A DNA stretch of 63,958 bases, the filler included, from Folioceros fuciformis (lineage: Eukaryota), in NCBI GenBank assembly GCA_049999805.1. It is 26 parts of 26 records of this genome, joined end to end, with 100 filler letters (N's around TTAATTAATTAA, not from the genome) between each part and the next. Parts side by side here need not be neighbours in the genome. Positions count along the whole stretch, not along the records: positions 29,275 to 33,432 come from JBNGIO010000181.1; 25 more parts are not named here. One strand, given 5' to 3'. The notes under the pieces are model-generated. The model did no database searches, was not told the origin of the DNA, and saw only the letters and a program-made list of their open reading frames with translations. A program made the position numbers and the translations under genes. Numbering within the stretch: position 1 is the first letter of the stretch; each line of letters opens with the position of its first letter. This document shows positions 1-63,958 of this stretch, in pieces.

Positions 1-132
1 CTGTTTGAGTCCATACAATGCCTTCTTCAGTTTGCAGACGTATGTTGGAAACTTAGGATGAACATAGCCTTTAGGCTGTTCCACGTACACTTCCTCCTGC
101 AACTCACCATTCAAGAAGGCATTCTTGACATC
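1..132 (-). mobile_element. Ty1/copia reverse transcriptase fragment
   Basis: Minus strand reads [44 protein letters not shown], with the copia RT motifs DVKxAFL and LYGLKQ. It is interrupted at 133 by an LTR starting TGTGG. Confidence 0.92.
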
Positions 133-2547
133 TGTGGACTCCACATGCTGAACAAACCCCTGGAAAATGATAGGTTTTCTTTTTTTTTTTTGGATATGTG
201 AGTGAGTGTTGTAGAGGAAAGGTTGGGAGATTAGGCTAGAATAGTAGCTAGATTTATGGTGAGTCGATAGAGTAGGTAGGTTGTGTGGTAGATAGGACAT
301 GGGCTCTGGTTCCTCGGGGTAAGGTAACGGGGGAACAGAACGGTCGGCTGGTTGGGCAGATCCTGGTAGGTGGGCCTGGCCGGATCGCCATGCGGCCGCT
401 AGCTGGCTGCAGCTAGAGGCGGTCAGGCAGGCAACCCGAGGTGGCGCTGGATCCAGGCCAGACGGGCCTTGGGCTGATCCAAGCGGTAATGGATGGCAGC
501 GGGTGCTGAGGGGCAGGTCGCCCGGCAGGCGATCCAAGCGGGTTTGGCCGGAACGCTAGACAGCCCAACCCAGCCCATTTGAATGGGTAGCACAAGCAAG
601 CTAGGGGCCCCCTGGCTGCTGAGGAACCTGACCAGCAGCCAGGTCGGCCAACTGCATGCAAGCCGCAGCTAGGGCCGGTCAGGCTGGCAACAGGGTCAGG
701 GAATTAGGAGTCGGACCGACCACAGGAGTGGGCCGGGACGAAGGTAGGCAGGCCAGCAAGCCAACTGCCTGAGTGGATCAGGCATGACGGCTGGTCAAGT
801 CGGGCTGATAGTAGGAAGGCGCCTGGCTTGCAAGGAGCTGGCCGGGGTGGGCTTGAGTCGGGCAGTTGATGGTTGCAGCGCTGGGAGCTGATTGGGAGGA
901 ATCGGGGGTGAAGTGCCTGGCTGTAGGAGCCAGGCGGCCTAGCAGGCAGCCAGGCCAAGCAGGCGGGCTGCCTGGCTGGATCGGGAGGCCGGGCTGATTT
1001 GCTAGCCAAGCAGGTGGGTAGGCTGAAATCCGGTCGGTGGGGTGGCTGGCGGTGGTGGAGAGATCTAACCAGCAGCGGCAGATGACGGCTGCCTGCTCGA
1101 TTCTAGAGCCGGGCTGGTTGCAGCTGGACCAAGCAACCAGCAGGCTGGCTTGGCAGGGCAGGGTCATGACGACTCGTCGCGGCGGGCCCAGACAGGCGCT
1201 GGCTAGATCGCCAGCCAGCTAGCGGGCAGGCCAGAAGCAGGCGATTTTGGCCAGGCATCCAGGCAGACGCCAGGTAGCTTGGCAGCGGCTGCTGAGGAGC
1301 TGGCCGGCGCCCCAGCGGCAAGGACAGCTTGTAGGCGGATCCAGGCAGCCGGGCAGTCGCCTAGGGTGGCCGATTGGCCAGGGGAGTCCTGGCCGGAGGG
1401 GGTGTTGATCGGCAGGCTGGCTACCTACTAGATCCGGAAGCCAAGCACCGGCCTGGCTGCAGGAGCCCAAGCAGCCAGGCAGGCTAGCCTGGCCTCTAGG
1501 CAGGTGAATCCAGCAAGCAGCCAAGCCGAGTAGACTGGCTGCCTGGCTAGATCTAGAGGCCGGAGGCCAGGTAGCGGCCTTTGGCCAGCCGGCCTGGGCC
1601 AGCGGGCGATGGCCAGGGGAATCGGGCAAGCGGGCTAGTGCAAGACGGCTACCTAACCAGGTGCGGGAGAAGCAAGCCGCCCTGTTGGCTGGCTGCCTAG
1701 CCAAATTCAGGTCGGGCTAGCCAGTAGGCAAGCCTAGGCACACGGGCAGGTTGGCAAGGGGGGCTTGCCAGGTCCGGCTGACTTCCCAGCCGGATCTAGC
1801 CAGCCAGCGGGCTCAGGTGGCCCCCTGGCTGGATCAGGGGATGCGTAGAGGGGTTGGCTCTTGGTGGACGGATCCAGCAAGCTGCCAGGCCGAGCAGGTT
1901 GGCTGCCTGACCGGATCCACAAGGAGAGCAGGCTAGCTTGCGGCCTTTGGTAGGCGGCCGGCTGGGGGAAGTCCAGGCCAGGGAGGGATCCTGGCAAGTT
2001 GCTGGCCTAGCAGCAGCTGGTTGAGGAGCAGGCAGCCCTGCCCGGCCAGGCAGCAAGGCGGCCGGGGAAGCCGGGCAATCACTGGCTACAGGAACCCAAG
2101 CAGCCAGGCAGACTGGTCTGGATCGTGGTGGGCAGGCGACCTTTGGGCAAGCGCCCGACTGCTAGGCAGCCGAGACTAAATCGGGAGGCCGGTAGGTGGC
2201 TCAGTAGTTGCATGATTCAGGAGCAGGCTGGCGGATTCTGGCAGGCAAGAGGCCGGTTTGCGGCCTCTGGGGATGGAGGAGCCCATGGCGGCTGGCCAAG
2301 TCGGGCTGCTAGCAGGCAAGCCGCCCGGCTTGCAGGAGTTGGCCGGGGTGGACTTGGGCCGGGCAGCAGAGGCTGAGTCGGCCAGCCAGTGGATCAGGTT
2401 GCAAGCGAGCAGTCCGACAGCCCTATATGGCAAGCTGCTCGGTAGGGTGCTTGGGGGCGGGTCCCGAAGCCAGGCCGGCGCCCGGCCTGATGGTAGACAC
2501 GACTGGATCCAGAGTTTAGCAAGAAGGTTGGCAGCACAGGCACACCC
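133..2547 (+). mobile_element. 5' part of a large gypsy-type LTR (family C) containing a GC-rich degenerate repeat
   Basis: Begins TGTGGACTCCA at the junction with copia RT. Bases ~225-340 closely match 47702-47820. Both are followed by GC-rich sequence built from GGCAG/GGCTGGCC/GGATC(C/T) words. Confidence 0.6.
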
Positions 2548-2647
2548 NNNNNNNNNNNNNNNNNNNNNNNNNNNNNNNNNNNNNNNNNNNNTTAATTAAT
2601 TAANNNNNNNNNNNNNNNNNNNNNNNNNNNNNNNNNNNNNNNNNNNN
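2548..2647. other. Artificial contig linker N44-TTAATTAATTAA-N44 (first of 25)
   Basis: Identical 100-bp spacers start at 2548, 3701, 6144, 8184, 11799, 13233, 14969, 17852, 21481, 26939, 29175, 33433, 35325, 38404, 40486, 43158, 44713, 46431, 47602, 49151, 51222, 53779, 55182, 60627 and 62010. TTAATTAATTAA places stops in all six frames. Confidence 0.98.
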
Positions 2648-3700
2648 CGAGCTGAGCGAGGAGGCAGCCAGGCAGACAGCCCGAGGACTAGCAGAGATCG
2701 GGCAGACGGCTAGTTGGTCGATGAGCAGGCGGGTTGTTGGCGGATCTGGAAAGCCTGGCTGACCGTCTAGCCGAGTTGACGGGAGCAGATCGGGGCCGAG
2801 TCCTGGTGGCGTGGATAAGGCTGGCTGTGGCTGCTCACGACGGGAGCCAGGCAACCTGGAGCACACAGGAGTAGCCGGCCTGTAGGTCGGCTGGCTGATT
2901 TGGGAGGCCGGCTGGTCGGGCTAGCCGAGCTGGCTGGTGGAACGGCGGCAGACAGACCTGGCCCGCCAACAAGCAGTCAGGCAGCCGCCTAGCAACTGGC
3001 TAGGATGGATCTGGATGGGTGCCAGGCAGGTGGCCTGGCTAATCGGCCAGATAGCGGTTGGCCTACAAAGGCCAGCTATGGGCAGCAGCCAAGCCGGTGG
3101 CCGACCAATAGATCAGGTAGGGCCGGTGGCTGGAGGACCCAACAGGTTGGCCAGGGTTGGATTCGAAGGCCGGGTAGCCGGCTGGGGTTGGCGACTGGCC
3201 GGGTTCAGACTAGTAGTGTGGCAAGCCAGGGGCGATGTTGGATCCAAGCCAGGTAGGCCTCGGGTTGATCCGGGCCGTGCTTGCAGTGCTGGCGGGCAAG
3301 TGAGGTTCAGGCCAGGCGGCCGCTGGCCAGCTACAGAGGCAGATCGGGACGTAGCAGGATGGCTAGCTGATATGGGGGCAGAGCGCCTGGGGTTGGTTGG
3401 CTAGATGCAGCTGGAGGCAGGGCGGCGCCGAGTTCAGCCAGCTAGGACGGCACGGCTGGTTAACAGGGGAGTCTATTTACAAGGAGATTATCACTGGAGA
3501 TCGGGCTGGCTGACCCTGGCACTAGTCGACCTGGCAAGCAGGCTGGAGGCTGACGGATCCGGAAGGCAGGAGGTCGGCCGAGCAGGCAAGGGGCCGAGTT
3601 GATCAGCTAGTAGGGGTGGTTGCCGGTGGGATCCACGTAGGTATAGGCGCTCGGGGACGGCCAGGTCCGAAGGCAGGCCCCAATGACACTGTGGAGGGGT
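2648..3700. repeat. GC-rich degenerate repeat, same type as 350-2547
   Basis: Same word composition; no credible protein in any frame. Confidence 0.6.
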
Positions 3701-3800
3701 NNNNNNNNNNNNNNNNNNNNNNNNNNNNNNNNNNNNNNNNNNNNTTAATTAATTAANNNNNNNNNNNNNNNNNNNNNNNNNNNNNNNNNNNNNNNNNNNN

Positions 3801-5143
3801 ATTTGGTAGGAGTCCTCCACCGACCACTCCTCTTCTTCCCCTTCACATGCCAGCAAATGCACCTTGGCCCCTTGACAATGGGTCTTGGTGTGGCCTTGCT
3901 CACCACAAATGGAGCAAAACAAGTTAGCCCTGCCACTAGTTGCAGCCCTCCTTCTCTCATGTTCCTTGATAGCATGGAGGTGAAACTTCTCACACTTGCT
4001 CATCATCTCCTCCATCTTGGACTCCTCCTGCTCCACTTTCTTGGCTGTAGCCTCAGCCTCTTTCTTGACCTGCTCCACCTCCCTCTTGGCACTAGCCACC
4101 TCTTGCTTGGCCTTGGCTAGATCCTTTGCCTTCCTTGCTTCCTTCTTCTGCCTAGCCACCTCTTGCTCCTTCTTCTTCAGTCTTTTCTTGACAGCCTCGT
4201 CCTCCGAGGACTCCTCCTCTAAGCTGTCCCATGCTGAAGATGAAGAGGTCTCTGCTGCTGATTCTTCTGAAGAATCGCTCTCCTTAGAGGAATCTTCATC
4301 CGAGGACGATGACTCCCGCTTCTTCTTCCCCTTCCTAGGCCTGTTCTTCTTCTTGTCCTTCTCCCTCACTCTCTCCTTCTCCTTCTTGGATCTCCCTTTG
4401 CCCCACGGATGAGACTCCTCATAATTGAGGGCTGCCCTTATAGCCCTGTCCACATCTTTTTCTGCGAACAATTTCACATGGCCCCCCATCCTTGATCCTA
4501 AGCCTCCAGCGAACCACCTAATGGCTTGTAAGTCTGAATGAGGTCCACAACAATCCCGCAGGCTGTGGAACCTCTCCACATAGGCCTGCAAGGTCTCCTT
4601 CCTCCTCCTCCTCAAGGCCTCCAGCTTGGATAGCACAGAGCCCTCTACGTCTATCCCCCTGAACCGCTCACAAAAGGCCCTCTTCAACACATCAAAAGTT
4701 GCTGGAAATGTACCAACCTTGAGGTACTCTCTCCTGTACCACTTGGCAAGCCCTCCACGCAGTACACCATAGAACAATTGGATGCGCTGTGCATCCGCTG
4801 ATTCTTGGTTAGCAAGGGTCAACTGCTCAAACCTCTCCACAAATTCATCCGGGTCCTCATACCCCTTCTTCTCCCCATACAAGGGGTACAACTGCTTGGT
4901 GGACATTGCAACAGCTGGGGCTGCCATGGTGCCTGCACTCACCACTGCAGTTGCGGATCCAGCAGCTCCAACAAATGGAGTTGGGCTGATGTTGCTAAAT
5001 CCTTCAGCCCCTGCACTCCTAATCACTTGCACCAGTCTAGGATGAAGACCAAGGAGCAGACTTGGATTAGGTTGCCCTGGATTAGGCCTCCCCCCAATAG
5101 CTGAAAGTTGAGGGTCTTGTTCCAACGTGATTGATTCCCCCAA
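3801..5143 (-). mobile_element. gag: Ty3/gypsy Gag (Athila/Tat-like), truncated by the contig end
   Basis: Retrotransposon gag core (DPDEFVERFE...LRGGLAKWY...TFDVLKRAFCERF...ETLQAYVERF), a Lys/Ser/Glu-rich insert, and a CCHC knuckle CSICGEQGHTKTHC. It lies downstream of a PBS and LTR. Confidence 0.88.
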
Positions 5144-5398
5144 GATCTGCTGATTGCTTACCCCTCTCCTCCTCCTCTCTAGTGTATGCCCTGGCTATGC
5201 CCTCCTTAGCTCCCTCTCCACTGCTCCTTGCTCACGCTCCAATACTTGCTGCTGCCTCCTTACTTGAGCTTGAGCTCCCCCTTCAAAGCTAGAGTTGAAA
5301 TCTTCAGCTCCTATGCGGGGCATCCATCAACCCTGCACATTCCCTTGTACAGTCCCCTATCTAGGTCAGTCCTCTCCAAACCTTGACAGCAATGTCAC

Positions 5399-5416
5399 TC
5401 CCTGGCAACGGCGCCA
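5399..5416 (-). promoter_or_regulatory. Primer binding site, tRNA-Asp type
   Basis: Minus strand ...CTCCACA-TTT-TGGCGCCGTTGCCAGGGA, the TGGCGCCGTTGCC PBS typical of Athila-like elements, 3 nt after an LTR end. Confidence 0.85.
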
Positions 5417-5419
5417 AAA

Positions 5420-6143
5420 TGTGGAGTGATTTCTTGCACACCCAAGAACCACCAAGGGGCCACACTTCCCCTTATTATCGTTGCAGTCTTATGATTCGCT
5501 CCCAAGGGAGTGAACTAATGTCAAGGTTGCCTACATCTCCCTAATCCCACCCTATTTATCAACATATACCAAGTGCTACAACAATAGGTCAGAAGTCTCG
5601 GTCCTGTCTTCGGCTCCTACCACAACACCAACCCCAGCCTCAACAAAATGAGAACTCCAGCATTGTCTTCAGCCCTCATTTCCAGCTCCAAGTATCAATC
5701 ACTTCAGTGCTAAGAGGAGGCTCCAGCTCCAAGTCTGGCCTCCAACTCTCAGCACCTAGTGTTAGCTACCTCCGCAGCTGAACGAGAATCTCAACTTCAG
5801 CTAGCTCCTCACTCCAGCTCCAACACTTCATTCCACCGCTTCAGCACTTCAGTCCTTCACTTCAGCACTTCACTTCACCCTCCAACCCCTCACTTCAGCT
5901 CAACTCCTCACTTCAACACTTCCACTTCCAAAATCTGCAACTCAACCCTTTTCTTCTGCAATTTGGAACACAACAACCTTCCCTCTTGTAACCTTCAAGG
6001 CAAAGGCGAGGCCTAGGGCTGGGTAGCCTCCTTGGCTCACGGCCCTACAACCTCACCTCAGCCAGCATGCAAGGTGGTCAGCCATTGCGGATCCGGCCAC
6101 ACGAATCTTGGCAGTCTTGGGATCCTCCACGTTCCCCTAGTGG
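5420..6143 (-). mobile_element. 3' (U5) part of the 5' LTR, assigned to family C
   Basis: Ends ...ATCACTCCACA directly before the PBS; homologous to 13650-14277 in the opposite orientation. Confidence 0.8.
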
Positions 6144-6243
6144 NNNNNNNNNNNNNNNNNNNNNNNNNNNNNNNNNNNNNNNNNNNNTTAATTAATTAAN
6201 NNNNNNNNNNNNNNNNNNNNNNNNNNNNNNNNNNNNNNNNNNN

Positions 6244-7568
6244 GTAAGGACAAGTCACTTATGAGCAATTTCATATCTACCAAGAGTACAGCTGAAAGAG
6301 TGCTGTTAGGGGATGAACATTCTCATACTGGATTACTCATCCATGGCACGGGTACTTGTTCCTTTCCTCTGGCTGATGGTACGAAGTTGGTACTTGACCA
6401 TGTGCTTTATGTTCCTGCAATGGGAAAGCACTTAGTATCCGTCAGGCAGTTAATGCGTTTGTGCCGCTATGATCTTTTGTTTACTCCAACTGGTTGTGTA
6501 CTTACCTTGCGTGGTAACCCTGCACGGGTTGTGGCAAAGGGGGTGCACTATAATGATTTGTACAAGTTGGATTTGGTGTGCTCTTCTCCTCCTAGTTCGC
6601 ATATGGTGCAGTATCCTTCTTATCTTCATGATCAGGCTCAACTTTGGCATGCCCGCCTTGGACATGCGAACAAGGACAAACTAGTCAAGATGTCCATGGG
6701 GGATTATTATAGGGAGCCTTTGCCCAAATGTTTCAAGGATCTGCCACTATGTGATGCATGCCAACGTTCAAAACAGAAAGAATTACCTTTCCCCACAGCA
6801 CCTGCCTTCAGGACCTCCCATATTCTTGAACTGGTGCATGCCAATCTTTCTGGCAGGATTCATGTGGTTTCCTTGGGGGGTGCTCTGTATTATTTAACTA
6901 TTACAGATGATTATACTCGATATTCCTGGACATATCCCCTCAAACAAACGTCAGACACTTTTCTTGTGTTTCAGGAGTGGCTTACCATGATTCAGCGACA
7001 GACTGGTTGCCTTCTAAAGTGCCTGCGTTCCGACAATGGCACAGAGTTTGTTAATGCTTTTTTTAATGATCTGTTGGCTACACAGGGAATTGTTAGACAG
7101 CTCATAGTTCCGTACACTCCCCAACTACAGTTCCCTACACTCCCCAACTATAGTTCCCTACCCAAACGGCGTAATCAAACCTTACTTGGCATGACTCGGA
7201 GCATGTTGAGTTGGTCTGGCTTGAACAAATGTTACTGGGCCGAGGTTGTGGTTACAGCCACTTATATACTCAATCGCCTTCTTACCAGTGGTTACAGCCA
7301 CTTCTTACTCAATCGCCTTCTTGCATCTTCGCGTGTTCGGGTCTCCAGCCTATGTCTATGTTCCTTCAGACCTACGGCAGAAGTTACAGGACAGGGCCAA
7401 ATCAATGCTTTTTGTTGGTTATGGGGAAGAAGCCAAAGCATAAAACTATATGACCCCTTATCTCACCGTTATGTCTTTGCTCGCAGTGTCTCCTTCAAAG
7501 AAATTCTTCAGCCTGCCCATGCCTCTTCTCCTTCTCCTGTTGATTTGTCTTCTATCTTTGATGAGCCC
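6244..7568 (+). mobile_element. pol: Ty1/copia pol fragment (protease C-terminus, GAG-pre-integrase, integrase), degenerate
   Basis: VLYVP, LWHARLGH, CDACQRSKQ, LELVH, DDYTRYSW, LRSDNGTEF, YTPQ; frameshifted after ~7290 and cut by an LTR at 7569. Confidence 0.92.
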
Positions 7569-8183
7569 TGTGGAGGCAAAACCCCGGGCACTAATTGCCA
7601 ACGAGTTCCACCTTTAGTGGCCACACTTATCCCACTATCGTTGAGACATTGGGTTTCGTTCCCACGAAGGAGCGATGGGGTTCCTTGCTGCTGTGGATGG
7701 AGGGTCGGACTTGATCGACTCGATGATGGATTCGAGGGCTCCCCTCCAGCTCCGATCAGGCGTAGGACAGGCCTCACTATCCGGTGGTCAGCTGCACCTC
7801 TCTCGGTGCCCACAAACTCACTCCAGTCACTACAACGACTCTAACCTCTCAGATCTGCGACTTCCTTCACTCACTTCACTCACTCTCTCGCTCCAGCACC
7901 AACACCAACAACTACTAGCAACCAGCAACGACACCACTACCTTCTACACTTCCCTACGGACTCCTCCTACCCGGCAAGAGTCACTAGACTAACCCCAAAC
8001 AAAAGGAAGAAGGGAACACACTCCCCTCTTGGGTATCTCCTCCCCACAACCTTACCAGACGCCATGAGACATGGCCGGCCTACAGCACTTGACCAAGCAA
8101 GGAACAAGAGTGGACAAGTTGAGAGAAAGACACACCCTTTACAATCAAGAGCTAGGGGCAAGCCCCTACACCCTGGTCATTAC
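7569..8183 (-). mobile_element. LTR family A, U5 end, inserted into copia pol
   Basis: Terminus TGTGGAGGCAAAACC on + (CCTCCACA-3' on -). Near-identical copies start at 11173 and 54692, with an inverted copy ending at 62150. Confidence 0.8.
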
Positions 8184-8529
8184 NNNNNNNNNNNNNNNNN
8201 NNNNNNNNNNNNNNNNNNNNNNNNNNNTTAATTAATTAANNNNNNNNNNNNNNNNNNNNNNNNNNNNNNNNNNNNNNNNNNNNTTAAAGACATGATGCCC
8301 AATCGTCTGCCTTGTGTAGATGCAAAGATAAGATGCCAAACCTTTTGTTCGTTGCAAATGTGGAGACATGCCGCCTAATCCACTATTCGATGTAGATATT
8401 GAGACAAGATGTTTAATCTGCTGATCGATGCATATGTGAAAATATGATGCTTGACAATGTTCAATGTAGATATCGAGACAAGATGTTTAATGTGCTGATC
8501 GATGCATATGTGAAAATATGATGCCTATC

Positions 8530-9175
8530 AAGCATGATCGTGCACTATTGCTTAGGTGCATGCAAATAATAATTAATTTATGTTAAAAAGTAACATTATT
8601 AATCATTAATAAATATTTAGTTAAGATAATGAGAAAATGTAATACGATATAAAGTCAACTAGATAGACGCACAACTACATGCATGGATGTGGTTGCAACA
8701 GGCCTCAAGTAATAAGCGTAAAAGCTTAGCTCTATTGTGTCCGCTGTAGCTGTAAGCTTATATTCTCTTGTTTTCTGTGGAATAGGCTTTCTCTTGAAGC
8801 AACATTGTTCCAAGTAACAAGTGTAAAAGCTTAGCTCTAATGTGTCCGTTTTAGCTATAAGCTTATATTCTCTTGTTGTGGAATAGGCTTTCTCTTGAAG
8901 CAACATTGTTCCAAGTGCATCTTCTTGGAATTGCATTCTCTTGTTGAAAATCCGATTAAGGTGTATGTGTGTGCAGTGTACAAGATCTTATAACCTTATC
9001 TAAGATTTGAGAAGCCAAGCTATAGCTCTGAAAAGTGTGGATGTAGGTAGAGGAAAGAAACAAATGCTTCACTTTTACAAGCTTACAACACCATCGTGTA
9101 GTAATGTGGTGTGATGTGAGTACTATTAACTAATGAACATGCATAAGCGTGATATTTAGCAACATAGCACGACAT
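8530..9175. repeat. Dispersed ~600-bp non-coding repeat (family D)
   Basis: Homologous to 34022-34565 and 37378-38075; shared AAGCATGAT..GCTTAG.TGCATG, GAATAGGCTTTCT and AACTAATGAAC blocks. Confidence 0.7.
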
Positions 9176-9280
9176 GCCTAATCTTGTACAAGGTGCAAAT
9201 GTGGAGATAAGACACCTTATCTTTTACCCAAGGCAAATGCTAAGATAGTGCGTCTAATCTACTACACTTAATGGTAAGAG

Positions 9281-9682
9281 TGTTGACCCAATTTCAAGTA
9301 GGAAGGACTTAGTATGGAATTCTTATCACACCAATCAACAAAAGAGTAAAGAGTTTCCTCCATAGCTTCCTAAACTCCTCCTTCATATGAGAGGCCAAAT
9401 GAGTTGCTATATTCGTGTAGGAATGAAGGAGTTCATTGGAGCATCAACCAAATGGGGTATTTACATAGAAACTATCTCAACATGCCACTTCATAGGTTGA
9501 TGCTTAAGCGTGGGCTGATTGACGGGAACATAGGTATGTAACTCAAAACAAGTGTATTGGAGAAGGTAGAAGGTGTTCATTCATGAAGTCGACTAGAAAC
9601 GGTTATAACATCCTGCCAACTAGCCGTAACCTAAATATAAAATGTATAAATAAGCCGAAGTTTATTTTCAACACCCCCTCTC
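9281..9682 (-). mobile_element. Copia 3' LTR (~393 bp, TGTTG...CAACA) with polypurine tract
   Basis: Minus strand: PPT GAGAGGGGG (9682-9674), then TGTTG (9673-9669) through to CAACA (9285-9281), downstream of the RNase H ORF. Confidence 0.7.
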
Positions 9683-10261
9683 ATTATATATTTAGTTATA
9701 AATGAATAAGTGGATAACAGTAGAAACATTGGGGTGTCGAGCACAACGCGGAAGTCTCCCGCACACGCCTCTATAAACAGTCACATGATTGGCAATTATG
9801 AAGGCACAGACGAAGGACTGCCACCTCAATTGCTCAATGTCAAGATCCATACTCGCTCCAATCAATCTATCTCATGTTGTGGACGAGCTGAAGGGTAGCC
9901 ACGATGAGGGAGGCGCGAAGACTCTACACCCACAACAACCTAAGGAGTTGCCTGGTTCTCATAGACCAGGGATTAGAATGATCAGGGTCAACTAGTGGCG
10001 TTGGGGAGGACGAGAAGGGAACTTCATCTCCTACTATGGTAAGCTTACAAACCGACTAGTGTAATCCCACTATTGTTGTGGTACGTCTTGTTGAGGCTTA
10101 ACTTACTGATGGTACAGTGTTAAAGGAGAGAGTGGTGGCTGAAGCTGAGGTAGACTAGACGGGAGATAGTGAAGGAGGAACTAGTAATGGCTGACTAGGA
10201 CACAATGGAGTAAGGACAGTCTGACTATTCTCTTGTGTTCTAACTCCCTCTAAGACTATCC

Positions 10262-11172
10262 TCAAGTACCTTTAGATTCATCAGTGGTGTATTGAGAGCT
10301 CAAAACACCAAGAATTTCCTTGAGCTGAAGGTGCTTAACCCTGGGCAGGGATTTTTTAAGTATGTCTACAGCATTTAAATCTATTGAAATGTATTCAAGT
10401 TGAACTTGACCTGTCTCCACAGCATGCTTGATGAAATGATGATGAACCTCTACATGCTTAGTTCGAGCATGAAAAATGGGGTTCTGAGCCAGGGCTAAGG
10501 CTAACTGGTTATCGCAATAAATAGCTATTGGATTTATCTCTGGTTGGCCAAGGTCAACTAGCAGCCTACATAGCCAGATGGCTTCCTTGGACGCCTGGGT
10601 GAGGGTAGAGTACTCTGCCTCAGTAGAGGACAGAGACGCAACTTTCTGCTTCTTTGAGGACCATGTTACAGCTCCACCTGCTAGCAAAAATGCATAGGCT
10701 AACATCGATTTTTTGGTATCAGGATCTAATGCCCAGTCTGCGTCGCAGTAGCCAACCAAGGTAAAGCTTGACTCTACAGATTCCTGTCTAAGATAGTGAA
10801 TCCCATGATTGCTAATACCTTTTAAGTAACGTAGTATCCTCTTGACCACAAATCACTGTGCTCGACAAGGGTCCTTAAGGTGTTGGGATGTCATGCTTAC
10901 ATGGAGAGCAACATCCGGTTGACTGTTATTAGAGCAATAAATCAGGGAGTGAACAGCTTGTGCATAGGGAACATTCTGCATCTCTTACTTCTCAGCTTCA
11001 GTCGCAGGGGGTTCCTTCGTGAGCTTTCACCCTGCTTCTAAAGGTGTGTGAGCAGGCTTAGCGTCAAGTAACTTGAATTTGAACAACATGTCGTAAATGT
11101 ACTTCTCTTGATGTAGTGTTCCAGTTGCAAGATCAAGGAGGAGCTTGGTCCCTAAACAATACGAGAGTTCAC
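10262..11172 (-). mobile_element. pol: Ty1/copia RT C-terminus plus RNase H, degenerate
   Basis: KRILRYLKG, GYCDADWA, WSSKKQ, SSTEAEY, YCDNQ, NPIFHARTKHVEVHHHF; cut at 11173 by LTR family A. Confidence 0.93.
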
Positions 11173-11798
11173 TGTGGAGGCAAAACCTCGGGCACTGATT
11201 GCCGACGGGTTCCACCTTTAGTGGCCACACTTATCCCACTGTCGTTGAGACATTGGGTTTCGTTCCCACGAAGGAGTGATGGGGTTCCTTGCTGCTGTGG
11301 ATGGAGGGTCGGACTTGATCGACTCGATGACGGATTCGAGGGCTCCCCTCCAGCTCCCATCAGGCGTAGGACAGGCCTCGCTCTCCGGCGGTCAGCTGCA
11401 CCTCTCTCGGTGCCCACAAACTCACTCCAGTCACTACAACGACTCTAACCTCTCAGATCTGCGTCTTCCTTCACCCACTTCACTCACTCTGTCGCTCCAG
11501 CACCAACACCAGCAACTACTAGCAACCAGCAACGACACCACTACCTTGTATACTTCCCTACGGACTCCTCCTACCCGGCAAGAGTCACTAGACTAACCCA
11601 AAACAAAAGGAAGAAGGGAACACACTCCCCTCTTGGGTATCTCCTCCCCACAACCTTACCAGACGCCATGAGACATGGCCGGCCTACAACACTTGACCAA
11701 GCAAGGAACAAGAGTGGACAGGTCGAGAGAAAGACACACCCTTTACAATCAAGAGCTAGGGGCAAGCCCCTTCACCCTGGTCATTACACCTTGTGATC
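11173..11798 (-). mobile_element. LTR family A, U5 end, inserted into copia RT
   Basis: Near-identical to 7569-8183. Confidence 0.8.
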
Positions 11799-11898
11799 NN
11801 NNNNNNNNNNNNNNNNNNNNNNNNNNNNNNNNNNNNNNNNNNTTAATTAATTAANNNNNNNNNNNNNNNNNNNNNNNNNNNNNNNNNNNNNNNNNNNN

Positions 11899-13232
11899 GG
11901 GCTCCCCTCCAGCTCCGATCAGGCGTATGACAGGCCTCGCTGTCCAGCGGTCAGCTGCACCTCCCTCGGTGCCCACAAACTTACTCCAGTCACTACAACG
12001 ACCCTAACCTCTCAGATCTGCAACTTCCCTCACTCTCTCGCTCCAGCACCAACACCAGCAACCAACAACGACACCACTACCTTCTACACTTCCCTACTGA
12101 CTCCTCCTACCCGGCTAGAGTCAGTAGACTAATCCCAAAGAAAAGAAAGAAGAACACACTCCCCTCTCGGATATCTCCTCCCCACAACCTTACCAGACGC
12201 CATGAAACATGGCCAGCCTACAGCACTTGTCCAAACAGGGAACAAGAGTGGATAGGTCGAGAGAAAGACACATCCTTTACAATGAAGAGCTAGGGGCAAG
12301 CCCCTTCACCCTGGTCATTACACCTTGTGATCCTACCAGACATTGTACAATCGGCAACACGCGGCTTGTGATCCTACCAGACGTTGCACAGCTGGCAACA
12401 CACTGCAGGTCCTAAACCAAGCAGGGACAGACCACAAGAGCTCATGAAGAGAGTACCTCCAAGAGCTCACGAAGTGACAGTCTGACTCCCAAAGTGAATG
12501 ACTACCTCCTCCTACAGGCTCACCCGATCTTATAGGAGCCTCTCTCTCTGACTTCACCTCTCTCTAACTTGACAAATATTATTTTAATAGGACCACTAGC
12601 CTAGCCGGCTGTCACCAGCCACTTACTTATTTAGACTTCTAGCACATCTTGTCACCAATGAGCTGGCCCTACCACCGCAAGGATCTACCACCTCTTAGAC
12701 TATCCTGAGACTTCGAAGGATGTCTGATCTTCAAAGATCTGCGGACGCCGCCTCTTCCTTGCTAGATGGCCGCCCGCTAAGTCTTCCCCTGCAACTGTTC
12801 ACCCTTGGTGGCTAAGCTAGCCTCCAGGGGAGGAATATGAGTAGTGGGAAAGATAGAGAGGAGGTAAGAAGCAATGGGATCAACAGCCAGAACCTGGCCT
12901 GAAAACGGTAGGTTATTCAACGGAATCAGCTTCCAGCCAAAAGGGTTCCTTGGTCATGGAAGATTGACCCTGGGGTGCTGGAATAGGCCCTGAACTAGGA
13001 GGAGAAGAAAGCAGGTGAAACAAAGTTGAATTGGAATTTCTGGAATTAAATCCAGGAAAATAGGGGTGAACATAGAAAAGGGGAAATTAGGAAAATAAAA
13101 AGAAACGAAATACGGGGATACATATATGGTATACATATCGATACATATTAAATATGTATCTGAACCGTATACGGTCCCTAAAACATTAGATTAGGGGCCA
13201 AGGGGAGGGAGAGGGATGCGGCATGCGGGATG
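11899..13232 (-). mobile_element. LTR family A, internal portion
   Basis: Overlaps 11340-11798 in sequence and continues into sequence whose reverse complement is at 43258-44060. Confidence 0.75.
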
Positions 13233-13332
13233 NNNNNNNNNNNNNNNNNNNNNNNNNNNNNNNNNNNNNNNNNNNNTTAATTAATTAANNNNNNNNNNNN
13301 NNNNNNNNNNNNNNNNNNNNNNNNNNNNNNNN

Positions 13333-13442
13333 GCCTAGATTAGGTCTAGGTCAGGCCTAGATTAGGTCTAGGTCAGGCCTAGATTAGGTCTAGGTCAGGC
13401 CTAGATTAGGTCTAGGTCAGGCCTAGATTAGGTTTAGGTCAG
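13333..13442. repeat. 22-bp tandem repeat x5 (GCCTAGATTAGGTCTAGGTCAG)
   Basis: Directly visible head-to-tail units at the contig start. Confidence 0.95.
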
Positions 13443-14277
13443 AACCGGATGTAGAATGGTTTAAGTCAGAGAGAGAGATGGTTAGGTAGTTGGCTCAAGT
13501 TAACCCTAGTAGACAGAGATGAGGGCTAGGCAGTACAAGAGGGGAAGCCTGCCATTGAGAGGAGGGTGGTCTACTGTGTGATGTCCCCGGACCTTGTGTG
13601 CGGAACTCCTGGCTTAGGGCGCTGAGCCGGTTGAGACCGAACCGAGGTCCTGATTCCCCTTGCCAATAGGGGAACGTGGAGATCCCAAGACTGTCAAAGA
13701 TCCGTGTGGCCGGATCCGCAAGGGCTGAATGATTTGCAGGCTGGCTGAAGTGAAGGAACAGGACCGTGAGCTGGAGGGCCATCCAGTCCTAGTGTCCACA
13801 CTATGCTTGGAGGTTGTAGGGAGTGAAGCCATTGTGTCCCAATTTCCAGGAGCGGCTGAAGAAAAGAGAGGAAGAGTTGGAGTGAAATGCGTAGAAGTGA
13901 AGAGTGAGCTGCTGAAGTGCAGGAATGTGTGTTGAAGTAGAGGGTGGAGGACTGAAGTGAAGAGGGAGGGACTGAAGTGGGAATCTTGAAGAGCTGAGGT
14001 GAAGGAGGAAGTGGCTGAAGTGGGAATCAAGAAGAGCTGATGGACTGAAGAACAGGGGTGTGAGTTGGGCGAGCTGACTTAGGGGGTAGGTTAGGCTTCT
14101 AGCCTTTTTGTTGTGTGTGTATGGACAGGCCTATAGACCGGCTGATAGGTAGAAGTGTGATAGGTAGTGTTCCTTGGCACTAGTTCACTCCTTTGGGAGC
14201 GAACCATAGGACTGCAACGACAATAGGGGAATGTGTGGCCCCTTGGGTGGTTCTTGGGTGCAAGAAATAACTCCACA
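13443..14277 (+). mobile_element. 3' part of a family C LTR, inserted into a family A LTR
   Basis: Ends ...CAAGAAATAACTCCACA (matches the reverse complement of 5420-5445). Family A sequence resumes at 14278 with no PBS. Confidence 0.75.
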
Positions 14278-14968
14278 CTCACTCTCTCACTCCAACACCA
14301 ACACCAGCAACCAACAACGACACCACTACCTTCTACACTTCCCTACTAACTCCTCCGACCCGGCAAGAGTCACTGGACTAACCCCAAAGAAAAGAAAGAA
14401 GGGAACACACTCCCCTCTCGGATATCTCCTCCCCACAACCTTACCAGATGCCATGAAACATGACCGGCCTACAGCACTTGTTCAAATAGGGAACAAGAGT
14501 GGACAGGTTGAGAGAAAGACGCATCCTTTACAATCAAGGGCTAGGGGCAAGCCCCTTCACCCTGGTCATTACACCTTGTGATCCTACCAGACACTATACA
14601 ACCGGCAACATGCGGCTTGCCATCCTACTAGACGTTGCATAGCCGGCAACACACTGCAGGTCCTAAACCAAGCAGGGACAAACCACAAGAGCTCATGAAG
14701 AGAGTACCTCCAAGAGCTCACGAAGTGACAAACTGACTCCCAAAGTGAATGACTCCCTCCTCCTACAGGCTCACCTGATCTTATAGGAGCGTCTCTCTCT
14801 CTGTCTTCACCTCTCTCTCTAACTTGACAAATATTATTTTAATGGGACCACTAGCCTAGCCGGCTGTCACCAGCCACTTATTTAGACTTCTAGCACATCC
14901 TGCCACCAATAAGCTGGCCCTACCACCACAAGGATCTACCACCTCTTAGACTATCCTGAGACTTTGGA
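14278..14968 (-). mobile_element. LTR family A, internal portion
   Basis: Matches 12030-12718. Confidence 0.75.
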
Positions 14969-15068
14969 NNNNNNNNNNNNNNNNNNNNNNNNNNNNNNNN
15001 NNNNNNNNNNNNTTAATTAATTAANNNNNNNNNNNNNNNNNNNNNNNNNNNNNNNNNNNNNNNNNNNN

Positions 15069-17851
15069 CTATAGTTATACTACTATTATAGTATATACTT
15101 ACTAACTATTCTTATCTATTTCTAGAAAATATATTATTTCTTTAATATAGAATTATATCTAATACTAGTTATTACTAATATTCTATACTAGAGTAGAGTA
15201 TAAATACTACTTAATTTATACTAATAGAATATTCTTATAGATAAAGTCTTTATTAATTAATAAAACTAATACTCTAGTATCTAGTATAATAATAATAAGT
15301 CTACTATTAGAAGTAAATTTAGTATAGGCTTAAAGATACTAGTATTATTTCTATACTATCTTAAAGCTACTAATTTATCTAGTACTTAAGTAATATATTA
15401 GTAAATCTATATTTATAGTAGAAATAAATTACTATTTATTTCTACTACTATTTATATCTTTAGTAAGTATAGTAACTATATTACTTTTTATATTTAGTAG
15501 TAATAGAGTCTTATTTATATTAATAATACCTATTAGTTTTTTACTATATATATAAAGTATTCTTCGAATTCTTTATTACTTATATAATAGTTCTTTTAAT
15601 AAATATAGTACTATAGCGTATTATTTATTATAAATATAGCTCTATATACTTTATATTATTTAAGGTATATATAGTTATTACTACTATCTACTAAATTCTT
15701 AGTAGGCTCTTCTAAAGAAAAGAATATTAGCTTTTAATATATAACTAATATATAATATATATAGTTAGGTCTATTCTCTATATAATTAGATATATAGAAT
15801 AGAGCTAGTTTTTATTTAGATTTATACTCTAATTCTTATTTACTTTCTAATATCTACTATTTAACTTTTTTCTTATAGTACTCTATATAGCCTTAGTCTA
15901 GATAAGCTAGATAATCTTCTTTAGTAACTATATATACTCTAGTAGTTTAGTTATTATAATTTCTACTACTCTATAGCTAAGAATCTAGTTAGTAGAGTTA
16001 GTTATTTACTAAATTATAGTTTCTTTCTACTTAAGAGTTAAATAGCTTAGTAAAGTTTCTAGTTTTTTCTTTTATAAGTTACTACTATAAGTTAAATAGT
16101 TATTTAGACTACTAGCTTAGCTTATTACTAGTATTTTTACTACTATATTCTAGAGTAGTAGATTCGCGTTCTTAATACTATAACGAAGATCTCTAGTAAC
16201 TTACTAAGGCTAAGTAGAATTATAGGTAATATAAACTTATTATATTAGCTTTATAGCTATATTTTTACTTTAAAACTTTTACTCTATTCTTAAACTACTT
16301 TATAAAGTAGTAAAAGATAAGTTAGTCTATACTAAAATTAATATAAAATAGCTATAAGTTTTTTTCTAGTTTTATAAAGATAGAAATTATCTATCTCTAC
16401 TAGTTATATTTTTAGTTATTATAGCTAGTATCTTTTAAGTATTATACTACTTTATTTATAAATACTATAATAGATTTTTCTTCTTTAAGATTCTTTTTAG
16501 TATAGTAGAGTTTCTTAAGATTATAGTAAGTTTCTACTATATATAGACTAAACTTTATAAGTAGAAGAAAGTTTTAATTTTCTAATACTACTCTACTATA
16601 TACTTATATTTTAGTACTTTTTATAACCTATAAATTAAACTATTATAGAGTACTTTCTTATAAATATTTAAAGAAATAGCTTTATATAATAAAGTTAAAA
16701 TAGATAGTATATATAGGTTCTACTACTTAAATAAAGTTATAGATATATTTATAACTAGTTTTACTTTATTCTACTAAGAGACTATTTATATTAGAGTTTA
16801 TAATATTAGAGTTAAAGTAACTAATATTATCTAGCTTAAACTTAAAGTCTCTACTTATTATCTTAACTCTAATAGTAATTACCTTTATCTTGTCTTCTAT
16901 AGAGAAGATAGTATAGTAATTATTACTATAGTTAATAGATAATAGTCTTATATATTCTACTACTATAGAGTTCTCTATAAGTAGAACTAAGTTAGTATTT
17001 AATATCTATAAGACTAAAAGTAACTAAGATTAGTATATATATACTTATACTAGCGCTTATACTATCTATAGAGAATATAGCTTATATATAGATATATACT
17101 AAGTAAATAGAATATTTACTATATATATATAAGTAAGTAAATATTATAAACCTAGAGTAAAGTAGTATAGTAAGTTATTTATAAAGAAATAATAGCTAGT
17201 TAACTCTACGTATAAGTAATATAAAAATAATTATATAATTTTCTTAGACTCTTATATATAAGAAAAGATTTAGTATTAGTTCTCTATATAAAATATACAA
17301 GAAACTCTTAAACTCTTCTAGATAAAGAAAGTAAGAAATATAAGTATATAGATATTATAATTTAGTATTATTAGAATATCGTAATTAACTTAGTTATCTA
17401 ACTTAGATACTATACTTAAGACTACTTAGTTATTTTAACTTCTATTTATTAAACTTATTCTATCTATAAAACTTAACCTAAGTATCTCTATACTTAATAC
17501 CTATATTTATTATATATTCTAAGTACTTTATATACTCTTAAGTATAGTCTATAATACTTTAATTATCTTTAAGATAAGTAATACTTTAATAAATATTCTT
17601 AGCTCTAGAAGTAATAAATACTATAAGATTACTAAGAAACTAGATCTCTACTATAGTAAATATAAAAAGCTTAAAATATAGCTTATATAGTAGAATACGT
17701 ACTTCTATTTAGAAGAAGACGATATTAATAAAGAAAAGTAAATTCTACTTATCTTAACCTATATAAGAAGTAAGATAGCTAACTAGATAAAATTCTATAT
17801 AACTTATTATATAAATAATAATATTACTAATTCTATAAATAATAGAATAAT
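15069..17851. other. RIP-degenerated repeat contig, probably of ascomycete fungal origin
   Basis: Extremely AT- and TpA-rich. A visual scan found only one TG (16891) and one CA (17298) in 2.8 kb. Confidence 0.8.
17625..17851 (+). pseudogene. gag: RIP-mutated fungal Ty3/gypsy gag N-terminus
   Basis: Reads KITKKLDLYYSKYKKLKI*LI**NTYFYLEEDDINKEK*ILLILTYIRSKIAN*IKFY. Reverting only T>C and A>G gives KIAKKPDLYHGEREKLETWLMQWDTYFHLEGDDIDEEKQILLVSTYMRGKAADWIKPY, a typical fungal gypsy gag pattern. The reconstruction is an inference. Confidence 0.65.
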
Positions 17852-17951
17852 NNNNNNNNNNNNNNNNNNNNNNNNNNNNNNNNNNNNNNNNNNNNTTAAT
17901 TAATTAANNNNNNNNNNNNNNNNNNNNNNNNNNNNNNNNNNNNNNNNNNNN

Positions 17952-20020
17952 TTACCTTTGCTGAATGGCGCACTTGGTCTTCAGTGGGAGCATCCAAGGA
18001 TTCCTCCATTGATGATTCAGACATATCCGCCTTCCCTGATTCGCAATTTGACTAGACTGATCACAGCACCCCAGTTCTCCCCGTTGAGGATGTTGCCCCT
18101 GTGGGGGGGGAAGATCCGGTTGATGATTTAGGTGATTCTGCAGGTTTTGAGCTTGTTGGCCTTGATGATGCCATTGAAGTACCTGTACAGCCAGATGTTC
18201 CAGATCATCCTCCGGATCCACATGACTACCATCCTCAAGAACAAGTTGTTGATATCATTGAGCCTACCCTAGACGCTGACTTACCTGATCTACCACAAGT
18301 TGTAGAAGAACCTGGTAGACGGTATCCATCCCGTCAGCGTCAACCTCCAGATTACTACTGTGCTTTGGACTTTCGTCCATCTTCCTCTTATGTGCTCGTC
18401 AACGCTGCAAGTTCACTTGATCCTATTGAGCCTCAGTCATATGAAGAGGCACTGCGTCAACCTGATCACAAAGAATGGCGGAAAGCTATTCAGTCAGAAT
18501 ATGACTCATTAATTGAAAACGGAACATGGGAACTGGTGGAGTTACCTCCTGACAGAAAGCTGGTTTCATGCAAGTGGGTCTTTAAACTTAAAGTCAAAGC
18601 GGATGGTACCTTTGACCGGTACAAGGCTCGTTTGGTGGCGAGGGGATTTTCTCAAATCCCTGGCTTGGATTATCTTGAAACGTTCTCACCAGTTGTTAAG
18701 CTCTCCACACTTCGTATCCTCCTTGCAATATCAACATACTATGATTATGAGATACAGATGTATGATGTTAAAACTGCATTCCTATATGGCAAGATTGATA
18801 CAGAGATATACATGCAACAACCACCAGGGTACGAAGTGAAAGGAAAGGAAAACTATGCATGTAAACTGATCAAGTGTATATACGGGTTAAAACAATCAGC
18901 AATGAAATGGAATGCTGCTTTAGACACAGAACTTCTACAGCTTGGGTTCACAAAGAGCCAAGCTGACAGCAGCTTGTACATATACTTGAAAGGAGAGGTT
19001 ATATGCTACCTAGCAGTCTATGTGGACGATTTGATACTATCCAGTAACAGCCAAGCATTCATAACAAGTATAACTGATGTATTGGCCACCAAATTCAAGA
19101 TGTCCTGTTTAGGCCCCCTATAGAGTTGCCTAGGGATACACATCCAACGGAACAGGAAGACTTGGGTCATGACTCTGACTCAACCACGTTACCTCTTGGA
19201 TTGTGTCGAGCAGCTTGGCCTCAAGGATGCTAAGCCTGCATCAACGCCCATGGCAGCGGGTCAAAAACTAAGCAAGACCATGTCACCTGTAACTAGAGAC
19301 AAAAAGGCACAAGTGAAAAACATACCCTATAGACAGGGTGTTGGCAAGTTGATATACGCCAGTAATACAACAAGACCAGAGATTGCTTACACTACGAGTG
19401 TATTGTCACAGTTTCTGGAAAATCCAGGTGTGGAGCACTGGACAAGTCTTAAGCGTGCATTCAAATACCTGAAAGGTACATCTAAGTTAGGGATTACGTA
19501 TAAGCATAAAAAAGGACAGCCCTTGGACCTTGAAGTCTTTACAGACTCGGACTATGCCGGTGATATCGACAGCAGAAAGTCGGTTTCAGGATATGTGATT
19601 TCCATAGCAGCAGGTCCAGTGTGTTGGTCAAGCAAAAAGCAACCAACAGTTGCTTTGTCTTCAACGGAAGCAGAATATCGGGTCCTGACCGCGGCTGCAA
19701 AGGAAATCGTTTGGTGTCAATTGCTATTTAAGGAGCTAGGTATTCAAATACCAACGTGCATCACTATACATACTGACAATCAAGGCTTAATGGCCTTGGC
19801 GAGAAATCCAGTTCTTCATTCGAGAACGAAGCATGTAGAGGTAGAATACCACTACATACGGGGGCTCGTGAATGAAGGCAAAATAGATTTACAATATGTC
19901 CTGACGCAGGATAATCCAGCAGACATATTGACAAAAGCCTTAAGCAGAGAATTACACTTTAAGCACATGCAACGTTTGGGCATAGGAGATGCAGAAGCAC
20001 TCCTATCCAATTCAGAGTAA
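17952..20020 (+). mobile_element. pol: Ty1/copia pol (integrase tail, RT, RNase H); one in-frame stop at 19121-19123
   Basis: EPQSYEEA, YKARLVARGF, DVKTAFL, IYGLKQS, YVDD, FTDSDYAG, SSTEAEY, HSRTKHVEVEYHY. The linker region is homologous to the element at 29275-29820. Confidence 0.95.
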
Positions 20021-20031
20021 ACCATCTACTT

Positions 20032-20941
20032 CTAAAAGCCCGAGGAGACTGAGTTATCAGAATTAGATATCATGTCTAACACTATCTCAGTTCTAGCCTC
20101 AACAGTGTCAAAGGTAGACTCATCTCTAGTCTTGAAGGAGGCATTGGGCGCCCAGTCTTTGCAAGGCTTCAGGCGGCACAATTCTTTATACTTGGCTTCA
20201 TCACCAGTCGCTCTCGCTTCTTCCAACATCTTCCACTCCTCCCTGATACGCCTAGTGGACTCTGTCCACAGCAAGTGGGAGCAGTCAGTAAAACCACAAG
20301 CAACTTGAAGACAGCAACTTCAGCAGTAGTGAAAAGCAGTGAACGGGGTTTGTAATCTTAATGTACAGACTAACAACATGCCCAGGAAAGCATCTACAGC
20401 GGAGGACTTTCACCCTCTTCATCGTCAGTTCCTCCGAGTCAACCCAAGCTTTGTACCAGATCGGAGAGCAAGGGAACTCCAGGGTGCCATAGGTCACAAC
20501 CTTCGTCTCTTCACCACGACACTTGGGCTTTGGTAGGCATACCGGGATGCGGCTCTTGGAGCCGTCACTGTAGTATGCCACATCCAAGTTGAGCACTCTG
20601 GTAAAGGGCAAAACCACGAACTCTTCTTCTTCTACAGGCGCAGGGGGTGGTGATGGCTGTCGCTAAGGCGCAGAGGGACCAGCCATGTTGGAAACAGTCT
20701 GCACCACACCGCGTTTGTTGCGCTCCAGAAACTCCTTGGTAGTTCCCAGCGGCCGTCCAGGTTTCCAATCCGCCGTTGTATGAGTTCGCAAAGGAACCTG
20801 GTGATCAAGAACAAGAAACAGATTGCAGCAGCGCACCTGAGCTCGGGAGCTTTCATACAGGTGTCTGTACCAGGCGGTGGCATCTTCACTGGCGATGCTC
20901 ACAGCTGGAACGTAATCGAGTATGTGTTCTGTTCGAGTTCC
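20032..20941 (-). CDS. Antisense accessory ORF(s) between copia RNase H and the putative PPT/3' LTR; unknown function, degenerate
   Basis: ORFs 20663-20902 and 20285-20617 are one frame split by a single TAG. ORF 20032-20274 follows in another frame and stops 11 nt from the pol stop. Putative PPT AAAGGGG plus TGT at 21105-21114. Confidence 0.5.
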
Positions 20942-22123
20942 TCACTAGGAGTCAACAGCGAGGGGTACAAGCCGTTGTGTACTTCACCGAATTATTATCA
21001 GCAAGTGGGAGTATTGGATAATATGTGCTAATTAATAATTGCGGCTAGTTATTATAGTTTAAAATAATTTAACTTACCCGTTCACTAGGGTTACACCGCT
21101 TAGCAAAGGGGTGTACCGTTTCGTAAGTAGCTGTAGTTTAAGTTGGGCTTATTTATCAAGAATACATACACATGACAAGCATGAATGTAATGTAATATAG
21201 CCAATTAATGTAAATATGTTTCTGCATATTTTCTTTAATCTGAAAAACAATGATAGGAGCGATAGTGGAGAGGAATGAGATGGAGAGAAAGATACCAAGG
21301 TGGATCAACAAGTCCGTTTATTACTCAATGTCGAAACAAATGAGAATGCTTGTGGTTATCTTCTCGATCTAAGAGTGTCCTTCTCATATTGTCTTTGACC
21401 CCAAGTTTGACAAATGGAGTAATGGGATGGAAGAAAAATCAACTTAACTATCCTACTTTAACCATCCATCATCCACTCGCNNNNNNNNNNNNNNNNNNNN
21501 NNNNNNNNNNNNNNNNNNNNNNNNTTAATTAATTAANNNNNNNNNNNNNNNNNNNNNNNNNNNNNNNNNNNNNNNNNNNNCAAATATATAGTGGGGAGGA
21601 CGCTCACCAATTAAGCACCTCGCCTAGGTAGTTTACTTTGCTGCCTTTTCGGTCCATTTACCGTTCTAAATTATTCATTTTAGATGGTAATATAGATTCC
21701 CATAGTTATACAAAAAGCATAGTCTAATTTAGGGCACGCATTCTAGGATAATTTGGATTTAAGGATATTAAGTGGCTTGGATACATACTTGTTATTGCAA
21801 GGTCTCTTTTTCCTAGAAAAGCATATTATGTTTGGCTTGGAAGGGGTAAGTATGGAATACCAATACGGTCACATGGGCTTTCACACAAAGTTTTGCGCTT
21901 CCATATATGAACAAACCTTAGGGTGTGATAATATTTTCTTCCTCACACGTTTTGGATCCGTCTCTTTTATGGAATATCGATACGGTCATGTTGGCTCTCA
22001 CGCAAAGTTTTGCACGACGATATATGGTCCAAACTTTTGGCCGTAACACATTAGCCCTCTTCGGTCATAGGGCGCATTTTATGCGGCAGTATACGGTCCA
22101 AACTTTTGGCCGTAACACATCAG

Positions 22124-22290
22124 CCGTGATGTGGCTATGTACACCATACTGAGGTGGGCTCGGTAATGTGGCTATGTATACCATAATGAGGTGGGCTCCG
22201 TGATGTGACTATGTACACCATACTGAGGTGGGCTCCGTGATGTGGCTATGTACACTATACTGAGGTGGGCTCCGTGATGTGGCTATGTAC
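22124..22290. repeat. 37-bp tandem repeat x4.5 (CCGTGATGTGGCTATGTACACCATACTGAGGTGGGCT)
   Basis: Head-to-tail units; single degenerate units also occur near 24015 and 25690 within a locally duplicated repeat. Confidence 0.9.
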
Positions 22291-25200
22291 AGTACGAGCA
22301 TCTATACTTAGATTCTGAGGTATATTTACGTATGAAGTACGTATTTGAAAAAAAAAACATGTGTGTCCACCCACTATCCCTATTGATATTCTATATCTCT
22401 CGCTCACATTCATTCATTTTCTTTTTTGTTAGGGTTAGAGTTTGTGGTTCAGCATCCATCCTCCAAATGCAAGGTTGTCTTGTGTGCACACATCTTTCTC
22501 CCCTCCATGCACACCCCTACCTGGCCTCAGGTTCATTTCCGGGTATTCGTCACTCCAGTCCACAACCTGCTAAAGGGGACCTCCCTTTCGTGCCTTCCTC
22601 ACTTTGCAATTACGTGGATGTGAGGAGGACAAGGAGGACAAACAAATGGTATGAGGTTTGCATAACCTTAGTAGGGAATGAAATGCCCACAGTAGACGTT
22701 TGATTAGTGAGTTGAGGACTGTCCTCTGATGTCAAAGCTTGTGATCTATCTTGTTTCCAGCCTTAATGGCTTGTGGACCCGCGCGGCTCTACTTTCTATT
22801 CGATTACTACAGTAGTTGTGCGAGGTGACTTGTTTGCCTCATATGAGCCTTCAACAGTTTAGGCTTTGATGCTCACAGCTTATGGAGCAGTTGTTCATTG
22901 AGGACAACACGTGCTGCTTTATGCATAAGCAAAATGTGTATAGGAGGTAGGGATGATGAAAATGAAGGCACTTGATATGAAAGCAAAGCAAGTTCGACAT
23001 TTCTTGTAACCCTAAACATCCACTTTGCATGCTTACATAGTTCAAGTATGTTCACTCTTTTTGTGCCTTTGTTACAGGTTAGTGTCACTAAATTGCTGTA
23101 CCAACAGATGCAACTCGATGGTTTGCATGAAGATAGTGAAGGCTATGCAAAGCTGGTAAATCTATATGCCCAACTCTTTGAAGGAGTTGGAATTGAATAG
23201 AAGGTAGGTAAGCTTTAGTAAATATATTTATGCTCATTGCAAGAGGTGCTAATGTGCTAACTTGGAAGACAACTCCTCTTGTTATGAGCACTAATGAAAG
23301 TCAGTGCAGTTGTTCAATTCCCAAGAAAGTGTTAGGCATTGGTTGAGTTTCCTGACCTCTGAGCAGTGACATTTGTGTATGTCCGCCTATTGTGTTAGGA
23401 ACCATTGGCCACAGCAGTTGTGGCAAAACATGGAACCAGATAGGGAAATCTTACACACATACATATGAGTTTGTGGTGCGAAGATCGTCCACAGGCTCAA
23501 AGTGCCTTGAATACTGGGTTTTGTTAAAGCCCTACGTGAAGGCAGAAGCTACCATAAGCTATTAGATGACATGAACCTGAAATTTGTGAGACCAATTGCT
23601 GTGTGGTAGTAGCAAACGTATCCCTAATAGTGAAAGACGATTAACTGTTAAGATTTACATTCAGTTTGCAAGCATCCTGAATACAAAGGGTCTAATATCC
23701 CAATGGTGGAGGGCACAAACCTTGCAACCCATTTCATGCCACCTTTAAACCCTTCGGGCTGGAGGGAAGGAGGTGAAGGGTGATAGGCTTGTCATGCATG
23801 CAAGGCTCTTCCTCCTCCTTCATGATGTCTTACTCCTAATTGATCACCCTTCAATGCGATGTGCCCGCAACGAACCCTAAACCCTTAGCGATGCAAGGAC
23901 AACGGTGGTTTTTTCCTTTATGTAACTCGTCCTTAAAAACATGTCATGTTGTGCATGAACCCTAAATAAAAATTTCTGTCCCTATCTGTCCACAAAGGAA
24001 AAAATAATATGGTGTACTATATTGAGGTGGGCCCCGTGACGAGGGTGTGGCATCTGTATTAGATTCTAGGGCATGTTCTCATATGAAGTACGTATTTGGG
24101 AAAATAAAATAAAATTAGTGTGTTAGCCATTGTTATGACATACCAAATCGGATAGAGAGGAGGGTGTACTATTTTATGGTTTCCACCTCGGGTATCTAAA
24201 GAAATATACCCAAAGATGCTGTTTTCATGCTGTCCGAGTTGAGCATCATTCCAAAACGGACTTTTTCCCACACCAGACACTCATATCTGAAAGCAGAATT
24301 CAATTGCAAAACATCACAAGGTTAATTCCACACAGAACACAAAATTCAGTTGGAACCAATCATTACTGGGTAAAAGAATTATAAACCACCCGTAACGCAT
24401 AATTGCACTGCCATCGGAGCGTCGCTTCATGGCACCATGATCAGCATAAACACATGTCTTGCAAAGTGTATTTGGAAACTATACTATTCTTTTGGAAACT
24501 ATACCATTCTTCTGGAAACTATACCATTCTTTTGTAGGAGCTCGCTTCTGTAGGATCATCACCTACTGCATGCATCGTGCATCCAACATCCTACCTAAAA
24601 CAAAGGGCCTTAGCTCCCGCGTCTAGTGATATTCTTTGAAGGCCTACCTAAAACAAAGGGCCTTAGCCCTTGCGTCTAGTGATATTCTTTGAACGATATT
24701 TCAACCGAACGTATGAATGGCTGGTTTGGATTTTTTTCTTCATAAGCTAAATATTTGTGCGCAAGGCCAAACCGGATAGGCTCACTCTTTACAAGAAGTT
24801 TTCCGCCAGACCCCCTCTCTTCGGTTTGATATGCTATACACTATCCCTATCGATATTCATGTTTGCATGTTTTATAAGTTCCAAATGAGTATATTTAGGG
24901 CTTAATAAGATATATGAAGTAAGGAACTTTATATCCTTGGATCACGTCCCTATTATGGAATACTGATACGGTCATGCTGGCTTTCACACAAAGTTTTGCG
25001 TAGCAGTATATGGTTATATGGTCCAAACTTTTGGCCGTAACACATCTGCCCCTTTCGGTTGTAGGGCACCATGTATGCGTCTTGATCGGGACAAACCCTC
25101 ACCCTTACCCTTTCGGTTGTAGGGCACCATGTATGCGTCTTGATCGGGACAAACCTTCACCCTTTCGGATCCGTCTCTCACTCACATTCATTCACTTTTT

Positions 25201-26112
25201 TTTATTAGGGTTAGGGTTTGTGGTTCAGCATCCATCCTCCACATGCAAGGTTCACAACGGACCTTGTCGTTCACCGTTCTATCTTGTGTGCACCCATATG
25301 TCTCGCCTCCACACGCCTAATCGGCCTTTTGTGTGCAAAGCTATTTCATAGCCCATGACGGCATGGAAGGCTTGTCACGCGTGTAGGGCTCCTCCTCCTC
25401 CTCCTCCTTCCTGATGTCTTAGGCTCGTCACGCGTGTAGGGCTCCTCCTCCTCCTCCTTCCTGATGTCTTACTCCTAACTGATCACCCTTTCGATGCGAT
25501 ATACCCTCAACCCTACATGCCCGCGACGAACCCTAAACCCTTGATGATGTAAGGACGGTGGTGGTTTTTTCTTGTGTGTAACTTGTACTTCAAACATTTC
25601 GATGTCGTGCATGAATCCTAAAAAAAACCTTTTGTGTTCCCATCGGTCCACAACCTTGATGCATAGGGGAAAAGATAATAGGGTTTACCATATTGAGGTG
25701 GGCTTGGTGATGTGGCTGTGTACAATACGAGCATCTATACTAGATTCTGAGGTATATTCACACACTAAGTATATTTGAAAAAAAAACATGTGTGTCATGC
25801 CATGGGTATTCCATACCCTTTTTATCCAATTTTTATTCTATTTAATTATCGACATATATATCGCTATATACATGTATCGACCTATTTTATGTCTATCTTA
25901 CACGCACATTTACATCCCACTCGCACTGTCGACCAAATTCTATCGCTCACGGCTAAGCAAAATAAAGCAAAAAAAATAAAGCACAATATTTAGTCAGACT
26001 ATATGTGTGAGTGAGGTGAACGGCATTGCATGGAAAGATTCCGCTCGGTGAGAGACAGTGGCGCGCTTGTGGTTTAAGCGGGGCTGCTGTGAGTTCCATA
26101 GCTGGGAAAAAA

Positions 26113-26938
26113 ATGGATCCGGAGACGGAGGCAAGGCTGGCCGCGCTGCTGATGGAGGAGGCGACGCGGTTGCGGCAACGGGCGGATAAGGAGGGGGTTG
26201 GGGCTTTCCTGGCGAAGCCTGTGACACGGGTGCGGCCCAACCCACAGTTTATGAGGGCCACAGTGCAGGGTGTGCAGCAAGGTGAAGACCGTGGGCTGAT
26301 CTTGTGCAGGGTTTGACGCTTGGACATTGGCTTGCTTGGGAGCTTGGAGCAATTGCTGGCCCGGCGTCGGGGCAGCGGAGTGTGTTTTCGGCTGGCATTT
26401 GTTGTGCTGGGAGTTGGGGGATGAAGTGTGGTGCGAGGGTTAGGGTAATGTGGAAGTCGGGGCATGGAGGGTTAGTGTGACTGGATCTTTGGATGTGTTG
26501 ATGTTTGCAGATGGGATGAGGTTAGGGTTGTTTTGGTGTGCATTGCTGTTGCTGTTGTTGCTGACATCGGTGGTCGGGCATGGTGACAGCTAACAGGGTT
26601 GTGGAAATCAACGAGATGTGGAGGAGGAGGTTTGTGGAAGTAGGCGATGGTCATAGCAAGCGGGGCCGGAGATCGGATAGGGCTTCGGTGCGGGAGCGGT
26701 TCCGGAGGGATGCAGAGTTGAGGGATGATGGACGAGAGTCCACTCGGGAGGATGACTCTCGATGGCAGAGCTCGTGTAGGGATTATGACTCCATGTCGGA
26801 GAAAGAAAGCCGTCGTGGTCGGAGTGTCAGATATGTTGACCATGAAGCTGCAGAGCAGTCTGGGGAAAGTGGAAGTGGAAGCGACGATGTGCGAGATGGT
26901 GGCGAGTGGAAAGACGACGATATCGACCAGTTTTTGAA
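26113..26938 (+). CDS. Conserved uncharacterised plant protein, 5' part (exon 1 26113-26281, exon 2 26590->26938)
   Basis: MDPETEARLAALLMEEATRLRQRADKEGVGAFLAKPVTRVRPNPQFMRATVQGVQQ joins across a GT..CAG intron (26282-26589) to ANRVVEINEMW, then an Arg/Ser/Asp-rich region. It resembles a plant family I recall as MDLETENRIA..RPNSRFLTATVLGVQQxNRAVEvNEMW. Confidence 0.8.
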
Positions 26939-27038
26939 NNNNNNNNNNNNNNNNNNNNNNNNNNNNNNNNNNNNNNNNNNNNTTAATTAATTAANNNNNN
27001 NNNNNNNNNNNNNNNNNNNNNNNNNNNNNNNNNNNNNN

Positions 27039-28121
27039 AAGGATTGCCCAAGTTCAAGTATGCTGATCTTGGTCATGTGTGTTCTACATGTCAATTTGGA
27101 AAACAGTCCAGGTTTTCATTTGTGCGACATGTGCAGAACAGCTCGAGACCTTTGCAATTGATACACTCTGATTATGGGGTCCTTCACAGAGTGCATCATT
27201 TGGAGGAGCCCACTATTATGCCTCCTTCATTGATGATTTCAGCAGGTACAAGTGGCTGTACATACTGAAGCATAAGGATGAAGTGTTCGAGTCTTTCAAG
27301 GACTTCAAAAAGCATGCTGAAAATGAATTCAGTTGCTCCATCTCTTGTCTAAGATCAGATGGAGGGGGAGAATGTCTCAAATGAGTTTGACAGGTATCTT
27401 GCAAATCATGGTATATGAAGTCAGCTGACTTGCAGATACACACCACAGCAGAATGGTGTTGCAGAGAGGAAGAAGAGGGTAGTCATGGAAACAGCAAGGG
27501 CAATGCTGAATGAGAAGTGCTTACCTAATGATTATTGGGCAGAAGCAGTGATGACAGTAGTGTATGTACTGAATCGAACTCCTACGGCAGGAATTCATGA
27601 TGCTACACCAATTGAGAGACTGTATGGCTATAAGCCGGATATTAGGCACTTGAAAGTGTTTGGGTGCATTGCATATGTGCAAGTACCTGATGAGAAGCGT
27701 AGGAAGCTGGATCCTAAAGTAGTGAAGAGTGTTTTTCTGGGGTATGCACGAAATAGGAAGGCATATAAGTGTTATGTGCCATCCACACATGAGATCCTAA
27801 TAAGCAGGGATGTGGTATTTGATGAGTTAGCCTCCTGGTATAGCAACTCAGTTGCACTACCCCATGACGCATCCATAGGGGAGAGTACTGTTAAGAGTAC
27901 TCCAGCAAAGAGTGAGGATGTGACCAATGGTATATCACCAACGGTGAATCCATGGTCTGGAAGACTGCGGAATGGTAAACCCAAGACCACTGACCCAGAC
28001 ATGTTAGTGAGGGGGAGAGTAGAAAGCAGCAAAACTGGAAATGAGGGATATGAATCCTTAAGTAGTGAGAGCATTGACAGTGAGTTTGGCATTCCGTCTG
28101 TGGAAACGCTAGGTGCTAAGG
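27039..28121 (+). mobile_element. pol: Ty1/copia integrase, frameshifted
   Basis: CSTCQFGKQ, LIHSD, RSDGGGE, TPQQNGVAERK, YWAEAV, HLKVFGC, SRDVVFDE; cut at 28122. Confidence 0.92.
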
Positions 28122-29174
28122 TGTTGGCAAGCGGGCATGGTATCCCTACCAGGCACCCGCTCACATGTATCGTGGCCACATCAATCCCACGGTCATTGTA
28201 GGTTTCCCTGGAATCGCTCCCCTCTGAGCCTGGTCAGCTATGTCTATCGCTCCCCTACACTAGTCAACTCTCCCAACCACGTACCTAGCAATCTGGCCAC
28301 ACGTCCCATCAATAGGTAGGCACCATTCCTTCACTTGGAAGGGCCCCAGTACCTCCCCTACCGATTTCTACCTCCCTACACTCGATACCTTTTCCTCATA
28401 AGGCTCCCTACAACACCTTTCTCTACCCACAATCTAGCTGCTCGTATCCCTACACCCAGCAACCAACGAGTTTCCTCCGAGCCTACTCCGCTCCCTCCAG
28501 CTCTGTGTATCGTTCGCCTACGACATTCAACCTTTCCCAGCGCGTACCTTCAACACGTCCAGTCAGTAGGAAAGCACAATTCCTTCACTTAGAAGGGCCT
28601 TAATACCTCCCCTACCAACTTCCAACTACCTACACCTAGCACCTTTCCCCACAAGTCTCCTCACAACACCTTCTACACGATCCAACTCCACGTTTCCCTA
28701 TGTTCAAGACTCCCAACCAGACATCACAAGAACCTTTGCGATCGGCAACAGAAAGGGCACTCGCAGCTCCCCCTTCCGCCAGGATGTCCACGCAGGCTTA
28801 CGAAAATTGGTTCTCTATTCGTCACGAAACACTTACAATCAAAAGAACGGGGGCTTGGCTCAAGTTCTTCGTTCTACTTATATAGGATGGCAGACGGCTT
28901 CCTACCTACCACTAGCCGCGGCCAGCTTTAACTACGCACACCTACCAAGAGGCTAAGACCTACCAATAGTTGCTAAGGCAGTGCGCGCCGATGAAGATTA
29001 GGACTGTCGGTGCCGCCATAGAAGATTCGTTGATCCCCTTTTTCAAAAAGGTATGGCTAGGATGGCTCTTGAAGGGAGGCAGAGTCTGAAGGTCGAGCCA
29101 CTGGGCCCCCCTCCATTATTGGGATTCGTCTTCTTTTGGATCCACAAGCTTCCACCGTACCTTCCTCTGTGTGG
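28122..29174 (-). mobile_element. LTR family E, U5 end, inserted into copia
   Basis: Terminus TGTTGGCAAG on + (..TTGCCAACA-3' on -). Bases 28950-29174 match 35425-35630, and it carries the U5 motif shared with families A and C. Confidence 0.7.
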
Positions 29175-29274
29175 NNNNNNNNNNNNNNNNNNNNNNNNNN
29201 NNNNNNNNNNNNNNNNNNTTAATTAATTAANNNNNNNNNNNNNNNNNNNNNNNNNNNNNNNNNNNNNNNNNNNN

Positions 29275-32140
29275 CTCCTTATGATCAGGTCTGCTTAAGG
29301 CCTCCTCATATGATTGAGGCTCGATGGGATCAAAAGATGGAGTGTCAGCATGGACAGCGACATGAGAAGAAGCAGTCCTGAAGTCCGGAGCTTGGTAAAA
29401 ATCAGGAGGCTGCCTATGGCGAGTAGGATAACGCCGAGGCTCTGCAACGGGCTCATTAGGCTGATCTGCAGCTGGGTCAGGGGCTGCATCATGGTTATCT
29501 AAATCAGCAGGTAAGTTTGCAAGGTCAATTAGATCAGGAGCAGGTTGTGCAGGAGGATATTGGTCCTGTATGCCCTGCTGCTGCTGATGTTTTGGTTCAT
29601 TGACAGGTGCAGGTTCTGCCACCGCAAGGTCATCAACATCAACAACTTCAAAATCAGCGACTGGATCTTCCCCTCCTGCAGGAGCAATGTCCTCCAAGGG
29701 GACAACCTGTGTTCCATGTTCAGACTGATCGAATGAAACATCATCATCAAGGGAAGCAACACCAACATCTTGGGAAGCTCCCACTGAAACCCAAGTGCGG
29801 CCTTCATCAAAGGTAACACTTCTGGCGTAAACAACTTTGTTTTTGGGAACATCATACAGTTTGTAGGCTTTAATGCCCTCTGTATAGCCTAGCATTAATA
29901 GCTTTTTGGCTTTGTCTTGCAGCTTCTTCCTCTTTTTCTTAGGTATAAAGGCATATGCAACACAGCCAAATGTGCGCAGATGGAGAATAGAAGGCTTGCG
30001 CCCTGTGAAAGCTTCAAAAGGAGTCTGGCCTTCAACAGAAGAAGTAGGCAACCTATTCTTCAGGTAAGTTGCAGTCATTAAAGCTTCTGCCCAGTATGGC
30101 AATGGTAACTGTGCTTGATGTAATAATGACGATGTCATCTCTTGCAGGCTTAGGTTTTCACGTTCAGCAACACCATTTTGTTGAGGTGTATACACCACTG
30201 TCAGCTGGCATCCTATTCCCTCAGATGCACAGTAAGATTGGAATTCATCAGAAATGAACTCTCCCCCATTATCTGATCTCAAGATTTTGAGTTGCCTTCC
30301 AGTCCATCTTTCAGCATATTTGATATAATGTCTGAAGTGACTGAAACACTCACTCTTCTGTTTAACAATGTAGGTTGTAACAAACCTGGTTTTATCATCA
30401 GTGAAGGTCAGGAAGTATTTTCCCCCTCCTATTGACGGCTGGGAAAGAGGACCACACAAATCTGTATGTACAAGCTCAAGAACTTCAGAGGCTCTATGTG
30501 GGGCCTTGTTCTTAAAGGCTGCCTGATGTCTCTTTGAAAGAACACAAGACTCACACAATGGGAGTGATGCCAACTGCCCTATAGGACCATCCTGGTAAAG
30601 ATTGCTTACAGCAAGCTTCTGAAGTTTTGCTGAATGTGGATGACCTAATCTCCTATGCCATAACATAGATTTTTCTATCTGTTTTGCAGATACAGCAGTT
30701 GCATCTTGTGTCAAATATGATGCTGGTACACTTCTGTTTGTGTGGAGACGAAACAAGTCTCTATCTGAGGACCCATAGGCAAGTATTCTGCTATGATTAA
30801 AAGCATCTAGTACTTGACATTCTGTTTGTGTGAACAAAATGTGACAGTGGTTGTCTGAATTCAACTTCCTAACTGAAATTAGGTTACGTGTCATGTCAGG
30901 AACAAAGTAAACATCATGCAGTGTTAACACATGTCCTGATGGAACTGGCAGGTCTATTGAGCCGCGACCTGGAGACACTAGGGATCTATCATCACCTAGG
31001 TATACATACTGATCATTGTAAATTTTGTATGTTTGAAATGAACCTCTGTCAAAGCAAATGTGGGCTGTTGCCCCTGTGTCTAGATACCAATCTAACACAG
31101 GCTTACTCTTGGTATTTGCTGACAGGCTGGCTGGATACAAGAAAGAACTTGTTGCAAAAATTGTAGTACCGACTGTAAGAGCTGAGGGTGTTGGCTGTTT
31201 CTTCACAACCACATGAGTTTCAGCGCTGGTCGAACCCTCCTTGCGAGGAACACCAGCCTGCTTTTTCCTACACTCACGCTCCCAGTGATCAGGTAATTTA
31301 CACCAATTGCAGTTTCCTGTTCTTTTTGGCTTCTTCTGGTTGGTTCCTCGTGCTTGAGAACCACCACCTCTTGAGGTACTACCACCACCCTTGTTAAAGG
31401 GTCTTCCTCCTCCACGTTCTCTATTTGATGTGAAGAGGGCTTGCTGCTTACCAGATCGTCTACCATGTGATCTGCTTGCTTCTTCTTGTAATAAGGCTCC
31501 CACTAACTCAGCAAAGCTTGTCTCTGGCAGGGTAACACCTGAAGCCTTTGCTAGTTTTCAGTATGGAGCTTGGAAGCATTAAAAGATGTCACAAAGTGTG
31601 ACCAGGAATTTGGTAAGGATATCAGGAAATATAATATAAGCATGTCATCCTTTATAATACATTTGAAGCACTCTCTAGCTTGGACACAAGTGTTCTGAAG
31701 TATCCAAGGTGTTTTTCAATTGAGTCTCCTTCTCTCATTTTACATAGTTGCAAATTTCTCATTGCTGTCATCTGACTTGTCTGATTGCTGCCTGAATACA
31801 GGTCTTGAAGTCTCGTCCAGATTTCTGCTGAGGTTATGCATCCTGAAGTCTGTCTTAGCATTTCAGAGGTAAGACCACTTCTGATTAGAAACATGGCGGC
31901 TTCATCCTTTGAGTCCCATGCTTCTTGTGCTCTTCTCTCAGCATTAGTAGGTTGTGCTAGATTTGCAGGTGCCGCTGGGGCTGGTTCATCCCCATTGACC
32001 ACCTTCCACAACTTCCTGTTTTGTAGGGCCCCTTTCATTCGGATTACCCATATGTCGTAATCCTGCCCTCCAAACCTATCTTTTTCTTTGAACCCTTCCC
32101 CACCTAGACTAGTAGAGGGGTCTGGTGCTGTGGTTGCCAT
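29275..32140 (-). mobile_element. gag-pol: Ty1/copia gag-pol (gag, CCHC, protease, integrase), with lesions near 31557-31654
   Basis: ATG at 32140; FGGQDYDIWVIRMKGAL, CNWCKLPDHWEREC, WYLDTGATAH, WHRRLGH, VHTDLCGP, RSDNGGEF, PQQNGVAER. Confidence 0.95.
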
Positions 32141-32253
32141 TTTTCCTCTTTTGTATGTTGGGTTAGCTACTCCCAATATACTAAGATTCTATAATGGCTG
32201 TTGCAGGGGTTCAACCTTTGAGACTTCAATTAAATGCTATCAGGTCAGCAGAG

Positions 32254-32982
32254 TCAGAGTATGTTTACAGCATTAGCAGGTCTGATAGCAAACTCTTGTT
32301 CTCTAACTCTGTTTGCTACTCTTTGGTTTCTAATCTCCCACTTATTGAATGCATACACTAAGCAGGAAGGGCAAGAGTTTGGGACACCAAACATATGCTT
32401 CTTACTTGTTTTCTTAGCGTGTTTACAAGCTACTCCCCTGTGTGCTGGGTTAGCAAGTAATTGTGGCTTTAACAAGGTAAGAAGTTTAAAGTCCAAATGC
32501 CCTATATGTTCTTGCAAGTCTCTTACATCTATACTAGTTGCAGAGACTTGACTCAGAATACTGCTGAAACGTGTATCTATGTGCTCTTGATGTGCCTCAA
32601 TTCTATTGACTAATTGAGTGACACTTGTGGCAGATGCAACGTGTGTTGTTAGAAAGCCTCTATGATGACCATTTCCATCAAAAGCTCTCTGTACGCGCAA
32701 TTCTGGGAGATTATCAGGGTTACGAGGTGGAAGGGCTATAATCAAGTGGTGCTAGTCAGGGAATATCACTTCAATTAAGGTATTGTAGGATTCCCTTACT
32801 TCCAACGCAAGCACTGGCTGATGCTGATTCCTTGCAATCCATTCAGCCACATGTTGATTAAGTTGATCAACAATGATGTTCCTTGCAGCTTGCGCACCTT
32901 GCCCCCTGCGGCGATTTTGATGCTGTGGAATTCGCTCAGCGGGGCGGGGATGCCATTGATGTCCTTCCAACTGGTTGGCCAT
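32254..32982 (-). CDS. Extra ORF (ORF0, ~243 codons, one internal TAG at 32752-32754) upstream of copia gag
   Basis: ORFs 32752-32982 and 32254-32745 share a frame and lie between PBS and gag. The C-terminal half is conserved in a second copy at 50910-51221. Confidence 0.8.
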
Positions 32983-33330
32983 TCATAAGGCCAACATGTG
33001 TGTTGTTTTGTAATTTCTATTTATCATTGTATTGTATATAAAATCTTAACAATCTACCTGCAGATTAGGTAGTTGTCCTAGCGCACTTCCTCTGAAATTG
33101 CTAAGATAGCAATTCAGAAAATGTGCGCGAGGATCACTTCCTTAATTTTGCCAGGAATTGTTAAATGCCTATACAAGAAAACAACACAAAAAATGTATTC
33201 TTTTGAATTTTGCATTCTTGATCAAGAAAACATTTTCTTTCTTGAATCAAAACAACAAAATTATTTCTAAATGCATTTTCTTCAAATGCATTTTTCAATG
33301 TGCATTAATTAAAATGCAATCTGTATAATC

Positions 33331-33343
33331 TGCTCTGATACCA
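33331..33343 (-). promoter_or_regulatory. Primer binding site, tRNA-iMet (TGGTATCAGAGC)
   Basis: Minus strand ...AAATAACA|TGGTATCAGAGCA; the 5' LTR end occupies 33344-33432. Confidence 0.93.
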
Positions 33344-33823
33344 TGTTATTTTAAATGGGATTTATAGATTATTCAAATCAAATAAAATTGAATTACATTG
33401 TCTACATATTCAAGAATACACTGTTATCTTTCNNNNNNNNNNNNNNNNNNNNNNNNNNNNNNNNNNNNNNNNNNNNTTAATTAATTAANNNNNNNNNNNN
33501 NNNNNNNNNNNNNNNNNNNNNNNNNNNNNNNNAATAGTTTTATTACGTAATATATATATGTATAATTGTGCACATATGTTAGTATTTGCTAATATAATTT
33601 GCTACTACAATGAGAGTCTAGACACCTTGGTTTGGTCCAATCTTTGGCACACTCTCTTCTTGCAGTTGTGACGGGCCACTTTGACAACTTTATTATTCAT
33701 CTTGCCCATTGATCAATTAGAGGCCAATGCATTGCTATGCACGACGTAGTGTGTGACTGTCATTGTTTCGTAGGCCAAGGAGACTGGTTTTCTTCCTTCA
33801 GGGAATGTCCATACACTCTAGGT

Positions 33824-34001
33824 AATAGTGTTTCTCTTTAAATTAACCTTAATAGTGTTTCTCTTCAAATTAACCTTAATAGTGTTTCTCTTCAAATTAA
33901 CCTTAATAGTGTTTCTCTTTAAATTAACCTTAATAGTGTTTCTCTTTAAATTAACCTTAATAGTGTTTCTCTTCAAATTAACCTTAATAGTGTTTCTCTT
34001 C
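33824..34001. repeat. 27-bp tandem repeat x6.6 (AATAGTGTTTCTCTTYAAATTAACCTT)
   Basis: Head-to-tail units; about two more units at 34571-34617. Confidence 0.95.
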
Positions 34002-34021
34002 ATGTTTGTCTAGCTTTGTCT

Positions 34022-34565
34022 AGCATGATTGTGTGTTGTCGCTTAGATGCATGCAAATAGTAATTAGCTAATAATTAAGTAATGCTAATGAATAGCATTA
34101 GTGATAATTAATAACTATTTAGTGAAGATGATTTGAAAATATAATATAATATAAAATCTACTAAATAGACACACAACTAGATGTGTGGATGTGCTTGCAA
34201 CAAGTAGCAGGGTGTTCGCTGCAGTTGTACCCTTATATTCTCTTACTTTCCGGGAATAGGCTTTCTCTTGAGAGAGCATTCTCTTGTTGGAAATCCGATT
34301 GAGGTGTATGAAATCATGTGACCTGGATTTAAGAGGCCAAGTTACAACTTTGAGAAGTGTGGATGCAAGTGGAGGAGATTTTGTGGTGTCTGAAGGAAGC
34401 AAACGCTTCACTCTTACAAGCTTACAGCTCTATCATACAGTGTTTAATGTGTGTGTAATGTGGTGTGTTGTCAGTATTGTTAACTAATGAACCATGTAGT
34501 GTGTTGTGAATATTATTAACTAATGAACCATGCAAGAGTGTGACGTTTAGCAGCACAACACGATA
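34022..34565. repeat. Repeat family D copy
   Basis: Homologous to 8530-9175 and 37480-38075. Confidence 0.7.
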
Positions 34566-35424
34566 TATTGACCTTAGTAGTGTTTCTCTTCATATTAACC
34601 TTAATAGTGTTTCTCTTACAACTTGGTGTCTCTTCCTTACAAAAAAGGGGGGGAGGCATCCTTCATCCTGCTCCAAGGTCCCTTCCCCTCATAACAGGGG
34701 GTGACACCTTATTACACACAATCAGGGGGTGCCTCACTTGAAATTTGAGCCTCGTCTCCATCAGCAGAAGCAGGGAAGCTCTTCCATGAACACTCTTCCA
34801 AGGTAGTTGAGTCAAAGAGAGCAGTTTCAGGCGATTTCTTCTCCACAAGAACTTTTTGGAATCTTCCTCGACGATCTCTCATCTGCACACAACTGTGGTA
34901 ACGGCTTCCTGCATTTGGAGCAGGCCGAGGCTTGGGATTGGCAGCAGGCACTCTCAACAAATGTGGGAATCCAGTGGGAGGCAGGTAGAGGATCACCAGG
35001 GCACTGCCTAGGAGGGGCGTTCTGCTGTTCAGAGGGGCGCGATCCCCTCCCCAGGGGCCGCACTCCTCCCAATTCCTTCTTCCTGCTGCAAGTATGCCGG
35101 GGTCCATTCTTCTCCAACTTCGGTGCCGTGCGACCGCGGGGCGTTCTAGCTGCACGTTTGGCGGTGCGCTAGGGGCGCACCCCTGCTGGTGGACGCGCGT
35201 CCCTTCGACGGACACGCGTGCCCCTTCCTGCACCAGATGTTACATTGGCCATGCCCAAGGACCTTTTTTGAGCAGGAGAGCGAGACAGGAGTGGAGAGCG
35301 CGAAGGAGCGGGATGGCGACGACGNNNNNNNNNNNNNNNNNNNNNNNNNNNNNNNNNNNNNNNNNNNNTTAATTAATTAANNNNNNNNNNNNNNNNNNNN
35401 NNNNNNNNNNNNNNNNNNNNNNNN

Positions 35425-36125
35425 GCTAAGTCCTACCAATAATTGCTAGGGCAGTGTGCGCCGATGAAGATTAGGACTGTCGGTGCCGTCATAGAAGATT
35501 TGTTGACCCCTTTTCAAAAAGGTGTGGCTAGCAGGGCTCCTGAAGGGAGGTTGAGCCACTAGGCCCCCCTCAATTATTGGGATTCGTCTTCTTTTGGATC
35601 CACGAACTTCCACCATACCTTCCTGTGTGTGGATCTCTTGGGATATCTCTTCACCACCACCTACAAGTTTGGTAGGGGAGGGATCCCCTTGTTCCTCAAC
35701 TTGAGCTCCTTCCCTACGTAGGATGAGGATGTCCCCTTTATAGGTAGGGTCCCTGTTGCTCCCTTCGTAGGTAGGTTCCCTACCATTCCCACCCGTTGTT
35801 GTAGGTAGACAGCCTACCCCATTGCCGTAGGTCGGGTGTCTACTGTATAAGTACCTTCCCTACCTACGTAGGTATCTTCCATTTTCCCACATAGGTACTC
35901 TCTCTACGTATGTAGATAGACATCCTACTATGTAGGTATCTTCTTATTCTAACCTACCAGAATAAGACTAAAAAACTCCATAAAAACCTTCACTAGCCGC
36001 TCACTACTTACCATGGGCACTTGCCCAGAAACCTACCTTCCACATGCCTCCCTTCGAACTATTCTGAACAAAAAGAAACCAAGTTAGACTTTCCTAGACC
36101 GATTACCAAACCTTTCTGTTCCACA
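35425..36125 (-). mobile_element. LTR family E, 5' (U3) end, inserted into a gypsy integrase
   Basis: Overlaps 28950-29174 in sequence. It ends GTTCCACA on + (5'-TGTGGAAC on -) exactly where integrase coding begins. Confidence 0.65.
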
Positions 36126-37183
36126 TTGTGCAAGCATGCACAAGCAAGTGTAGGAGATTGTTGCTAGGTGCGAATCATGTGATCGAATCAAGGCAAGATT
36201 CACGGCGAATGATGTGGTGCTTCATTCTCTACCTATAAGAGGATTGTTCTACAAGTGGGGAGTCGACTTGTTGCTGGAATTGCCAAGGATGTCGCGAGGA
36301 AATTGTCACATGATGCTGATGATTGAGTACTTCTCCAAATGGACAACAACTTATGGACAAGACACTCATTGATCATCGTCACACAAGCACGAATCATCTG
36401 CAAGCAGATGGTTTGGCTGAAAGGGGAGTGCAAACTGTCAAGCGTGCCCTATGGAAGTATTGCTTGCAAAATAACACGAAAGATTGGGATGAAATGGTGC
36501 CATACATGTTGCTTGGCTCTCGGGTAAGCACTCAAGCCACGCTTGCTAACTTTTCTCCGTATTTTCTATTGTTTGGAAGGCATCCACAATTGCCTAATGT
36601 GTAGCAAGCTGCTATGGAAAGACCAATATCATGGTAAGATGTGGATGGTTGCATGAGAGAGCTACAAAGACGGGCAATGTTGTTTCAGAATATAATGTTA
36701 ATGGCAATGGAAAATTTGGCCATGGCACATGATGGGGACAGACTGCGCTATGCTCATACAAAAGGAGGAAGTTGGAAGCTCTAAGTGCATCGATTTGAAC
36801 GTGGTGATTACATATACTTGGCTCAGCAACCTTCGAATACCCTTGATAGTAGTGCTGGAAGCACAATTCTACGGGTGGTTGTTGTTAAGAACACTAGGGT
36901 GGTGGAGCTGGATGGATCTAATGGATGAAGGTCGCAAGATCATTTGAAGAACCTAGCTCCTTATCATTTGCCAGATCTGGATCCAGAGCTACGACCTAGC
37001 ACTTGGATACCACCCAACGACTTAGAATGTTTCATTTGTGGTCGCATTGATGAAGAAGATGTCATGCTCTTGTGCGACCATTGCAATCAAGGGTATCAGT
37101 TGTTTTGTCTACAACCAACCTTGGAAGAAGTATTGCAAGAAGATTGGTTTTACCTACACTATGCGAAGTTGCTAAAGCCATGA
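36126..37183 (+). pseudogene. Ty3/gypsy integrase with C-terminal PHD finger, frameshifted
   Basis: RCESCDR (zinc-binding), LPIRGLFYKWGVDL, QADGLAERGVQTVKRAL, SPYFLLFGRHP, then CFICGRIDEEDVMLLCDHCNQGYQLFCLQPTLEEVLQEDWFY. Purine tracts follow at 37325-37366. Confidence 0.85.
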
Positions 37184-37377
37184 GCCAACAACCTAATCTT
37201 CATTAACATGTGATACAAGTTGATGGATGATTGATGTTGTGTTCAAGAGTTATATGTATATTTGAATTCTTAGTATGTTGTAATAGTGCTAGAGCATATA
37301 TGTGCTAGTAGAGTACTAACCAGTAGGGGAGAGGTGCTGACAGAGTACTAACCAGAAGGGGGGGATAGACGTGCAGC

Positions 37378-38075
37378 ACCATCATGCAGTGTTTAATGTG
37401 TGTGTAATGTGTTGTGGTGTGAGTATTGTTAACTAATGAACCATGCATGAGTGCGATGTTAGCGGCATAGCACGACAGCTATTAAGCATGATTGTGTGTT
37501 GTTGCTTAGATGCATGTAAATAGTAATTAGCTAATAAGTAAGTAATGCTAATAAATAGCATAAGTGGTAATTAATATTTATTTAGTGAAGATTAGAAAAT
37601 ATAATATAATATAAAAGTCAACTAGATAAACATACAATTAGATGTATGGCTGTAGCTGCAACAGGTCTCAAGTAGCAAGCATAAAAGCCTAGCTCAGCGG
37701 TGTCCGCTACAGTTGTCAGCTTGTATTCTCTTGCTTTCTATGGATTAGGCTTTCTGTTGAGGGAGCATTATCTTGAGTGCATCCTTTTGCAAGTGCATTC
37801 TCTCAATTGAGGTGTGTATGTGCGAAGTGTGCAAGATCATGTGACCCGATCGAGGATTTAAGTTACAGCTCTGAGAAGTGTGAATGCAGGTCAAGGAGAT
37901 TTTATAGTGTCTGAAGAAAGGGTTTAGGGTTTAGGGTAAGGAAGCATACGCTTCACTCTTATAGAGCTGCAGCACCATCATGTAGTGTTTAATGTAAGTG
38001 TAATATGACATGGTGTGAGTATTGTCAACTAATGAACCATGCATAAGTGGGATGTTTAGCGGCATAACACGACAG
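37378..38075. repeat. Repeat family D copy, about 1.15 units with a ~600-bp period
   Basis: ACCATCATG.AGTGTTTAATGT recurs at 37378 and 37974. Confidence 0.7.
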
Positions 38076-39119
38076 CCATGAGCAAGGGTTTGTCCAAATT
38101 TGTCAAGGCATGTGCATTGGCTAATGTGGTGGATAAGACATCAAAAGAGTGTGAGGAAGTAGCTTCTTGCTTCGGTGGGTAGGTCCTTTTACGCCCAGAT
38201 TATGAAGTTCTCCACAAGTGATAATTTCAACAAAAGTAATAATGAAATCGTCCCCTAAATTAAGTGCCCTTCATTATTTTTTTGAGAGTAGATAGGTTTT
38301 CATCCCTTCTTTTATAACAAAGTCTTCATTTTTCTACCTCAATTGGTCATATTTGAAGTTAAAAATTTTCATGGTGATATATGTACATAGTTTATCCATT
38401 ATTNNNNNNNNNNNNNNNNNNNNNNNNNNNNNNNNNNNNNNNNNNNNTTAATTAATTAANNNNNNNNNNNNNNNNNNNNNNNNNNNNNNNNNNNNNNNNN
38501 NNNTTTGGTATGCTTTGTGCTCACTCTTAAGCTGATTCCAGGGACTGATCTTAGATTTTCACTGCGGATCAGATCACTGCAGGAAGAGGGACATGGCTGA
38601 TCATGGATGCTTTGGGGAGGGGTAGATTTCTTGTTCCCTCAGTACTCCAAGAAAGTTGTGTTTCTTTGCTTTCTGATCACAGTTACACCTGCCCAGCAAG
38701 CCTAGGGAATTGAGATTTTCCAGGGGTAGGATTTTCCCAAACTAGGATTATCTGGATAGGGAGTAGCTGAGCTTTGCTCACACTCATTCAGACTGTGGGG
38801 GGCAGTTGTAAGCTACGACTAGACGCGGCATGAAGGGAGGCCACCATCAGATTATTTGGGAGGAGCTAACCCTCATTTCTTGCATGCGTGGTTTGTTGGA
38901 ACCACATGTTTAGGGGCTCGTTTTGCCTTTGAGAACAGGGGTTTGATTTGGAGGCCAGCAACAGCCAGTAGAAGCCTGAAGGTACTGTGGGTATAGCTGA
39001 AGCAGTGTGTGGTGTCCCAGCGAGAGTCACTTCCCTAGGCCCGATGTTGTCAATTGCAGCACAGCACCTCACTGTTTTTGCCAAGCACCAGCTGTAGGTG
39101 TAACAGGGGTGCATGGGGC

Positions 39120-40485
39120 ATGCAACCAGATCAGCAAGAGGCCAGCCTACGTTACCGATTGAGGAGTCGAGACATTCCTATCAGGGTATCACCGGAGCGT
39201 GCACAACGGAGGAGAAGATGGGCAGCTCGACGACGCCATTTTGCAAGTGAAGAAGACTTGAGAGAGGACTTGGAACCAGCAACATCCGTTGGGCAACCCA
39301 GCTGGTCACCCGTCTTAGACTTGGGCAAGATTGTTGTGCTAACTAGCTCAAATTTAGGGGGTCAGCTAGTTTGTGACGAGGAACCTGAACAAGGGTCTCT
39401 CTATTCACAGCAATCATTTGTGAGGTCACAGCAGACACATCCAGGGTTTGCTGGGTCTGTCCTTGGTGTAGGGCAAGGCCTGGGTGACTTGTCTGAAGGG
39501 TCAGACACCATGGAGGGTGGTTCATCAGGGTTTAGGCCTGAGAAATTCTCAGGCAGACCAAGCACCCAATCCTTAAGGGACTTCCGCTTGTTCATCAATG
39601 CAGTCATCAGCAGGGTGAAGTTCAAACATGGTGCTGCCTACAACCACCAGTACATGTTTGAACAGTTGTCCAGCTACTTAGCAGATGAGGCATTGGATTT
39701 GTACGAGGCTCACTAGGCTGAGCTATCGGGCACAATTGCCACTCCTAACCCAGCCCATCATTCGGCTCTACATTTGGCATATAATGCCAAACTGGCAGCA
39801 GCCATTAATGACCATCAGGCTGAGATTGTAGCCAAGACCATCTCTGCCACCACACCACCTCCAACGGTGGTGAATTTGACACTAGCAGAGCGGGCTACTG
39901 CCACAGCTGGTGTGCAAGAGTTTCTACACACTTGCAAGTACCTGAACCCAGTGGAGGAGTTCCTAGCTATTTTGGAGAGGGCATTCCCACTGAAGACCCC
40001 AGAGAAAATTGCAGAACTTGTTGCCTTTGCTCGCAAAAAGGGGGAGACAGTCCAGATGTGCTTCAGGAGGCTACAGAAATTGAGGGAAGGTACAGGGATG
40101 TTAACAAATCAGGAAGCAGCGCAAAGGTTTTTGACTGCACTTGAAGGAGACCCGTTGTTTCATTTCCAGCTAGTTACATCCTTGGTGGACAAATATGGGA
40201 ACAAGTATACTTTGGAGCAAGTGCATGAAGAAGCTGAGAAGAAGGAGGTAGCCTTTTCGGCCTATGCCTCTCGGCATTCCAAGGCCTTCACGCACTACCA
40301 GTCCATGTTCTCTAGCAAGGGGGCAGCTAACACAGGTGCAGGAGCCAAGGCTGGTCAGATTAAGCCAGTTAAGGTAGCTTCAGCAGCAGCTCCAACGGCA
40401 GCAGTGGTAGCCATGTGTAACCATTGTGGCAGCCCTGTGCACATGTCCCCTGCATGCAAGTGTCCTCCGGAGGGACTCTACTGCA
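39120..40485 (+). mobile_element. Divergent retrotransposon Gag-like ORF, one in-frame TAG at 39714-39716
   Basis: PEKFSG, LSSYLADEALDLY, FARKKGETVQMCFRRL (major-homology-like) and a knuckle CNHCGSPVHMSPAC. The two listed ORFs share a frame. Confidence 0.7.
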
Positions 40486-40585
40486 NNNNNNNNNNNNNNN
40501 NNNNNNNNNNNNNNNNNNNNNNNNNNNNNTTAATTAATTAANNNNNNNNNNNNNNNNNNNNNNNNNNNNNNNNNNNNNNNNNNNN

Positions 40586-40664
40586 AGAGGAGAGGAGAGG
40601 AGAGGAGAGGAGAGGAGAGGAGAGGAGAGGAGAGGAGAGGAGAGGAGAGGAGAGGAGAGGAGAG
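40586..40664. repeat. (AGAGG)n microsatellite
   Basis: Directly visible. Confidence 0.97.
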
Positions 40665-40670
40665 GTTGGT

Positions 40671-41260
40671 CTATTAGGAATGTTAAAAGCTAGGAAGGAA
40701 TACTTAGAGGAGAAAGGACTCTTGCTGGAAGGTTTCCTACAAACAATGGTGGGTGCTAATGATGGAAGAATCAAAAGCTAGACTGCTATTAAGAATCTTG
40801 AAACCTATGAAGGAATACTTGGAGGAGAAAGAACTCTTGCTACAAGGTCTTCTGCAAACAATGGTGGATGCTAGTGGCAGAAGAGTAGAAAGCTAGTCAA
40901 TTAAGAATCTTAAAAGCTGGGAAGGAATACATAGAGGAGAAAGAACTCTTGTAGTAAGGTCTCCTGGAGACAATGGTGCAAGCTAGTTGCAGAAGAATAG
41001 GAATCTAGTCTATTGAGAATCTTGAAAGCTAGGAAGGAATACTTGGAGGAGGAAGAACTCTTGCCGCAAGGCCTCCAGCAAACAACGATGGTCAATGCTA
41101 GTGGCGGAAGGAAGAATAGGAAGCCAGTCTATTAAGAATCTTGAAAGCTAGCTAGTTTTCAAGATTCCAAGTATTCTTTCCTATAGGAAGGAACACTTGG
41201 AGGAGAAAGAACTCTTGCTGGAAGGTCTCTTGCAGACAATGGTAGATGCTAGTGGCAGAA
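40671..41260. repeat. ~112-119-bp degenerate tandem repeat, about 5 units
   Basis: CTATTAAGAATCTTGAAAGCTAGGAAGGAATACTTGGAGGAGAAAGAACTCTTG-like block at ~40671, 40786, 40898, 41010 and 41129. Confidence 0.85.
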
Positions 41261-41496
41261 AAATATTTTTTCGCGAAGAAAAGGATTCTGATTAATAGTG
41301 TCGTCCTCTTACAGTACTAAGGGGACCCCTACCTACGTATTTACATAGCATGCGTACCACACTCGGGAGAGTAAAAACCGGCCCCGTGTCTAGCCCTCTA
41401 GACAGGGCTTGGGAAATGCTCCCCATCACCCTAATATTAGCAGACTGCTAAGACCATCCAGACTAACCTCAAACTCGCCCAGGGATCATGGGGGGC

Positions 41497-42584
41497 TCAC
41501 CTTCCCCAAGGACAGGCGTGGTTCCAGTGCTCGTTATTCCGGTTAACTAGGAACCCCGCTGACCTCCATTCCCTCCTCTTGAACTGTTTTCGATGAGCCT
41601 TCCTCAGACTTTCTGCTGCAATTAGTAAATGCTCCCAGATGCACCATAGCAGAGCCTTAGATGAGACTGGCTCATTACCTCCATAGACCATAGAAGACCA
41701 GTTGATCGAAAGATGAAAAAGGCAAGAAGACCACAGCAAACCCCACCACTGCGCCTGAAGTAGAGCTTTGCTCGAGGTTGCATCCAACCCAAAAAGGGCA
41801 GTTTGTTTCATGATCCTGAGGCCAGCATTAGGGAGAATCCTTTGCAACCAATTGCCCACCTCACTCCATATCTCTTGGGCAAAACTGCAGTGGAAGAACG
41901 TGTGTTGGCTTTTATTTGGGGCACCGGAGGTGCACAGTCGACACTGATCTTCCCCCGCAGCAGCCAACAAGCCATTCCACCAGTCCGCATTAAGCAAACA
42001 AGCTTGAAAAAAACACCAAACCGTCATCCTAACCTTGGGAGGAATTCCCACTAACTTCCAAAGCAGCTTGATAGCCTCCTTTTGCCTCCGCACAGATAGT
42101 TGTAGCCTGCAAGCCATTGGTTGCCGTTGCTTGAGTTTCTGCGCTCGTACCATCCATAGGTAGAGGCCTGCCGTTGGGAAGGTGAAGAAAGACCGAAGGT
42201 TGAACCCTTGCACCCAGGCCTCCTAGGCCAATTGTATAGATCAGGTCTTAAGGCCAACTCCCAATTTTCCGCAAGCCAAAACCAACATCGAACCCTTGGC
42301 TTGTTCGAGGTTTGTGGCCCATTAGAACGTTCGACTTGGGGTGCACCACCGCCTTGCGCGAATAGACTTAGAGAGGACCATGATGGACCTAAGTTCCCCT
42401 CTTCGAATATCACTGTCATCCCTGCCCTTATCCTCCAAAAGCCCTTCCGGTGAAAGGACCTTGAGAGACCGCAGTTCTTCTTTTTCAGCCATGCCTGTAA
42501 GCCAAACTGCCCAATACAATTGAAGGACTTCCTCCTATTCATCCTCCTTAGAATCGACTCCCTTACTATCCATGGAATACACAT
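41497..42584 (-). mobile_element. L1-type LINE ORF2 3' region (zf-RVT), degenerate
   Basis: LWKLVGIPPKVRMTVW...CRLC-x9-HTFFHCSFAQEIW, the CCHC zinc-binding pattern of plant L1 ORF2. Confidence 0.8.
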
Positions 42585-43257
42585 ACCTCATTTCACACAA
42601 TGTAGAATAGTAAACAAATCGGAGAAGGAATTCCTAAGGTCATTATGGAGACTAAGCCTTCTAAACCCTTTAACCCATAGTAGTCAAAAGCTCCAACACC
42701 TTTGTCATTGCCTTACATATCGGCCATGCGCAAGACAGCACCATTAAAGAGTAGAAGAAATATTGATGGCACACAAGGCAAAATTGTGTGCATATAGAAA
42801 GGGTTGAACGTAACCTCTCCATGAAGATGGAACTTGTTCCAACATCCAGGGAATGTTTTCGCTGCAAAAGAGAATGCACAAGATGGAGATGAAATATAGA
42901 AAAATATGGACGAGCAAAGAAGCAAAAAAGGCTTAACACAAAATCTTAACATAAGAAAGTGTAGAAGCTTTAGGCTTGTGACAAAACTATGTATCCAAGC
43001 TTTTCGAATTATACTAGCTACTTTCCCTATGGCTTTTGCCTTGGCTTAACCCAAGTTGGGTCTTCAAGTTAAACCTCAACCCTACTTGAAAGCAGCTTTG
43101 AGATCTAGAGAAATCTCTTGACATGTAGTTGCAAGGCACCCCTTAACTTGTCAACCANNNNNNNNNNNNNNNNNNNNNNNNNNNNNNNNNNNNNNNNNNN
43201 NTTAATTAATTAANNNNNNNNNNNNNNNNNNNNNNNNNNNNNNNNNNNNNNNNNNNN

Positions 43258-44160
43258 TTCCTCTTGCCCGCTTCTCCTTTGCCATCCCGCATCCCTCATC
43301 CTGCTCCCTCCCCTTAGCCCCTAATTTTTAGGGACCATATACGGTTTGTATACATACACCCCCTTGTATTTTATATGATTTAGATACGTATTTAATACGT
43401 ATTGATACGTATAATGTATATATATACCCATATTTCATTTCTTTTTATTTTCCTATTTTTCCCTTTTCTAGTTTTACCTCTATTTTTCTAGATTTAATCC
43501 CAAAAATTCCAATTCAGCTTTGTTTCACCTGCTTTCTTTTCCTCCTAGTGCGGGTCCTATTCCAGCACCCCAGGGACCATCTTCCATGGCCGAGGAACCA
43601 TTTCGACTGGAAGCTGATTCCACTGTATAAGCTATCGTTTTCAAGCCAGGTTCTTGTTGCTGATCCCATTGCTCCCCACCTCCTCTCTATCTTTCCCACT
43701 ACTCATACTCTTCCCTTGGAGGCTGGCTCAACCACCAAGGGTGAACAGTTGCAGGGGGAAGACTTAGCGGACGACCATCCAGCAAGAAAGAGGCAACGTC
43801 CGCAGATTTTTGAAAATCAGGCATCCTTCAAAGCCTCAGGATAGTTTAAGAGGTGGCAGATACTCGTGGTGGTAGGGTCAGCAGGTTGTAGGGCCAGCTC
43901 ATTGATGGCATGATGTGCTAAGAAAGTCTAAATAAGTGGCTGGTGACAGCCGTCTACGCTAGTGGTCCTATTAAAACAATATTTATCAAGATAGAGAGAG
44001 GTGAAGTCAGAGTGAGAGAGGCTCTATAAGATCAAGTGAGCTTGTAGGAGGCAAGTTGTCACTTTGCGAGCTCTCTCAGGTTATCTCTGCTTGGATACAA
44101 CAGTGTGTGTGCCGGCTGTGCATGTGTGCAGTGTCTGCTAAAGCTTTGAGAAGTGGTGGC
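43258..44160 (+). mobile_element. LTR family A (diverged variant), internal portion
   Basis: Reverse complement of ~12460-13232. Confidence 0.7.
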
Positions 44161-44219
44161 CAGGGTTAAGGGCTGGGTCCCTTTTAATTCTTGATTGTGC
44201 TCTTCCTATCGTGTCCCCA

Positions 44220-44712
44220 TGTGAACCTCCAAATTTTGGGGTAGTCATTTGTTTTGGTTGAAAAAGGGTTAATAGTGGTATGGTTTGGTTTTCTTTTTCA
44301 ACTTATTTTCCCTAATTTTCCTTTATTTTCTGGTCATTTTTTCTATTTTTTGTGCTAATTAGGTTAATTGACCAAAAAATAGTTGGTTTGGTTATAAGAG
44401 TGGGTATAGGTTTGGTCCCAGACCTGGGAAGGTTTAGGTTCCATACCAGGCTATAGGGTTGGGAAAGTTTGAGTCTAGGTTTGGTGATTAGTTTAATATT
44501 AATTAAAGATATATAATATTAAATAATAAAATAAGGGTTTAAACATAGGAACGGGTATCTGGGTATGTTAGTGTCAGGGGTCAGGATATGACGATAGGCT
44601 AGCTGATTGCTTGGCTGGCATAAACGGCCATGGAGGCCATGCCCTAGCTAGAACTAGAGGTAGGGGTTGCGGCCGTCCCCATCCCCCTCTCCCTTTCTCC
44701 CTTCCTCCCTTC
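44220..44712 (+). mobile_element. LTR 5' end TGTGAACCTCC, probably the U3 end of family A
   Basis: Inverted copy at 55282-55656. It runs into a CT-rich tract like the one at which family A contigs break. Confidence 0.65.
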
Positions 44713-44812
44713 NNNNNNNNNNNNNNNNNNNNNNNNNNNNNNNNNNNNNNNNNNNNTTAATTAATTAANNNNNNNNNNNNNNNNNNNNNNNNNNNNNNNN
44801 NNNNNNNNNNNN

Positions 44813-46430
44813 ACAGCTGTGGAGCTCGTAGGACTCACACTACCTCGCAACCTGCCACTCCATGGATTCTGAACATTTGTCGAGTTTGATGACGCTTGCG
44901 GTCCACTCAACACTTGTGATTGTTGACCTGCATTGCTTGTTACCTCAGTTTCAAGCAAATCAGCTACACTACTTCCTTGGACTTCAAAGTACCAGCTACC
45001 CATTTCATCAAAGACTACATCTCTGCTTACTCTCATAGTCCGTGTACTGGGATTGTAGCACCTGTATCCTTTCTGTGTAACAGAATACCCAATGAAGACA
45101 CACTTTTCTGCTTTTGGATCAAGCTTAGTCCGCAACTCATCCGGAATATGGACATATCAATGCAACCAAATACCTTTAAGTGTGACAAATCAGGTTTCTT
45201 CCCTGTGAACTTCTCCTCCGGTGTTACACTGTGCACCGCTGCTGTGGAAGTTCTGTTCATGATGTACACTGCTGTGCTTACAGCTTCAGCCCAATAGTAG
45301 TGAGGCATCTTCTTCTCTGTCATCAATGCTCTCGCCACTTCTGCTATGTGCCTGTTCTTGCGCTCTGCAACTCCATTTTGTTGTGGCGCATAACGACATG
45401 AGTACTGCCGTTGAATGCCCTGTTCTGATAAGAATTTGCTGAACTCTCTGGAGAAGTACTCTCCCCCTCCATCAGATCTTAGGCATTTGATGTGCCTACC
45501 TGTTTGCTTCTCAACCATCGCCTTGAAAGTATGAAAATGAGTGATCACTTCACTTTTTTCTTTCATGAAATAGACCCACACCTTCCTTGTGTGGTCGTCA
45601 ATGAAGGTCACATAGTACTTGCAGCCTCCGATTGATGCAGTCTGTGTTGGACCCCATACATCTGAATGCACAACATCCAACACATATCTGCTGACATGTT
45701 TGTCATGGGGGAACGCATTCCTAGGCTGTTTCCCAAGTTGACATGCTTCACATATACCTTGCAGTCCATTTTCTGTAAGCTTGGGTATGCCTGTGACAAC
45801 CTTCTGATGCTGCATGGACTTCAACTTCTGCACATTTACATATCCAATGCGTTTGTGCCACATCTCTAGGTCTGTCACTACCCTTGTACCCTTCGCAAAC
45901 ATGGCTGACTTCAGCTTAGGAACCTCCACGTTCAAGGTGAACATCCGTCCAACCTTCTGTCCTTGAGCAATCAGGCGACCGCCTTTCTTGCACTCTTCAA
46001 CAAAGAGTCCTGCAGGTGTAAATCTAACCTGCAATCCTTGCTCAACCATCTACCCAACTGACACCAAGTTCTTGGTGATGTTGGGTACGTGAAGAACATC
46101 TACCAGGCACTTCACTTTGCCATCCTGCATCTTCAGAGGTACAGTTCCTGTATGCACAATTGCATGTGTTGTGTCATCTCCAGTTTCTACATATCCAGGT
46201 TTGTCAAGCACTTGCATTTCTTTGAACCACTCCCCATGGCATGTCATGTGGTTCGAAGCTCCTGAGTCCACATACCACACAATCTCACCATTGTTGGATC
46301 CATTAGCAGACACAGAGTTAAGCATATGCTGCATGACAAACAAGTTTTCTGAGTCATTCTGACTGCTGCTATAGGCATAATTGTTCTGCTGCCTCCTGTT
46401 GCCTTGATTTCTCCTTGGACAGTCTCTTTC
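44813..46430 (-). mobile_element. pol: Ty1/copia protease-integrase, with a stop and a frameshift
   Basis: WYVDSGASNHM, WHKRIG, CEACQLGKQ, VHSDVWGP, RSDGGGEY, PQQNGVAERKNR, SRDVVFDE. Confidence 0.95.
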
Positions 46431-46530
46431 NNNNNNNNNNNNNNNNNNNNNNNNNNNNNNNNNNNNNNNNNNNNTTAATTAATTAANNNNNNNNNNNNNN
46501 NNNNNNNNNNNNNNNNNNNNNNNNNNNNNN

Positions 46531-47533
46531 TACTCTAGGCCGGATGCTGACAAGTGGAAGTTAGCTGTTGACGATGAGTACAATTCCTTAGTTAAAAATA
46601 ATACTTGGCAGTTAGTAGATCTTCCTCCAGGAAGGACTACTGTCAAGTGTAAGTGGGTGCTGAAAACCAAGTTTCAAGAGGTAGAGCCCCGCATAAGACA
46701 CAAAGCGAGGTTAGTGGCTAAGGGTTATAGTCAGCGAGAGGGAGTTGACTATCAGGGTGATCAGGTTTATTCACCTGTAGTCAAAGCCGCGTCTATAAGG
46801 ATGCTACTGGCCCTGTGTGCTGAACTTAACCTTACCATCTACCAATTAGATGTTTGCACAGCCTTTCTGTATGGTCATTTAGAAGAAGAAATCTATATGG
46901 ATCAGCCTGAGGATTACGAAGATAAGAAATATCCTCATAAGGTGTGTAAACTTCTACGTTCTAAATACGGGCTTAAACAAAGCCCACGCCTTTGGTACAA
47001 GCGAATTGACACATATCTCAAGAAGATTGGCTTTGTGCAAAGTGAAGCTGACACTAATCTTTATGTACTGCGAAAAGATAGTTCACTTGTGTTAATAGCT
47101 TTGTATGTGGATGACTTAGTCATTCCTGGAAATAATGTGGAGCTGGTTAACCAAATCAAGACAGATCTCAATAAAGAGTTTGAGATGAAAGATCTTGGTC
47201 AAGTCAAGTATATACTAGGAATGCACGTACATAAAGATAGGTCCACAGGAGCAATCTACCTCCATCAAGGGAGATATGTAGCAGGCATGCTGAAGAAGTT
47301 TAATTTGGAGAATGCTCGTGCAGCTGCAACTCCAGGTGCTGTTGGTATTAAGCTGTCCTCGTCGTCATGTCCTCAGTCTGAAGAGGATAAGAAGGAAATG
47401 GAAAGTGTGCCTTATAGAATGGCAGTGGGCACTCTCATGTTCCTTAGCAACTGGACGAGACCAGACATATCTAACACTGTGAATGCAGGTGCGCAATTCT
47501 CTGAGAATCCAGGTAGAGACCACTGGGTTGCAG
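46531..47533 (+). mobile_element. pol: Ty1/copia reverse transcriptase
   Basis: KARLVAKGY, LDVCTAFL, YGLKQS, LYVDD, TRPDI; homology stops abruptly at 47534, where TGTCAATAGG (probable nested LTR) begins. Confidence 0.95.
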
Positions 47534-47701
47534 TGTCAATAGGATCGACTGCAATCTACGTGCAAGTGTAGGAGAGGAGAGGAGAGAAGAGAGGGTGGTA
47601 TNNNNNNNNNNNNNNNNNNNNNNNNNNNNNNNNNNNNNNNNNNNNTTAATTAATTAANNNNNNNNNNNNNNNNNNNNNNNNNNNNNNNNNNNNNNNNNNN
47701 N

Positions 47702-49150
47702 TTGGAAGGTTAGGTTAGAATAGTAGCTAGATTGATGGTGAGTCGATAGGGTAGGTAGGTTGTGTGGTAGATAGGACACGGGCTCTGGTTCCTCGGGGTA
47801 AGGTAACGGAGGAATAGGAAACCTGGGACGTCATGGAAAGCGAGCTGGGGGTCCTCTGGCTGTTGCTGGTGGAAGTTGGGGACAGAGATGGAGGTGTCGG
47901 GACGCTGCCCTGGTGCATCGGGTGGATAGGGATCACTAGAGCACAGGTGGTCAAATTAGCAGACCGGCGGGATCAGGGCAGTGGCCTAGATCTGGCCGGA
48001 TTCAGAAGGCAGGAGCCAGGTTGCGGCCCCAGGTTGCGGCCTCTTGGCAAGCGGCCGGCAGTAGGCTGGCAGGAGGGTGGGCTGGCAGATCTAGCCGGCC
48101 AGGAGGCCAGATCGACAGATAGTCCCAGGTGGATCAGCGGGGCGGCTTGGCGACGGATCCGAACTGGCAGACTAGGTAGTCGGTGGGCTAGGCTGCTTGG
48201 ATCCAGGCTGGCCGGCTGCAGCAGCAGACTAGCCAGATGCAGGCAGGCAGCTGCTGCAAGCGGCAGCCCCGACCAGCGGTTGAATCCAGCGGGCAGCCAG
48301 GTCGAGCAGGTTGGCTGCCTGGTTGGATCTGGAGGCTAGAGGTCGGCTAGTGGCCTCTGGCCAGTCGGCCAAGCTGTAGGCGAGGAAAGCGGGCTGGATC
48401 GCGGTCAGGGGCAGGGCACTTCGGCGGGCTGTGGTAGTGCCAGAGCCATGCAGCCAAGCGGTTGGCGAGTCGACATCCAAGTGGGAGGGTGCCGAACCAG
48501 ATTGGTAGCTGCAGCTGGATTCGGGATGTGGTCAGGCTTGGCAGGCGGGAGGCCGGGGTGGATCTAAGCCAGGCCGGTGCCTAGAGGAGGGCCAGGCCAG
48601 CAGCGGCCCGGCTACGGAGAGCAGGGGTTGCAGAGGAGCGCTTGCAAGGGCTGGGCAAGCAACACGGACACCCGGCTACGGGGAGGCAGCCTAGCCTGGC
48701 TGCAGTCAGGCAACCTGGTAGCTGGCGGGTGGGTGACCTAGCAGGCACGGCGTCGGGATCCAGGCAGCCAGGGCTGGCTGGCCAGGATCGCGAGGGGGCT
48801 AACTAGGGGCTACAACAAGCGGCCCCGTGAGAGGGCTGCTTGGCCAGATCCAGGAGAGGGGCAGGCACCCTTGCGGCGCGGGCAGCGTCCAACCAGAGCA
48901 GGAGCAGGCCGGCGGGCTGAGGGGAATCCTGGCCAGGGAGGATCTGCAGGCTGGTAGACGGAACCGGCAGGCCGGACAGGGCCAAATCCCAAAGCCATGC
49001 AGGCTGGCCGGGCTGGCTGGGGCTAGTCCAGCCCAACGCAGGCAAGCCAAGCAGGTGGGTGGCCTAAGCGAATTGGCCAGGAGGGCGGTGTGTGGCCTTG
49101 CTGGTAGGCGGATCCAGCCAGGCAGCCAGGTAGCCACCTGGCCGGGGAAG
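47702..49150 (+). mobile_element. LTR family C 5' region with GC-rich degenerate repeat
   Basis: 47702-47820 matches ~225-340, followed by the same GC-rich words. Confidence 0.6.
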
Positions 49151-49250
49151 NNNNNNNNNNNNNNNNNNNNNNNNNNNNNNNNNNNNNNNNNNNNTTAATT
49201 AATTAANNNNNNNNNNNNNNNNNNNNNNNNNNNNNNNNNNNNNNNNNNNN

Positions 49251-50796
49251 GCCCATGCTGGTACAAATCACTTACAGCTAGTTTTTGTAGCTTAACAGAG
49301 TGTGGATGACCTAGTCGTAAATGCCAAAGTTTTGACTTCTCTATCTGCTGTACAGACACTTGAGAAGATCCTTCAGTCAAATGGGCATGTGGCTTACGTC
49401 TGTCTGTATGAAGACAAAACAAGTCTTTCTCTGAAGACCCAAAGGCAAGTATTTTCTGATGATTAAAGGCATCTAACACTTGACATTATGTTTGAGTAAA
49501 AAGAATGTGACAGTGATTATCAGAATTCAACTTCCTTACGGAAATTAAGTTACGTGTCATGTCTGGTACGTAGTACACATCATGTAACACTAACACATTT
49601 CCGGATGGTACTGACAGGTCTATGGTCCCAATACCAGGAGATACAAGGGATCTATCATCCCCCAAGTATACGTACTGATCCTTGACTGATCTGTACGCTT
49701 GAAATGCCTTTCTGTCCAAGCATATGTGGGCAGTAGCCCCTGTGTCTAAATACCAGTCTATGGTATGCTGAACCTTTGTATGTGTTGACAAACAGGCAGG
49801 TGACAAGAACGAGCTTGTAGCAAAGACTGTTGTACCAACTGTGAGGGCAGAGGGGGTTGGTTGCTTCTTAATAACCACGTGAGTCTCAGCGCTGGTTGAA
49901 CCCTCCTTGCGAGGAACACCAGCCTGCTTTTTCCTGCACTCACGCTCCCATTGACCAGGTAACTTGCACCAATTGCAATTTCCAGTCCTTTTGTGTTTTC
50001 TTTGTCTGGCTCCACGTCCTTGTGAGCCACCTCCTCTTGAGACACTGCCCCCACCCCTATTGTAGGGTCTTCCTCCTCCACGTCCTCGGTTAGAAGTGAA
50101 GAGGGCTTGCTGTTTACCAGTGCATCTGCTATGTGTTTTGCTGGCTTCCTCTTGCAATAAAGCTCCCACTAACTCTGCAAAGCTTGTTTCAGGTAGGGTT
50201 ACACCTGAAGCCTTTGCAAGCTTTTCAGTCTGGAGCTTGGAGGCATTGAAGGATGTCACAAAGTGTGACCAAGAATCTGGTAAGGATATTAGAGAGTATA
50301 GTGTAAGTATATCATCCTTTAAGGTCTCATTTGTAGCACTTTCTAGTCTTGAGACAAGTGTTCTGAAATGTCCAAGGTGCTTTTCAATTGAGTCTCCTTC
50401 CCTCATTTTACATAATTGTAAATTCCTTAATGCTGTCATTTGACTTGTCTGGTTCCTGCCTAAATACAGGTCTTGAAGTCTTATCCATATTTCAGTTGAG
50501 GTTGTGCATCCTGAAGTCTGTCTTAACATTTCTGAAGTAACACCACTTCGGATGAGGTACATGGCTGCTTCATCCTTTGCATCCCATGTATCCTTTGCCT
50601 TTTTCTCAGCTGTTGAAGGTTGTGCAGGAGGTGGAGGCATTACTGGGACCGGTTCTTCCCCAGTAACCACCTTCCACAATTTCCTATTTTGTAAGGCTCC
50701 TTTCATGCGGATTACCCATATATCATAATCTTGCCCACCAAACCTATCCTTTTCCTTAAACCCATCTCCACCTAAGGTTGAGGGATCACTGGCCAT
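49251..50796 (-). mobile_element. gag-pol: Ty1/copia gag-protease, second member of the ORF0 family; stop at 49486-49488
   Basis: Clear paralog of 29275-32140 (FKEKDRFGGQDYDIWVIRMKGALQNRKLWKVV, WYLDTGATAH). Confidence 0.95.
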
Positions 50797-50909
50797 TTTT
50801 CCTCTTTTGTATTTTTGGGTTAGCTACTCCCAAGAATACTAAGATTGTGTAATGGCTTTTTGCAGGGGTTAGGAAAAACTCAAGACTTCAGATGCTTCAT
50901 GCAGCAAGG

Positions 50910-51221
50910 TCAAAGAATATTGACAACATTGTGAAGTCTGTCAGCTGCAGGTACAACTACTGACTCCTCTTGTGTTCTGTTTGTTATTTTCTGATTTCTA
51001 ATCTCCCACTTGTTGAAGGCATACACAGAACAGGATGGGCAGGAGTTTGGGCTTCCAAACATATGTTTCTTACTTGTCTTCCTGGCGTGCTTATAGGCTA
51101 CACCCCTGAATGGAGGGTTAGCAAGCAAGGCTGGCTTCAACAACGTAAGAAGTTTGAAATCCAAGTGACCTATCTGTTCTTGTAAGTCTCTCAAATCTAC
51201 ACTATTTGCAGAAACCCTTTG
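50910..51221 (-). CDS. ORF0 C-terminal part, second copy (truncated by the contig end)
   Basis: RDLQEQIGHLDFKLLTLLKPALLANPPFRGVAYKHARKTSKKHMFGSPNSCPSCSVYAFNKWEIRNQ aligns without gaps to 32254-32745. Confidence 0.8.
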   Translation of the reverse strand, partial: QRVSANSVDLRDLQEQIGHLDFKLLTLLKPALLANPPFRGVAYKHARKTSKKHMFGSPNSCPSCSVYAFNKWEIRNQKITNRTQEESVVVPAADRLHNVVNIL

Positions 51222-51321
51222 NNNNNNNNNNNNNNNNNNNNNNNNNNNNNNNNNNNNNNNNNNNNTTAATTAATTAANNNNNNNNNNNNNNNNNNNNNNN
51301 NNNNNNNNNNNNNNNNNNNNN

Positions 51322-51533
51322 TTAGTATGGTTAGTATGGTACTCATATCACTATATATGTGTGGTGCATGCATATTATTTAAATGTATGTAAGTATAAGT
51401 TACATAAACATCGGTCAACCACATCACTTAGTATGGTTAGTATGGTACTCATATCACTATATATGTGTGGTGCATGCATATTATTTAAATGTATGTAAGT
51501 ATAAGTTACATAAACATCGGTCAACCACATCAC
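51322..51533. repeat. 106-bp tandem duplication
   Basis: 51322-51427 is repeated at 51428-51533. Confidence 0.9.
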
Positions 51534-53056
51534 TGTTCCTCTGCCACATCACTGTTCCTCTGATTGCAGAAAGTTGTGATAGCCATGTCGTCTATCAAGG
51601 AACCCAGTTTGGTAAACACTTCTCCTTTGTTTTGTTTTGTTCAACGTAAATTGTTGAAACTGACATTCTCATTATCTTGCTTAGATCTTTGTTTATTTTC
51701 TATACAAAAGAATAGTGTTATGAAGGGACGTTGTTATAACTTTATTCACCTATGTTTCACTAAGCTTTATCTTGTCGTTTTATTTGTTGTGCCCTGACCT
51801 TAATTTCTTCTCACTCTCAATAGGTTCAATGTATTCTCAACCTTCCGATCGATCTCCAAATCGATATTATGGAAGCATATATTGCAAAGCACGGCGAGGG
51901 ATCATGGAAATGGGATCCCATCACTAAGAGAGCAATTGCAAAATTTAATGGCAGCACTAACCCATGGGATCCAAATAGTCACTTGTCATCAATTAATCTA
52001 TGCTTGAAACTAGGTCTCATCAAAGATGTAGAGATTTTACCCGCCCATCATAGTTCGAACACAAGTTGTAACTTATGTGCACTAGATCCATTTTGGGAAG
52101 AACGCCCTGGCAAAAGAGATGATAACCTCTTGTGTAAAGATTCAAACATACCATGTAGGATGTTTCATGAAGTAACTTCTAAGCTTGACATGAATCTCGT
52201 ACACAATCTAATATTTCCTTCAATACCATGTGAGCATTATGTTGAATACCCATAAACAGAAGAATGGATTAATAGATAGATATATATCATAATTTAGGAT
52301 TTTGATTTTATACCCTAAGTACCTTAAACCCTAAATCTTAGGTCCAGAATTGTAGATGAATATTAAGTAGGTAGTTGATTTAGGGATTAGGATCTATATG
52401 TAAGTCAATAGTATGTCATATATCTATTGGCTCATTTTGAAGTTGTCCATCAGTTTATAACCTGCTAAATAAATAAATAAAAATGGAATTCGCAACAAAC
52501 TGGAGACAGAAAACAAAACCCTGTACCTTGTACGTCTGATGACGGAAATGGCAAGTCTGCCTCACTGAAAGGCAGAGGCCGGAGCGATAGAAAGACTTGA
52601 CCACCTCCTCCAGCATTCGTTGCTCCCTTCCACCCCAGGAACAACGCGACAAGATGTGAGGGCGAAGAAAAGTCGCGACAAAAATGTGAGTGCGATCTAA
52701 AGTCGTGGCAAACACACGATCGAAAATGGAGCAACTCAGGAAGTCCTGGCAGCGACGGCACATCAATGGTAACGTCAAGAGCCAGCACCAGTAAAGAAAC
52801 TGAAAACCTTGACCGACATGGACCACCTGCCCCAGCCTGACAAGGATACAGACAAACAACTAGTGTCTGCAGACGTACGCTGCCTGATTGAAGGAGAGAC
52901 AGACATTCGGCTCACAATAAGCATTCGGAGCGCAAAGAAGAACCGAGACTTGTGGAGCAGCAGCACATGATGCTTACAAGGCGAGTAGCTTTGCTTTCAC
53001 ATATGCCAGCCATGGTGCACCAAGGTCTTGCCCAGTAGAGGATGGGGCTTCGTCTC

Positions 53057-53758
53057 CTAAGACTGCAGCCAGACACGATCCCGAAGCCTCTGGGCACCCC
53101 CACCATAGAACTCATCCACCTTGGCTCCGTCCCGGAAGAAACGGAACGTTGGAGTGTATCGCACATCCTGTGTAGTGGCCTCACATTTGTCGATGTCCGC
53201 ATACACAAAAAGGGAGGATGGATACTCGTTGCTCAGGTTGCAGAAAGTGGGAAGCATTTGCTTACACGCGTGGCACCTGAGAGGCAGAAGCAATCCGTGT
53301 GCGAGGGCTGAGCATACAAGACCAGTAGGGCTTGCAACTCAGCAACCAGCATTCAATTTGGGAAAGGAGAATGGAACAACTCCCCCGACGGCTTACCAGG
53401 ACGCTCCGTAATTAACGACTGCCTGCACAAACGCCAGGAGACCAATCAAACCAGACGAATTCCACATCACTGGCTCATTACAAATGTTTGCAGGAGCAAT
53501 GGAGGGAAGAAGACTCACAATCCGCTTACAAGACTTGGCATTGGTCAGGATCTCGGAGAGCTGCTCATCCGTTGTTGCAGTGACGAGATTGCCATGGAAA
53601 TTCACGGGCAGGGGAAACCCTGCAGCCTCCTCCAACACCTTCTGAGACACCGTCGCAGACGCCATCTCCCCACCACCACCACCACCACCACCTCCACCTC
53701 CTCCTCCTACTTTTGCTGTTGCTAACCCTAAGCCTGCATTCCCTTCCTTGCTTTCCAT
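53057..53758 (-). CDS. Thioredoxin-like 3-3 (atypical plant thioredoxin); exons 53519-53758, 53397-53422, 53057-53276
   Basis: GT-AG splicing gives ...AVVNYGASWCHACKQMLPTFCNLSN...FVYADIDKC...RYTPTFRFFRDGAKVDEFYGGGAQRLRDRVWLQS*, matching the Trx-like 3-3 family pattern. Confidence 0.92.
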
Positions 53759-54185
53759 CGCAACCGAACCTGGCTCCGNNNNNNNNNNNNNNNNNNNNNN
53801 NNNNNNNNNNNNNNNNNNNNNNTTAATTAATTAANNNNNNNNNNNNNNNNNNNNNNNNNNNNNNNNNNNNNNNNNNNNACCTCGTAATTAGGTTTATATA
53901 TATATTAGGTATAAAACATATAAATGTAATATATGTATAACATATGTAATGTATAAATGTATTTAAGAAAACATATGTTTTATATATATGTTATGTTTTA
54001 TTTATTGAGTATATATTTATAAACATATACTCAATACATTTATATTCCAACCAAACTTGAGAATAGAAAGCAGTATTTCTATGATTGAAAAAGAGATGGA
54101 AAGTCCCATCTACTCCAAAGATTGGAGGAACAACCCTATTAGGGCCAAAGGCAGAAAGAGGTACTTTCCCCTGCGAATATCATTT

Positions 54186-54691
54186 TCAAAAACTACCTAC
54201 TGCTCCCAAAATGTCATGATGTGGAATAACAAAAGGCCTACCTATCACCAATGCCGAAGAAGCCGCTTGACCTGCACTTGTTGCTGTTCTAAAAACTGCA
54301 TTGGCCAATGCTCGTTGCAAAGCAGTGGATACGCGTTGTCAAAAGAAGGCCACCACAGAGGAAAGAGGGAGAACACCATTCCTATTGCTCTGATAAACCT
54401 TGGCATACTCCTTGATAGACCTTAAAAAGTCCTTGCCCATAGCTCCATGAGTCTCAGTAGCAAGGGGGATGAAAGTATGCCCGTCTTGCAAGGGAGAATA
54501 CTTATGGACTTTGGCACTTGCACAACCCTCTCCTGCCCAACCAGGGGGGTTGATGATGACGTGCTCACAAATCGAATCCCTAGTGGGATCCGTAACAACC
54601 ACATCAGCAACACAAACCTATTCTCCCCTAGTGAAGAAAAGGTCGGCTTTAAGTGAAACCCCATTGTGCAAAGTATACGGACGCTCCCTAT
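54186..54691 (-). mobile_element. CRE-like non-LTR retrotransposon 3' end (restriction-like endonuclease region), degenerate
   Basis: ADVVVTDP...AKVHKY...FIPLATETHGAMG...F(R>*)QRVSTALQRALANAV, the D..KxxKY..FxPxxxExxG and RxSxxLQR pattern of RLE-type elements. Confidence 0.7.
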
Positions 54692-55181
54692 TGTGGAGGC
54701 AAAACCCCGGGCACTGATTGCCGACGGGTTCCTCCTTTAGTGGCCACACTTATCCCACTGTCGTTGAGACATTGGGTTTCGTTCCCACGAAGGAGCGATG
54801 GGGTTCCTTGCTGCTGTGGATGGAGGGTCGGACTTGATCAACTCGATGATGGATTCGAGGGCTCCCCTCCAGCTCCGATCGGGCGTAGGACAGGCCTCGC
54901 TGTCCGACGGTCAGCTGCACCTCTCTTGGTGCCCACAAACTCACTCCAGTCACTACAACGACTCTAACCTCTCAGATCTGCGTCTTCTCTCACACACCTC
55001 ACTCACTCTCTCACTCCAGCACCAACACCAGCAACTACCAGCAACCAGCAACGACACCACTACCTTCTACACTTCCCTACTGACTCCTCCTACCCGGCAA
55101 GAGTCACTAGACTAACTCCAAACAAAAGGATGAAGGGAACACACTCCCCTCTTGGGTATCTCCTCCCCACAACCTTACCAG
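54692..55181 (-). mobile_element. LTR family A, U5 end, inserted into the CRE-like element
   Basis: Near-identical to 7569-8060. Confidence 0.8.
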
Positions 55182-55281
55182 NNNNNNNNNNNNNNNNNNN
55201 NNNNNNNNNNNNNNNNNNNNNNNNNTTAATTAATTAANNNNNNNNNNNNNNNNNNNNNNNNNNNNNNNNNNNNNNNNNNNN

Positions 55282-55656
55282 ACACTGACATACCCAGATA
55301 CCCATTCCTATGTTCAAACCATTATTATATTATTTTTATTATTTAATATTATTATATTATTATTTAATTATTTAATATTATATATCTTTAATTAATATTA
55401 AACTAATCACCCAACCCTATGGCCTGGTACCGAACCTAAACCTTCCCAGATCTGGGACCAAACCTATACCCACTCTTATAACCAAACCCACTATTTCTTG
55501 GTCAATTAACCCAATTAGCACAAAGAAAAATAGGAAAAGTGACCAGAAAATCAAGGAAAATTAGGGAAAATAAGTCGAAAAAGAAAACCAAACCATACCA
55601 CTATTAACCCTTTTTCAACCAAAACAAACTACTACCCCAAACTTTGGAGGTTCACA
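55282..55656 (-). mobile_element. LTR 5' end (probable family A U3)
   Basis: Reverse complement of 44220-44580; ends GGAGGTTCACA. Confidence 0.65.
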
Positions 55657-56419
55657 CCAACATTAGTGGTCTATCACCGATCCGAGTCTTCAAGCAATCG
55701 AATACTAGTGGTCTATCACCCAGCTTAAGTTTTCAAGCAATTAGACACTAGTGGTTCATCACACATCTTGAGTCTTACATCTGAGTTCATGGCATTGCCT
55801 CTATACTCAAAGGTTTGTCCAGCACTTGAACTATTTGTCACCAAACCATCTAATTCCTACACCAATTAAATGCTTTCAACTAGAAGAAATGTTAGGCTTG
55901 TGATAGGGTCTAAGGAATAGCATAGATGAGCTAGCTTAGGTGGTCAACACAAAGTTTCAAAACATGGAGCAAGAGATATACTATATCTTTCTCCTTGCTT
56001 TAAGAGGTATGAGATTTCAAAGGATTTCCTTAAGCTTGCTCCTTGTTCTGAAAGTAATCATAACACTCTCACCCTTGTACAAAGGGAGGTTGCACCTAGT
56101 AGGTCCCTTTTATATTAGCCTCAACATCTCTTGAGCACACATATGCTCCGGGGTCCCGCCCCTCAATCTATTCCTATAATTACTATCCAAACTTGAGAAC
56201 AAAAGAATTATTGTTATTTATCTCATTAACTTAAAAATTATGAAAAATCTCCCCAACCCACACAAAAGAGAGTGATATATATGCCAGCGAGGCTACGAGG
56301 CGAGACATGCATTTTAGGAGTCGCGTCTCCACTTTCCTAGTTTCCTCTCATTATAAGAACTCGAAATTATTCCCGCGTAAGTTAGTACGTGCATCTCAGG
56401 GACATAGGACAGGCCTAGT

Positions 56420-58788
56420 TCAGGCTGATGGACCATTGTTGGTACACTTGGATTGGGTGGTACTAAAATGGACCTGGCACACAAATCCGTTAAGCACTTG
56501 GATCATTTTGTCTTGCTTCAAGGAACGTGGTGCTTTGTACTGAGCAAAGCTTCCGCCATTGGCGATGGAGCACTTGGCCAGCTCTTCGAATGCCCCTCCC
56601 TTGAGCATTCTGAGCTCCAGGGGGTTGATGGAGTTGGAGTTGCGTAACTCGTGATACACATAGTCAAAGCTCTCCTCCATGGTCTGACAGCACTTGTCCA
56701 GCACATCCGACGTGAGGCTGGGGTGAGGGTCAGACACCTCCCAGAAGACGACGTAATGCCCTGCCGGTTTGGATTGCGTGTCAGCGAAGCTGGTGTAGTC
56801 CCGGAGCTGGAGCCCCACTTCCTGCAGGTGCTGGGAGGCTCTGGTGACGGCGGTCAGTAGGTCCCTCTCTGTGGTCTTGTCGTAGTCGATGCTGAGAGCA
56901 CTGTTGGCCCTACCCACGAAATAGAAGGAAGGAGCCCTGTTGTAGTGGCCAGTGCACCTGAGAATGTCCCCCATCCGGTATCGGTACAGACCTGGTGCAG
57001 GATTCGGCACAGGTGCCAGAGGATCAGCCGAGCCATATAATATTTGTACGGTCAAGACCGATGGTACGATTACTCACAGCAACATCTGTGGCATCTGAAG
57101 ATCATGGAGTGAAGTATGAAACTCACCCGCATAGTTGGTGACCACGAGCTCGTACTCCTCTCCAACGTTGACATCTGCAAGCTTGGTAGCCCGGGTGTTC
57201 TGCTGGTTCTCTTCACCCGTGTCCTGCTTGGATGTGGAATTACTCCAAGGCACAAACTCGAAGTAGGCGATGCTTGGGATAAGGGTGTAAGACACGGCAG
57301 AGGGAGGACCCAGCGGGTTCATGTTCACAGCCAGATAGCTCTCAGAAGCACCGTACAGCTGGTTGCCAATGAGCCTCACATGGCCACCATACTGGTGTAG
57401 CGCGGGAATGTATGCCTCCATGGTACCCGCGGTTACCACATCCATGAGCTTGGCATTTGGCCACAGCCGGGGGACGATCCCCTTCCACTGCCCTCCTTCG
57501 CACTCTCTCCGCAATCTGGATGCCAGCTCCGGATTCGGCTTGCCCAGGAGCTTCTGACAAGCAAGCCTGGCTGCGGGATCGGTGATTCGAGAATCCACGG
57601 TTCCGGTGGCGATGTCTCGGCACAGCTGTTCCCACTCCTCCTCCAGAGCTCGCATGGCCCGCACCAGGGTCGAGCCCATGACTGCCCCCAGTCGCACCAC
57701 CTGCTCGGACTGCGCCAGCCCCAGCAGCAAGTGGCAGTACATGGCTTGCTCGCTGGAAGTGCAGAGAATGACATCGTCGGGGGAAGTGAGCTGGTAGGTC
57801 GGATCGTAGGGCCGGTTGCGGAAGAGCGGGTGGTTGTAGAAACTGCTGAGAACCGCTTGGTACAGCAGGCCTGAAGGCAACTGGCCGGAGTCTCTGCAGA
57901 AGAGGAAATACAGGCATTTTCCAGTATCCAGCCCTGGGAAGCTCCTGCCATAACCAGAGAAACCAGGATCGGATAAGTCCCAGATCGAATTGGGTTGCAC
58001 AGCGGTAGCTATGGCCGGCATACGTAGCACTACTAGCTAGAACCGTGCTGCCAGTGGTGAGGCCGCTCCGGATCCGGACAGAACAGTCTCACCTGCTGAG
58101 CACGGGCCTCATAAAGCTGTCAGCGAGGAATCGCCTTTCCGCATCCCCCTCCACATTGGGAAACAGCTTGGGCATTCCCTTGGACGTCCCAGAGCTGCCA
58201 ATCCCAACCCAGGTTGTAGTAGTATTACATTCCATTCCACAGCACCAACAGGATAATCCAAAGCAGGCTGCGGACGGCTCAACATTGCGACACGCACCTA
58301 CTCACCCTTTGACTAAACCCACGATCACGTTCAATCCCCGACCATCGAACACAATCAGGCAATGCGGCTCACCTATGGATGAACTCGATAGGAGGGTCGA
58401 CAGTGAGCAGGGGAGCTGTGTCACCGTTGGCCAGGCGCAGAATATCCGGTTCCACATCCGTGTACTCCACAAGAGGCACCTTATCTCTGAAAGCTTTCAC
58501 ATGGTCGTCCAGGTTGGTACCTGCACCGGGACCGATACCGGTGCAGCCAAAGCGGAGGAGGTATTGGGCGCCAGCATTCCTGCTCAGAATGTCTCGCAGA
58601 ACCTCCTCCTGCGCCTCGGCGGCGTTTGTTGTGATGTCCTCCAGATACCGCAAGACATTCCCCTGCCTTTTCACAAACTTTGTCAAGTCGTCCAGTCCGG
58701 GATCTGGTGTCGTGTTCGCAGTCACGTTGTTGATGGTAAGCAGCAGAGACCCTGGACGCCGAGCTCGCTCGTACTCCATGCTTTCCAT
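56420..58788 (-). CDS. GH3: GH3 family acyl acid-amido synthetase; exons 58373-58788, 58093-58194, 57127-57944, 56420-56991
   Basis: Canonical GT-AG junctions keep the frame. All three GH3 nucleotide-binding motifs are present (SSGTSKGMPK, YGASE, YRMGD), plus GHYVVFWE and QYKAPR. Confidence 0.95.
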
Positions 58789-59426
58789 CTCACCTCCACA
58801 CGGATCCGTTTGGGTCCCTCTCCCCCTTTGGATGCCGGATAGGTTCCAGCCAGTTTATAGCTTGCTTTCGTGCACCCTCCACCTTCCTCCCCTCCACGTG
58901 TGGCCTCAACAATAATAGGAGGGGTCCAGAACTTATCCAACACCAGGAACACTGATAATCTGACTGAAAAGGTCGATGGAGAGGTTGGGCACGCCCGATG
59001 TCCTCACCATCGCATCCGGGTCATATCCTCTTATCCAGCTCCATGCACCTGTCTCCGCATTGTGGCGCATTGTCCCGGCACTCTTAAGCCTGAGACATAG
59101 ATAGATGATAAGGCGCATTCCTTTCAATTCCCCGGCACATTTGCACGTACATGCGTGCCATCGCCTCCAGAAATCACCCAGCACGATCACGACCGCAGGT
59201 GGAAGAACAGGGATGGGGTTCGTTCGCTCGGCCTTAATCAGGCCAGGGCCTGAATCAAGTAATGACGAGAATTGAGAACCGCAGCAGCGTTCTCTTACCG
59301 TCTCCCACCACACAATTCCACATTCCATGATGGGTGCGTCTCAGATCACAGAACTTTTGGAGGAAAAGGGATACAAGTGCCAGAAGCATGGGTTGGCGCG
59401 AAGAGATTGGACTCCCGCCTGGACAT

Positions 59427-59510
59427 GATAATGCAGTGCCGTGTTGTGATAATGCAGTGCCGTGTTGTGAGAATGCAGTGCCCTGTTGTGATAACGGAGT
59501 GCCGTGTTGT
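59427..59510. repeat. 21-bp tandem repeat x4 (ATAATGCAGTGCCGTGTTGTG)
   Basis: Directly visible upstream of GH3. Confidence 0.9.
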
Positions 59511-59658
59511 TACAAACCGGTGTTCGTGTGTACGTACGTTCAGACCGTGATAGATGCATTGTTCTGCCGTATGCGTTGTCTTACGAGGTAGTCCGCCGCG
59601 GTAGTCCGCCATTCACGCTGATGGTGGGCCATGCCAATGCACATGTCCGCATGCAACT

Positions 59659-59868
59659 GGAAAGAACTTAATAATACAGTTTATACCTCTATAAATAATA
59701 CAGGTTTGGCTGGAAAGAACTTAATAATACAATTTACACCTCTATAAATATTACAGGTTTGGCTGAAAAGAACTTAATAATACAGTTTATATCTTTATAA
59801 ATATTATAGGTTTGGCTGAAAAGAACTTAATAATACAGTTTATACCTCTATAAATATTACAGGTTTGG
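59659..59868. repeat. 53-bp tandem repeat x4, each unit containing a pogo-like TIR
   Basis: Unit GGAAAGAACTTAATAA-TA-CAGTTTATACCTCTATAAATAATACAGGTTTGGCT. Confidence 0.85.
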
Positions 59869-60088
59869 GTATTCCTTAGTTGGAAGAGTAAAGTTAAATA
59901 TTTTTTTATAAATATTATATATTACTTGTTTTATGAAAATAAATACTCCCAACCACTATAGTTCAATTCTATAAATATTATTTTAATTTTATAATATAAA
60001 TATTATATATATTATGCTTAAAATAGCATGTATAATATAGATATCTAACTTATGTAATCACAATGCAATAAAAAAGCTTGGCGTATCG

Positions 60089-60283
60089 ATGTTAAGGAGA
60101 AAGGAGAAAATCATTAGAAATTGTTGGAAACACTCTGGGTTATGGCAAGAGAAGGAGAAAATCATTAGAAATTGTTGGAAACACTCTGGGTTATGGCAAG
60201 AGAGAGCAAGTCGTAGTGTGTCGGATATAGACTTGAATCAACTTAGTTTTGAGACATGGAATTTTGACAGTGATGATGAATAA
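60089..60283 (+). pseudogene. Probable pogo/CENP-B-like transposase C-terminal remnant with an internal duplication
   Basis: Duplicated IIRNCWKHSGLW resembles the (T)IxNCWxHxG motif after the pogo DDE domain; acidic tail; a TIR-like sequence lies upstream. Confidence 0.5.
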
Positions 60284-62109
60284 CAGTAAGTCAACCAAGC
60301 AACACGTCTGTTGAGATGTCACCCCCGCCATGCTCAAAGGAGGTTAAAACAAGTTAGTTGAAGCAAGATGCAGAAAGATGCAGAATCCCAAAACTAAGAG
60401 CACTATAACAAGGCTCTTAAACTCAAATAAAAAGGAGAATTACAAAAACAACACAATACAAGTGAAGAGGGAGTTAGACTACAAATACTAGGTGGGTTCA
60501 TCCCTTCTTTTATGGACCTATGGGTGGCACTCTCATTTCGTGCCCAATATGGGATAAATGACCCCAACCAAACCCTACAATACTTCTTTTGCCTAACATA
60601 GCAAAGTCTAATAAGCTATATATATANNNNNNNNNNNNNNNNNNNNNNNNNNNNNNNNNNNNNNNNNNNNTTAATTAATTAANNNNNNNNNNNNNNNNNN
60701 NNNNNNNNNNNNNNNNNNNNNNNNNNGGAGGGAGGTGGAGTAGAATGGAAAAAAAAGGAAAGGTGAACAGAACAGAGCACAACACAACAGAGCTGAGTAG
60801 AGAGCGCGCCAAAGTGTGTGGAAGGGAACACACAGCGAGAGAGAGAAGGAAAGACGACGACGAAGAAGAAAGGCAGAAGCAGCCGCAGCGGCAGCAAGTG
60901 GTGGCCAACGCTTTCAAGCTTGGTGAAGGGAAGGGGAAGGGAAGGGAAGGGAAGGGCAGGCAAGGGCTGCCCCAAGGGAGCAATGATTGCGGAGTCATGG
61001 ACTGGACTCGGCACTCCCAGCCAGTGCCACTGTCACTCTCCCACACCGCACCTTCTCGCTCACCGAGAAAATACACTAGTACAAATACATACTGTACATA
61101 TGGGAGTGCGACCGGCCAGCCCTTCTCGGGCCGTGCCGTGCTGTGTCCCCCGACACATCCAGGCATCATCATCAGGGCGTCCATTCAGAAACGCGTATGT
61201 GGTGTCGACTCAGCAGCATGTATAGTAAGTAATGTGGTATGCGCATGCCACGCGCCTTGCCTTCTCGCGTACGGCGGGAACCCCGGTTTGCCGGTTGCAC
61301 GGCTGGGTTGGCTGTCGCAGGAACGTGAAGCCACTGAGGTTGAGGCCAAGCAAAGGGAGAGGTGGGCCCGCTCCCACGCGCCCGATGGCCATGACATGCG
61401 CTGGCGCAGGTTGACCAGCCCCTGTCCCACCACCCGACTTCCTTAGATTCACTGCCAGGCCCGAGCACTCCTGCTTCTGCTTCCTTGCGTCCTGCTTCTG
61501 GCCCCCCCGCTGGGGCCCATGCCTCCTATGTATATAACTCGCTACATACTAGCCCTAGCTGCTTAGCCGTATAAGTCAGGTGGCCAGGTCCGGGCCCCAC
61601 TGTCACTATCCTCGTGCCCGAGTGTATATGGTGCATGTATGTGACATCACCGTATACAGTATAGACTTGACCGGTTACCAGTTACCGGTTGGGTCTGCCA
61701 GCGGGTTGTAGGAACTTAGGGCTTAGGTACTGAAACTTCATTTCAAATCTTGATTTGCTTACACCGCATGGCCCTAAATGGGCGCTCCTTATATGGACAA
61801 GGCTGATCCTAGCTGACCTTGTATACCACCCAATGAGGTGCGTCATACTGCTAACCACCAAATAATCCCATGATAGATACTTGTCATGGATTTTGACTTT
61901 GACTTTCTAATGAAAGACTTTTCCACGTCTTGATTTTGGATACTCATTTCTTTCTCTAGTCCTCACTAATCCTTGCATGCTATGCACCATTTTGTTTGTT
62001 TGTCTTGTANNNNNNNNNNNNNNNNNNNNNNNNNNNNNNNNNNNNNNNNNNNNTTAATTAATTAANNNNNNNNNNNNNNNNNNNNNNNNNNNNNNNNNNN
62101 NNNNNNNNN

Positions 62110-62150
62110 GGAACCCGTTGGCAATCAGTGCCCGGGGTTTTGCCTCCACA
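62110..62150 (+). mobile_element. LTR family A 3' terminus (...GGGGTTTTGCCTCCACA)
   Basis: Reverse complement of 54692-54732; not followed by a PBS. Confidence 0.8.
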
Positions 62151-63126
62151 CCTTGGTTCACCACAAAACCGCCTCACTCACCTCGGGAACAAGCGCACGC
62201 ACACATGAACAGCAACAATCTGTTGGACGCCTTCCACCCGCGTGATCTCACACCTTAGATACACCCCCTGCGGTCTCAATTCAGCTTCTTCACAGCCTCT
62301 CCAGTCTCATCGCGACCAGTCACACATACACACCACGTCTCGTTGCACCCCACACACATTACTCACCTCGCCTCGAGGGTTTTCCCGGCTTTGTTCTCTC
62401 TTACCCCACTCACCAGTTCTCTGTATACATTCTGCCCGTCTTAACAGTCGTCGAATCACTTCCACTCCGCTTCACTTCCTGCTTCCACTCCTTCTGGCTT
62501 CTTTTCGCATTCGCTCTTACCCACTACTCGGCCACTCGCTCCTCCTCCTTCTCACACACGCGCACTCTCGCGCTCTCCTTTCTCCGGTTCTTCAGTCTTC
62601 TTTCTCAGCAATGCCCCTCCTGGGCTCCGATTAACGTTGAGAAATGGTGAGGTACCGGGGCTAAGGGAAGAGGAGTCCCTTCCACTCCGAACTCGCGGAT
62701 TCGGCTCCGACACCTGCACCACCCCACGTGACCACCTCGAGGATAGCTAGGGAGCTTCTCTCCCACTCGGCGAGGCTCCTCCTCCCGATTCGTCCCCGGA
62801 CCTGATCACGGAGCGCCCACTACCTACACCCGCACCCCATGTTGCTACGTGCGCTCGCTTGCCTGGACGTGCTGTCCAGCAACGGCCATCACTAGGTCCC
62901 TGCAAGGTCGACTGTTTGGTTGGTTCTTGCTGATTTCTTAGGCCTTCAAACCGGCCTCTTGTACACGGTGATGGCGGTTTTTTCCGCCATAAAGTCTGTC
63001 AGGCAGGGGAGCTGCGCTCTTAAATTCTGAGCGACTTAGGTCCAAATAAAGCACGCTAAAAACTCCTATTCTAGCCTGCATTTACTATCGCCCTTTCCCA
63101 CGCCGTTGGCGGCTTCCTCCTGGCCT

Positions 63127-63573
63127 TCACGCGTCACCCCTTGCTGCTCCTCCTCTCGCTCTTCTGCCCCTCCGTTGGTCCGGCAGATCCTCCCAGAGGA
63201 TCTCCACATCACTGCTGCTACTGTTGGACCTGGCTGGCGGCACAGGTGGGTCCCGCCACTGTGGTCCACCACTCCTCCTCCTTCTCCGGTTGCTGAGGAC
63301 AGCCACAGGCCCCCGTTCTACCCAGCGCTGGGCCTCCTCTTCCGTCAGTTCCTCCAAAACTGCCTCTGCATAGCAGTGGGGCAGTCCTGTCACCCACCAG
63401 CTGTAGTGGTAGAGTCCCAGGCGCGTCCTCAACTGTAGGCCGTAGCCCCACGTCCCTCCTGTGTCCATACGTACATACAGAAACAGCTTCAGAACCCTGG
63501 CCCCTTCTACATATAGGCCTGGCACATAGGAGGCCTCCTCCTCATACTGCAGCACAACCCGACCTTCTGTCAT
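63127..63573 (-). CDS. Hypothetical protein (148 aa), possibly transposon-associated
   Basis: ATG-initiated ORF with a globular-looking N-terminal half; no family recognised. Confidence 0.3.
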   Translation of the reverse strand: MTEGRVVLQYEEEASYVPGLYVEGARVLKLFLYVRMDTGGTWGYGLQLRTRLGLYHYSWWVTGLPHCYAEAVLEELTEEEAQRWVERGPVAVLSNRRRRRSGGPQWRDPPVPPARSNSSSSDVEILWEDLPDQRRGRRARGGAARGDA

Positions 63574-63958
63574 AAGAGGTGCTTACCCCTTCCTCCCTTG
63601 AGCTACCTCGGGTTGCCTGCTCCCCCTCCTGTTGGGGTACCTGAAGGTTCTCTGCCTGCCCAGCTGTTGCCTCCTCCGGCTCTGTCCTCCTGGTACGGGT
63701 CACCCTCCTGGAGCGCTTAGGGGCACCTCCTTCGTTTCTTGGGTTGGTTCTTCAGCTATCCTGGGCCTTGCTGGGCCACCGGTAGCCCCGTCGGCTACCT
63801 GACTACCGGTAGTCCCGTGAACTATCGGGCTATCATTAGTCCCCTTGACTACCGTTCCTCTGGTTCGGCTACCGGTAGCCCCTTCTGCTACCGGGGTCGC
63901 CGACTGACTCGGACGCCCAGCCTTGCCCTTCCCCTTCACTCTCTCTCTGGCCTCATCC

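Follow-up and report, generated by a model that had tools for sequence, protein, structure and literature searches.

An extra open reading frame between the primer binding site and gag in a Ty1/copia family of Folioceros fuciformis, best read as a lineage-specific accessory gene

Introduction

Extra genes of plant LTR retrotransposons are known from several groups. Among the Ty3/gypsy Tat/Athila elements, Ogre carries an ORF1 with a plant mobile domain (PF10536), placed upstream of gag, and Athila an ORF1 of a different family (PF03078). Catalogues of plant LTR retrotransposons list extra ORFs by the thousand, most of the described cases being Ty3/gypsy or lying 3′ of pol, and by the descriptions in the literature consulted none has an established function. 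A treatment of the subject, as far as consulted, gives the functions of such ORFs as unknown (PMC7264820).

The REXdb survey sorts extra ORFs by place and direction, with a forward 5′ class, eORF-5′F, among its categories (Neumann et al. 2019, PMC6317226). In the parts of the survey consulted, extra ORFs of at least 250 codons are reported from 582 Ty1/copia elements, where they form 45 highly heterogeneous similarity groups, and the only copia lineage feature named in its main text is the 3′ forward ORF of SIRE (PMC6317226). For the Tekay chromoviruses of the Ty3/gypsy superfamily, a 5′ aORF has been described in sunflower Tekay 13-2 and in rice RIRE3, RIRE8 and Retrosat-2; 500 of 523 sunflower Tekay elements carry it, and its product is described as NLS-bearing, largely disordered and without cross-species similarity (PMC11728184).

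Here, we describe ORF0, a forward extra ORF between primer binding site (PBS) and gag of a Ty1/copia family. It shares its orientation, its place in the 5′ part of the element, its separation from the polyprotein and its lack of a conserved domain or outside relatives with the eORF-5′F class: ORF0 lies upstream of the polyprotein, is separate from it in both copies and is not made of tandem repeats, TRF finding no tandem arrays within 32254-32982. At 243 codons including the stop it falls just below the 250-codon cut-off of the survey, which is not a biological criterion. Like the env-like ORF of SIRE (Sirevirus), ORF0 is an extra ORF in a copia lineage, a heterogeneous kind of ORF; the SIRE ORF, however, lies 3′ of pol (eORF-3′F, in 74% of SIRE elements), whereas ORF0 lies 5′ of gag (PMC6317226).

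With the Tekay aORF, ORF0 shares its place between the 5′ LTR and gag, its orientation and its conservation within the family, and, in a likeness by description only, the few predicted helices, the biased composition and a basic NLS-like patch; what sets the Tekay aORF apart, again by description, is its gypsy superfamily, its length of ~400 aa and its proline-rich composition. The ORF1 genes of Ogre and Athila are extra genes of plant LTR retrotransposons too, yet they belong to Ty3/gypsy elements and have Pfam families, whereas ORF0 has no Pfam match, which places it outside those groups of extra ORFs that have a recognised domain (plant mobile domain, Athila ORF1, Transposase_28).

The best reading of ORF0 is that of an accessory gene specific to its lineage, a copia case of the known 5′ forward kind of extra ORF. 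Since extra genes of this general kind are known in plant retrotransposons, its novelty is modest. An earlier note on this DNA, made from the sequence alone, had proposed an unrecognised accessory protein, and of this claim the absence of a known relative stands, while the category itself is already catalogued as eORF-5′F (PMC6317226). In the literature consulted, which for the REXdb survey comprises parts of its main text, we found no copia ORF between PBS and gag described.

Sequence material and scope

The window, that is, the whole stretch of DNA analysed (63,958 nt, filler included), derives from F. fuciformis assembly GCA_049999805.1. It consists of 26 parts, contigs of 1-5 kb, with linkers of the form N44-TTAATTAATTAA-N44 between them, and because these are separate contigs joined end to end, features on opposite sides of a linker are unlinked in the genome. 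Copy 1 of the element lies on the contig at 29275-33432 (JBNGIO010000181.1) and copy 2 on the contig at 49251-51221, both on the minus strand; for the same reason, the truncation of ORF0 in copy 2 and of the LTR in copy 1 reflects contig ends and not biology. The codon-by-codon comparison covers these two copies and the last 40% of ORF0.

In addition, contigs from four public runs (X1-X4) were placed on the contig at 29275-33432. X1, X2 and X4 represent one DNA sample; X3 comes from another study and its RNA nature is guessed, stretches without X3 cover not being evidence of silence. None of the sequencing runs listed as carrying this sequence is recorded as RNA.

ORF0 and its place in the element

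The element belongs to a Ty1/copia family and carries ORF0 between the PBS and gag (Table 1). This order had been given in the earlier note, as had the ATG-initiated frame of ~243 codons with one TAG, the separate gag ATG, the copia assignment and the second copy with the same ORF in the same position, and all of these were recovered. The frame has 242 sense positions plus the stop, with the TAG at codon 77 (32754-32752) as its sole internal stop. At gag, Pfam gives the copia-type family Retrotran_gag_2 (PF14223, E 3.1e-23) plus DUF4219, and directly after gag-protease of copy 1 follow gag_pre-integrs, rve and SH3_retrovirus, the contig ending inside the integrase and without a reverse transcriptase. 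The PBS-like 12-mer is presumably complementary to the 3′ end of the plant initiator tRNA-Met. A tRNA scan found no tRNA genes in the window. As far as the survey text consulted goes, tRNA-Met is the primer of most copia lineages (PMC6317226).

Table 1. Features of the two element copies, in positions of the window
Feature	Position	Strand	Remarks
5′ LTR, 3′ end (89 nt)	33344-33432	minus	directly upstream of PBS, ends ...CA; cut by contig end at 33432
PBS-like 12-mer	33332-33343	minus	directly after LTR end
AT-rich leader, 349 nt	32983-33331	minus	8 upstream ATGs (33305, 33291, 33276, 33233, 33215, 33027, 32997, 32986), each opening a short uORF
ORF0, 242 sense positions + stop (243 codons)	32254-32982	minus	ATG at 32982, terminal stop 32256-32254
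ORF0 C-terminal part, codons 146-242	32257-32547	minus	comparable with copy 2; 74% identity in alignment
ORF0-gag spacer, 113 nt	32141-32253	minus	5′ part diverged, last 70 nt conserved
Predicted hairpin	32136-32198	minus	closing stem includes gag AUG; RNAfold
gag-protease-integrase	29275-32140	minus	Pfam; gag ATG at 32140; stop and frameshifts in gag; integrase cut by contig end
Copy 2 ORF0, last 103 codons + stop	50910-51221	minus	upstream cut is the contig end
Copy 2 ORF0-gag spacer	50797-50909	minus	carries the same hairpin (50792-50856)
Copy 2 gag-protease and start of integrase	49251-50796	minus	open apart from 1 stop

The two copies share 78.8% of their nucleotides over 1983 nt and have ORF0, spacer and gag in the identical order. 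ORF0 and gag are in different frames, each of the two copies has an ORF0 stop of its own, and both copies of ORF0 end in the same ...VNIL-stop. Position, frame, stop codon and amino-acid sequence of ORF0 are thus conserved. A tblastn search of the window with ORF0 returned the two known copies and nothing else, and BLASTP revealed no similarity between ORF0 and the element's gag. Given the stop in ORF0 and the stop and frameshifts in gag, copy 1 itself is dead.

The TAG reported in the earlier note is a feature of the window's copy: at its first base, all eight covering contigs from the public runs give a sense codon (three each in X1 and X2, one each in X3 and X4). At least 80% likeness to the element was found for 361 contigs in X1 and 385 in X2, and per run 3-8 contigs cover sites in ORF0 versus 5-8 at sites in the N-terminal part of gag, these being contig counts and not copy numbers. 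Two further letters of ORF0 are private to the window's copy, or nearly so, all covering contigs differing from the window at 32634 and most of them at 32700.

As a separate observation, in run X4 the C>T (200) and G>A (359) differences strongly outnumber every other kind on 29275-33432. This is the pattern that a bisulfite-treated library would give, in which case methylation of the element could be read from X4.

In the leader, a palindromic motif of 10 nt occurs twice side by side, together with five upstream ATGs that contain ATGCA and a two-copy tandem repeat of 25 nt (33269-33293 and 33207-33257).

Purifying selection on ORF0

Purifying selection on the protein had been proposed in the earlier note from ~67 aligned residues; the overlap is in fact 97-103 codons long, and the synonymous differences and the Cys-to-Tyr difference quoted there are present in the alignment. 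Comparing copy 1 with copy 2 by the Nei-Gojobori method, dN/dS is 0.122 at a dS of 1.27 for the ORF0 tail (97 codons) and 0.125 at a dS of 0.83 for gag (158 codons), meaning that in these two copies ORF0 equals gag and both lie well below 1. In the 75-codon core of ORF0, with 82% nucleotide identity, the ratio is 0.086. The 58 differences in the 87 ungapped codons are distributed 13/12/33 over codon positions 1/2/3 (chi-square p 7e-4), and synonymous sites have changed far more than non-synonymous ones (Fisher p 1e-10).

Comparing all six frames over the same 87 codons, ORF0 has the lowest ratio (0.133, no stops) and is the sole frame that is free of stops in both copies. Of the remaining frames, four have a dN/dS of 1.27-2.05 and contain 5-9 stops, and the antisense one whose third positions coincide with those of ORF0 has a ratio of 0.22 and 3 stops. 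As a neutral yardstick, the spacer in its 5′ part is 46% identical, versus 82% in the ORF0 core and 80% in gag; the last 22 codons of ORF0 are 52% identical. Taken together, dN/dS and the divergence of the spacer lead to the conclusion that neutral divergence between the lineages of the two copies is saturated and that, along this path, ORF0 was as constrained as gag.

The compared region comprises codons 146-242, the first ~143-145 codons lying beyond the contig end of copy 2. Conservation of the N-terminal 145 codons is indicated indirectly, by the open frame, weak codon-usage scores and contig cover. With codon usage trained on the element's gag-pol (1359 codons), the ORF0 frame outscores the other five throughout, with 0.06 bits per codon in the N-terminal third, a small margin, and 0.16 in both the middle and the C-terminal third. 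Met1 is the only in-frame Met ahead of residue 197, so the conserved part of ORF0 needs the Met1 start.

These data also bear on whether the region might be a cis-acting RNA leader, involved in packaging or dimerisation, or an accidental open frame whose protein is not made or not needed. Retroelement leaders carry structured signals, the AUG of ORF0 has a poor context behind many upstream AUGs, and no sense RNA was seen, all of which would suit such a leader. Constraint on RNA, however, would not focus change on third positions, nor would it give a dN/dS of 0.13 in one frame and above 1.2 in four others, and by a rough estimate chance alone would very rarely leave 243 codons interrupted by no more than one stop at 46% G+C. 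We consider a mere leader or a chance frame very improbable, and ORF0 to be, with high probability, a real and selected coding gene of the copia family.

What distinguishes ORF0 is that it is a copia 5′ ORF constrained as strongly as gag where neutral divergence is saturated, and this makes it a clean candidate for asking what such accessory proteins do. With two copies from one organism so far, it is a lead rather than a result.

The ORF0 protein and the search for relatives

ORF0 encodes 242 residues (about 27 kDa) rich in A, L, R, Q, N and H, and its C-terminal 164 residues have a pI of 9.9. The motif H188-x7-H196-x7-C204-x2-C207 does not vary between the two copies, nor do a helix-prone stretch and a Lys-rich patch. 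The earlier note had given the motif as C-x-H-x7-H-x6-C-x2-C: C-x1-H, H-x7-H and C-x2-C agree with the sequence, while the distance from the second His to the following Cys is x7, not x6. Cys186, ahead of H188, is Tyr in copy 2. Zinc binding and a coiled coil are conjectures from the sequence, and the anti-silencing, RNA-binding or particle-trafficking role suggested in the earlier note is conjectural as well.

None of the searches returned a relative. Three pieces of ORF0 gave no Pfam family at E <=1, zinc-finger families included, and no match at that threshold to the families of known extra genes, i.e. the plant mobile domain (PF10536), Athila (PF03078/PF20167) and Transposase_28 of Retand (PF04195). 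A search of 5.8 billion clustered proteins yielded no relative either of residues 79-242, at near and longer lengths, or of the full ORF0 with X at the stop, and phmmer with residues 79-242 found 0 matches at E <=0.001 among 1.84 billion representatives. The best hits of a two-row profile in PDB sequences (E 0.024, a lipoprotein, and 0.18) were taken as noise, the ESM Atlas gave no usable match with ORF0, and scans of metagenome and viral contigs with ORF0 and of metagenomes with the gag alignment revealed no relatives. As no homologue was found in any search, no biochemical role is supported for ORF0.

Structure prediction adds little: AlphaFold2 reached a pLDDT of 43.0 for the whole ORF0 and 44.9 for residues 100-242, both unreliable, with low-confidence helices predicted at 121-146, 153-160 and 165-176. 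A complex prediction for two copies of residues 100-242 scored 0.02, which speaks neither for nor against self-association.

Because ORF0 has no detectable relative in Pfam or in the protein collections searched, no captured host fragment is recognised in it. Nevertheless, ORF0 might be a transduced piece of a lineage-specific host gene, whose conservation would stem from recent capture or from selection apart from transposition. Gene capture by plant LTR retrotransposons is documented, and the same source, as far as consulted, describes captured fragments as usually present in one or few copies (PMC7264820). Blank searches leave room for such an origin, orphan host genes often being missing from gene predictions, yet 1.84 billion representatives contain no match and the codon usage of ORF0 is like that of gag-pol. 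Moreover, two subfamilies at a dS of ~1.1-1.3, with the spacer down to 46%, keep the ORF0 frame, its stop and its junction with gag. On balance, capture of a host gene appears unlikely, and we return to ORF0 as a gene of the element.

Start codons and the route to gag

The arrangement of ORF0 and gag prompts one to ask how gag comes to be translated when so long an ORF precedes it. The AUG of ORF0 has a weak context (T at -3), overlaps an out-of-frame AUG 4 nt upstream and is preceded by 8 upstream AUGs, making its efficient translation from this AUG doubtful on sequence grounds. The gag AUG, with A at -3 and G at +4, has a strong context and is separated from the ORF0 ATG by 9 further ATGs. 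With ~18 AUGs upstream of it, the gag AUG would call for a route other than scanning; ribosomes thus probably do not reach gag simply by scanning from the cap.

The 70 nt before the gag AUG, although non-coding, are 89% identical between the copies. RNAfold predicts the same hairpin at the gag AUG in both, that of copy 2 having one more base on each side of an inner stem; the folding z-scores of -1.8 and 0.07 fall short of significance, and covariation would take more than two sequences to show.

Alternatively, ORF0 might be an upstream exon that is spliced in sense, or recoded, onto gag and yields an N-terminally extended Gag isoform. Sense GTAAG donor-like sites occur inside ORF0 at 32405 and 32526 and AG dinucleotides within the conserved 70 nt before gag, and splicing is known in plant LTR-retrotransposon RNAs, e.g. 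the Ogre intron in the survey text consulted (PMC6317226). An extension of Gag is nevertheless rather improbable, given that the frames of ORF0 and gag differ, that both copies keep the ORF0 stop after ...VNIL, which a spliced-out tail would not need, and that no sense-strand joint is found among the joints listed. We continue with ORF0 as a protein separate from Gag.

Spliced antisense contigs over the element

In run X3, a 1479-nt contig lies on the element as ~10 blocks, accompanied by shorter contigs over ORF0. Their multi-exon pattern spans 29286-33100 on the + strand, in antisense to both gag-pol and ORF0, the introns measuring 90-238 nt. Ten of the 12 joints are GT-AG and one is GC-AG on the + strand, mostly with GTAAG donors, and the twelfth has 12 extra letters; the canonical splice ends on the + strand identify the introns as antisense to the element. 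Two of the introns fall inside ORF0. Joined in silico, the spliced antisense form has no frame above 151 codons and 23-33 stops per frame. In copy 2, 7 of 7 donors and 5 of 6 acceptors of the antisense introns still have their splice dinucleotides, which may follow simply from the sense code.

No sense ORF0 mRNA was seen, the only RNA-like contigs over ORF0, those of X3, being spliced on the opposite strand. Their cover of ORF0 is antisense and therefore says nothing on ORF0 translation.

One may ask whether the conserved feature resides on the other strand, where selection would act on an antisense ORF or on the antisense RNA in its spliced form. The X3 contigs, with + strand splicing along the entire element and two introns in ORF0, would accord with this, as would the kept splice dinucleotides and the dN/dS of 0.22 in antisense frame 2. 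This frame, however, has 3 stops in 87 codons and owes its low ratio to the third positions that it shares with the ORF0 frame; the spliced antisense RNA has no long frame, and splice dinucleotides that lie within coding sequence may owe their retention to the sense code. We regard a conserved antisense feature as most improbable and keep to the sense ORF0 as the object of selection.

A possible role for ORF0

The explanation that we prefer is that ORF0 is a genuine coding accessory gene of one plant Ty1/copia family, a forward extra ORF between PBS and gag that is under purifying selection across the subfamily split; for this account as a whole, confidence is evenly balanced. Its product would consist of a Q/R/H-rich N-terminal part, which is less certain, and a basic C-terminal half (pI ~9.9) with putative amphipathic helices, the Lys-rich patch and the invariant H-x7-H-x7-C-x2-C. 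Such a protein would most likely act in trans, on the nucleic acid or the particle of the element itself, with nucleic-acid-binding chaperone, packaging factor and nuclear-targeting factor as candidate roles. If the gene is real, this trans-acting role on nucleic acid or particle is our best guess from composition and motif, and we offer it tentatively, at somewhat less than even confidence.

Regarding expression, the template for ORF0 translation would be the genomic RNA in its unspliced form, since the first ATG is the only one in frame ahead of the conserved part. Gag could then be reached by shunt, internal entry, reinitiation or a spliced RNA, and the conserved 70 nt together with the hairpin over the gag AUG would be the candidate signal for this route. 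Extended further, the copia lineage would be functionally bicistronic, first producing an orphan basic His/Cys protein that the element needs, e.g. for RNA handling or nuclear entry, and then gag-pol via the hairpin at the gag AUG, with a multi-intron antisense RNA over the same region. This wider scheme is speculative, and we think it more apt to fail than to hold.

Other features of the window

Besides the two copies, the window contains other retrotransposon pieces, namely one gypsy-type gag and four copia protease/integrase or reverse transcriptase fragments (3752-5194, 6192-7841, 18056-19120, 45036-46049 and 46531-47568). The copia integrase at 45036-46049 is just 37% identical to that of copy 1 and hence represents another lineage. 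Rfam gave 0 matches in the whole window. Three stop-free frames of 225-298 codons on the + strand are without a Pfam match at E <=0.001 (19124-20017, 39039-40485 and 58009-58839). A host gene is represented by a GH3-family coding stretch with the N-terminal and central domain at 57077-58036 on the minus strand, which is indicative of a land plant. Finally, on the contig that adjoins copy 1 in the window, a 61-codon ORF on the minus strand (33818-34003) is made up of ~7 tandem repeats of a 9-residue unit.
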